A stretch of 64,000 nt of DNA from Promethearchaeota archaeon Loki_b31 (GTDB lineage Archaea > Asgardarchaeota > Lokiarchaeia > Sigyniarchaeales > SOKP01): assembly GCA_005222975.1 (NCBI GenBank), contig NJBI01000007.1:1-64000 (forward strand), in the 5' to 3' direction. Within the stretch, counting starts at the first letter, position 1. Each line of letters begins with the position of its first letter. Both the position numbers and the translations under genes were made by a program. The notes beneath the pieces are model-generated. The model searched no databases. It saw only the letters and a program-made list of their open reading frames with translations, and had not been told where the DNA came from. Positions 1 to 64,000 of the stretch are shown one piece after another.

Positions 1-114
1 TGGAAGATTAACAAGGCGTGGCTCAAAAAATGTCGTAAAAAAGGGAAGATACGCCAAAAGTGGACCTTACAAGACAACCAAGACGCTTTAGTTGATTTAT
101 TTCTCGAGGCGTAA
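1..114 (+). CDS. 3' end of a CDS running off the window start (basic C-terminus; possibly a transposase)
   Basis: Frame 1 is open to TAA at 112-114: WKINKAWLKKCRKKGKIRQKWTLQDNQDALVDLFLEA. Locally higher GC. Identity cannot be established. Confidence 0.3.
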   Translation, partial: WKINKAWLKKCRKKGKIRQKWTLQDNQDALVDLFLEA

Positions 115-463
115 AGAAAATTAACAAGGGTGTATCAAAAAGGTGAGAATAATGTCGGTTCAGAAAAGAATAAAAATTAATAGAAAAAAATTACTTCCTT
201 AGATACTGAATATAGAAAAAAGATAGCAAAGAAGAAATATAAAAATATTTTTTAAACTATTTAAACTACAACTATATCTCATTTTCTTTTCTTTTAGTTT
301 AAATATGAGATTATTTATATACTTTTGATATAGAAAAGTGCAAGAAATACGATACTGCTATTGACGACCCTTTCATTCATTATGGGCATTAAATAGTAAA
401 AAAAAATATAGAGGTAAGGTAAGATGGCACCTGGATGCGGTAATATTATACCCTAAATATTTC

Positions 464-499
464 TCCCGCTTAGGTTATTTTTTAACCTAAAATGCGGGA
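464..499. terminator. Stem-loop/inverted repeat between convergent genes
   Basis: tcccgc(464-469) pairs with gcggga(494-499) and ttaggtta(470-477) pairs with taacctaa(483-490), with a T5 loop; T-rich tract downstream. Confidence 0.4.
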
Positions 500-577
500 A
501 AACCATATTTTTACTCTTTTTTTTGTAAGTATAATGCGAGATATCTAGCTCAACAAGAATAAATATTAATTTAGAAT

Positions 578-1873
578 TTAATAAAAGGAGTTACTTTTCT
601 TCTTTATACCTTCATAAGAGTCTTGATAATACAAAGTATTTGGTGGTACATCTTCCGTTACTAAGGTTTGTGCCCCTATTACAGAATTTTCGCCAATTTT
701 TTTACCACACATGATATTAGCATTAATTCCAGTCTGCACATTAGGTCCAATAATCGCCCCTAATTTTCTCCTCCCTGAATCTATTCTTTCTCCTTTAATT
801 TTAACCCAAACACTTTTATTATCAAATCGTAGGTTTGATGTTTTCGAACCTGCTCCAAGGTTTACATTTTCACAGATGATAGAATCTCCCACATAATTAA
901 AATGTGGAACATTTGAATTAGAAAAAATAATCGAATTTTTTACTTCACTTATACCAATATGACAATTATCTCCTACTGATGTATGAGGTCTTATGTATGC
1001 ATTAGGGCCAATTAAAGTATTTTCTCCAATAAAACACGGACCTTGAATGTAACTTCCCGATTTAACATTTGTATTTCTTCCAATATGAACGTTCCCGAAG
1101 ATGTGAACATTTTCTTCTACATTACCTAATATTTTTCTTTCTATTCGATCTAAAAGAAAGATATTTGCATCAAATAGTTGCCAGGGTAAGCCAATATCGC
1201 TCCAGAAATGATCTATTATAACATATCCTGTTATTTTTCCATTTAATTGATTTATTAAAATCTCCATTGAATCTGTAAATTCGTATTCGTTTCTAACAGA
1301 TTTTTTTGTTTTCTCAATTGCTTTAAATATCAAAGGATCAAAAATATAAATTCCAGCGTTAGCCAAATTTCCTACATTTAGATCTGCAGAAGGCTTTTCA
1401 ACAATTTTTTCTACAAAACCATCAAAATTTAGTGAAATTATTCCATAATCTTGAGGATTTTTTACTTCTATTAGCGAGATTAAACCTTCAATTTTATTCT
1501 CATTGAATTTCCGTAGTATTTCTTTAAATATTATTGGATCTACTAACAAATCGCCATATATCATTAAGAAAGGCTCGTCTTTAATAAAATCCTTGGCATA
1601 ACCAAAAGCATGTGCTGTACCTAAATATTCTTCTTGGGTTTTATATTCTATTTTAATTTGAAATTTATCAATTCCATTGCCAAAATATTTTCTAATTATA
1701 TCTTCTTTATAACCAACGATTAGTAATATTTCATCTATTCCGGCTTCTTTCAACCCTAAAATAGTATATTCGAGTAATGGTTTACCTGCGATTGGTATCA
1801 TAGGTTTTGGACGAGATGATGTAATTGGCATTAATCTCATTCCCTTTCCAGCAGCTAGTATAACCGATTTCAT
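578..1873 (-). CDS. glmU: Bifunctional sugar-1-phosphate nucleotidyltransferase/acetyltransferase (archaeal GlmU type)
   Basis: LAAGKGMRLMP..PKPM NTP-transferase motif; C-terminal hexapeptide left-handed beta-helix; PHFNYVGDS and GRRKLGAIIG motifs. Confidence 0.85.
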   Translation of the reverse strand: MKSVILAAGKGMRLMPITSSRPKPMIPIAGKPLLEYTILGLKEAGIDEILLIVGYKEDIIRKYFGNGIDKFQIKIEYKTQEEYLGTAHAFGYAKDFIKDEPFLMIYGDLLVDPIIFKEILRKFNENKIEGLISLIEVKNPQDYGIISLNFDGFVEKIVEKPSADLNVGNLANAGIYIFDPLIFKAIEKTKKSVRNEYEFTDSMEILINQLNGKITGYVIIDHFWSDIGLPWQLFDANIFLLDRIERKILGNVEENVHIFGNVHIGRNTNVKSGSYIQGPCFIGENTLIGPNAYIRPHTSVGDNCHIGISEVKNSIIFSNSNVPHFNYVGDSIICENVNLGAGSKTSNLRFDNKSVWVKIKGERIDSGRRKLGAIIGPNVQTGINANIMCGKKIGENSVIGAQTLVTEDVPPNTLYYQDSYEGIKKKSNSFY

Positions 1874-1984
1874 AAATGATTAGAAATATTTATTATATTA
1901 AAATTTTCTTAAGAAATTTAACAAGAATCTTACTTAAACAACTATTAAATCTAGCAAAAACAGTTAATGTCTATTGAAAGCTTT

Positions 1985-3475
1985 TCACGCTTTTTCTACA
2001 CGAAATATATGGCTATTCCAACCCTCTAATTCGATATATAATCCATTTTCACGAAGATCTTTTCCTTCATAAATATATTGGTTCCTTGTAAGCAGATCTG
2101 TAAACTTCCAGTTAAAAAGTCCAAAATCTATATCTTCTATTATTAAATGCGCTTTGGAAGAAATTAAACTATAATTGACAACAATTAATAGCCGATCCTT
2201 ATCTGTCCACCACTGATACGAAATAATATTATTGAAAGAGTTATCACTTGAATCGACAGTTTTAACTTTACATAAGGACCATTTTCCATTGTCAAACTCT
2301 CTTCCGGGAATAATTTTCAACAAATTGTCATAGAATTCCATTAGAGCTACGTCATCTTCTTCTGTCGCCGCCCTTCCTAATTGAACAGGTAATTTTATTT
2401 CGTATCCTCGTGTTTGACCTTCAAAAATTAATCGAGCGCCGGGTAGTGTTGAGGTAATAACAACAGCAGCTTTTGAAGCTTCAGTTCCGAACACCGTTAT
2501 AGCTCTTGGTTCATCGTGATTCTCAATAAAGCGAAGCAATTTACTTTGGTAATCCCAATCTGCTTTAAGATGTTCGTTAACCCTCTGAGCACTATCATTA
2601 GCTAAGCGTTCGTATAGTTTCTTATCATAACAATAATCAAATCCTTGCTGCATCAATTCAAATTCCATATCCCAATACACTTCAGCTATAAACTTAAAAT
2701 CGGGGAATTCATTTTTTACAGCAACTATAATTTCTTCCCAAAATTCTTTTTCAAGAGCCTGATCTGCTTTTTCCTTCCATGTGCGGCTGAAAACGCTATT
2801 CGTCATTAACATTGCCATATCACATCTAACACCATCACATTGTTGGGCGATCGAAAGTAGCGTGCTAATGGCTTTTGAACGAGCTTCAGACGAAAACGCA
2901 TTGATTTGCACGGTGTCGGTCCAAGCAGGAAAATTCGGATCGCGACCATGAGCATAAACAATATCTCCTAAAGAGAAAAAGTCGTACGGTTTAGATATTA
3001 AATCATCTAAAGTTCCTTTTATAAAAACATCTGATTTTTCAAGCGTCCATAGATGATCTACTGAAACATGGTTGGGAACATAATCTAAAAGTAGCAATAT
3101 TCCATGGTCAACCAATTCTTTGCGGAAGGAATTTAAACCGTCTGAACCACCAAGGTGAGAACTAACATGATAATAATATACTGAATATGGCGAACCAATA
3201 ACATCATCGGTATTAAAATAGTGTAACGCCTTACGATATTCTTCTTGTAAGCCTTCATGGTTAATCGCAATTTCTCTTCCTATAGGGCTTCGTTCCCATA
3301 CTCCCATTAACCAAATAACATCATAAGGGGTTAATTCTTGGTCAATTAATTCAACAGGTAATGTATCTAACTTAATTGTATGACCATATATCTCAGATAA
3401 ATTGTTTAACCATGACCATGTGTTAATTTCGTAAATTTTAGGGTGTTTAGGCCATGCATTCTTTTTTATTGACAT
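1985..3475 (-). CDS. GH13 alpha-amylase family glycoside hydrolase
   Basis: GH13 conserved regions DYVPNH, GVRCDMAM (nucleophile D), IAEVY (acid/base E), ENHDE. Confidence 0.9.
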   Translation of the reverse strand: MSIKKNAWPKHPKIYEINTWSWLNNLSEIYGHTIKLDTLPVELIDQELTPYDVIWLMGVWERSPIGREIAINHEGLQEEYRKALHYFNTDDVIGSPYSVYYYHVSSHLGGSDGLNSFRKELVDHGILLLLDYVPNHVSVDHLWTLEKSDVFIKGTLDDLISKPYDFFSLGDIVYAHGRDPNFPAWTDTVQINAFSSEARSKAISTLLSIAQQCDGVRCDMAMLMTNSVFSRTWKEKADQALEKEFWEEIIVAVKNEFPDFKFIAEVYWDMEFELMQQGFDYCYDKKLYERLANDSAQRVNEHLKADWDYQSKLLRFIENHDEPRAITVFGTEASKAAVVITSTLPGARLIFEGQTRGYEIKLPVQLGRAATEEDDVALMEFYDNLLKIIPGREFDNGKWSLCKVKTVDSSDNSFNNIISYQWWTDKDRLLIVVNYSLISSKAHLIIEDIDFGLFNWKFTDLLTRNQYIYEGKDLRENGLYIELEGWNSHIFRVEKA

Positions 3476-3687
3476 GATTAATTTAGGTTCGATTAATTCT
3501 TAGTATTAATGAATATTAAATATGCCTCCTAATATAAAAAATAAATCCTATTTTAGTTTCAAATTTCGAACAGAAGCTAACGAGTAATTTATTGCTAAGT
3601 AATTTTTTGTCAACTTTTTTATAAATAAATATATATAAATTATTAGACAATCATAACTATAATAAAGAAAAAGAAAAGAAGTAAGTA

Positions 3688-4260
3688 TTGAAAATGAGTG
3701 AAGAGAAAGACGCAATAAGGAAGCTAATAATGTTGATTTCGGATTTACGTGCTAAAGACGAGGAGCGTTACGAAGCGCATGTTAATTTTATGAACGAAAC
3801 CATTAAGATGATTAGTGCAATTGAGTCTCAGATGAATAAACACTGGTCTACTGTGTTAGAATCCCTAAAGGAACTAAATACGGACATAAACAATAATTTA
3901 GACAGTTTACTTACAGGGATAAACCCTAAAGGGCTTAGAGAAACATCCAAATCGCTTCAAGAAATCATGGATACAATGAACAAGAGCGTTCAATCGATGA
4001 ATTTGGAAAAGGTTTTAAGCGAACTTAAAGTTTTAAAAGCCTCTACAGTACCAAGCCTACTCACAGCAGCAATTCCTGGGACGGTTTCTGTAGGACAACA
4101 ACCAGAACTAATTACAGCTAATCTTGATCTAAAACCTCCGACTGGTGCAGTAGCTTCACAAGAACCTGAAATATACGGATTTGTTCCCGGAAAAAAGAAG
4201 AAGAAAGAAGAAGAAGAGGAAGAACCTCATTTAATGAAACCATCAGATTTATTCAAATAA
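3688..4260 (+). CDS. Hypothetical coiled-coil protein with K6E6 tail
   Basis: 190-aa ORF; helical heptad N-terminal half, Pro-rich linker, KKKKKEEEEEE near the C-terminus. ATG at 3694 is an alternative start. Confidence 0.7.
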   Translation: MKMSEEKDAIRKLIMLISDLRAKDEERYEAHVNFMNETIKMISAIESQMNKHWSTVLESLKELNTDINNNLDSLLTGINPKGLRETSKSLQEIMDTMNKSVQSMNLEKVLSELKVLKASTVPSLLTAAIPGTVSVGQQPELITANLDLKPPTGAVASQEPEIYGFVPGKKKKKEEEEEEPHLMKPSDLFK

Positions 4261-4277
4261 GTAATTACTTAATCAAT

Positions 4278-5636
4278 CTAATACTTATTTTTCAATCTTT
4301 CCATAAAAGGTTCTACACTTTTTTTGACTTGTTCTATGTTTTCGCCTATTTTTTTGAAATTAATAACTATTGATGGTATATTTAATTCAGTTTTCATTTT
4401 ATCCTTTAATGTATCGTATGTTTTTGATATTGAAGGGCACCCAAATACTTGGTTGAAGATTAAACCATCTATGTTCAATTTCTTTGCTGCTGCTAAATAT
4501 GAATTCGTCATATTTTCTTTATTGCATCCAATTCCTTTTGTTGATGAGTTCAATAGAAAACGAGAGTAATCTTCAATGGGATCGGAATTTTTTGATAAAG
4601 GGATTTCTTCCAATAAACCTAGTAAGTCCCAATCAGCATATATTATCCTTCCACCCAATTTATAAATAATTTCATGTACTTCTGGTTCCCACCCTTGGTA
4701 CATTGGGGCAAATAGCACCCTTGGCATGTGAGAAACATCCATTCCTATACCTTTTTTGATCCTCTCTCTCATTTCTTTAACTAATTGACTCATATTATTT
4801 AAGTATCTTTGAGCGTTAGAATTATAATCTTGAAATGTTATTGTTAGAAGCGCTAGAATTTCCGCAAAGGATGCAGGATTACAAGGATAGAAATTTGAAG
4901 TGCTGATCTCATAAAGAATTGTTTTATAAAATCGCTTTACCTGGTTTCCTATTCGGAATTGTTTTTGTAAGCTATTATCTGTGACAAAATTTCCAGTTAT
5001 ACCCTCTAAATCACTGATCCCCCTTTTTACACTATTTACCATCTGTTCTAGCGCCTTATTTTCATTTTCTGGGTTTTTAGGAGGAACCTCAATCGTTATT
5101 TGATTAGGAACTGTTGTTTTTAACGATTCAGAAAACTTATTCCATTCACCACAACGCATAGCGAAGTTAAGATTAGCGTCTAAGTTTTTTCCCTTTGATA
5201 AATGCATTCCATAAAGAGCGTTAATTCCATAACACAATTCAGAAGGAACGCCATTGTTAACACCTAATTCGTACATTTCATTATATTTACTATGAATAGA
5301 TGTAATAACATCTTCAAGAATTTTATCAACTATTTTTAATACATCAAATTGACGAGCGAAATCTAGAAATTTTGATGTTAAACTCCAACCTAACACACTA
5401 GTGGCGGAATTTAACATTATTAAGTACTTATTAACCTCAAACGATTCCATCCGAATTGGAAAAACTGGAATCCCTCCAACGGCAAAAGCTAAATCGGGGA
5501 ATCCTAAGGCAACTGAAATTAATTTTTTCTTTTCTTTAAACTTTTTCTTCTTTAGATACTCTCTGCCTGTTAAAAAATTATAAGCCATTTTAAGAACAGA
5601 TGTGAAACTTACGACATCATCAGCGTATATACTCGT
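4278..5636 (-). CDS. 2-hydroxyacyl-CoA dehydratase subunit (HgdA/FldB/BcrB-like), paralogue 2; probable ACG start
   Basis: Full-length similarity to 11522..12877; Fe-S Cys in LCYG, MRCG, FGCP. Homology continues 16 codons upstream of the ATG at 5588 to an ACG at 5636. Confidence 0.8.
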   Translation of the reverse strand, partial: TSIYADDVVSFTSVLKMAYNFLTGREYLKKKKFKEKKKLISVALGFPDLAFAVGGIPVFPIRMESFEVNKYLIMLNSATSVLGWSLTSKFLDFARQFDVLKIVDKILEDVITSIHSKYNEMYELGVNNGVPSELCYGINALYGMHLSKGKNLDANLNFAMRCGEWNKFSESLKTTVPNQITIEVPPKNPENENKALEQMVNSVKRGISDLEGITGNFVTDNSLQKQFRIGNQVKRFYKTILYEISTSNFYPCNPASFAEILALLTITFQDYNSNAQRYLNNMSQLVKEMRERIKKGIGMDVSHMPRVLFAPMYQGWEPEVHEIIYKLGGRIIYADWDLLGLLEEIPLSKNSDPIEDYSRFLLNSSTKGIGCNKENMTNSYLAAAKKLNIDGLIFNQVFGCPSISKTYDTLKDKMKTELNIPSIVINFKKIGENIEQVKKSVEPFMERLKNKY

Positions 5637-5736
5637 TTTAAAACCAACTCTAGTTGCTAATATAAATTGAGAATTTTCTACAACTATAATTTAAAATTAG
5701 TCATTTAATAGTAATAAAATTTATGAGCTAAATTAT

Positions 5737-5751
5737 ATGGGTTTATGATTT
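5737..5751 (+). repeat. 15-bp direct repeat, copy 1 (atgggtttatgattt)
   Basis: Identical to 8185-8199; 18/19 match when extended 4 nt to the left. Confidence 0.7.
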
Positions 5752-5882
5752 TATTTGAACATCTTCATAAAAACTCCAAGATGAGTTTTTATTTCTTCGA
5801 TTTTTTCGCCAATTTTATTAGATATAATTGTTAATGATGGTATTTCAAGTACTCAATATAATTTTTCTTTTAACATAACATA
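5751..5882 (-). pseudogene. Remnant of the 3' end of a 2-hydroxyacyl-CoA dehydratase subunit gene
   Basis: Translates YVMLKEKLY*VLEIPSLTIISNKIGEKIEEIKTHLGVFMKMFK*, versus YTMLREKVRRELEIPTTAITFNKIGESIDQMKTRLGAFMEMFK* at the end of 11522..12877. 20 of the last 32 residues are identical; one internal stop. Confidence 0.85.
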
Positions 5883-6063
5883 CTACTCTTAGAAGTTTTA
5901 TTCTAATACTCGAGTATTATCTCGGATTTGAAAATTTTTATATTTCATGGTTTACTTCTTGAAATTCGAATTTTTCCGCAAACATAAGAGTTAAGCAAGA
6001 TTTAATTGTATATAAAATGTATTATAAACCAAGAAAATTAAAATGTGAAAAAATCTGATCAAG

Positions 6064-7050
6064 ATGACTAAGGAAAAAATAAAAATTTGTGTACTTGAGA
6101 AAAAACGAGGAAATTTTTCAATACAAGAGAAATTTGCTAAAAGCGAAAATATTATCGATACAACTAATCAAGAAGTAGAACATCATTTAAGTGCTTTAAA
6201 TGAAGCGGGTTATGATGTAAAAATATTAAAATGGAATGACAATATAATTTCTGATTTAAAAAGTCTTGACATTGATATCGTATTTAATGTATCCAGCATT
6301 GTTGAAACAGCTATTTTAGAAGAATTAGAGATACCTTATGTAGGGTCTGATATTTTTGGATGCGTTATAGCAACCGATAAGGTTCTTACTAAAGATTTGT
6401 GGCTTAAAAAAGGATTACCAACATCACCTTATATTTTAGCAAGATCAAAAGAGGATTGTGAAATTTTTAAGAAAAACAAGCGTTTTGATTATCCTTTATT
6501 TATAAAACCCTCTCAAGGGAGAGGAAGTTCTGGAATCGACGAATCCTCACTTATCTGTTCATATAACGAATTAATTAAAGGAGTTGAAAAAAGATTAAAC
6601 ACAATAAATCAACCTGTTCTTATTGAAAAATTTTTAAAAGGTAGGGAAATAACATGTGGAATTATTGGTAATGGAAATCAGATTAAAGCCTTACCTTTAT
6701 TAGAAATAATACACAAGGAAAAGGAAAAATTCTTGACATTTAATAAAAAAGAGTTAGATGACGATAAATTCCAATGCCCTGCAAAATTAACTCCGAAACA
6801 GTCTAAAGAATTACAGAAATTAGCTATTTCAGCATTTCAAGCGATAAATCTTAGAGATTATGGTCGTGTAGACATGATCTTATCAGAAGAAGGTCCTTTT
6901 TTATTAGAAATAAATTGTTTTGCAGGATTAATGTGTACACCAAAAGATAAACCTCATAGTTACATGGGCTTTATGGCAATTGCAGAAAACAAAAAAAGTA
7001 GTGAATTCTTAGATGAAATTATAAAAGAAGCATTAAAAAGAATTGGATAA
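6064..7050 (+). CDS. ATP-grasp ligase, D-Ala-D-Ala ligase-like (non-canonical)
   Basis: IPYVGS..DK, PLFIKP..GSSG, EKFLKGREITCG, YGRVDM, LEIN motifs; lacks the canonical Ddl LHG..GEDG motif. Confidence 0.8.
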   Translation: MTKEKIKICVLEKKRGNFSIQEKFAKSENIIDTTNQEVEHHLSALNEAGYDVKILKWNDNIISDLKSLDIDIVFNVSSIVETAILEELEIPYVGSDIFGCVIATDKVLTKDLWLKKGLPTSPYILARSKEDCEIFKKNKRFDYPLFIKPSQGRGSSGIDESSLICSYNELIKGVEKRLNTINQPVLIEKFLKGREITCGIIGNGNQIKALPLLEIIHKEKEKFLTFNKKELDDDKFQCPAKLTPKQSKELQKLAISAFQAINLRDYGRVDMILSEEGPFLLEINCFAGLMCTPKDKPHSYMGFMAIAENKKSSEFLDEIIKEALKRIG

Positions 7051-7092
7051 CTTTCGTTCAAACTAAAAACAAATTGTATTATGTGAATTAAA

Positions 7093-8178
7093 ATGCCAAT
7101 ACTTGAAATAAATTTGAGAAAAATTAGACATAACGCAAAATTATTAAAGAATCTTTTAACTCAGCGAAATGTATCTATTATTGGAATTACAAAACTTGTC
7201 TTAGGAAACCCTACTATTGCAATGACGTTGGTTCAAGGAGGAATAGAGTATTTAGGAGATTCACGAATTAACAATATTATTAAAATGAAAAAAAATAATA
7301 TTAGAGCTCAATTTGTTTTAATTCGTATTCCAAGCATTACTGAAATTCCTCTTGTTGTTAAATACGCAAATTATAGCCTAAACTCAGAATTAAAGACCAT
7401 AAGAATGCTTTCAAATGAAGCCGTTAAACAAAAAAAGATACATAGTATAATTCTAATGGTAGATATGGGAGATTTAAGAGAAGGAATAAACATATTCAAT
7501 ATTGAATGTTTTGTCGAAGAGATTTTAAGACTAAAAAATATAAATTTAAGTGGAATTGGTACAAACTTCAAATGTTTTAGTGGTATCATCCCGACAGATG
7601 AAAATATGAATGAATTTTCTAAATTAGTATTTAGGATCAAAGATAAATTTGAATTGGAATTAGAATTTGTCTCAGGAGGAAATTCTGCAAATTTTAACTG
7701 GTTTAAATCGTGTAAAAACATTGGTGAAATAAATAATTTTAGAATTGGGGAAGCTATGTTTCTAGGAAAAGAAACAATAAATTATGAACCAATTCCAAAT
7801 CTTTATATAGACGCTTTTAAGTTAATAACAGAAATTGTTGAATTAAAACAAAGATCTGTAATCCCCAAAGGGATTATTGTATCAAATGCATTTGGGGAAA
7901 GTGTCCAAACTTACCATAAAAAAATTAACAACGGAAAAAAAAGCGATATAATTAGAACACAAGCACTTTTAAATATAGGTAGACAAGATATTGCAGTAAA
8001 TGGATTAAATCCGAAAGAAAGTATTAAAATTCTTGGAGCTTCAAGCGACTACTTAGTTGTAGATATAAGAGATAATCAATTTCAGATTGGACAAAAATTG
8101 CATTTTGATTTAAATTATGAAGCTCTTTTAAGAGCAATGACTAGTCCCTATATCCATAAGAAATTTATCGATATTTAA
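7093..8178 (+). CDS. PLP-dependent alanine/ornithine racemase family protein (Orr/YhfX-like)
   Basis: GITK (PLP lysine), GDSR, DMGDLREG, GIGTNFKC, SGGNS, RIGE, GASSDY motifs. Confidence 0.85.
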   Translation: MPILEINLRKIRHNAKLLKNLLTQRNVSIIGITKLVLGNPTIAMTLVQGGIEYLGDSRINNIIKMKKNNIRAQFVLIRIPSITEIPLVVKYANYSLNSELKTIRMLSNEAVKQKKIHSIILMVDMGDLREGINIFNIECFVEEILRLKNINLSGIGTNFKCFSGIIPTDENMNEFSKLVFRIKDKFELELEFVSGGNSANFNWFKSCKNIGEINNFRIGEAMFLGKETINYEPIPNLYIDAFKLITEIVELKQRSVIPKGIIVSNAFGESVQTYHKKINNGKKSDIIRTQALLNIGRQDIAVNGLNPKESIKILGASSDYLVVDIRDNQFQIGQKLHFDLNYEALLRAMTSPYIHKKFIDI

Positions 8179-8184
8179 ATTTAC

Positions 8185-8199
8185 ATGGGTTTATGATTT
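8185..8199 (+). repeat. 15-bp direct repeat, copy 2
   Basis: Identical to 5737-5751; begins 6 nt after the racemase stop codon. Confidence 0.7.
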
Positions 8200-8581
8200 A
8201 ATTCTGAATGGTAACAAAACACATTTTAAAAGAAGAAAATGAAAATATGAATATTTTTTTTATTAGTAAGGATAATTTTTTTAATTTATTAAAAAAAGTT
8301 CTAAAAAACATCTACATAATTGTAGAATTAAAATTTGACTCTTAATCTACTTAAAAGACACAAAATTTTAAATAATATGATTGATATTATAAAGAATAGG
8401 AAATATTTTGCATTGAAACTTAAAACGGTTTAATTATATCAATATTAGAATATATTTTTATATCCACTAAATAAATTAGGGATATAATTAGAGTCAATGG
8501 TTATTTACTGTTATTATTCAATAAAATTTTAATAATCACTGTTCTACAATCCAGTAAGTTTCTTTATTACTTATTTCAATA

Positions 8582-10345
8582 TTGTTAAGGGTGATTAAGT
8601 CAATGAAGATGAATAACATTTATTTAGAGAGAAAAATAAATAAAAGAATTTTAACTGCATGTATAGGACAATGCGTTCATGTAGCTGGTACATATAATTT
8701 CATTCAAATTTCAAAACAGTTAGGTTATAATAATCTATTTTTAGGACCTGCTACCCCTATTTCAATTGTTATCGATCAAATTAAAAAGTATGACCCTAAC
8801 ATTGTAGGGCTAAGTTATCGTTTAACGGCAGACACTGTTAGACCTTTACTAAATGAATTTTTCAAAAATTTTATAAGATTAGAGAATAAACCAAAAAAAT
8901 TATTTTTTGCTGGAACACCTGAAGTAGTTGAGATTGCAAGAAAATATGAAGGGTTCGATGAATTTTTTGTTGGAGGGGAATCAAAATTTGAATTAATTTC
9001 TATCTTGAGAAATGAGAAAGTAAAATCAGAAAGTAAAACAGAAATCCCTATGGACATTATTTCTCGAATACGATGGAAGAAACCTTATCCTGTAATTAGA
9101 GCGCACTTTGGATTACTTAATTTCAATGAGACAATAGAAGGAATAAAAGAAATTGCTAAAGCTAAAGTCTTAGATGTTATTTCAATTGCGCCCGATCAAA
9201 ATACGCAAGAAAATTATTTCCACCCTGAAAATCAAGATAAAGAATTATCTGGAGCGGGCGGGGTTCCTTTGCGCACTCAGCAAGATTTCGAGAAGCTCCA
9301 TCAAGCAAGATTAACCGGAAACTATCCGATGTTAAGGATATATGCTGGAACACGCGATTTCATTAAATTAGGAAAATTGTATCGAGATACAATTCAAAAT
9401 GCTTGGGCGGCAATTCCTATTTTTTGGTTTAATCAAATGGATAGTAGGGGGCCTTTAACTTTAAAAGATTCGATTAAACAACATCTAAACGCAATAAAGT
9501 GGCACGGAAAGCACAATATTCCCGTTGAAATAAACGATCCACATCATTGGAGCCTTCGAGATTCTCCTGATGCTATAGCTGTTGCTGATATGTATTTATG
9601 TGGAATTATAGCCAAAAAATTAGGCGTCAAAAATTTTATAGCACAGTATATGTTTAATACACCTCCATCAAGTTCACTTGATATGGACTTAGCAAAAATT
9701 CTCGCTAAAGATGAGTTACTTCAAACGCTAGCCAATGAGAACTTTACGATAATTAAGCAAGTTCGGACGGGAATAGCAAGTTTCCCATTAGATTTGGATA
9801 AAGCAAAAGGACAGCTTGCTATTGCGACATTTGTTCAATTAGCTATTAGACCAGACATTGTTCATGTAGTTAGTTCTTCTGAAGCTAGTCATGCAGCTCG
9901 TCCAGAAAACATAATAGAAAGTTGTAAAATAGTGGATCAAGTTATAGATAAAATTTATTCCAGTAAAATTAACATTATAGATAAAAAAATTGAGGAAAGG
10001 AAAGAAGAATTAATAAGACAAGCCAAATGGATAGTTAATTTAATACCTCATTTAACAAAAAATGAAGATGAAACGAAAAGTCCATATACCAATTATGAAG
10101 TATTAAGTCGACTCGTAGAATATGGTATATTTGATGCCCCACATTTAAAAAACAATAAATTTGCGTTGGGTAAAATTAAAACCAAAGTAATTAACGGTGC
10201 TTGTTATTCGTGGAATGAATCTCAGCAAAAAATTTACGATGAAATTGAAAGAATAAAAGACATTATTTTTAATAGCCCATTTAAAAATTTTTCAGATTCA
10301 TTACAACAAAAAGAAAAATCCATCACAAAGGTGATGGATGAATGA
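8582..10345 (+). CDS. Cobalamin-binding domain protein with C-terminal mutase-like (probable TIM-barrel) domain
   Basis: N-terminal B12-binding Rossmann domain with CVHVAG (variant of DxHxxG) and VGLSY; large C-terminal catalytic-type domain. The true start may be a later ATG. Confidence 0.75.
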   Translation: MLRVIKSMKMNNIYLERKINKRILTACIGQCVHVAGTYNFIQISKQLGYNNLFLGPATPISIVIDQIKKYDPNIVGLSYRLTADTVRPLLNEFFKNFIRLENKPKKLFFAGTPEVVEIARKYEGFDEFFVGGESKFELISILRNEKVKSESKTEIPMDIISRIRWKKPYPVIRAHFGLLNFNETIEGIKEIAKAKVLDVISIAPDQNTQENYFHPENQDKELSGAGGVPLRTQQDFEKLHQARLTGNYPMLRIYAGTRDFIKLGKLYRDTIQNAWAAIPIFWFNQMDSRGPLTLKDSIKQHLNAIKWHGKHNIPVEINDPHHWSLRDSPDAIAVADMYLCGIIAKKLGVKNFIAQYMFNTPPSSSLDMDLAKILAKDELLQTLANENFTIIKQVRTGIASFPLDLDKAKGQLAIATFVQLAIRPDIVHVVSSSEASHAARPENIIESCKIVDQVIDKIYSSKINIIDKKIEERKEELIRQAKWIVNLIPHLTKNEDETKSPYTNYEVLSRLVEYGIFDAPHLKNNKFALGKIKTKVINGACYSWNESQQKIYDEIERIKDIIFNSPFKNFSDSLQQKEKSITKVMDE

Positions 10346-20400: not shown

Positions 20401-21565
20401 CTTCTAATTCAACAGCCTGCTCTACTAGATCTACCCTATCCAGATTTTCTTTTAGATCCTCTTCGCTCGCTTCGTCTTCGTGATCAACTAGCTTTAATTT
20501 CTCTTGTTGTAGCTCTTCGTATAATTTTTCTGCGTTTTTAAGCGTTTCGTACATCTCTTCCGCTTCGTGCATTACTTCTTCTATTTCTTCAAGGGGTTTT
20601 CCTTCTCGATCTAATTTATCGCGAATTTCCCATAAATATTCAAATTCCTCTGTACTAGTAATTTTCTTAGATGCATCCTCTTCTTCGAGTTCATCGCTCT
20701 TATTACCACTTTCTTGGTCACCCTTTAATTCCTCTGTTACTTCTTGCCTAAGTTCTTCTGTTTCTTGTTCCTCTATACTATTTTGATCGTTTACTACCTC
20801 TTTTTCCTTTAATTTTTCATAATATTGCTCAGCATAATACGCCGCATTTTCTTGTTCAGCTTGTGGTTCAACGTTCTCGTCTTCAGCTTTTAATTCTCTG
20901 GCATGTTCGGCTAATTCTTCAACATCCTTTATGAATTCAATCTCATCGGTATTTACAATCGGTTCCGTATCGTCTTGATATTCTTCTGGGCGAATCTCGA
21001 TTTCTTCTTCTTGTTCTTGGTGTTCCATATGATCTTCTATTTCACTAGTTAAAACTGTAGAAGTTGATTGAGAATCAATATTTTCGTTGTAATATTCCAC
21101 AGGCTCTTCCTCTTGGTGTTCCTCGTTTCGAATGTCATTATTGTCCTTCTCATTTTTTTCTCCCTCACCATGCAAATCTTCGCTCCAATTAATCTCGTCC
21201 CATATAGTTTTTTCACGCTCACCTTGCTTGTCTTCGCTCCAATCAATATCATCCCATATAGTTTTTTCTCGCTCACCATGTTTATCTTCGCTCCAATCAA
21301 TATCATCCCATATAGTTTTTTCTCGCTCACCATGTTTATCTTCGCTCCAATCAATATCGTCCCATATACTCTCTTCTTTTTCTTCTGGTAATTCTTGATC
21401 TAAATCACCTTCAAATTCCCCACTTTTAATTTGATCGTCTTCAAAATCTTTTTCTTCCTCTAATTCAGAGTCATCATTAATGTCATCTTCTTTTTTCTCT
21501 TCATCTTCTCCTTTCTGTTCGTCTAAATATCCCTTATCATCTTCAACTTCGCTTCCAAAATCCAT
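17480..21565 (-). CDS. 1361-aa protein: acidic low-complexity N-terminus with 18-aa repeats, coiled coil, and C-terminal double-motif LAGLIDADG endonuclease domain
   Basis: LAGLIDADG motifs EMCGIILGDG and CLRGLFDTDGS, plus IDFTNSS..L; the first ~550 aa are extremely Glu/Asp-rich; no obvious intein splicing motifs. Confidence 0.8.
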   Translation of the reverse strand: MDFGSEVEDDKGYLDEQKGEDEEKKEDDINDDSELEEEKDFEDDQIKSGEFEGDLDQELPEEKEESIWDDIDWSEDKHGEREKTIWDDIDWSEDKHGEREKTIWDDIDWSEDKQGEREKTIWDEINWSEDLHGEGEKNEKDNNDIRNEEHQEEEPVEYYNENIDSQSTSTVLTSEIEDHMEHQEQEEEIEIRPEEYQDDTEPIVNTDEIEFIKDVEELAEHARELKAEDENVEPQAEQENAAYYAEQYYEKLKEKEVVNDQNSIEEQETEELRQEVTEELKGDQESGNKSDELEEEDASKKITSTEEFEYLWEIRDKLDREGKPLEEIEEVMHEAEEMYETLKNAEKLYEELQQEKLKLVDHEDEASEEDLKENLDRVDLVEQAVELEEKLVQQGESQEEIDARVEEAIETTKFEEKLEKIIEKDQESIVNEKLKKHDLEINEQDSNKNVENKENLEVCKPELDAIESESEANKDFLEESTKLVSEESDEEETEHLQELYRLETGRRPIYSKKKTNGYSQWLEQRELGSEKIKNSKSESEKIKEIEEESWKTTLKQWIKESSEEECNAELKSELKKALESYNKFKDLTRKFLELYEKSQYEKLTEIEKNRLKSLTERLQGLGPIHLELLANIRTFKDYFYNHLWELMNRFFVIRVRSKFFKHISQKYKELRKEQENGKIQIKWSSEISNLIEAVENEKTPTKNQVKKKKLIANTDKFKELKKIVIEQLKYYHKMGKKKYSNKEILEKIEYFNQERVRKTIIQLIGSQNLYVKFFMANNWVSCREKIFNNIYTILKNNKIVIFNFRLNHPKEEFFDIIINNVYQNLNNKSLLLDLTSKQDLLIKKYILAIYLILFEEYDKLVDIQNLTGLGHHHIDQIRLHFNIHPLKKRNPYKKLGLIMNGILSEMCGIILGDGNLNFNIGLTITLNRIDESDYVDYVSKLMTKIFHKTPSYIPSKVSKGIQLIIYGKEIVEELESFGLIEGNKVLHQVSVPKIIINSRNLVICCLRGLFDTDGSIYVLKRAKHIQIDFTNSSKPLVEDFKNMCNILNIETTKIYEDKRTDVKYYVKISKKNHIRKFIEIIKPKKWIYRRNYIGIILISLSNEIKSKKVFADVNDYMIKNDKKVLLYSKEFEQFILKTCLKYGYLINDSTIENAIQDSLTFKQFPYQEKFAIIFKKLFTILGNLELIRNYIKLKYGINPKPETIKKHIKIYMISQKLDFDLWYKNIKKFNQIIVKNKNGNWVISIFPADLREIIYNRILKILKDNNFYFDNDQILKDLVSVDIPEFLRLRISLQDQNFTYPIIQYLKMLIHIIQYISEPLNRNETPSPTKISKKILSIYININISKDQLRKLIYQAINLLN
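21164..21368 (-). repeat. In-frame 54-bp tandem repeat (about 3.8 copies) encoding IWDDIDWSEDKHGEREKT
   Basis: ctcacc recurs at 21164, 21218, 21272 and 21326 (period 54); no spacers. Confidence 0.95.
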
Positions 21566-21622
21566 TTTTATTTTAAGACCTCTATGTTTTACTTACACAA
21601 ATTATACACAAGGATTACTTCG

Positions 21623-23587
21623 TTAAATGTTATCGTCTGCCGTTTTCATTAAATAGCGCTCCGCGTTTGTTATAACTAAAGCGTGTCTTTCCCAAAGAGT
21701 TAGAAGCATTTCTCTTTCCCTCATATTTCCTGTGAAGATTTGATTGGCTGGATATCCTAATTGGAATAAGATTTTATTCCTTGCGGAATCAATTGCAACG
21801 TCAAGGAGTAAATGAGGATGTTGATCTGCAAAAATGATTCCTATGCCTTTAGCTCTCCATTCGTTAACATTTCTTGAAAAATGAGAGTTAGTTTTATTTT
21901 TCATTATAAATTCCGGAGATTCGGGATGTTTATCGTTTGATTTACCAACAATTCGATGTGCCTCGTCCATTGCGATGAGATATTTTAATTTATTGTTTTT
22001 TTCCTTATCTATAGAAATTAGAATCTCAATCATATTAAGAATCAACATACCTAACAAATGTTGTTCGTCCTCTAGACATTTAGTTAAGTCAAGTAAGACT
22101 GTTTCCCCTTCCTTCCATTTTATAAACCATTCTGGAATATCGCTTGATTCACCCTCAAGTAGGTTAAGCGTAGCTTCAAGATCAGGTCTATAAAACATTT
22201 CACTAATCCTGCGCTTGAACGCAGTACGAATGTGTTGTTTAAATTCAGGTTCCCACGATTTTGCTTTCATATAATCGTCAACGCAACTAAAAAATTCTCT
22301 GACTTCTTTAGGAAATTCTTTATGTTTGGAATAACAGATTTGAAATGTTTCAGAAAATATCCCTGGTCCCATATGTTTTAATCCTAAACAAGCCGCAAAA
22401 ACGTTACTAGTCTCTTTAATTGAGATCATTGTTCTATTAAAAGGTATAATATATGGCACTCTAAATTTTTCAGAGGGGAACTTATAAACGTGAGCCATAG
22501 GATAATCGTCCTCTAAGTATGGCTTCGCTAAGTTTAGGATTAATATTCCAACATCTGGTCTTTTATTATGTAAGTCGTTTAATATCATTTTTATCAATGT
22601 TGATTTTCCTGTTCCAGTTTTCCCAAAAATATTCAAATGGGTCGTGAGACCGTCTATTTCAATTAATCCTAAATCAGTACTTAAGACTCCATCTTTCAAT
22701 TTTTCTCCGATATAAATGAAATTAGGATCGTTTTTAGAAATCGGTAAATTGATTGAATTTCTGTTTTCTAGTATAGGAGGATTTAACAAAGGCATTTCAC
22801 GTGGGATATCGAAGTCGATCTCATCAGATCTCATAAATTTAGGCATTACCTCTCTGGGAAAATCTTGACCTGGACCAAGTCCATAATCAGATCTCTTTGG
22901 AAATACATTGCAGGTTAATAGATCAATCCAATTAATTGGAGAGAGCGACTTATATTCTGCTTTAATATATGGTGGTATGGACATATCGGAAATAAAATAT
23001 CGAAGTACTGCATTAATTGAAGATTCTTGCTTATCGAAATTCGTAAAATAATTTGGGTTAGGATTTAAAGAAATGAAAATTCTCAACATATAACTCAATG
23101 GATCTGGTTGTATATGTAAATCATCCCTTTTCCATAAAATAAATATATTTGCATCTATTTTTCTTTGAGGTGTCTTATAATAATTGATTATCTTCCTAAG
23201 AAACTGAAATTTTATTGGAGGATGTTGGGGAATAATTATTTCATAAAGTCGTCTATTTATCTCTAAATATTTCGAATAGAGAGGATACACGCTCACTTTT
23301 CCATCTAATCCTTTATATTTCTCTTGTAGATTCATCAATAAGGCCTCACCTAATTCTTCAGCCAATTCGGCGGTTTTAGCATACAAGAAGAAATCCCATG
23401 AAAAACCCTTATTTACATTAAATTCCACTCCATAAGTTAAATTATCTCCAAAGGGATCATATAACCACGAAGTACGCAATAATTTGTTATGTCTTATTTT
23501 AGGATCTCCCGTTACATCATCACATACACAGGGCAATACTTGTGTTATTTTAATTCTTGAATTGTATCCTACTATTTCCATTTCCAT
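21623..23587 (-). CDS. HerA/VirB4/FtsK-superfamily ATPase (DUF87-like)
   Basis: HLNIFGKTGTGKS Walker A, IAMDEAHR Walker B, WRAKGIGIIFADQHP motif; SD aggagg upstream. Confidence 0.85.
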   Translation of the reverse strand: MEMEIVGYNSRIKITQVLPCVCDDVTGDPKIRHNKLLRTSWLYDPFGDNLTYGVEFNVNKGFSWDFFLYAKTAELAEELGEALLMNLQEKYKGLDGKVSVYPLYSKYLEINRRLYEIIIPQHPPIKFQFLRKIINYYKTPQRKIDANIFILWKRDDLHIQPDPLSYMLRIFISLNPNPNYFTNFDKQESSINAVLRYFISDMSIPPYIKAEYKSLSPINWIDLLTCNVFPKRSDYGLGPGQDFPREVMPKFMRSDEIDFDIPREMPLLNPPILENRNSINLPISKNDPNFIYIGEKLKDGVLSTDLGLIEIDGLTTHLNIFGKTGTGKSTLIKMILNDLHNKRPDVGILILNLAKPYLEDDYPMAHVYKFPSEKFRVPYIIPFNRTMISIKETSNVFAACLGLKHMGPGIFSETFQICYSKHKEFPKEVREFFSCVDDYMKAKSWEPEFKQHIRTAFKRRISEMFYRPDLEATLNLLEGESSDIPEWFIKWKEGETVLLDLTKCLEDEQHLLGMLILNMIEILISIDKEKNNKLKYLIAMDEAHRIVGKSNDKHPESPEFIMKNKTNSHFSRNVNEWRAKGIGIIFADQHPHLLLDVAIDSARNKILFQLGYPANQIFTGNMREREMLLTLWERHALVITNAERYLMKTADDNI

Positions 23588-23610
23588 TTATAAATTTCCT
23601 CCTTTTAATT

Positions 23611-23901
23611 TTACCACTGAGCTTCTCTCCTAGATTTTGCGGGTTTAACACGTCGTCGAGTTAACTTTTTTATATTCCCTCTTTCAGAGCCAATTGAACT
23701 TCTCTTGCCTAAAAATTGTTGAATAAATGCCCTTAATATACTAATAAGCAGAATTTTTAATCCTTTGCTTTTGAAAGGTCTTCCTCCAAAGAATAGCAAA
23801 AGAGCTCCCACTACCAATCCAAATAAACCGATAAGTGAGCCTAAAGCTATTAGGAACTCAAAACCAGCCACCCCACTTGAAAAATACGTGTCAACATCCA
23901 T
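23611..23901 (-). CDS. Small hydrophobic pilin-like (TrbC/VirB2/CedA1-like) protein, C-terminus probably disrupted
   Basis: Gly-rich hydrophobic helix, basic loop (GGRPFKSKG), then a second helix that breaks off into an unrelated basic tail after ISIL; directly upstream of the ATPase. Confidence 0.55.
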   Translation of the reverse strand: MDVDTYFSSGVAGFEFLIALGSLIGLFGLVVGALLLFFGGRPFKSKGLKILLISILRAFIQQFLGKRSSIGSERGNIKKLTRRRVKPAKSRREAQW

Positions 23902-24102
23902 TTTTTTTTACTAACTTTTAATTAATTATTTTTTCTAATAATATTATAAATTCGTTATTTATAAAAGGAAAAAGAAGACGATAAAATTAAAAATGAGTCG
24001 ATCTGGTAATAGGTCTAAAACGACAAGCAAGAAGTATGTGAACCAATCGAACAGAATTCCAAACGCAAAGACAATGTATAAGAACCCCAGAATCCAAGAA
24101 TC

Positions 24103-24252
24103 TTATTGGGGTTCATAATTGGGACGATTCTCCTAATTTGGGGCGGTAATCGGTATCGATATAAGATGATTGGCGTTATTGTCGCGTCCTTCGTACTTTT
24201 GGCTGTGTGCGGGCTTAACACTGGGATTAAATACTTCAGGATTTTTAGATAA
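24103..24252 (+). pseudogene. N-terminally truncated paralogue of the pilin-like protein
   Basis: LLGFIIGTILLIWGGNRYRYKMIGVIVASFVLLAVCGLNTGIKYFRIFR* aligns with LFGLVVGALLLFFGGRPFKSKGLKILLISIL; in-frame stop at 24079; only a TTG at 24106 is available upstream of the first helix. Confidence 0.6.
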
Positions 24253-24546
24253 AAAAAAAGAGTTTAGAAAATTGCTAATCTGATCATAACGAGAAGGCTG
24301 TTCAAAATATTTCTCCTAGATGTAATGAGAGTTTTGCTATATCAATAAATAAAATTCACCCTATATAACATTAAATTCGTTCTTTTTTAAACCAAACATC
24401 ATATTCTTTCTTAAAATTGAAACAACTCAATACTTTTTTAGCAAAATCCTCAAAACCATAAAAAATATGGAAAAATTTATACCTTTATTTATATTATTCT
24501 ATTTAAAATAACTTTAATTGAGTTAAAATATATACAAGTACAATTT

Positions 24547-24918
24547 GTGAATACTATGAAAGGGAAAATGAAATTTTATTTATTGTTAGGATTTTTCCAA
24601 TTAGTGCTTATATTGATTGTGTTTTTTAGTATAGATGGAATTATCACTATGGTTGCAGCACAAACAGAGAGTTATGATTACTTTAATTCTCCAACAGCGG
24701 CGATTTTAGCTATTTCAGCAGCAATATCATTTTCAGCAGCAGTAATAGGAAGTGCAATCGCTTTAAAAACAGTAGGTACAGCAGCAATATCCGCTCTATC
24801 CGAAAGAGAAGAAAGTTTTTTTAAAGCATTTTTAGTCGTTGCTTTTTGTGAGGCATTAGCAATATATGGTTTAATAATAGCGATCCTTTTCTTGACAAAA
24901 ATTCCTAACCCAGCATAA
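24547..24918 (+). CDS. atpK: A/V-type ATPase proteolipid subunit K/c
   Basis: Helical hairpin with ion-binding Glu in FCEALAIYGLIIA; extra N-terminal hydrophobic helix. Confidence 0.9.
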   Translation: MNTMKGKMKFYLLLGFFQLVLILIVFFSIDGIITMVAAQTESYDYFNSPTAAILAISAAISFSAAVIGSAIALKTVGTAAISALSEREESFFKAFLVVAFCEALAIYGLIIAILFLTKIPNPA

Positions 24919-24959
24919 TCTAGATTTTCATTTAAAATCGTTAAGAAGGTGTTTTTTTT

Positions 24960-26021
24960 ACGAGTGAAATTATTCCGTCCTACGCTTATACATATATTAA
25001 AATCGATTATTTAAAACCATTAATAATTGATGATGACACTTTACTAAAACTTAAAAGAATCTACGATATTGATGATTTCATGGAATCTATTAGACTTTAT
25101 TATCCTAATTTAGATTTTAAAGAAAATACTATTGAAGATATTGAAGTTGCTCTTAAAAATAATTACATTAAGCTAATTGGTAAAATTTTACATTATTCAC
25201 CCCAAAACATGAGAATATTCTTAAGAAATTATCTCATGAAATTTGAAATACAAAATCTCAAACAAATAATCATCAGTTTAATTTTAGGAATTAATCAAGA
25301 AGAAAAAAGAAAACACATTAATTTTTTAGTTGAAGAATATTTAGATAACACGGAATTCATTGAAGATTTGCTTAAATTTACTTCTTTAGATGAAATACAA
25401 TTATTTCTTAAAAGAACTAAATACAATATAGCTATTAGAGAAGGTATTCTTTACTATAAGAAAAATAAAGAAATTTTTATTCTGGAAGCTTTTTTAGATC
25501 AATTATATTATAAGCAACTTATAATACAACTGGAAAATTTAAATAGAAAAGAGAAAACAATGATATCGTTGTTTGTGAAATACAAAACTGAAATTTATAA
25601 TATAAATGTGATTTATAGGGGAATAAAAAATAAAATTGAACCAAAATTATTATCTCAATTTCTTGTAAATAATTATTTATTCCTAGATGAAAGTAAATTA
25701 GAACATTTGTTAAATCTTGATAATATTGATGAATTTATATCAGTTATTAAAGAATATTTGAAGAATATTAAGGAAATAAAACCATTTTTTATCAAGCTAA
25801 AAATTAATCAAAAGCACTTAATTAGGTCAATTGAACAATTTTATATAACTTATTATTTTAAGAAATTTAAGATTAAAATTGACGACATTGATTTTTTCAC
25901 CATTTACAAAATTTTAGAAATACTTATAAAAAAAGAAAAAGAAATACGATTTGATATTTTACCAAAAGTAATTAAAATCCTTCACTATAAGTTTAAAGCA
26001 TTAAAAACGCAGAAATTTTAA
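24960..26021 (+). CDS. atpC: A/V-type ATPase subunit C (d); probable ACG start
   Basis: FEIQNLK, LEAFLDQLYY, EIYNINVIYRG motifs. The 40 codons upstream of ATG 25080 (SEIIPSYAYTYIKI..) resemble the subunit C N-terminal helix. Confidence 0.8.
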   Translation, partial: TSEIIPSYAYTYIKIDYLKPLIIDDDTLLKLKRIYDIDDFMESIRLYYPNLDFKENTIEDIEVALKNNYIKLIGKILHYSPQNMRIFLRNYLMKFEIQNLKQIIISLILGINQEEKRKHINFLVEEYLDNTEFIEDLLKFTSLDEIQLFLKRTKYNIAIREGILYYKKNKEIFILEAFLDQLYYKQLIIQLENLNRKEKTMISLFVKYKTEIYNINVIYRGIKNKIEPKLLSQFLVNNYLFLDESKLEHLLNLDNIDEFISVIKEYLKNIKEIKPFFIKLKINQKHLIRSIEQFYITYYFKKFKIKIDDIDFFTIYKILEILIKKEKEIRFDILPKVIKILHYKFKALKTQKF

Positions 26022-26073
26022 AGTTAATTATGAAATAAAATATTTAATATTAAATAATACGGGAGTAGTAATA

Positions 26074-26385
26074 ATGCCAATTTTTAAATGGGTTGAAGAA
26101 ATCGAAAATATTTATGAAAATTTGATTGAAAACGCCAAAAAAGAAAGTTTAGAAGACATTGAGAAACTAAACGCTTCACTTGAAAAGGATATAGAAAAAA
26201 AAAATCATAATAATCAGGAAATTATTAATTCTGCCTTAAAAACACTTTCAAAAGAAGTTAATGAAAAATCGTTAAAATTTGGAGAGTCAATATCGAAATT
26301 ATGTAACAAAATAGAAAAAAATTATTATGAAAATAAGGAAGGACTAATGAATTTAATATTTGAGAAATTAGGATTTGATTTTTAA
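26074..26385 (+). CDS. Putative A/V-type ATPase peripheral stalk subunit H/G
   Basis: 103-aa charged coiled coil (EEIENIYENLIENAKKES) within the ATPase operon. Confidence 0.6.
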   Translation: MPIFKWVEEIENIYENLIENAKKESLEDIEKLNASLEKDIEKKNHNNQEIINSALKTLSKEVNEKSLKFGESISKLCNKIEKNYYENKEGLMNLIFEKLGFDF

Positions 26386-26702
26386 TGCCAGATAAAAAAA
26401 TACATGTATTAGGCTACGACGAAATAGTTTTATTGTTTGGTCTTTTAGGTATTGAAGGAACGATAATTAAACATAATGAAGATTTTTTAAAAATTTTTAA
26501 AAATTTAATAAAAAAAACTTCTGTTGCTCTGATAATTATATACATGGATTTATCAGACGAAAATCTCGAATTTATAACAGATTTTAAAATAAATAATAGA
26601 ACGCCATTTGTATATTTATTACCAGATTTTTTTCAACAAGATATAAAGAATCAAGATAAGATATTCAACAAAATTCACGAATTAATAGAAGAAATTATAT
26701 AA
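26385..26702 (+). CDS. atpF: A/V-type ATPase subunit F
   Basis: KIHVLGYDEIVLLFGLLGIEG N-terminal motif; PFVYLLPD. Confidence 0.85.
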   Translation: MPDKKIHVLGYDEIVLLFGLLGIEGTIIKHNEDFLKIFKNLIKKTSVALIIIYMDLSDENLEFITDFKINNRTPFVYLLPDFFQQDIKNQDKIFNKIHELIEEII

Positions 26703-26736
26703 CAAGAGATGATCGGCCATTAGTGAAGGAAACGAC

Positions 26737-27441
26737 GTGAAAGAGAGATTTGGAAAACTAAGTTTGTATTTAATAAATCAAGCTGAAAATGAGATAAAGA
26801 AGATCAATCAACAATCCCTTTTTCAAATGGCAGAAGTTAGAAAAAAAGCTAGGGAAAGAACTTCAGAAAGCTCTTTAAAATTGAAAGCGCATTTTAACGA
26901 AACATACAATAAACTATTAAATAATTCTCTATCTTCTTATCTCTTGAAAATTAAAGAAGAAGTATTGAAATCAAAAAACAAGTTAATGTTAGAACTTATT
27001 TCAGATTTAAAAGACTTAATAAAAGACAAAATAAAAAATAATTATTCGAGCTACATTATCCTTTTACTAAAAAATCTTGAAAATATCAAGCATTTTGTAG
27101 ATAAACCACCGGAGATTATCATTCACTTAAATTCAATAGATTTTAAATATTTCAGCAATAATATGGAAAAGATTGAAAGTATATTAAGAAATAAAGTAAA
27201 TTTAATCAAGTCAAAAGAAGAATTTACGGGAGGTTTTAAGTGTGTAATTATGACCGGACATTTATCTTACGATTATACGATTAAAAATCAATTAAAGAAG
27301 AGCACATCGATTATAGAAATTGAGTTTTCAAAGATTTTTTCTGACTCCGAGCCTGATATTAAAGCTCTAGAAAATAATTATATACAATTTATCAAAAATC
27401 AAAAATTAGCTGTAAACGAATATTTAAAGAAATATGAATGA
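26737..27441 (+). CDS. atpE: A/V-type ATPase subunit E
   Basis: N-terminal coiled coil; GGF...SYDYT C-terminal motif; operon context. Confidence 0.8.
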   Translation: MKERFGKLSLYLINQAENEIKKINQQSLFQMAEVRKKARERTSESSLKLKAHFNETYNKLLNNSLSSYLLKIKEEVLKSKNKLMLELISDLKDLIKDKIKNNYSSYIILLLKNLENIKHFVDKPPEIIIHLNSIDFKYFSNNMEKIESILRNKVNLIKSKEEFTGGFKCVIMTGHLSYDYTIKNQLKKSTSIIEIEFSKIFSDSEPDIKALENNYIQFIKNQKLAVNEYLKKYE

Positions 27442-29275
27442 AACTAACGAAAAAATTAAGTCCGGATATATCTCATCTATAAACGGTTCCTTAATAGAAA
27501 TAAAAGGCTTAGAAAACTATGTACGGCTAAATGATTTAATTAAGGAGTCTAAACATAAAATTTTAGGTGAAGTAATCCAAATTTATTCAGATCATGTTAC
27601 TGTTCAATGTTTTGAAAATACTTCTAATTTAAAATTAAATGAAGAGGTTATTAGTTTACAAGAACCCTTATCAATGGAATTAGGTCCTGGTTTATTAGGA
27701 AATATCTTTGATGGTATTCAAAGACCATTGGAAGCAACCTTTTTGAGTTCTGAAGGCGGAGGGTTTTTAAAGAGAGGCGTTGATTTACCCGCTTTATCAA
27801 GAACGAAAGATTGGCATTTTAAACCAGTAAAAAAGATAAATGATTATGTAAGTACGGGGTATGTGGTTGGAACCGTTCAGGAAACAGAATTTATTGAACA
27901 TAAAATTATGATTCCATTAGGAATTTCCGGAAAAATAACTTATATTGCAAAGGAAGGAGAATATACAGTCAGTGATGAAATTTACCGCTTAAAAAATGGT
28001 TCCAAAGAAAAATCGTTTAATATGATTCAAAAATGGCCAATCACCAAAAATAGGCCTTATAAAGAGCGAGGCTTTCCTAATGAACCACTAATTACGGGTA
28101 TGAGGGTAATCGATCTATTATTTCCAATAGTAAAGGGAGGGACAGTTGCCGTTCCGGGAGGTTTTGGAACGGGCAAAACGGTAATCCAACAATCCCTAGC
28201 AAAATGGTGTAACGCAGATATAATTATTTTTGTTGGATGCGGGGAGCGTGGGAATGAGATTGCAGATGTCTTAAAACAGTTTTCTGAAATAACAGATCCA
28301 AAAAGTGGACGCCCGTTATTAGAACGAATTGTTATCTTAGCTAATACATCTAATATGCCCGTATCTGCGCGAGAAGCAAGTATATTTTCTGGAGTTACAA
28401 TTGGGGAATATTATAGAGATATGGGGTATGATGTTGCAGTTTTAGCAGACAGTACTTCAAGATGGGCAGAATCATTACGGGAAATATCAGGGTTATTAGA
28501 AGAAATGCCAGCCGAAGAAGGATATCCCGCTTATTTACCCTCTAAAATTTCTAGTTTTTATGAAAGAGCCGGTGTTGTTAAGATATTGGGAGAAAAAGAT
28601 TCTGGAAAAGAGAAATTCGGGTCTATAACAATTATTGGTTCAGTATCACCGCCTTCAGGAGATTTCAGTGAGCCTGTTACTTCAACTACAAAGCGTTTTG
28701 TTCAAGCTTTTTGGGCATTAGATGCGAGTTTAGCATATTCTAAACATTATCCTGCGATTAATTGGTTAAATTCATATTCAAAATATCCTGAATTCATCTC
28801 AGATTGGTGGTTTGAAAGAGATATTTATTGGCCTGAGATAGATATAGATTGGTACGAGTGTAGAAAACAAATAAATAGCCTCCTATCTCAAGAAAACGAA
28901 CTAAAAAATGTCACCCAATTAGTTGGTGAAGAAAACTTACCAGAAAATCAACAATTTATCCTATTCATTTCAAAATTGATTAGAAATGGTTTATTAATTC
29001 AAAATGCCTTTGATTCTATAGATTGTTTTACAGATGTTAAAAAATTAATTGGACTAGTAAAACTCATTCTATTACTATTTAAAGAGGGCAAACAACTCTT
29101 AAAGCAAGGTTTTCTAATTGAAGATATCAAAGAACTCGATGTTGTAAATGATATTCTTAGGATTTGCCGTTCTGTTCCTAATAATAACTTTGATCAAATA
29201 GAAAAATTAAGAAAGAAAATGCTAAACGAAATAGAGTCATTAAAATTAACATATGGTGTTTTTAGGAAAAAATGA
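27434..29275 (+). CDS. atpA: A/V-type ATPase catalytic subunit A
   Basis: [48 protein letters not shown]. Confidence 0.95.
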
Positions 29276-30663
29276 GCGTAATTTATAGAAAAATAAAACA
29301 AATTGTTGGACCTTTAATAATTATAGATAATAGACACGATGTACAATATGGTGAAATCGTTAAAATCCATTCTGATGATGGAAAAGAACGCACAGGTCAA
29401 GTCGTAAAAATGGATGAAAAGATAATAACAATTGAAGTATTTGAAGATACAGCTGGAATTTCTTCAGAAAATTCTACAATTACTTTTACTGAAGATTCTT
29501 TTAAGATAAAAATTTCAAGTGATATGATTGGAAGGGTTTTTAACTCCTTAGGAAAACCTATTGATATTAATACGAAACAAGTGTTAGATTCAGACATTTT
29601 TACCGAAATCGAACGAGATATAAACGGTTTACCAATTAATCCTTTTGCAAGAGAATATCCAACGCAAGTCATCCAAACGGGAATATCGGTAATAGACGGT
29701 CTTTTTACCTTAATAAGAGGACAAAAACTCCCAATATTTAGTGGTCAAGGATTACCCCATAATCTATTAGCTGCTCAAATTGTTACTCAAGCAAAAGTTT
29801 TGACAGAAGAACCATTCTTAATAATTTTTTGTGGAATTGGAATTATCCAAGATGAAGCGATTTTTTTTATGAATCGTTTTAAAGAAAGTGGAAACATACA
29901 AAATATCATTTCTTTTATCAATTTTGCCGACGATCCAATAATGGAAAGACTAATAATTCCGCGAGTAGCATTAACTACTGCTGAATATTTTGCATTTGAA
30001 AAAGATATGCATGTTCTCGTTGTTTTAATAGACATGACAAATTATGCTGAAGCTTTAAGAGAACTAAGCGCCGCCAAAGAAGAAATTCCTAGCAGAAAGG
30101 GGTATCCGGGTTATTTATACACTGATTTCGCATCGCTCTATGAAAGAACTGGTAAAATTAAAGGTAAAAAAGGGACAATAACCCAATTACCGATTTTGAC
30201 GATGCCTAACGACGATATTTCTCATCCAATTCCAGATACAACAGGGTACATAACTGAAGGTCAGTTAGTTCTAAATCGTAACTTGGATAAAAAGGGAATA
30301 TATCCCCCTTTTGAAGTTTTAGCGTCTATATCACGACTTATGAAAGATTCAATAGGTAAAAATACTACTAGGGAAGACCATGCTGATGTTAACTCTCAGC
30401 TATTAGCATCGTATTCAGCTGCACTTGAAGTTAGAGATCTTATATCGATTGTAGGGGAAGATGGATTAAACTTAAATCAAAAAGCGTTACTAAGATTTGG
30501 TAACTTTTTCGAACAAAAATTTTTAAATCAAGGGTACACAGAGGAAAGGGATTTTTCAACGACTCTTAATATTGCATGGCAAGCTTTATCTAATTTGCCC
30601 AAAAATCAATTATTTAGAATACAGGACGATTTTGTAGATAAGTACTACATTGAAGAGGTGTAA
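29272..30663 (+). CDS. atpB: A/V-type ATPase subunit B
   Basis: [37 protein letters not shown] (arginine finger). Confidence 0.95.
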
Positions 30664-30669
30664 GTATCA

Positions 30670-31308
30670 ATTAGTTTTAGAGAGTTTAAGCCCACAAAAA
30701 CAAATTTAATGAGTCTACAGAAAAGGTTAACTTTTGCTGTTAAAGGCGAAAATTTTCTAAAATTTAAATTAGAACAAATAATATTTGAGATAAAAAAAAA
30801 TTGGGGTAATTATTTAAAACAACGTGAAATCTTTTTAAAATTATATAAAGACACTATGATTAAACTTAATCAAACTTATAAAGAAATGGGTAAACGAGAA
30901 TTTAATTCGATTAGTAAATTAAGTAAAATCCAATATAATCCAAAGATTGCTGTAAACTTTATAAAAAGGATTGGAACATTAGTGCCAATAATAGATTATG
31001 AACTGATACGGGAAGAATTGCTTCCAGCTTACTCTTTTGAAAATACATCTCATTATCTTGATGATTTGATTATTCTTTTAATAAAATTTTTTCAAAGCCT
31101 CATAATTGTTGCACAGTCTGAAGACCTATTGTTGAAACTCTCTCAAACTTTTAAAAAAATAAATCGTAGGATAAATGGTCTGAAGAATGTAATAATTCCT
31201 GAACTACAAATAGACATTAAAAAAATTAAAGCTGTATTAGAAGAAATTGAAAGAGAAAATTATGTTCGTTTGAAAAATACAAAAAATTTGATTATAAAAA
31301 ATGCTTAA
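30670..31308 (+). CDS. atpD: A/V-type ATPase subunit D; probable ATT start
   Basis: RRINGLKNVIIP, LEEIERENYVRLK. The conserved N-terminal KPTKTNL lies upstream of the first ATG (30709). Confidence 0.88.
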   Translation: MSFREFKPTKTNLMSLQKRLTFAVKGENFLKFKLEQIIFEIKKNWGNYLKQREIFLKLYKDTMIKLNQTYKEMGKREFNSISKLSKIQYNPKIAVNFIKRIGTLVPIIDYELIREELLPAYSFENTSHYLDDLIILLIKFFQSLIIVAQSEDLLLKLSQTFKKINRRINGLKNVIIPELQIDIKKIKAVLEEIERENYVRLKNTKNLIIKNA

Positions 31309-33612
31309 GTGAGAAAAAAAAAAATGACAAAGAAAAGCTCAATGGAGTTATTTAAGGTAAATATTAATCATAATTACAAGGATCTTCTACTACAACACCT
31401 ATCCCAACTTAATCTAGTTCACATTAAAACGAAACCTGAAATAAGCGACATTATTAAAAAAGATAAAGTTTTATTTGATAGAATTAAGAAATTAAGCCAA
31501 AATTTAGAAACCTTATTCAAAAACCTTAATATTACTGAATCTGACTTCCAAAAATTAATATTTGAAAAAGAAGAGAGAAAAGCATTTGAAGCTAAAGATA
31601 TAGACGATTTGTTAAATCAAATATTGAGTGAAATTAATTTTTATTCAAACCGTGTTAATGAGTTAAAAAAATATATGATCACTATCAAAGTGGAATTGGA
31701 TAAAATAAATTTGATTCATGGAAGTTACATTTTTTTGGAAAAATATGAGTTAACGCGAGATAAATTATCGAAATTTAATCGTTTAGAATTTAAAGCCTTT
31801 ACAACCTTCTCAAAGAACCTCGAAAATATAGAGAATCTTTTTGAATTTTCTCATTTTCCGAATTTTTTTCAGTATGATTTTTTAAGCGATGAAAGAATTG
31901 CCTTTTTCGTTATCTATCCAAAGGAACAAGAAGAGGCATTTAGAGAGAGATTACGTTTCATTCATGCCGAGGAAATACCGATTCTTAAAAAATATTTGCT
32001 CTCAAATGGGATAAACTTTCCTCGTATAGCAGATGAAATTAAGTTTATTGTGACATCTTTAAATAAATATCAAAAGGAATTAGAACGATTAAGAGACGAT
32101 AACATACTTCTATTTGCTGCTACGAATGAGATCACGCAAAATATAGAAGAATATGATTGGGCTTCGCATCAATTCGAAGAATTATCTTTAAATCGATTAA
32201 GTTTGAGTTTTTACGTTCCACAAGAAAAAAAACAAGAAATACAAAAGGGGTTGATTGAAAAGTTCCAAGATCAAATAACGATTGAATCAATCGCTATTAC
32301 AAAAAATAAATCTGTTAGCCTAAAAGAAGATAAAAACCATATACATTCAGGAAAATTACCAGATTCCAAAAGAAAAGATTCTTCATTAAAGGAAGAACCG
32401 ACGAATAATAATAAGGAAATTAAAAAGGATTTAAGAAGTACAGCTCCTACAATTATGAAGAATAATTTCTTTGTAAGGCCCTTTGAAACTATTACTAAAA
32501 TGTACGGTGTTCCTGCTTATTCAGAAATTGATCCCACTCCCTTTTTGGCAATAACATTTCCACTTTTGTTTGGATTGATGTTTGGGGATATAGGGCACGG
32601 AATAATATTAATTATCTCAGGTTTGATTGGAGTATTTGTCTTTAGGAACAAAAAAAGTACAGATTTTATAAATTTTTGCTGGATCATTTTGTATTGTGGA
32701 ATCGGTTCTATACTAGTTGGGATTTTATATGGCGAATTTTTTGGGATGCATAACATTGAATTATTTGGAATGGTTTTTTTACACTTAGAACCTGTTACCA
32801 TTCCAATATTTAATATTACTTTACACAATCCATTAAATAATATAATGGTCGTTTTTAAGTTTGCTATATTAATTGGAGTAATACATATTAATTTGGGCTG
32901 GTTCATACAATTTTTGAATTATTGGAAACAGCATAGAAAATATTTAGGTTTTACTGACTCTTTAATTAAAATATGGTTATTAACTGGAGGAACTATTTTA
33001 ATTTTTACTTTTGGTTTTGATATCTATAGATGGATGGAACCTCCTTACCCAATTTTGTTGCCCTTGCTCCCAGGTATATTATTAATACTCTTAAAACCTT
33101 TTGGGAAACTTTTCCATGTTTCTTATTTGAAAGAAGAGACAATTGGAGGTCTTATAGGGGAAGGTACAATGGAGTCATTTGAAACATTATTGTCGATAAT
33201 GAGCAATGTAGCATCTTATATAAGATTACTAGCGTTAGCTTTAGCACATATCTCTTTAATGGTCGCAATTATATCAATGGGGAATTTATTTCAAGGTGAT
33301 GGGATTATTAACGAGATAATTAATATAATAGTATTGATATTTGGTAATATGTTTGTTATTTTACTAGAAGGATTACTTGTTTTTATAAATACCATCAGGC
33401 TCCATTTTTATGAATTTTTCTTCAAATTCTATCAAGGAACTGGAGTTACATATATTCCTTTTTATTTAGACGATAAATATTCTATTATTTCCTTTAAATT
33501 ATACGCCATAAAAGATGTTATTTCCGAAGAAATAGATAAAGAGATTGAATCGAAGAAAGCCCATGAGGATATAATTAAGGCAGAAAAATATATTTCTAAA
33601 AAATATTTATAA
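31309..33612 (+). CDS. atpI: A/V-type ATPase subunit I (a)
   Basis: YGVPAYSEIDPT, FGLMFGDIGHG, SYIRLLALAL (essential Arg), IRLHFYEFF. Confidence 0.95.
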   Translation: MRKKKMTKKSSMELFKVNINHNYKDLLLQHLSQLNLVHIKTKPEISDIIKKDKVLFDRIKKLSQNLETLFKNLNITESDFQKLIFEKEERKAFEAKDIDDLLNQILSEINFYSNRVNELKKYMITIKVELDKINLIHGSYIFLEKYELTRDKLSKFNRLEFKAFTTFSKNLENIENLFEFSHFPNFFQYDFLSDERIAFFVIYPKEQEEAFRERLRFIHAEEIPILKKYLLSNGINFPRIADEIKFIVTSLNKYQKELERLRDDNILLFAATNEITQNIEEYDWASHQFEELSLNRLSLSFYVPQEKKQEIQKGLIEKFQDQITIESIAITKNKSVSLKEDKNHIHSGKLPDSKRKDSSLKEEPTNNNKEIKKDLRSTAPTIMKNNFFVRPFETITKMYGVPAYSEIDPTPFLAITFPLLFGLMFGDIGHGIILIISGLIGVFVFRNKKSTDFINFCWIILYCGIGSILVGILYGEFFGMHNIELFGMVFLHLEPVTIPIFNITLHNPLNNIMVVFKFAILIGVIHINLGWFIQFLNYWKQHRKYLGFTDSLIKIWLLTGGTILIFTFGFDIYRWMEPPYPILLPLLPGILLILLKPFGKLFHVSYLKEETIGGLIGEGTMESFETLLSIMSNVASYIRLLALALAHISLMVAIISMGNLFQGDGIINEIINIIVLIFGNMFVILLEGLLVFINTIRLHFYEFFFKFYQGTGVTYIPFYLDDKYSIISFKLYAIKDVISEEIDKEIESKKAHEDIIKAEKYISKKYL

Positions 33613-33631
33613 AGTAGATTTATTGTAAAAT

Positions 33632-34159
33632 ATGAAAACCGAAAATAAGAAAGAAAGCTCATCCAAGAAAAATAATTTTCTCAAAATATTACTACTAATT
33701 ATTTATCTAATTGTTTTAATCTTTTTATATATTATATTGATGGAATTTGGAATAAATCCACTTCTTATTATTTTAATACTAGGATTCGTGTTGTTGCTGT
33801 TTGTAGGATCCTTATTTAGGAAAAAAAAGCAAAAATCAATTTATTCGAAAATGTTTCCTGATAAAAAAAAAAGAAGAAGTCAAGATTTTCATCGAAAATT
33901 AGAATTGAAGATAGAAAGGACACCTGAGAAACCAGCTCAAAAAGATTTTAAAGAAGTGAATCTAAACTTTAAGTATCGCAAATCCCTTATTAATAAATGC
34001 GAAAATTGCGGGATGATCATAACAAGCTACAGTAAAAATTGCCCTACATGTGGTCAAGCACTTGGAATGAAAGAAATTGTTAAGAAATGTAAAAATTGCG
34101 GAATGTTAATTACAAAGTCTGTGAAAGTATGTCCAATTTGTAGAAAGCGAACAATATAA
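33632..34159 (+). CDS. Membrane protein with two transmembrane helices and a double zinc ribbon
   Basis: Two hydrophobic helices; CENCG..CPTCG and CKNCG..CPIC. Confidence 0.75.
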   Translation: MKTENKKESSSKKNNFLKILLLIIYLIVLIFLYIILMEFGINPLLIILILGFVLLLFVGSLFRKKKQKSIYSKMFPDKKKRRSQDFHRKLELKIERTPEKPAQKDFKEVNLNFKYRKSLINKCENCGMIITSYSKNCPTCGQALGMKEIVKKCKNCGMLITKSVKVCPICRKRTI

Positions 34160-34201
34160 TAAAAAACAAAATGTTAACTTACATGGTAGGATTAGTAAAA
34201 A

Positions 34202-36031
34202 ATGGTCACAGAAACAAATAATTCTAATTTGGGTTTTATATCTGCTGTTAATGGATCATTAGTGGAGGTTAAAGGATTAGAAAATCAGGTTCGGCTTCAT
34301 GATTTAATTAAGATTAGTAACTATAACATTATTTGTCAGGTAATTCAAATCTACTCGGATCATGTAATAGCCCAATCTTTTGAAAGTACTAATAGTATAA
34401 AATTAAACGATAAAGCAATTAATCTTAACGAACCTTTATCGATGGAGTTAGCACCAGGTTTATTAGCAAATGTTTTTGATGGAATTCAGAGACCTTTAGA
34501 TCTTACTTTCAGCCACTTTAAAGAAGGAAGATTAAGAAGAGGCCTTGAATTTCCTTCTTTATCAAGGACAAAAAAATGGCATTTTATTCCATCGAGAAAA
34601 ATAAATGGTTCTTTAAGTACTGGAGATGAAATTGGGACCGTTCAAGAAACATCCTTTTTTAAACATAAAATAATGATTCCTCCTGAAAATTCTGGTATTT
34701 TATCGTTTATTGTTGACGAAGGTGATTATACAATTATCGATGAGATATATACCTTAAGAAAGGAGAATGTAGATAAATCTTTTAGTATGTTACAAAAATG
34801 GCCAGTCACTATGAGCAAACCTTATAGCGAAAAAAATCAACCTAGCGAACCTTTACTAACTGGCTTGCGTATTGTAGATCTATTGTTTCCTGTAGCAAAA
34901 GGTGGTACTTTTGCGGTTCCAGGAGGGTTTGGAACTGGTAAAACAATTATTTCACAACATATAGCTAAATTTTGTAACGCAGATGTCGTTCTATATATAG
35001 GATGCGGGGAGCCTGGCAATGAGATTGCAAATTTTCTAAAACAATTCGCGGAAACTATTGATCCTAAAACGGGAAGACCTTTATTAGAACATATTGTTCT
35101 TATTGCCAACACTTCAAATATGCCCGTGTCTGCTCGCGAAGCAAGTCTTTTTTCAGGTATTACAATCGCAGAATATTATAGAGATATGGGGTACGATGTT
35201 GCCGTTGTAGCAGATAGTATTTCAAGATGGGCAGAATCTTTAAGAGAGATTTCAGGGCTATTAGAGGAAATGCCTGCTGAAGAAGGTTATCCTGCGTATT
35301 TGCCATCGAAACTATCAAGTTTTTTTGAGCGAGCTGGTGTTATTACAACTTTAGGATGTGATGCTTATGGTAGAAAAAAAAAAGGATCCATAACAATCAT
35401 AGGATCGATATCTCCACCAGCGGGAGATTTTAGCGAACCGGTTACCGCAGCTACTAAACGTGTTGTTCAGGGGATTTGGGCTTTAGATCCTAAATTAGCA
35501 TATCTAAAACATTATCCTGCAATTAGTTGGATCAGTTCATACTCCAATTATCCTGAGTATGTAGCAGAATGGTGGCGCGAGAGAGACATTGTTTGGCCTG
35601 AGATAAATTTAAACTGGTTTGAGTGTAGAAAACAAGTAAATGAGATTTTAGCAAAAGAAAACGAGTTGAAATATCTTATCCAGCTACTAGGACTAAAAAA
35701 TTTAGCTGAAGATCAAAGGTTAGAAATTTTTACGGCAAATCTAATAAGAAATGCAATTTTAATTCAAAATGCTTTCAACGTAGTAGATAGTTATACGAGT
35801 AGTAGAAAATTGTTAGGGTTAGTAAAGGTAATACTTTTATTATATAATAAAAGTAGATCACTCGTAAAACGAGGTTTTCTAATTGATGAGAAGAAGTGCG
35901 ATGAAGTTCTCATTGAGGTTATGAAAATTAGTCATTATGTTCCTAATGAAAATTTTGAACAAATTGAAGAGCTAAGGGATAAAATTAATAATGAATCTTT
36001 AGGTTTAGTTTTTAATGTTCATCGAAGATAG
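34202..36031 (+). CDS. atpA: Second A/V-type ATPase subunit A paralogue with GER-to-GEP substitution
   Basis: Full-length paralogue of 27434..29275; Walker A intact; GCGEPGNE instead of GCGERGNE. Confidence 0.9.
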   Translation: MVTETNNSNLGFISAVNGSLVEVKGLENQVRLHDLIKISNYNIICQVIQIYSDHVIAQSFESTNSIKLNDKAINLNEPLSMELAPGLLANVFDGIQRPLDLTFSHFKEGRLRRGLEFPSLSRTKKWHFIPSRKINGSLSTGDEIGTVQETSFFKHKIMIPPENSGILSFIVDEGDYTIIDEIYTLRKENVDKSFSMLQKWPVTMSKPYSEKNQPSEPLLTGLRIVDLLFPVAKGGTFAVPGGFGTGKTIISQHIAKFCNADVVLYIGCGEPGNEIANFLKQFAETIDPKTGRPLLEHIVLIANTSNMPVSAREASLFSGITIAEYYRDMGYDVAVVADSISRWAESLREISGLLEEMPAEEGYPAYLPSKLSSFFERAGVITTLGCDAYGRKKKGSITIIGSISPPAGDFSEPVTAATKRVVQGIWALDPKLAYLKHYPAISWISSYSNYPEYVAEWWRERDIVWPEINLNWFECRKQVNEILAKENELKYLIQLLGLKNLAEDQRLEIFTANLIRNAILIQNAFNVVDSYTSSRKLLGLVKVILLLYNKSRSLVKRGFLIDEKKCDEVLIEVMKISHYVPNENFEQIEELRDKINNESLGLVFNVHRR

Positions 36032-36067
36032 TAAACCTATCATCAATTTTTAAGGTTTATCTGCGTC

Positions 36068-36670
36068 TCAGGGTTTGAACCATTCAAAGAAGTAATAACT
36101 CATTGTTAGTGGATTGGCGATTACAAATTTCTTCCTTACAGAGGTCGCTAACCTTCCAGCTCGAACCATATCAATCGCAGTTATTTTTGCATCATGAGGT
36201 AATACATGAGCAATAAATGCTGAATGCTCTAACCCCGGTCCTTTTTTATACACTACAAAATCAGCGCCAAATTTTAGCCCTGGACGAGGAATGTATCCCT
36301 TTTTCCTTAAATCTTGATAAATAATATATTTTTCTTCAAATTTATGATGTATTTTTTTTCCTATTTCGTGAAATTCTTTGGGAGAAAGGTACTTATCGCT
36401 CTTAGCGTCAAATATAGTAATTTTTTCTTTTTCTAACAAGTAAAGTGCTTCAATTAGGGATAATTCCGATGGTTTAGAGAAATATTCTAAACGGGGTTTA
36501 CTAATCCCGAGAGGAGACCCAAAAAACTTTTGTTTAACGTACAAATAGGAAGCAAACAAAGGATTAAACACAATTACGCGATTATTAATAAATTTAGTTG
36601 GAATCTTTTCTGGGATATCGTCGTCGTTTATATCCTCTAGCGAAATGGGAGGCTCTTTTTCTTTACTCAT
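36068..36670 (-). CDS. endA: tRNA-intron endonuclease (splicing endonuclease catalytic subunit)
   Basis: LSLIEALYL, YQDLRKKGY, GLKFGADFVVY, EHS, RLATSVRKK (Y/H/K catalytic triad). Confidence 0.93.
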   Translation of the reverse strand: MSKEKEPPISLEDINDDDIPEKIPTKFINNRVIVFNPLFASYLYVKQKFFGSPLGISKPRLEYFSKPSELSLIEALYLLEKEKITIFDAKSDKYLSPKEFHEIGKKIHHKFEEKYIIYQDLRKKGYIPRPGLKFGADFVVYKKGPGLEHSAFIAHVLPHDAKITAIDMVRAGRLATSVRKKFVIANPLTMSYYFFEWFKP

Positions 36671-36795
36671 CTAATTAGATGTATAACCGATAATTTAATA
36701 ATTCTTCCAATTTAACGAACAATAGATATAATTATATAAATTTTTAAAACAATTGTTTTAATAGAATAATTTAAATCATTCAATCAAAATTAAAT

Positions 36796-37704
36796 TTGGT
36801 ATTAAGAGAATCTTCTGCCGCGGGAATTTATTATCCACGATCCAAATCGGATTTAATTAAAATGTTAGAAGAATCCTTTTTAGATAAAGAATTTGGACCA
36901 AGTGAAAAATTCGACTCTTTAAACCAAAAAACAAGAACAATATTTGGTGGATTATCTCCACACGGGGGTTATGTTTATTCTGGTAGCTGTGCGGCGCATA
37001 CATATTTACATTTGTTTAAGGAAAAAATCCCCGATACTGTTGTAATATTAGCCACTGAAGATTTAGGATATAACAACATTGCTTTATTAGAAGTAGGCGA
37101 ATGGGAAACTCCGTTAGGTAACCTAGAGGTTGATAGTGATTTGTCTCAAAAATTGCTAAAAACGAGTAGCATGGTTAAAGGAGATGATTCTGCTTTTGTT
37201 GGATTTCCCTTTGGAAGAGAGTATTATATTGATGTACAATTGCCGTTTATTAAATATTGTGCGTTAAAGAGAGAGATAAAAATCTTGCCAATTATTATTT
37301 CTATAATGGATTATGATAAATTAGATAAATTATCCAAAGATATCGCGAGAGTAGTCCAATCCTTAAACAAAGATATAGTATTTATAGGTTCTACAGATAT
37401 GAGTCATATTATTTGTAAAGATGAATTTACTGCTGGATTTAAAGTGCAAGAAATGCTCTTAGCAGATAAATCTGTAATCAAATCGTTTACAAAATTTAAC
37501 CCAAAGAAGACTTTTTTTGATGCGTCAAGATTTTCTATAAAAGGGCCACAAATTCTTACCACATTAATGCTAATATGTAAAAGGATGGGTGCAAACGAAT
37601 GTAGAGCATTAAATTATTACACTAGTTATGACAAGGGTGGAGGATCTGGTCCATGTAAATATAATGCAGGATATTTTTCGGGGATAATTATAAAAGATAT
37701 TTAA
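36796..37704 (+). CDS. MEMO1/AmmeMemoRadiSam protein B paralogue with degenerate metal site
   Basis: AGIYYP, SPHGGYVYSG, WETPLG, STDMSH retained; GxxH, EH and CG motifs are replaced. Confidence 0.8.
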   Translation: MVLRESSAAGIYYPRSKSDLIKMLEESFLDKEFGPSEKFDSLNQKTRTIFGGLSPHGGYVYSGSCAAHTYLHLFKEKIPDTVVILATEDLGYNNIALLEVGEWETPLGNLEVDSDLSQKLLKTSSMVKGDDSAFVGFPFGREYYIDVQLPFIKYCALKREIKILPIIISIMDYDKLDKLSKDIARVVQSLNKDIVFIGSTDMSHIICKDEFTAGFKVQEMLLADKSVIKSFTKFNPKKTFFDASRFSIKGPQILTTLMLICKRMGANECRALNYYTSYDKGGGSGPCKYNAGYFSGIIIKDI

Positions 37705-37735
37705 TAGAAAAATAACAATAATTATTTAGAAGAAG

Positions 37736-38626
37736 GTGACAAAATTGGTTATAAGAAAAGCATCACATGCGGGAAGTTGGTACCCTGGTAAAAAAGAGGA
37801 TTTAATAAAAAACCTAGAATATGCTTTTTCTGAAAAAGAGTTTGGGCCAGGAAAATTACCTGAAACGCTAAATCAAGATAGTAGGAATATTATTGGAGGT
37901 GTATCTCCTCATGCGGGATATACTTTTTCTGGAAGATGTGCTGCCTTTACGTATTTAAACTTATTTAAAGAAAGAATCCCGGATACAGTTATCGTATTAG
38001 GGACTGATCATGTTGGCTATGGAAAGGTGGCCCTATTAGGAGATGGAGCTTGGGAAACGCCTTTAGGAAACTTACAAATTGACGATGAATTATCTAAAAA
38101 GATTTTAGATACAAGTGAAATTATTGTTGAAGATCGTTCTGCCTTCACCGGCTTCATGGAACAAGAACACAATATTGAAATACAATTACCTTTCATTAAA
38201 TATTGTGCTAAAGATAAAGATGTAAAAATAGTAACACTAAAAATAGGAATTAGAAGGGATTATAGCGTATTTGAAAAAATAGCATCTGATATTTCTGCAG
38301 CAATTAAGGCGTTAAATAAAGATATTGTTCTTGTAGCATCGTCTGATATGTCACATAAAGAGGTTTTTGATAAAAATCAATTAAGTGAGTTTAAGAAATT
38401 TGATCAAGATGTTATTGATGCTTTTGTAGAATTTAATCCTAAAAAAACTCTTTCAGCTGCTTCAAAAACAACCGTATGCGGAGCCCAAACAATAACGACT
38501 TTAATGTTAATTTGTGAAAAATTAAACGCAACTAAAGGTGAATTGTTAAAATATTATACTAGTAGCGATATTAGGGGAGGATATGGATATTGTGTTGGTT
38601 ATTTTTCGGGGATTATAGTAAAATAA
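37736..38626 (+). CDS. amrB: MEMO1/AmmeMemoRadiSam system protein B
   Basis: HAGSWYP, SPHAGY, GTDH, EHNIEIQLPF, SSDMSH, VCG, VGYFS. Confidence 0.9.
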   Translation: MTKLVIRKASHAGSWYPGKKEDLIKNLEYAFSEKEFGPGKLPETLNQDSRNIIGGVSPHAGYTFSGRCAAFTYLNLFKERIPDTVIVLGTDHVGYGKVALLGDGAWETPLGNLQIDDELSKKILDTSEIIVEDRSAFTGFMEQEHNIEIQLPFIKYCAKDKDVKIVTLKIGIRRDYSVFEKIASDISAAIKALNKDIVLVASSDMSHKEVFDKNQLSEFKKFDQDVIDAFVEFNPKKTLSAASKTTVCGAQTITTLMLICEKLNATKGELLKYYTSSDIRGGYGYCVGYFSGIIVK

Positions 38627-38662
38627 TATAAAAATAAAAAAACTAAAATTGAAGAAAAAATT

Positions 38663-39784
38663 TTGAGAAATATGTCAGAGGAAAACGAGGAGAAAGTTGA
38701 AGACTTCATCTCTCTTTGGAAAAAAAAACACACAACAGAAAATCAATCTTCTGTAATTGGAGAGTCACTAAAAAAAATTGAATCATTACAAAAAGAAAAC
38801 GAAGATTTAAGAAAAAAAATTGCTGCTAATATTAATTTGATAACCCGGTCTGAGGAAATCCTTAAAAATGTTGTTGCTGAAAAAGAAAAATTAAAAGTAG
38901 AGAAAGAAGAGGCGGTAACTGAAATAAGCATAAAAGTGAACGAATTAAAGGTCGAAAATTCAGAGCTTAGTAGTAAAGTAAAAAGTATGATAAAACTCTT
39001 GCTAGAAAAGGACGAAGAAATTAAAGCCAAAGATAGTCTAATATCTGATCTGCAAAAAACGAGAATTTCTACTTCAGTACCAACAACTCCAGTAAATAAC
39101 GCGTTGGTTGAGGAGCTGCAATCTGATTTAAATAAAAGAAAATCTAATGTAACAAATCTAGAGTCAAAAATTTTATTATTATCGGAAGAGATTAACTCCC
39201 TAAATAGACAATTAATTGAAAAAATGAAAGGCGAGCCTGTAGATTTCGTAATTCAAGCAGAACCTCCTAAACCTCCAGAACCTCCCGTTATCAAACCACT
39301 CCCTCCTGAACCGTCGTTAAAGCCGCTTGAAGCATTATGTAAAGATCTGCAATCTGATTTAACCAAATATAAACGAGTGATTGAAAAATTAACCAAAGAG
39401 AAATCGCAACTTAAGAATGCTTTAGAAGAAAAAGGATTCCAATTTAGCTCTCAAGATTTGGAATCATTGAAAGAAGAAAATGTATCCCTTAAAAAAGATC
39501 TTGAAAAATTACAAAGTTCTCTTGTGGTTGAGAGAATAGAAGCAACGCAGGTTGCCACCCAAAAAGTCGAACAAAAAATAAAAGACCTTGAAAGTAAAAT
39601 ACAAGAAAGGGAAGCTATAATAGTAGACTTAAAGTTATCACAAATGGCCCCAACTACGGTTTCTGCTGGTTCAATGACAGAATTAGTCGAAAATCTACAG
39701 AAAAATATAAACAAATTAAAATCAATTATTACTGAGAAAGATATAATAATTTCAGAATTAAATAAACAAGTTAATCAAATGTAG
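38663..39784 (+). CDS. Long coiled-coil protein with central Pro-rich segment
   Basis: Heptad repeats; EPPKPPEPPVIKPLPPEP; repeated LQSDL.K motif. Confidence 0.75.
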   Translation: MRNMSEENEEKVEDFISLWKKKHTTENQSSVIGESLKKIESLQKENEDLRKKIAANINLITRSEEILKNVVAEKEKLKVEKEEAVTEISIKVNELKVENSELSSKVKSMIKLLLEKDEEIKAKDSLISDLQKTRISTSVPTTPVNNALVEELQSDLNKRKSNVTNLESKILLLSEEINSLNRQLIEKMKGEPVDFVIQAEPPKPPEPPVIKPLPPEPSLKPLEALCKDLQSDLTKYKRVIEKLTKEKSQLKNALEEKGFQFSSQDLESLKEENVSLKKDLEKLQSSLVVERIEATQVATQKVEQKIKDLESKIQEREAIIVDLKLSQMAPTTVSAGSMTELVENLQKNINKLKSIITEKDIIISELNKQVNQM

Positions 39785-39906
39785 TTAATTGATTTTTTGC
39801 AAATTTATTAAGTCTTGTCTCATTTTTAAGAATGAAGTTCTTTCTTAAATAGATTTTATTTTAAACCATAACCAAAAGTTTCAAATATTATAATTAAGTA
39901 AGTTCT

Positions 39907-40917
39907 TTGTGCGATAAGAAATTAAATGAAGAAAAGATGGCTATTCTTAAGAAAAATTCGTTATCATTTTTATTCATTGGACACATAGCTATCGACAGTA
40001 TTATTCGATTTAAACAAAAACGAAAACCATCTTTAGGTGGAAGTGTTACTTTTGGCTCGTTAGGGCTTAGAAAATATACAAAGTCAACAAAGATTGGTAT
40101 TATCTCAAATTTAGGAATTATAAATTTTGATAAATCGTTGTTAAAACATTTTGATAACAAGTCTATAGATATTAGCGGTGTGAAATCGTTTGAGACCGAG
40201 AATACTAATTTTGTATTAGATTATTCAAATCATTCAAGAACACTAACCCTCAAATCTAGAAGTCCTAATCTAAGATTTGAAGATATCCCTGAATTTTATA
40301 AAACCAACCTTCCGAATATTATCGTGTTAGTTCCTTTATGTAATGAAGTTTCTTATGAATATGTATCAAAAATATTAGTAGAATTTCCAAATGCTTTTAT
40401 TGGAATTGATTTACAAGGATTTATTAGAAATATTGATGATGATGGGAAAATATCTTACATCTCAGATGAAGCAATTATTGCTAACATGAAAAAAATAATT
40501 AGCTTAATAGGTGATCGATTAATTCTAAAAGGGTCTGAGATTGAAATGAAATTATTATCTGGTGAAGCAGACCTACAAAAAGTAATGGAATTCTTTAAGA
40601 AATTTGAAAATAAGGCTATATTCATCATGACACTGGGAGAAGGAGGATCAATGATATTAAAGAATGGAGAAAAACTGTTAAAAATCCCAGCTTTTAAACC
40701 AAAAACTGTTGTGGATGAAACTGGAGCAGGGGATGTATATTTAGCAGTTTTTGTATATGAACTAATCAATTCTGATAAGTCATGGAATGCGGTTGAAAGT
40801 GCAGGATACATCGCATCAGCGGCAGCATCTTTTTTAATTGAAAAGAAAGGTCCTACGGGGTTTGAAACAAAAAATAAAGTTTTAAAAAGAATAGAAAGTA
40901 AAAATTATGTCAATTAA
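39907..40917 (+). CDS. PfkB family carbohydrate kinase
   Basis: GHIAID, GGSVTFGS, DLQG, TLGEGGS, DETGAGD; the start may be the later ATG (MAILK). Confidence 0.88.
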   Translation: MCDKKLNEEKMAILKKNSLSFLFIGHIAIDSIIRFKQKRKPSLGGSVTFGSLGLRKYTKSTKIGIISNLGIINFDKSLLKHFDNKSIDISGVKSFETENTNFVLDYSNHSRTLTLKSRSPNLRFEDIPEFYKTNLPNIIVLVPLCNEVSYEYVSKILVEFPNAFIGIDLQGFIRNIDDDGKISYISDEAIIANMKKIISLIGDRLILKGSEIEMKLLSGEADLQKVMEFFKKFENKAIFIMTLGEGGSMILKNGEKLLKIPAFKPKTVVDETGAGDVYLAVFVYELINSDKSWNAVESAGYIASAAASFLIEKKGPTGFETKNKVLKRIESKNYVN

Positions 40918-40937
40918 TTACCTTTAAGGATCATACT

Positions 40938-41531
40938 ATGCATATAAATACTCATTTGGGAATAGGGATAATATTAGCCTCAATTTTGAACTATTTTTTC
41001 AATTTTTCTTTGTTTGAATATTTCCTCATCCTTTTACTTTCTTTTATCTGTGATTTCGATGTCTTTTTTTCTCAATTTGCTAAAAATCATAATCACAGAA
41101 TGCTTATTTCACATTCAATAATACCTAGTCTCTTTATCATAGTAATTGGAGTAATTACTAATTGGCCCGCCTTGTACTTCAGTGGTATCGCATATTCTAT
41201 GCATATCGTTATAGATACTTTTGATTGGGGCACTAATTTTTTCTACTTTCAAAAAAAACAAGTTGGATTAAAACTATTAATATCAAAAGAAGAATTTAAC
41301 AATCTTCCTAAATACTTGGCTAAATATAAAAAACCCGAAACCTTTTTTGATGAAAAATATTATAGTAGTAAGATTTGTTTAGGAATTGAAGTTATTTTAT
41401 TTGTACTTATGGTAATATTCATGATTATTTTTGCGTTTCAATATATTTTTCTTATATTCATTTATTTTATTTTTTTATGTTTCCATTTGTATAGACACTT
41501 TCGATTAAAAAGAATTGAATCTTCAGATTAA
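40938..41531 (+). CDS. Membrane-bound metal-dependent hydrolase (YdjM/DUF457-like)
   Basis: TH, DFD, HR..SHS, HIVID motifs with transmembrane helices. Confidence 0.7.
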   Translation: MHINTHLGIGIILASILNYFFNFSLFEYFLILLLSFICDFDVFFSQFAKNHNHRMLISHSIIPSLFIIVIGVITNWPALYFSGIAYSMHIVIDTFDWGTNFFYFQKKQVGLKLLISKEEFNNLPKYLAKYKKPETFFDEKYYSSKICLGIEVILFVLMVIFMIIFAFQYIFLIFIYFIFLCFHLYRHFRLKRIESSD

Positions 41532-41677
41532 TTTTAGCCAGAAAATAATCGATTCCTATACCTTATAAATTAAATGAAAAAAATTTAAGAGTTAAATGTT
41601 AGTTTTAAATTATATCCCACAAAGTGGATGCAAATTAAACTAATTACTTAAAAAAATTAATATAAATGTGATCTTAT

Positions 41678-42115
41678 ATGTCTGAAGGAATGAAAACCAA
41701 AGTTGGATTGTCTTTAGAACAAGAAATGATATTTTCGTGCGACCTTGGGGATATGGAAGTAAAAGATTGCTATGTGGACGATACACATAAGGATGAAGTT
41801 GACATGCTTGGTCCTAACCCTACAAGAATGTTAGGATTAGCCTTATTAGGTTGTTTGAGTGCTAGTTTTATCTTTTGTTTAAAAAAAAGAAATCTTACTT
41901 TAGACGATTTGAAAGCTGAAGCAGAACTAACAATTGCTCGAAACAAAAAAGGTTTCTGGAGAGTTAAAAAGATCGATGTCGAAATTGATATTAAAATTAG
42001 TGATCCTGACACTCGTAAAAGAGCAGATCAATGTAGAAAGATGTTCGAAGAATACTGCGTTGTAACTCAAGCCGTTCGAGAAGGTATTGATGTTGAAGTG
42101 AATGTTAATTATTAA
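41678..42115 (+). CDS. OsmC family protein
   Basis: GPNP..L..ALLGC and EEYCVVT (two Cys). Confidence 0.88.
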   Translation: MSEGMKTKVGLSLEQEMIFSCDLGDMEVKDCYVDDTHKDEVDMLGPNPTRMLGLALLGCLSASFIFCLKKRNLTLDDLKAEAELTIARNKKGFWRVKKIDVEIDIKISDPDTRKRADQCRKMFEEYCVVTQAVREGIDVEVNVNY

Positions 42116-42193
42116 TTCTTTTTATTATTTCTTTTATAACTTTTTTAATTTGTGTATAAATTAGTTTCTTGAATAATAAATTAAGTACATAAT

Positions 42194-43207
42194 TTAATCG
42201 GTTATACCACCATCAGTTATTGAGAATACAGCTTCTCCTTCGGGTAAATGGGGGGCATCAACCATTTTTGCTACTCTCTGTTCTCCTTTTCCCTTTCTTA
42301 AATAAATTCTTATCGTAGCACCGTGGGCCATTATATGCCCTCCCGTATGAGTTGTTGGGTTTCCATAGAATACATCTGGTTTCGAAGAAACTTGGTTTGT
42401 AATCATTATTGCCAACTCGTCAAATATTTCTGTTAACCTTAATAAATCATGTATGTGAGTGTTGAGTATTTGTTGTCGATTTGCCAAAGTGCCCCTCCCT
42501 ACATATTCGCTTCGAAAGTGCCCAATTATTGAATCTATAATTATTAGTTTGATATTCCTTTCTTTAATTATCTTTGAAGCTTCTTGTGCTAGCAGGACTT
42601 GGTGATCAGAATTATAAGCTCTCCCAACAGTAATATTCCGTAAAACTTGATTATGATCTAAATCTTTAGCTTCGGCCATTTGGACTATTCTTTCTGGTCT
42701 AAAAGTTCCTTCCGAATCGATATAAAGGGCATTACCTTCTAAACCTCCTTCTTCGTAGGGTAGTTGAACATTTACACAGAGTTGGTGCGCTATTTGGGTT
42801 TTTCCCGTCCTATATTCACCATAAAACTCAGTTAAAGAACCCGGTTCAATCCCTCCTGCTAATAATTCGTCTAATGTATGACTACTTGTTGTTAACCGAT
42901 TCAAATGCTTTCTTTTTTCCCATATAATATCAGCGCTTTTAAATCCCATTTTTTCAATGTCTTGAGCAGCTTTAACAATTTTTTGAGCTGTTTTTTCTCC
43001 AATTCCCGCTTTCTCCATTAATTTAGAAATTGGATAAATTGCAAGATATTTGATCGAGACAATTCCTGCGTCCTTTAACTTTTTTATCGTAACATCTCCT
43101 ACTCCCGGTAAATCCTTTAGTTCGTATTTTACCTCCGTTTTTATTGCGTCTTCACTGTTATTTTCTTCTAAATCAACTTTTTTTTTTGCCATGATTTTAC
43201 CAAACAC
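42194..43207 (-). CDS. radA: DNA repair and recombination protein RadA
   Basis: N-terminal HhH (LPGVG), GEYRTGKTQ, YIDSEGTFRPER, FRSEYVGRGTLANRQ; the real start is probably ATG 43192. Confidence 0.95.
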   Translation of the reverse strand: MFGKIMAKKKVDLEENNSEDAIKTEVKYELKDLPGVGDVTIKKLKDAGIVSIKYLAIYPISKLMEKAGIGEKTAQKIVKAAQDIEKMGFKSADIIWEKRKHLNRLTTSSHTLDELLAGGIEPGSLTEFYGEYRTGKTQIAHQLCVNVQLPYEEGGLEGNALYIDSEGTFRPERIVQMAEAKDLDHNQVLRNITVGRAYNSDHQVLLAQEASKIIKERNIKLIIIDSIIGHFRSEYVGRGTLANRQQILNTHIHDLLRLTEIFDELAIMITNQVSSKPDVFYGNPTTHTGGHIMAHGATIRIYLRKGKGEQRVAKMVDAPHLPEGEAVFSITDGGITD

Positions 43208-43293
43208 AAAATTAGTGTAATTTTAATTGTACTGTCAATAATTTATTGTTTAATAAATATAAAAATAATAACAAAAAAATAAAAAATATAAAG

Positions 43294-43983
43294 TTATTTC
43301 TTTTTCTGAACTTCCTTGCCGCTCTTAGTTATTAGTAGTAGTAGAACAAATAATAGCACACTCATAAGAAATGTCAACATTGCCATCGCTCCCGGCAACC
43401 AAACGTAGCTTAAATAGAGAAAAGGTGGGATAAATAAACCAATTATGATAATAAAAACTGGCAAAGGCACATCCTCACCCTTTAGATCTACGAATAATGG
43501 AACAATTACTAAACCAATCAAAACAGATGCTGTAACTCTAAAAGCAAACAACATGGTGGAGTTTACCCAACCTTCAATTGCAAAAGCACTTGTGTAAGTG
43601 TCTGGTAAATAAAAAAACCAATATAGAGTAGTGTTAGTTTGCATTGTATCAAGAGATACTGGTAAAATCGCAGTAAGAATTAATTGTATTATAATTGCTA
43701 AAACTAAGTATAAAACAACATCATTAATTTCCTTTTTCTCTTTTGTTACGCCATATAAATCTCGTAATAAACAGAAAATCCAAAGAATAAATAATAATAA
43801 ATATACGCCAAGAACATCAAATTGAAGAAACCATAAGACATTAATGGGTATTAGAGCCACGATGTACGCTAGATAACCATATCTTTCGTTCCTCTTGAAT
43901 AGATCAAAAAATAAAAAAACACCATATATTACGAAAAGAGTTGCTACAATTATTATAGCATTTATTAGTTCAAATTCAGCCAC
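43294..43983 (-). CDS. Hypothetical polytopic membrane protein
   Basis: About 7 hydrophobic segments over 229 aa. Confidence 0.7.
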   Translation of the reverse strand: MAEFELINAIIIVATLFVIYGVFLFFDLFKRNERYGYLAYIVALIPINVLWFLQFDVLGVYLLLFILWIFCLLRDLYGVTKEKKEINDVVLYLVLAIIIQLILTAILPVSLDTMQTNTTLYWFFYLPDTYTSAFAIEGWVNSTMLFAFRVTASVLIGLVIVPLFVDLKGEDVPLPVFIIIIGLFIPPFLYLSYVWLPGAMAMLTFLMSVLLFVLLLLITKSGKEVQKKK

Positions 43984-44113
43984 TATAAAAACTTCCTTTT
44001 AATTAATTATTTTAATTTTATTAATAATAATATAACGACATGTTATTTTAAATATAATTCCATTAGAAAGGATTTAAGTTTTAAAATAGTTTATTTTTTC
44101 TCCTTCTAATTAA

Positions 44114-45499
44114 TTATAGTTTCGAAATTATTTTAGATAAATCGTTTATCATTTTTACTGATTTGCTCTTATCTTCTGACTCTGCTGATAACAAGATTGC
44201 ATTTCTGTTTAAAGCTACTTTAATGTTTACGTACACGCCTTCACCAATTATTTTTAACTCATTTATGATATCTTGGTACTTTAATTCGTGTTCATCGACG
44301 AATTCAATTAACCTATTATGAATTGTTTCTATGATTTCTGCTGAAACGGGTATTGTTTTATTAACTTTTATCCCATTAGGAAAACCAATTGTAAGGGAAC
44401 TAATTAAATCTTTTTGCTCTGCCATTATTTCAAGAATTTTAAGTAAGATATAATTAGCATCTGAAAAAGGTGCATAATGTGGAAAATAAAATTTCAAAGA
44501 TTCAGAGGCGGCAAGACAAGCTCTCTCTTGTCTAATTTGCCTTGAAAGCTCTCCGGGATAATTCTCTACAAGTTTAGTTGGATGTCCACTTTCTTCTATA
44601 TAACTTTTAACGACGGGAGAAATCGAGGGAGTTAGAATAACCGTACTATTTCTAGATTTTTGAATTCTCTTATCAAATGCGATAAATAACATTAACAAAT
44701 TTTCATAGCTAATTTCTAATCCATTTTCATCCACTACTAATATCCTTGATCCATCGACGTCAAAACACACACCTAAATGGCTATTTGAGGCTTTTACGAT
44801 GTCCGCAGTATTTTTTATGGTATTTATACTTGGTACGGGTACTAAAGATCTTTCCCGGTAATGAGTGTTTAGCGCAATTACTTCAACTCCTATCTCGTTA
44901 ATTAATATTGGAGTAATATTTCCAGTTGGACTAAATGAGCAATCAACTACTATCTTTAAACGCGCTTCTTTTATTATTTTTTTATTAACAAATTGTTCTA
45001 ATGATTTAATGTACACATCTTGAGTTTGAGGGATCGCAATTATGCGCCCTATCCTTCGTGGTTCTGCCCGCCTAATTTGCGCGGGGAAATTACGGTATGA
45101 ATCAATGATTTTTTTTATTTCGACAAGGGATAACTCAATTCCTCCAGCGTCTACAAATCTAATACCCACATCTTCGCTATATAGATGTCCTCCTGAAAAA
45201 TATGCCCCTCCACTTGCGCCAAATCTTCTAATCGTAAATTCTAATAAAGGAAATGTGCAATTGGACAGATTTAAAACATTTACTCCCGTACTCATAACAC
45301 CCGAAGTATAAGCTCTTTTTAACATGCGGCTGTCGTTATGGTAATCGCGTCCAATTACGATTGTTTCATCTAATTGAAATGAACTTCCATGAATAGATCC
45401 AATAGAGCTGGCTATTTCAGGAGTAAATATATAGTTTGCTCTTCCTACAATTCGTCCGTTTTTGTTCAATTCATCTAGATTTTGGACGCGCGCACACAT
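44114..45499 (-). CDS. Phosphohexomutase (PGM/PMM)-fold protein lacking the catalytic Ser
   Basis: IGRDY..SRMLKRA and VVDC motifs present; SGGHLYS replaces (T/S)ASHNP; FDVDGSR replaces DxDxDR. Confidence 0.8.
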   Translation of the reverse strand: MCARVQNLDELNKNGRIVGRANYIFTPEIASSIGSIHGSSFQLDETIVIGRDYHNDSRMLKRAYTSGVMSTGVNVLNLSNCTFPLLEFTIRRFGASGGAYFSGGHLYSEDVGIRFVDAGGIELSLVEIKKIIDSYRNFPAQIRRAEPRRIGRIIAIPQTQDVYIKSLEQFVNKKIIKEARLKIVVDCSFSPTGNITPILINEIGVEVIALNTHYRERSLVPVPSINTIKNTADIVKASNSHLGVCFDVDGSRILVVDENGLEISYENLLMLFIAFDKRIQKSRNSTVILTPSISPVVKSYIEESGHPTKLVENYPGELSRQIRQERACLAASESLKFYFPHYAPFSDANYILLKILEIMAEQKDLISSLTIGFPNGIKVNKTIPVSAEIIETIHNRLIEFVDEHELKYQDIINELKIIGEGVYVNIKVALNRNAILLSAESEDKSKSVKMINDLSKIISKL

Positions 45500-45756
45500 T
45501 TCACATCATTATAATTTCGTATTAAAAAAACTAATTAAAAAACTAATTAATATAGCTAGTTTTGATTTAATAACTTTAACTGTTAAAAATTAGGAATGAT
45601 TTATGTTATTAAATATTATCAAAAAATTAGTAATTTCGAAATAGTTAAACGCGATAATCACTCTCTTTTAGAATGAAATCTTTTAAAAACTGTTCATTAG
45701 ATAATTAATATTAACAAAAAATAAAAAAAATTCTAAGGCAAAAAAGGGAAATACCT

Positions 45757-48700
45757 ATGAAAATTTCGAGAGATGCAAGAAATAGACATGTATTTGATGA
45801 ATTCAAATTTTCTGAAAATGGAAGTATTGAATTTGATGGTGATATACATTTAGTTAGATTATTTGTGCAGAAATTGAATCAAAAGAAAGACTTAGTGAAT
45901 TATCCAGAAATGGCAATCCGAATAGGAGAATTTAACGGGATGGCATTAATATATGAAATTAAAAAATATTTGCTTGATTTGTACAAAGAAGAAACAAAGA
46001 ATCCATCTTTAAACCGTGAACTTTTTGATTACTTGAAAAAAAGAATAGGGCCTCCTAAACTTAATAGTGCAATTTACTCATTAATCGATGAATTTCCTCC
46101 CGAAAGTATCTATCATCAAGAGAAAGTTGATATCGATCAATTCTTGAAAGAAAAAATCGATGGTGTTGAAAATGAAATCCAATTTGTCGAGGAATTTTTA
46201 AATCTTTGGCTTGGAAATATAAACCCTTCTTTCTCACCATACATTGAACTATTTGATGATGGTTTGCTAGAAAAGAGGACGGTATACAGGGAAATAATTA
46301 ACGAAACAAAGGAATTTTTCAATGGTAAATCTAAATTTGGTCCAAATAATCAAAATTTAATTGAAATGTTAAATGAGCCTACACTCAAATATCCACATTC
46401 AATTCGCGAACAATTAGAATATATACATGAACATTGGGGCGAAAAATTAGGGAAATATTTGTTTAGAATCTTGGTCGCCATCGATATTATACGAGAAGAA
46501 GAGATGTTAAGAGGATTAGGACCTGGTAAGTCAAAAGCTTATGAATACGACATAATGGAACTTGAAAATTACACTCGCGATAAAGAATGGATGCCTAAAG
46601 TTGTGATGATTGCTAAGAATGTTTATGTTTGGATGGACCAACTTTCAAAAAAGTATCAAAGATCTATAACAAAGCTATACGAAATACCAAATGAAGAATT
46701 AGATCAATTAAAGGAATGGGGGTTTACAGGACTTTGGCTTATTGGACTATGGGAAAGAAGTCAGGCATCAAAAACAATTAAACGTTGGTGTGGCAATCCA
46801 GAAGCAGAAGCTAGCGCTTATTCAACATACGATTATGCAATCGCGCATGACTTAGGTGGTTATGAATCCTATAAAAATTTAAGAGATAGAGCAATGGCGA
46901 GGGGTATTCGTCTTGCTTGTGATATGGTTCCAAACCATACGGGCATCGTTTCAAAATGGATAATAGAACATCCTGATTGGTACATTTCTTTACACTATCC
47001 TCCATTTCCTTCTTATAGTTTTTCAGGAGAAAATTTATCTGGTGATCCTAATAAAGGGATATTTTTAGAAGACAAATATTTTTCTAGAACTGATGCTGCG
47101 GTTACATTTAAACATGTAGACTTTAAAACGGGAGAAGATAAATATATTTACCACGGAAATGATGGAACTAGTTTTCCATGGAATGATACTGCTCAATTAA
47201 ACTTTTTAAAGCCTGAAGTGAGAGAGGCTGTTATACAAACTATACTTCATGTTTCCAGAATGTTTCCAATTATTCGTTTTGATGCTGCTATGACACTTAC
47301 GAGAAAGCATTATCAACGATTATGGTTTCCAGAACCGGGAACTGGAGGAGCTATTCCTTCAAGAGCTGAACAAGGTATATCAAAAGAAGATTTCTATAAA
47401 GAAATGCCGAAGGAGTTTTGGCGTGAAGTTGTAGATAGGATCAATAAAGAAAATCCAGACACTTTACTTTTAGCAGAAGCATTTTGGTTGCTTGAAGGAT
47501 TCTTTGTGAGAACTCTAGGAATGCATCGTGTATATAATTCTGCCTTTATGAATATGCTTCGCGACGAAGATAACGCTATGTACCGATTAGTCTTAAAAAA
47601 CACTTTAGAATTTGATCCTGAAATTCTTAAACGATTTGTTAATTTCATGAATAATCCAGATGAAGAAACTGCTATTAAACAATTTGGAGATGGAGGTAAA
47701 TATTTCGGCGTTTGCTTAATGCTCATAACTATGCCTGGCTTACCCATGTTTGGACACGGTCAAATAGAAGGATTTCATGAAAAATACGGCATGGAATATA
47801 GACGTGCTTACTGGGATGAAACGGTTAATTCGGGCTTACTTCAACGGCACGAAGACATAATTTTTCCTATAATGAAGAAACGCTACATTTTTGCTAGTGT
47901 GAATAATTTTTTATTATATGATTTTTGGAGTGGTAATGTGGTTAATGAAGATGTATTTGCTTACTCAAACAGAGTTAATAATGAACGAGCTTTGGTTATT
48001 TATCATAATAAGTTCGCTGAAACAAAAGGTTTTATTAGAAATTCTGTTGGATTTGCTGATAAGCTAACAGAAGATAAAGTTATAATTCAAAAAACTTTAA
48101 TAGACGGTTTAGGTTTACCTAAAGAGGAATATTGCATCTTTAAAGATTATTTAACTGGGTTAGAATATATTAGACGAAATAGAGACCTACACGAACAAGG
48201 AATGTATTTAGAGCTTCAAGCATATCAATTGTTTTTATTTATGGATTTCCAAACAGTCCAAGATAATGAATTTTTTCATTATGCTCAATTGCATGATTTA
48301 TTAGGGGGAAAAGGAGTTTATAATATTAATGAAACTCTGCACGAGATAATCTATCAACCATTACACGAGAAATTTAGAGAAATAGTTAATACACCTAATT
48401 TTAAAAATTTATTAAACCCTAAAAAAGCAGAACAGGTAGTAGAAGCTATTAGCGATAAATTAAATCCATTTTTAAAAGAAGTTAAAAACTACTCTTCGAG
48501 TAAAAAAGATGTTACAAGAGTTAAAAAAGAAATAGTTGAAAAATTAAAAGTAATATCAAGATTGGAACAAAATTTAAAGCATATAAAAAATAACCAGGAA
48601 TTAACACATATTTATGAGAAAATACTTCCTAATTCTAAATTTGAATGGGGGATACTCTTATCTTGGCTATTTATTCACCAATTAGGAAGGGTAGTTTCAG

Positions 48701-49167
48701 ATAAGAATTATGAACTGCAAAGTCGTAGTTGGTTTGACGAATGGAGGCTCTCCAAATATATTAAAAATATCCTAGAAGAGTTATCCATAAAAGAAGAAGA
48801 GAAAACGCAAGATGGAATTTCTATTATTAAACTAATGGTAACTCTACAAAACTGGTCTGCTTCAAATAAATATACCGAAACAAACTTATATTCCATCTTT
48901 CAATCATTTTTCAGCGAGCCTGAAGTACAACAATATTTAAATGTCAATAGATATCACAATCTTTTATGGTTTAGCGCAGAATTGTTCGACACATTCGTCA
49001 GATGGATGTTTTTAATTGCTGTAATAGATAGGCTAGCCCAATCTAAAGAAAGTGCGGTTAATGAAATAAAAGCGTTACTAGAAGACTATCAAAAACTTAT
49101 AAAAATCGCGAAAACCTCGAAATATCAAGTTAATAAGTTTCTAGAATGTCTACAAAGTTTATCATAG
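45757..49167 (+). CDS. Large GH13 alpha-amylase family protein
   Basis: DMVPNH, IRFDAAM, LAEAFW, NNPDE; long N- and C-terminal extensions. Confidence 0.9.
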   Translation: MKISRDARNRHVFDEFKFSENGSIEFDGDIHLVRLFVQKLNQKKDLVNYPEMAIRIGEFNGMALIYEIKKYLLDLYKEETKNPSLNRELFDYLKKRIGPPKLNSAIYSLIDEFPPESIYHQEKVDIDQFLKEKIDGVENEIQFVEEFLNLWLGNINPSFSPYIELFDDGLLEKRTVYREIINETKEFFNGKSKFGPNNQNLIEMLNEPTLKYPHSIREQLEYIHEHWGEKLGKYLFRILVAIDIIREEEMLRGLGPGKSKAYEYDIMELENYTRDKEWMPKVVMIAKNVYVWMDQLSKKYQRSITKLYEIPNEELDQLKEWGFTGLWLIGLWERSQASKTIKRWCGNPEAEASAYSTYDYAIAHDLGGYESYKNLRDRAMARGIRLACDMVPNHTGIVSKWIIEHPDWYISLHYPPFPSYSFSGENLSGDPNKGIFLEDKYFSRTDAAVTFKHVDFKTGEDKYIYHGNDGTSFPWNDTAQLNFLKPEVREAVIQTILHVSRMFPIIRFDAAMTLTRKHYQRLWFPEPGTGGAIPSRAEQGISKEDFYKEMPKEFWREVVDRINKENPDTLLLAEAFWLLEGFFVRTLGMHRVYNSAFMNMLRDEDNAMYRLVLKNTLEFDPEILKRFVNFMNNPDEETAIKQFGDGGKYFGVCLMLITMPGLPMFGHGQIEGFHEKYGMEYRRAYWDETVNSGLLQRHEDIIFPIMKKRYIFASVNNFLLYDFWSGNVVNEDVFAYSNRVNNERALVIYHNKFAETKGFIRNSVGFADKLTEDKVIIQKTLIDGLGLPKEEYCIFKDYLTGLEYIRRNRDLHEQGMYLELQAYQLFLFMDFQTVQDNEFFHYAQLHDLLGGKGVYNINETLHEIIYQPLHEKFREIVNTPNFKNLLNPKKAEQVVEAISDKLNPFLKEVKNYSSSKKDVTRVKKEIVEKLKVISRLEQNLKHIKNNQELTHIYEKILPNSKFEWGILLSWLFIHQLGRVVSDKNYELQSRSWFDEWRLSKYIKNILEELSIKEEEKTQDGISIIKLMVTLQNWSASNKYTETNLYSIFQSFFSEPEVQQYLNVNRYHNLLWFSAELFDTFVRWMFLIAVIDRLAQSKESAVNEIKALLEDYQKLIKIAKTSKYQVNKFLECLQSLS

Positions 49168-49189
49168 AAGTCTTTACTTTATGTATAAT

Positions 49190-49642
49190 CTAGAAAGGAG
49201 TAAATAGATAAAAACCTTCAGTAAACCACACTCCAAGGAAAAAATATATGCTTACATATATAATTACCATTATTACTCTTTCACTTATCATCACAATAAT
49301 AGCTACTACTAAAGAACCCCAATATTCTTTCTCATAAAAAGAATGCACGATAAAAATTCCAATTATTACATTTATTATGAAAATTAATAAACCAATTATT
49401 AGATAAATTGAAGTTATCTCATCCATAGTCAAACTTAATCCAATAAAGAGAGGAGGTGCGATGAAAATAATTAACAAGCTTATAACAACTAAGAAGATTA
49501 TCCATACTAAATTAACTAGAAACCCCCTTCTAAAAGAGCTTTCCCATTTTAGCTTTATCGCAAGCCAGTTAGTATACAGTGCTCTTAAAATTAATATTAT
49601 TATTAAAATTACGATATCTACAAGAATACTAATAGGGTCCAT
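49190..49642 (-). CDS. Hypothetical 4-TM membrane protein
   Basis: Hydrophobic ORF; similar to the adjacent 49695..50156 (LVNxxW, FY motifs). Confidence 0.65.
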   Translation of the reverse strand: MDPISILVDIVILIIILILRALYTNWLAIKLKWESSFRRGFLVNLVWIIFLVVISLLIIFIAPPLFIGLSLTMDEITSIYLIIGLLIFIINVIIGIFIVHSFYEKEYWGSLVVAIIVMISERVIMVIIYVSIYFFLGVWFTEGFYLFTPF

Positions 49643-49694
49643 AATCTCATACCTTTATTGATTTTTAATTTTGCTTAATTTTAATTATTTGTAG

Positions 49695-50156
49695 TTAATT
49701 GAATTGAAAAACATAAAATGAAATAATTTCCTCTGTTGTTAAAATAAGAATAATGCTTAATACATTAGCCACTATAATTCGAATGAAAACCTGGATCGAA
49801 ATTACAGCTAAAGTTATAAAAATCGAGTCTTTATGACCACTTTTGTAAAAAACCTTGATTAGCAGTGCGATAACTATAAAATTTATAATTAACACCACTA
49901 CCGAAATGATAACGTTAACAAATGCAATTAAGTTCAAATCTGCGCCAATAGAATTTAAATAATTCAATATCAAACCGATCAAAAAACTTAAAACAAAGAA
50001 CATAATTAAAAACCAGATCACATTAACTAATATTGCAGTTTTATATGGTTTACGATACTCGAATTTGTCTGTAAAAAATTTAGTTAAAAAAATACCTCCA
50101 AAAAGGATTATATAACCAAAAATAGCATTTATAGTAATAAAAATTATATCTGACAT
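49695..50156 (-). CDS. Hypothetical 4-TM membrane protein (tandem paralogue)
   Basis: Hydrophobic ORF; LVNVIW and IKVFY match the neighbour. Confidence 0.65.
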   Translation of the reverse strand: MSDIIFITINAIFGYIILFGGIFLTKFFTDKFEYRKPYKTAILVNVIWFLIMFFVLSFLIGLILNYLNSIGADLNLIAFVNVIISVVVLIINFIVIALLIKVFYKSGHKDSIFITLAVISIQVFIRIIVANVLSIILILTTEEIISFYVFQFN

Positions 50157-50330
50157 AAATTTATGAATGACTTGTATGAGTTATTTGAATTCTCTTCTTT
50201 AAGTAAATATAAAATCATTTATAAAGATTTCCTTAATCAAATCACGAAAAAAAACCCATTAAATTCCCCATAACCTTTTAATGAATTATTTTTGAGTTAT
50301 AATTCTTATTAAATAAAAATAGGCATACTT

Positions 50331-50400
50331 TTAATTATACATTAATACCAAGATCAAGTGTTTTATCTCGGATTTGATTGTCATCACTTATTTTGCTATT
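50331..50400 (-). repeat. 70-bp duplicate of the 3' end of the NDP-sugar pyrophosphorylase gene
   Basis: 65/70 identical to 51659-51728; encodes NSKISDDNQIRDKTLDLGINV* versus NSKISDDNQIRDKTLDLGTNI*. Confidence 0.92.
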
Positions 50401-50425
50401 AGTACCTTGAACAGATTACTATTTT

Positions 50426-60192: not shown

Positions 60193-62553
60193 GTGAAAAA
60201 TATGAGTAGGAAAGGCGCAAAATTAAAGATTGATAGCTACTCAGGTCCATTCGGGCAAATCAAAGGATTTGAATTGACTACGGGCAGAGTATCTTACGGT
60301 GATGAGACAGAGTGGGAGCCAGAAGGCCCTCATATGAAGCCCCACATTCCCACGCTTAGAAGCTGGTTCTTTAAACTTATGGAAAGGTATAAACCTTTTT
60401 ATATGCCGATTTGCGACATGTGTTGCTTATGCACATTCGGTAAGTGTAATCTTTCCAAGGGCAGAACTGGTGCGTGCGGAATCAACATGGAAGGAGCATG
60501 TGCAAAGATTGTAGAAATTGCGTGCTGCATTGGCGCTAGTTGCCATTCTGCACACGGAGACCATCTACTTCATTGGCTAAAAGAAAAGTTTGGTAACGTT
60601 CCTATAGATTTCGGGAACAATATCGCAATTGAAATGCCTATGACCCGATTAATCGTCGGAATGAAGCCAGAAACTTTAGAAGACTTAGAAGAGGCTATGA
60701 AATGGGTTCAATTTAATATTACACATCTTCTAGCATCGGGACACACAGGTCAAGAAGCTTCTTACTTAGACTACGAAGCAAAATCTTTTCTAGCTGGTCT
60801 TTGCGACCATGTAGGAATGGAAATAAGTGATGCCGTTCAAATTGCTGCTTATGGATTTCCCTGTGGAGACCCTGATGTCCCAATCGTCGAATTAGGCATG
60901 GGTACAATGGATTTCGAAAATAAGGCAACTATCTTGTTGATTGGGCACAATGTAGCTCCAGGGATTGAATTAGTTGATTATCTGAGAGAAAAAGGTTTAG
61001 AAGATAAAGTGGATGTAGGAGCAATTTGTTGCACAGCGCTCGATTTAACAAGGTATTACAGTGGTGCAAAAATAGTCGGTTCGCTTTCCCGTCAGATGCA
61101 TTACATCCGTTCGGGTTTAGCCGATGTTGTTGTTGTAGACGAACAATGCGTACATCTTCGCGCTTTTGAGCAAGCAAAACTTGTTGGCGCTCCCTTCATT
61201 GCTACGAATGAAAAGATAATGGCAGGGTTACCGGACAGAACTGATGACCCCGCAGAAGAAATTATTGACGATTTAGTTAGTGGTAAAGCGGATGGCGTAT
61301 TAATTTTAGACCCAATAAAGGCAGGAAAAGTTATTGCTGAAGTTGCAGTTAAAATAAAGCCTATAAGAAATGGTAGAAGCGCGGTTCCAGACGAAGACGG
61401 TTGTATAACTATGGCGATGAATTGCAATGGGTGCGGTAACTGTCAACGAAATTGTCCCAACGATTTACCCATAGTAGAAGGCGTACGATTAGCTAAAGAA
61501 GGAGATTTTTCTGTATTAGCAGAGCAATGTTATGATGCATGCTTGGATTGTGGCCGATGCGAGGCTGACTGTATGAAAAACGTATCACCTCTCACTCTTA
61601 TAATGTATGCTGGACGGGATAGAATCAGAAATGAGAAATACAATTGTCGATCTGGGAGAGGACCGATTCAAGATACTGAAATCCGTAATGTTGGTGCTCC
61701 AATAGTGCTTGGTGAAATTCCCGGAATCGTTGCTATTATTGGTTGTGCAAATTACGGTAAAGAAATTCAGGAATTGTATTTGCTTGCTGAAGAATTCTGT
61801 GTGAGGAACTATATAGTAGTTGTTTCTGGGTGTGCTGCGATGGACATAGGGCTCGTTAAAAACGAAGAAGGCCAAACTTTATATGACAGATTCCCAGGCG
61901 ATTTCGATCGTGGCGGTCTAGTAAACGTAGGAAGTTGCGTTTCGAACCCTCACATAACAGGAGCGACAGTTAAAGTAGCTAGTATATTCGCACGTCGTCC
62001 AATTAGAGGTAACTTTGAAGAAATTGCTGATTACGTCTTAAATAGAGTTGGAGCTGTCGGAGTAGCTTGGGGTGCAATGAGTCAGAAAGCCGCAAGTATT
62101 GCAAGTAGTGCTAATGGGATTGGAGTTCCCGCAATTGTTGGCCCTCACGCAGCGGAATATCGTCGTATGTATATAGGACGATCTGACGACGAAGATACTT
62201 GGAAAGTGTATAATGCAAGAGATGGTACTGGCGACCATTTAATTGGACCAGGACCAGAACATTTGCTCACACCAGCAGAAACCATAGAACAAGCAATTTG
62301 CTTAGTTGCAAAATTAGCGATACGACCCGCAGACAACTCAAAAGGAAGGATGATTAAACTATCTCATTGGATTGACCTTGAACGAAAATACAAGGGCGTT
62401 CAATTTCCAAACGATTTAGAAAGATTCATTCGAGTTGAAGCTGACATTCCAATTAGTATGAAAACAGAAATTCAAGAGTTTCTTAAGGCAAAAGGTTGGC
62501 AACCAAAAGAGATCATTGATCCTACCTTACTTAAGCGATTATGTAGAGAGTAA
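60193..62553 (+). CDS. cdhA: CO dehydrogenase/acetyl-CoA synthase complex alpha subunit (archaeal Ni-CODH)
   Basis: CDMCCLCTFGKC, GHN, ICCT, DEQC, two ferredoxin motifs, GCAN, SGC, GSCVSN, AMSQKA; the start may be ATG 60202. Confidence 0.95.
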   Translation: MKNMSRKGAKLKIDSYSGPFGQIKGFELTTGRVSYGDETEWEPEGPHMKPHIPTLRSWFFKLMERYKPFYMPICDMCCLCTFGKCNLSKGRTGACGINMEGACAKIVEIACCIGASCHSAHGDHLLHWLKEKFGNVPIDFGNNIAIEMPMTRLIVGMKPETLEDLEEAMKWVQFNITHLLASGHTGQEASYLDYEAKSFLAGLCDHVGMEISDAVQIAAYGFPCGDPDVPIVELGMGTMDFENKATILLIGHNVAPGIELVDYLREKGLEDKVDVGAICCTALDLTRYYSGAKIVGSLSRQMHYIRSGLADVVVVDEQCVHLRAFEQAKLVGAPFIATNEKIMAGLPDRTDDPAEEIIDDLVSGKADGVLILDPIKAGKVIAEVAVKIKPIRNGRSAVPDEDGCITMAMNCNGCGNCQRNCPNDLPIVEGVRLAKEGDFSVLAEQCYDACLDCGRCEADCMKNVSPLTLIMYAGRDRIRNEKYNCRSGRGPIQDTEIRNVGAPIVLGEIPGIVAIIGCANYGKEIQELYLLAEEFCVRNYIVVVSGCAAMDIGLVKNEEGQTLYDRFPGDFDRGGLVNVGSCVSNPHITGATVKVASIFARRPIRGNFEEIADYVLNRVGAVGVAWGAMSQKAASIASSANGIGVPAIVGPHAAEYRRMYIGRSDDEDTWKVYNARDGTGDHLIGPGPEHLLTPAETIEQAICLVAKLAIRPADNSKGRMIKLSHWIDLERKYKGVQFPNDLERFIRVEADIPISMKTEIQEFLKAKGWQPKEIIDPTLLKRLCRE

Positions 62554-62556
62554 TTG

Positions 62557-62585
62557 AATTTTTATTTTTTTTTATCTTTTTTTTA
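62557..62585 (+). terminator. T-rich archaeal terminator after cdhA
   Basis: Successive T tracts immediately after the stop codon. Confidence 0.45.
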
Positions 62586-62669
62586 ATTTATTAAAAATTT
62601 AGAACAAAGAATTTAAAATTACATATTAATTTTTATTGATTAATTAAATTATATATCGAATCTAATTGA

Positions 62670-62915
62670 TTGATATCAGGCTTAAAAAATATGGTTGATA
62701 AACAGTTATTAAAACTTTCAAAATTATGCGAGCATTGGGCAAATCACAACGATTCTCATAAAGAAAGTTTTGTAAAATGGCGAGACGTCGCAAAGGAAAA
62801 AAGTCTAACTTCAGTTGTGGAAAATTTAAACAACGCGATTGAAATGATGGATAAATGCACCGAATACTTGCTTTCGGCAAAAGAGTTTATTCGCTTGAAT
62901 GGCTTGAATGAATAA
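62670..62915 (+). CDS. Small helical His-motif protein
   Basis: EHWANHNDSH (HxxxHxxxH on one helix face); likely start ATG at 62691. Confidence 0.65.
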   Translation: MISGLKNMVDKQLLKLSKLCEHWANHNDSHKESFVKWRDVAKEKSLTSVVENLNNAIEMMDKCTEYLLSAKEFIRLNGLNE

Positions 62916-63012
62916 AGAAAAGAATTTTAAATTTCTAAATTTTTTTGTTTTAACAAACTTAAGGAATTCGGTATTTAATCGTTAGAATTATTAGAATTAA
63001 AAAGAAAAATAA

Positions 63013-64000
63013 TTAAAGGAATAAATTAATTAGAGGTAATAGTTGTTGCTTGAAGTAATCGATTTTTTCGTAAAGAAGCTCGACATTTTCGGATAAGATC
63101 CATAAATAAACGGGGATGTTCAATTCTGAATATTCAAATAGTTTTTCTCCTCGAATAGTAAACCCATTTAGTGGAAAATCGAGTGTTATCGAAGGCTCTC
63201 TAATTAATCCAATTGAATTGTGGAAGTTTGAGAGAGTTTGCATAATTAAAGCGGTATTATTTAACAATGCCGTGTCAGTCTCTGAGTCTGTGAAGTTTCC
63301 AAAAATTAATCCATCCATGGAAATCAAACTTGCAGCTTTACCTTCAATTGTATGGATGAAATCTTCGAGGATGTTTTCGATAATTTCAGATGTTTCGGAG
63401 ACCTTTTTTAACGCCTCACTGAACATTTGCATTATCGTTTCTTTCTGAAATATTGTTGTATCGGAATAGCTAATAGGCATTTTCTCAAATTCCCCAGCAA
63501 TGTGATTGAATTTAGATTTTATAGTAGATACGTTATTCTGCCATTCGAGCGAGGTGCGAACATCCTGATCGCTTTTTGAAAGTACAATTAAAATTGGGGG
63601 AGACTCATTTAATTGTTTTAAAGCTTTCAATACTTGACGGAAATAATTCGCAGATTCTGTAAATCGTTCAGTCTCTTGGGTGTCGACAACGTACAAAATT
63701 AAATCAGCCTCAGTAAAAAATAATTCAGGTTTATTAAAGTATAGTTTCTCTCTATACTGAACTTGACCACCTAAATCCCATGAGAGTATTGGATAACCGA
63801 AAAAATCTAATTTTACGCGTTTGACCCCCCTTGTTGGTAACAAAGCCTTAATTATAGAATACTTATCCTGAAGCACTGCCAAAATACTGGTCTTCCCACC
63901 ATTATCGAGTCCAATCATTAATAGCTTTTTATGAGTTCTTAACTTTTCACTAATCGCTTTCTCTAATACTTGAGCTATCTTGACCCATTTTGTAAGAATA
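63013..64000 (-). CDS. Arf/Rag-like small GTPase with C-terminal roadblock-like domain; N-terminus beyond the window
   Basis: GLDNGGKT, PT, WDLGGQ, SKSD; C-terminal ASLISMDGLIFG roadblock-type strand pair; frame is open to 64000 (..WVKIAQVLEKAISEKLRTHKKLLMIG). Confidence 0.85.
   Translation of the reverse strand, partial: ILTKWVKIAQVLEKAISEKLRTHKKLLMIGLDNGGKTSILAVLQDKYSIIKALLPTRGVKRVKLDFFGYPILSWDLGGQVQYREKLYFNKPELFFTEADLILYVVDTQETERFTESANYFRQVLKALKQLNESPPILIVLSKSDQDVRTSLEWQNNVSTIKSKFNHIAGEFEKMPISYSDTTIFQKETIMQMFSEALKKVSETSEIIENILEDFIHTIEGKAASLISMDGLIFGNFTDSETDTALLNNTALIMQTLSNFHNSIGLIREPSITLDFPLNGFTIRGEKLFEYSELNIPVYLWILSENVELLYEKIDYFKQQLLPLINLFL

What the first reader, a model, noticed from the sequence alone, without database searches (positions are those of the whole stretch)
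34202..36031. Extra ATPase A subunit with the catalytic-site Arg replaced by Pro
Seen: the second full-length A has GCGEPGNE (CCT at 35012-35014, P271) versus GCGERGNE (R272) in copy 1. The ORF is otherwise intact, shares a WWxERDIxWPEI segment with copy 1, and has no second B partner in the window. Known: the Arg after the catalytic Glu contacts nucleotide phosphates and is essentially invariant in rotary ATPases. Inference: a nucleotide-binding but catalytically impaired subunit that might throttle or regulate the A3B3 head.
Basis: partly seen in the sequence, partly recalled or inferred. Interest (0 to 1): 0.7.

Follow-up and report, generated by a model that had tools for sequence, protein, structure and literature searches.

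The report
Arginine-less second ATP synthase head subunit
One family of Lokiarchaeia (Asgard archaea) ends its only rotary ATP synthase operon with a second, well-preserved copy of the catalytic subunit whose phosphate-gripping arginine is always proline, so it is probably a nucleotide-binding but nearly dead head subunit, which I found described in no paper.

Summary
Window 34202-36031 (+) encodes a 609-aa A subunit (A2) with GCGEPGNE (Pro271, CCT at 35012-35014). Copy 1 (27434-29275) has GCGERGNE. The assembly holds one B subunit.

The proline is neither an error nor a private mutation.
- All 109 A2 orthologues compared have Pro; all 43 A1 and 49 diverse A subunits have Arg.
- All four Pro codons are used.
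- The motif occurs in 75 of 400 Asgard genomes, all in one family, always as I-Zn-A2 at the operon's end.
- dN/dS is 0.07-0.21 for A2 against 0.06-0.15 for A1.
- Of 55 near-universal A-subunit positions, 53 are kept, including Walker A and the catalytic Glu.

What changes is specific.
- Besides R→P there are a few second-shell substitutions: I316L, S435L, D277N, A430P.
- The C-terminal loop (residues 497-502), which I take to be the rotor-contact loop, is relaxed and charge-reversed. A1's invariant GEENLPE becomes a variable Gx(K/R)N.

The homologous Arg binds the γ-phosphate in E. hirae V1. In E. coli F1 its mutation abolishes Pi binding and ATP synthesis.

My best reading is a catalytically impaired alternative head subunit that brakes ATP-driven reverse rotation. 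This is inferred, not shown.

This scan found the same family on other genomes. I found no paper describing it.

The parts
34202..36031 (+). A2: second A/V-type ATPase A subunit (609 aa), the Arg-less paralogue and last gene of the operon
   Evidence: Intact ORF. Pfam domains PF02874, PF16886, PF00006 and PF22919 all match. The AF2 model has pLDDT 91.5 and TM 0.91 to the E. hirae V1 A subunit.
35000..35023 (+). GCGEPGNE motif: catalytic Glu270 (35009-35011) followed by Pro271 (35012-35014) in place of the phosphate-binding Arg
   Evidence: Pro is present in 109/109 orthologues and Arg in all A1 and diverse A subunits. All four Pro codons are used.
34922..34945 (+). Walker A / P-loop GGFGTGKT (residues 241-248), intact
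   Evidence: These columns are invariant across 84 aligned A1, A2 and diverse A sequences.
35654..35737 (+). C-terminal helix-loop-helix (residues 485-512; loop tip G497-A502), which I take to be the DELSEED-equivalent rotor-contact lever
   Evidence: A1 has QL[VI]GEENLPE in 32 of 33 family genomes (GEENLSD in one); the A2 loop varies. A1 Glu500 (43/43) becomes Lys/Arg in 92% of A2. Mean entropy is 0.58 in A1 against 1.25 in A2, MWU p=0.0006.
35147..35149 (+). Leu316 (Ile in all A1), an A2-specific substitution one helical turn after the invariant Arg312
   Evidence: Leu in 30/30 A2 genomes and Ile in all A1 and out-groups.
35504..35506 (+). Leu435 (Ser/Ala in A1), part of an A2-specific cluster with V403I, F421V and A430P
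27434..29275 (+). A1: canonical catalytic A subunit with GCGERGNE
29272..30663 (+). B subunit, the only one in the assembly
24547..33612 (+). Rest of the A-type ATPase operon: K, C, a 103-aa gene, F, E, A1, B, D, I
33632..34159 (+). Membrane double zinc-ribbon gene between I and A2. It is conserved after I whether or not A2 is present.

Best explanation
A2 is a long-lived paralogue of the catalytic A subunit. It arose by duplication of A1 at or near the base of one Lokiarchaeial family, and selection maintains it as the last gene of the only rotary ATPase operon. It keeps the full A-subunit fold, the P-loop, Walker B and the catalytic Glu, and almost every universally conserved residue, so it most likely still binds Mg-nucleotide and still assembles with B into the A3B3 head. 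It has lost the Arg that grips the gamma-phosphate/Pi. It has also loosened and charge-reversed the C-terminal lever loop that I take to push on the central stalk D. The inference is that an A2-occupied site can neither bind Pi for synthesis nor stabilise the transition state for hydrolysis, and it no longer needs to transmit torque. A head containing A2 would therefore stall when running backwards on ATP, acting as a brake against wasteful hydrolysis. Ion-driven forward rotation could still be forced through the dead site. What is shown: conservation, selection, distribution, synteny, the site-specific pattern of change and the fold. What is inferred: loss of catalysis, assembly into the head, and the braking role.
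For: Pro is present in 109/109 A2, against Arg in 43/43 A1 and 49/49 diverse A subunits. Among the 120 best 90%-identity clusters, 98 carry E-P. The exact coding pattern occurs in 75/400 Asgard genomes, all in family f1 (74/134 plus the window's own genome) and 0/265 elsewhere. Pro codons CCA, CCT, CCG and CCC are all used. In the genus-level tree A2 forms one clade (SH-aLRT 98) whose topology mirrors that of A1. In the family-wide tree it is one group apart from the homogenised genus-g12 A1 genes. dN/dS is 0.07-0.21 for A2 and 0.06-0.15 for A1. Synteny is K-C-x-F-E-A1-B-D-I-Zn-A2 with convergent EndA in all six genera, with spacers of at most about 50 nt. Of 55 near-universal positions, 53 are kept in A2; only R271P and L520 are not. 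No new basic residue appears that could replace the Arg. Extra variability in A2 is significant at the lever helix-loop-helix (p=0.0006) and marginally at the C-terminal tail (p=0.04). The N-terminal barrel and bulge are as conserved as in A1. In genus g12 the two copies are homogenised to 81% identity, yet P271, L316, L435 and K499 persist. The D-contacting region of the C-terminal domain of A is described in PMC3772951.
Against: There is no biochemical, expression or stoichiometry data. The catalytic Glu and the whole GCGEPGNE motif remain nearly invariant, which is more than a purely structural pseudo-enzyme would need and could mean residual or altered catalysis. F1 mutants of key catalytic residues still rotate at 10^-3 to 10^-4 of the normal rate (PMC5380711), so 'dead' may mean 'very slow'. 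A2 is missing from about 45% of family genomes, some with a contiguous I-Zn-EndA junction, so it is dispensable. The lever region was chosen after looking at the data. Its equivalence to the rotor-contact loop rests on sequence position and general knowledge, not on a solved complex.
Confidence: 0.6

Rival explanations
1. A2 is still a working catalytic subunit with altered kinetics or substrate handling. For example, it may be a slow or hydrolysis-only isoform, or one in which B-subunit residues or bound cations take over the Arg's role. Heads containing A2 would then be an alternative isoenzyme, not an inhibited one.
For: The catalytic Glu, P-loop and Walker B are invariant in all A2. The GCGEPGNE motif itself is almost invariant. 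dN/dS is as low as for A1. Rotary catalysis is robust to single catalytic-site mutations, at much reduced rates.
Against: In E. coli F1 even the conservative R182K change loses ATP synthesis and Pi binding. Pro has no side chain that could reach the phosphate. No compensating basic residue is gained in A2. The presumed torque-transmitting loop is relaxed, which is not expected for a working motor subunit.
Confidence: 0.17
2. A2 works outside the rotary head. It may be a free or B-bound nucleotide sensor, an assembly chaperone or placeholder for the head, or a partner of another machine.
For: A2 is dispensable in many family members. The lever loop that contacts the rotor is unconstrained. Several bulge-domain positions (109, 117, 125, 127, 142) are invariant in A2 but variable in A1, hinting at a partner of its own.
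Against: A2 always sits in the ATPase operon directly after I and Zn. It keeps 53 of 55 universal A positions, and its barrel and bulge domains are as conserved as in A1. There is no second B, D or other partner gene nearby.
Confidence: 0.18
3. The Pro is a sequencing or assembly error, a private mutation, or the mark of a decaying duplicate.
For: None was found beyond the prior expectation that this Arg is invariant.
Against: The same substitution occurs in 75 genomes from six genera with four different Pro codons. All ORFs are intact, dN/dS is about 0.1-0.2, and the A2 tree mirrors the A1 tree.
Confidence: 0.01

Closest known systems
Catalytic subunit A of A/V-type rotary ATPases (AtpA/NtpA; solved examples P. 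horikoshii 3M4Y/1VDZ, E. hirae 3VR4/3VR6, T. thermophilus 6QUM)
   Same: A2 has the same four Pfam domains, the same fold (TM 0.91), the P-loop, Walker B and the catalytic Glu. It sits in the ATPase operon and is 63% identical to the cell's own A1.
   Different: The phosphate-binding Arg after the catalytic Glu is Pro in every member. The lever loop is charge-reversed and variable. A2 is a second copy without its own B.
Non-catalytic head subunits: B of A/V-ATPases and alpha of F-ATPases
   Same: These are paralogues of the catalytic subunit that sit in the hexamer, bind or once bound nucleotide, and do not turn it over. They are the precedent for duplication followed by loss of catalysis (PMC10656485; bioRxiv 10.64898/2026.10.01.756066).
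   Different: Those duplications predate LUCA or LACA, and the subunits alternate with the catalytic ones. A2 is a young, family-restricted copy of A itself. It keeps the P-loop and Glu and would compete for the catalytic position.
E. coli F1 beta-Arg182 (bovine beta-Arg189) mutants and E. hirae A-Arg262
   Same: This is the homologous residue. Eh-A Arg262 contacts the gamma-phosphate (PMC5095293). Beta-R182Q/K lack ATP synthesis, have low ATPase activity and lose Pi binding (PMC3268026).
   Different: Those are laboratory mutants of the only catalytic subunit. A2 is a naturally selected variant that coexists with a wild-type copy.
Dedicated hydrolysis brakes of ATP synthases (IF1, epsilon C-terminal domain, zeta subunit, MgADP inhibition; from my own knowledge)
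   Same: The proposed outcome is the same: ATP-driven reverse rotation is blocked while synthesis is spared.
   Different: Those brakes are small inhibitor proteins or conformations acting on a normal head. Here the brake would be a built-in defective catalytic subunit. This is a functional analogy only and was not tested.
Nanoarchaeum equitans NeqA-NeqB core (5BN3-5BN5)
   Same: It is an archaeal A subunit of a 'unique ATP synthase core complex' and appears among the structural matches. From memory it is reported as lacking ATPase activity.
   Different: It is the organism's only A subunit, in a reduced enzyme, not a second copy beside a canonical one. I could not retrieve the paper, so the activity statement is unverified here.

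Membership tests
A/V-type ATPase subunit A (AtpA/NtpA) | Domain architecture: N-terminal beta-barrel, A-specific barrel-sandwich ('bulge') insert, alpha/beta nucleotide-binding domain, V/A C-terminal domain | tested here: met
   PF02874, PF16886, PF00006 and PF22919 all score above their cut-offs.
A/V-type ATPase subunit A (AtpA/NtpA) | Three-dimensional fold of solved A subunits | tested here: met
   The AF2 model has pLDDT 91.5. Foldseek gives E 2.5e-70 and TM 0.91 to E. hirae V1 A.
A/V-type ATPase subunit A (AtpA/NtpA) | Walker A GxxGxGKT and the catalytic Glu of GxGERGNE | tested here: met
   GGFGTGKT and Glu270 are invariant.
A/V-type ATPase subunit A (AtpA/NtpA) | Phosphate-binding Arg immediately after the catalytic Glu (Eh-A Arg262, F1 beta-Arg182/189) | tested here: not met
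   Pro is present in 109/109 A2; Arg is present in all A1 and in all 49 diverse full-length A subunits compared. No other E-P variant occurs among the 150 representatives.
A/V-type ATPase subunit A (AtpA/NtpA) | Encoded in the rotary ATPase operon | tested here: met
   A2 is the last gene after I and Zn in all 30 loci examined.
A/V-type ATPase subunit A (AtpA/NtpA) | ATP hydrolysis/synthesis coupled to rotation within A3B3 | not testable with these tools
   This needs enzymology and structure of the complex.
Non-catalytic (pseudo-enzyme) head subunit, in the manner of B/alpha | Occupies a position in the hexamer without turning over nucleotide | not testable with these tools
   This is inferred from the lost Arg and the relaxed lever loop only.

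The most novel reading that the evidence does not exclude
A2 takes one defined position of the head, giving an asymmetric A1(2)A2(1)B3 enzyme that works as a one-way ATP synthase. Ion flow can force the rotor through the dead site, yielding two ATP per turn. ATP-driven reverse rotation stalls at the A2 site. This would be a built-in ratchet suited to energy-starved syntrophic Asgard archaea, and the first natural rotary ATPase with non-equivalent catalytic subunits.
Probability: 0.2. Interest if true: 0.85.

Novelty: new variant of a known kind. Interest (0 to 1): 0.62.

Why it matters
Rotary ATPases are textbook three-fold symmetric motors with three identical catalytic subunits. The Arg after the catalytic Glu is among their most invariant residues. 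A naturally selected, family-wide second catalytic subunit that lacks this Arg and shows a loosened lever loop, which I take to be its rotor contact, suggests a new way of regulating or desymmetrising the motor from within the head. [quoted passage not shown] The hypothesis can be tested directly with recombinant A1/A2/B/D/F. It would also be a natural counterpart to the hybrid-F1 experiments that defined rotary cooperativity.

Tried and rejected
- **Sequencing error or private mutation:** rejected by the orthologues.
- **Decaying duplicate:** rejected by dN/dS and the intact ORFs.
- **A compensating basic residue near the site:** none was found. The only positions that gained basic residues are 431 and 499, and 499 lies at the distant lever loop.
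- **Independent convergent origin in genus g12**, where A1 and A2 are 81% identical: rejected. The g12 A2 carries A2-type residues at 6 of 8 discriminating positions, and the g12 A1 carries A1-type residues at 7 of 8. This points to homogenisation, not a second origin.
- **A link between A2 and the zinc-ribbon gene:** rejected. That gene follows I in genomes and families without A2 as well.
- **Thermodynamic 're-gearing'** (a higher ion/ATP ratio allowing synthesis at lower ion-motive force): I consider it unlikely. Each 120-degree step still receives only one third of the ions, unless energy is stored elastically across steps. This is reasoning only.
- **Literature searches** for a description of the paralogue found nothing.
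- **The N. equitans NeqAB paper** could not be retrieved.
- **Residue-level mapping** of L316, K431 and L435 onto the active site could not be done, because model coordinates are not exposed to scripts.
- **An A2-B complex model** could not be made, because the folding tool handles single chains only.

Full report
**Observation.** The ORF at 34202-36031 (+) is intact and encodes a 609-aa protein. It carries all four Pfam domains of an A/V-type ATPase A subunit. Residues 267-274 read GCGEPGNE, and the DNA at 35000-35023 places Pro271 at CCT 35012-35014. The first copy, A1 (27434-29275), reads GCGERGNE. The two copies are 63% identical end to end and share the WWxERDIxWPEI segment. That segment includes a 6-residue insertion relative to P. 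horikoshii A. The whole assembly (3.5 Mb, 99 contigs, 92% complete) contains only these two A genes and one B gene.

**Not an error, not private.** Source names place the organism in Lokiarchaeota/Promethearchaeota.
- In every genus relative examined that holds two A copies (15 species), the distal copy has GCGEPGNE and the proximal one GCGERGNE.
- Of the 120 best 90%-identity clusters in public data, 98 carry Glu-Pro: 95 have GCGEPGNE and three have single-residue variants. The rest are A1-type.
- In an alignment of 109 A2, 43 A1 and 49 diverse A subunits, the position is Pro 109/109, Arg 43/43 and Arg 49/49.
- Among the 150 best 50%-identity representatives from all life, no other lineage has Glu-Pro.
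- A degenerate DNA pattern for the motif hits 75 of 400 Asgard-phylum genomes. All are in family f1: the window's genome plus 74 of 134 others, in six genera. None of the 265 genomes of other families has it.
- All four Pro codons occur, so the amino acid itself is what is maintained.

**History.**
- In the genus-level tree A2 forms one clade (SH-aLRT 98).
- In the family-wide tree A2 lies inside the A1 diversity of family f1, and its topology largely mirrors that of A1. This indicates one duplication at or near the base of the family, followed by vertical descent.
- Gene order is K-C-(103 aa)-F-E-A1-B-D-I-Zn-A2, followed by a convergent tRNA-splicing endonuclease gene. This holds in all six genera, with spacers of at most about 50 nt before A2.
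- Out-group families and some family members (G020, G003, G006, G001) have I-Zn-EndA contiguous, with no room for A2. G020's A1 is sister to that of an A2-bearing species. These are therefore clean losses, and A2 is dispensable.
- In genus g12 the two copies are 81% identical, against 57-71% elsewhere. Even so, the A2 copy keeps A2-type residues at 6 of 8 discriminating positions and A1 keeps 7 of 8. This is homogenisation with the hallmark residues held by selection.

**Selection.** Pairwise NG86 dN/dS is 0.07-0.21 for A2 and 0.06-0.15 for A1 in the same species pairs. In most species pairs A2's dN is a third or more above A1's. A2 is therefore a functional protein.

**What changed and what did not.**
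- Of 55 positions that are at least 97% conserved in A1 and at least 90% conserved in diverse A subunits, 53 are kept at 95% or more in A2. The exceptions are R271P and L520, which is Phe in a third of A2.
- Walker A (GGFGTGKT), Glu270 and Asp338 (the Walker B Asp by my assignment) are invariant, and the PPxGDFSEPV nucleotide-pocket segment is invariant or nearly so.
- The clade-specific substitutions are few: R271P, D277N on the same 'arm' helix, I316L one turn after invariant Arg312, and a cluster of V403I, F421V, A430P and S435L. L117F lies in the bulge.
- No new Lys or Arg appears that could replace the lost guanidinium. The only gained basic positions are 431 and 499.
- In 14 species with both copies, per-site entropy shows one region where A2 is clearly less constrained: the C-terminal helix-loop-helix 485-512. 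Mean entropy there is 0.58 for A1 and 1.25 for A2, with MWU p=0.0006 against the rest of the protein. The region was chosen after inspection, but the result survives correction for the eight regions tested.
- There, A1 reads QL[VI]GEENLPE in 32 of 33 family genomes (GEENLSD in one). A2 reads GLKNLA, GQKSLA, GEGGIP, GDLDLT, GVNYLS and others. A1's Glu500 (43/43) is Lys or Arg in 92% of A2.
- By position, this loop is the counterpart of the F1 beta DELSEED lever. [quoted passage not shown] The residue-level equivalence is my inference.
- By contrast, the N-terminal barrel and the bulge domain are as conserved in A2 as in A1. Positions 109, 117, 125, 127 and 142 are invariant in A2 but variable in A1.

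**Structure.** The AlphaFold model (pLDDT 91.5, pTM 0.91) is a canonical A subunit. Its best matches are E. hirae V1 A chains (TM 0.91) and T. thermophilus V/A-ATPase A. Pro271 sits at the N-terminal end of helix 272-284, a position that tolerates proline. The fold therefore need not be disturbed.

**Mechanism (inferred).**
- In E. hirae V1, A-Arg262 (first turn of the 'arm', residues 261-275) binds the gamma-phosphate together with P-loop Lys238 and the B-subunit Arg finger (PMC5095293).
- In E. coli F1, the homologous beta-Arg182 is needed at every stage. R182Q and R182K lack ATP synthesis, have low ATPase activity and lose Pi binding, and R182Q abolishes the transition-state complex (PMC3268026).
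- A Pro cannot reach the phosphate. An A2 site should therefore bind nucleotide but neither bind Pi nor catalyse efficiently.
- Alanine mutants at F1's catalytic site still rotate at 10^-3 to 10^-4 of the normal rate (PMC5380711), so 'very slow' is more accurate than 'dead'.
- The relaxed, charge-reversed lever loop fits a subunit that no longer has to deliver torque. The preserved barrel, bulge and core fit one that still assembles with B and the stalks.
- In a sequential three-site motor, one such site should stall ATP-driven rotation. Ion-driven rotation could be forced through it. I therefore favour a built-in brake on hydrolysis.
- I do not favour thermodynamic 're-gearing', because each 120-degree step still receives only a third of the ions.
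- The main rivals are residual or altered catalysis and a role outside the head. The near-invariance of the whole GCGEPGNE motif, including Glu, argues for residual catalysis. Dispensability and the A2-specific bulge residues argue for an outside role. Neither is excluded.

**Comparison and novelty.** A2 meets every structural and contextual criterion of subunit A except the defining phosphate-binding Arg. I file it as a new variant of that family, not as an ordinary member. The nearest conceptual precedents are the ancient non-catalytic B and alpha subunits. A2 differs in being a young copy of A itself that would compete for the catalytic position. Two recent phylogenomic papers on rotary ATPases do not mention it, and further full-text searches found nothing. 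This scan has already flagged and followed up the same paralogue on several other genomes, with the same reading. The family is thus a repeat find within the scan, and this window is one more member. New here are:
- the lever-loop relaxation and charge reversal;
- the very short list of discriminating residues;
- the documented clean losses;
- the g12 homogenisation test.

**Verdict.** It is a real, conserved and apparently undescribed variant of the catalytic subunit. Its interest is moderate to high, because it is directly testable and touches the symmetry and regulation of a textbook motor in Asgard archaea.

Noticed in passing
window 33632-34159 (+): A 175-aa membrane protein with a double zinc ribbon directly follows subunit I. 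It sits at this place in all family loci and also in out-group Lokiarchaeial families (G032, G038), with or without A2. It looks like a lineage-specific accessory gene of the ATPase operon, of unknown role.
   Followed up: partly
window 36796-37704 and 37736-38626 (+): Two tandem Memo-family genes sit here. The first copy (Memo1) is present only in the closest relatives (G021, G017, G005, G009); other genus members have a single Memo2-like gene at this place.
   Followed up: partly
L061/L062 (G174, G175, genus g12): A1 and A2 are 81% identical here, against 57-71% in other genomes, uniformly along the gene. This suggests gene conversion between the paralogues that spared the hallmark residues.
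   Followed up: yes
L050 and L051 (G031, another family of the same order): This genome has two separate, divergent ATPase operons, both with the normal GCGERGNE motif.
   Followed up: no
proteins P0178, P0186, P0188, P0207, P0210, P0239, P0245, P0252, P0246: Other A-like proteins in public data have lost the catalytic Glu instead, for example ACGLSGNE, SCGARGNE and ACGGRSGG. One cluster is from an Oscillospiraceae MAG and one from the slime mould Cavenderia fasciculata. Degenerate A-subunit paralogues may have arisen several times independently.
   Followed up: partly
L060 (G008, same genus): This genome's only A subunit is just 46% identical to the query and sits in a differently ordered operon (I-K, then C-B-A on the other strand). 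The native ATPase operon may have been replaced.
   Followed up: no
window 27434-29275 and 34202-36031: Both A copies carry a WWxERDIxWPEI segment with a 6-residue insertion relative to the P. horikoshii A subunit, at the start of the C-terminal domain.
   Followed up: no
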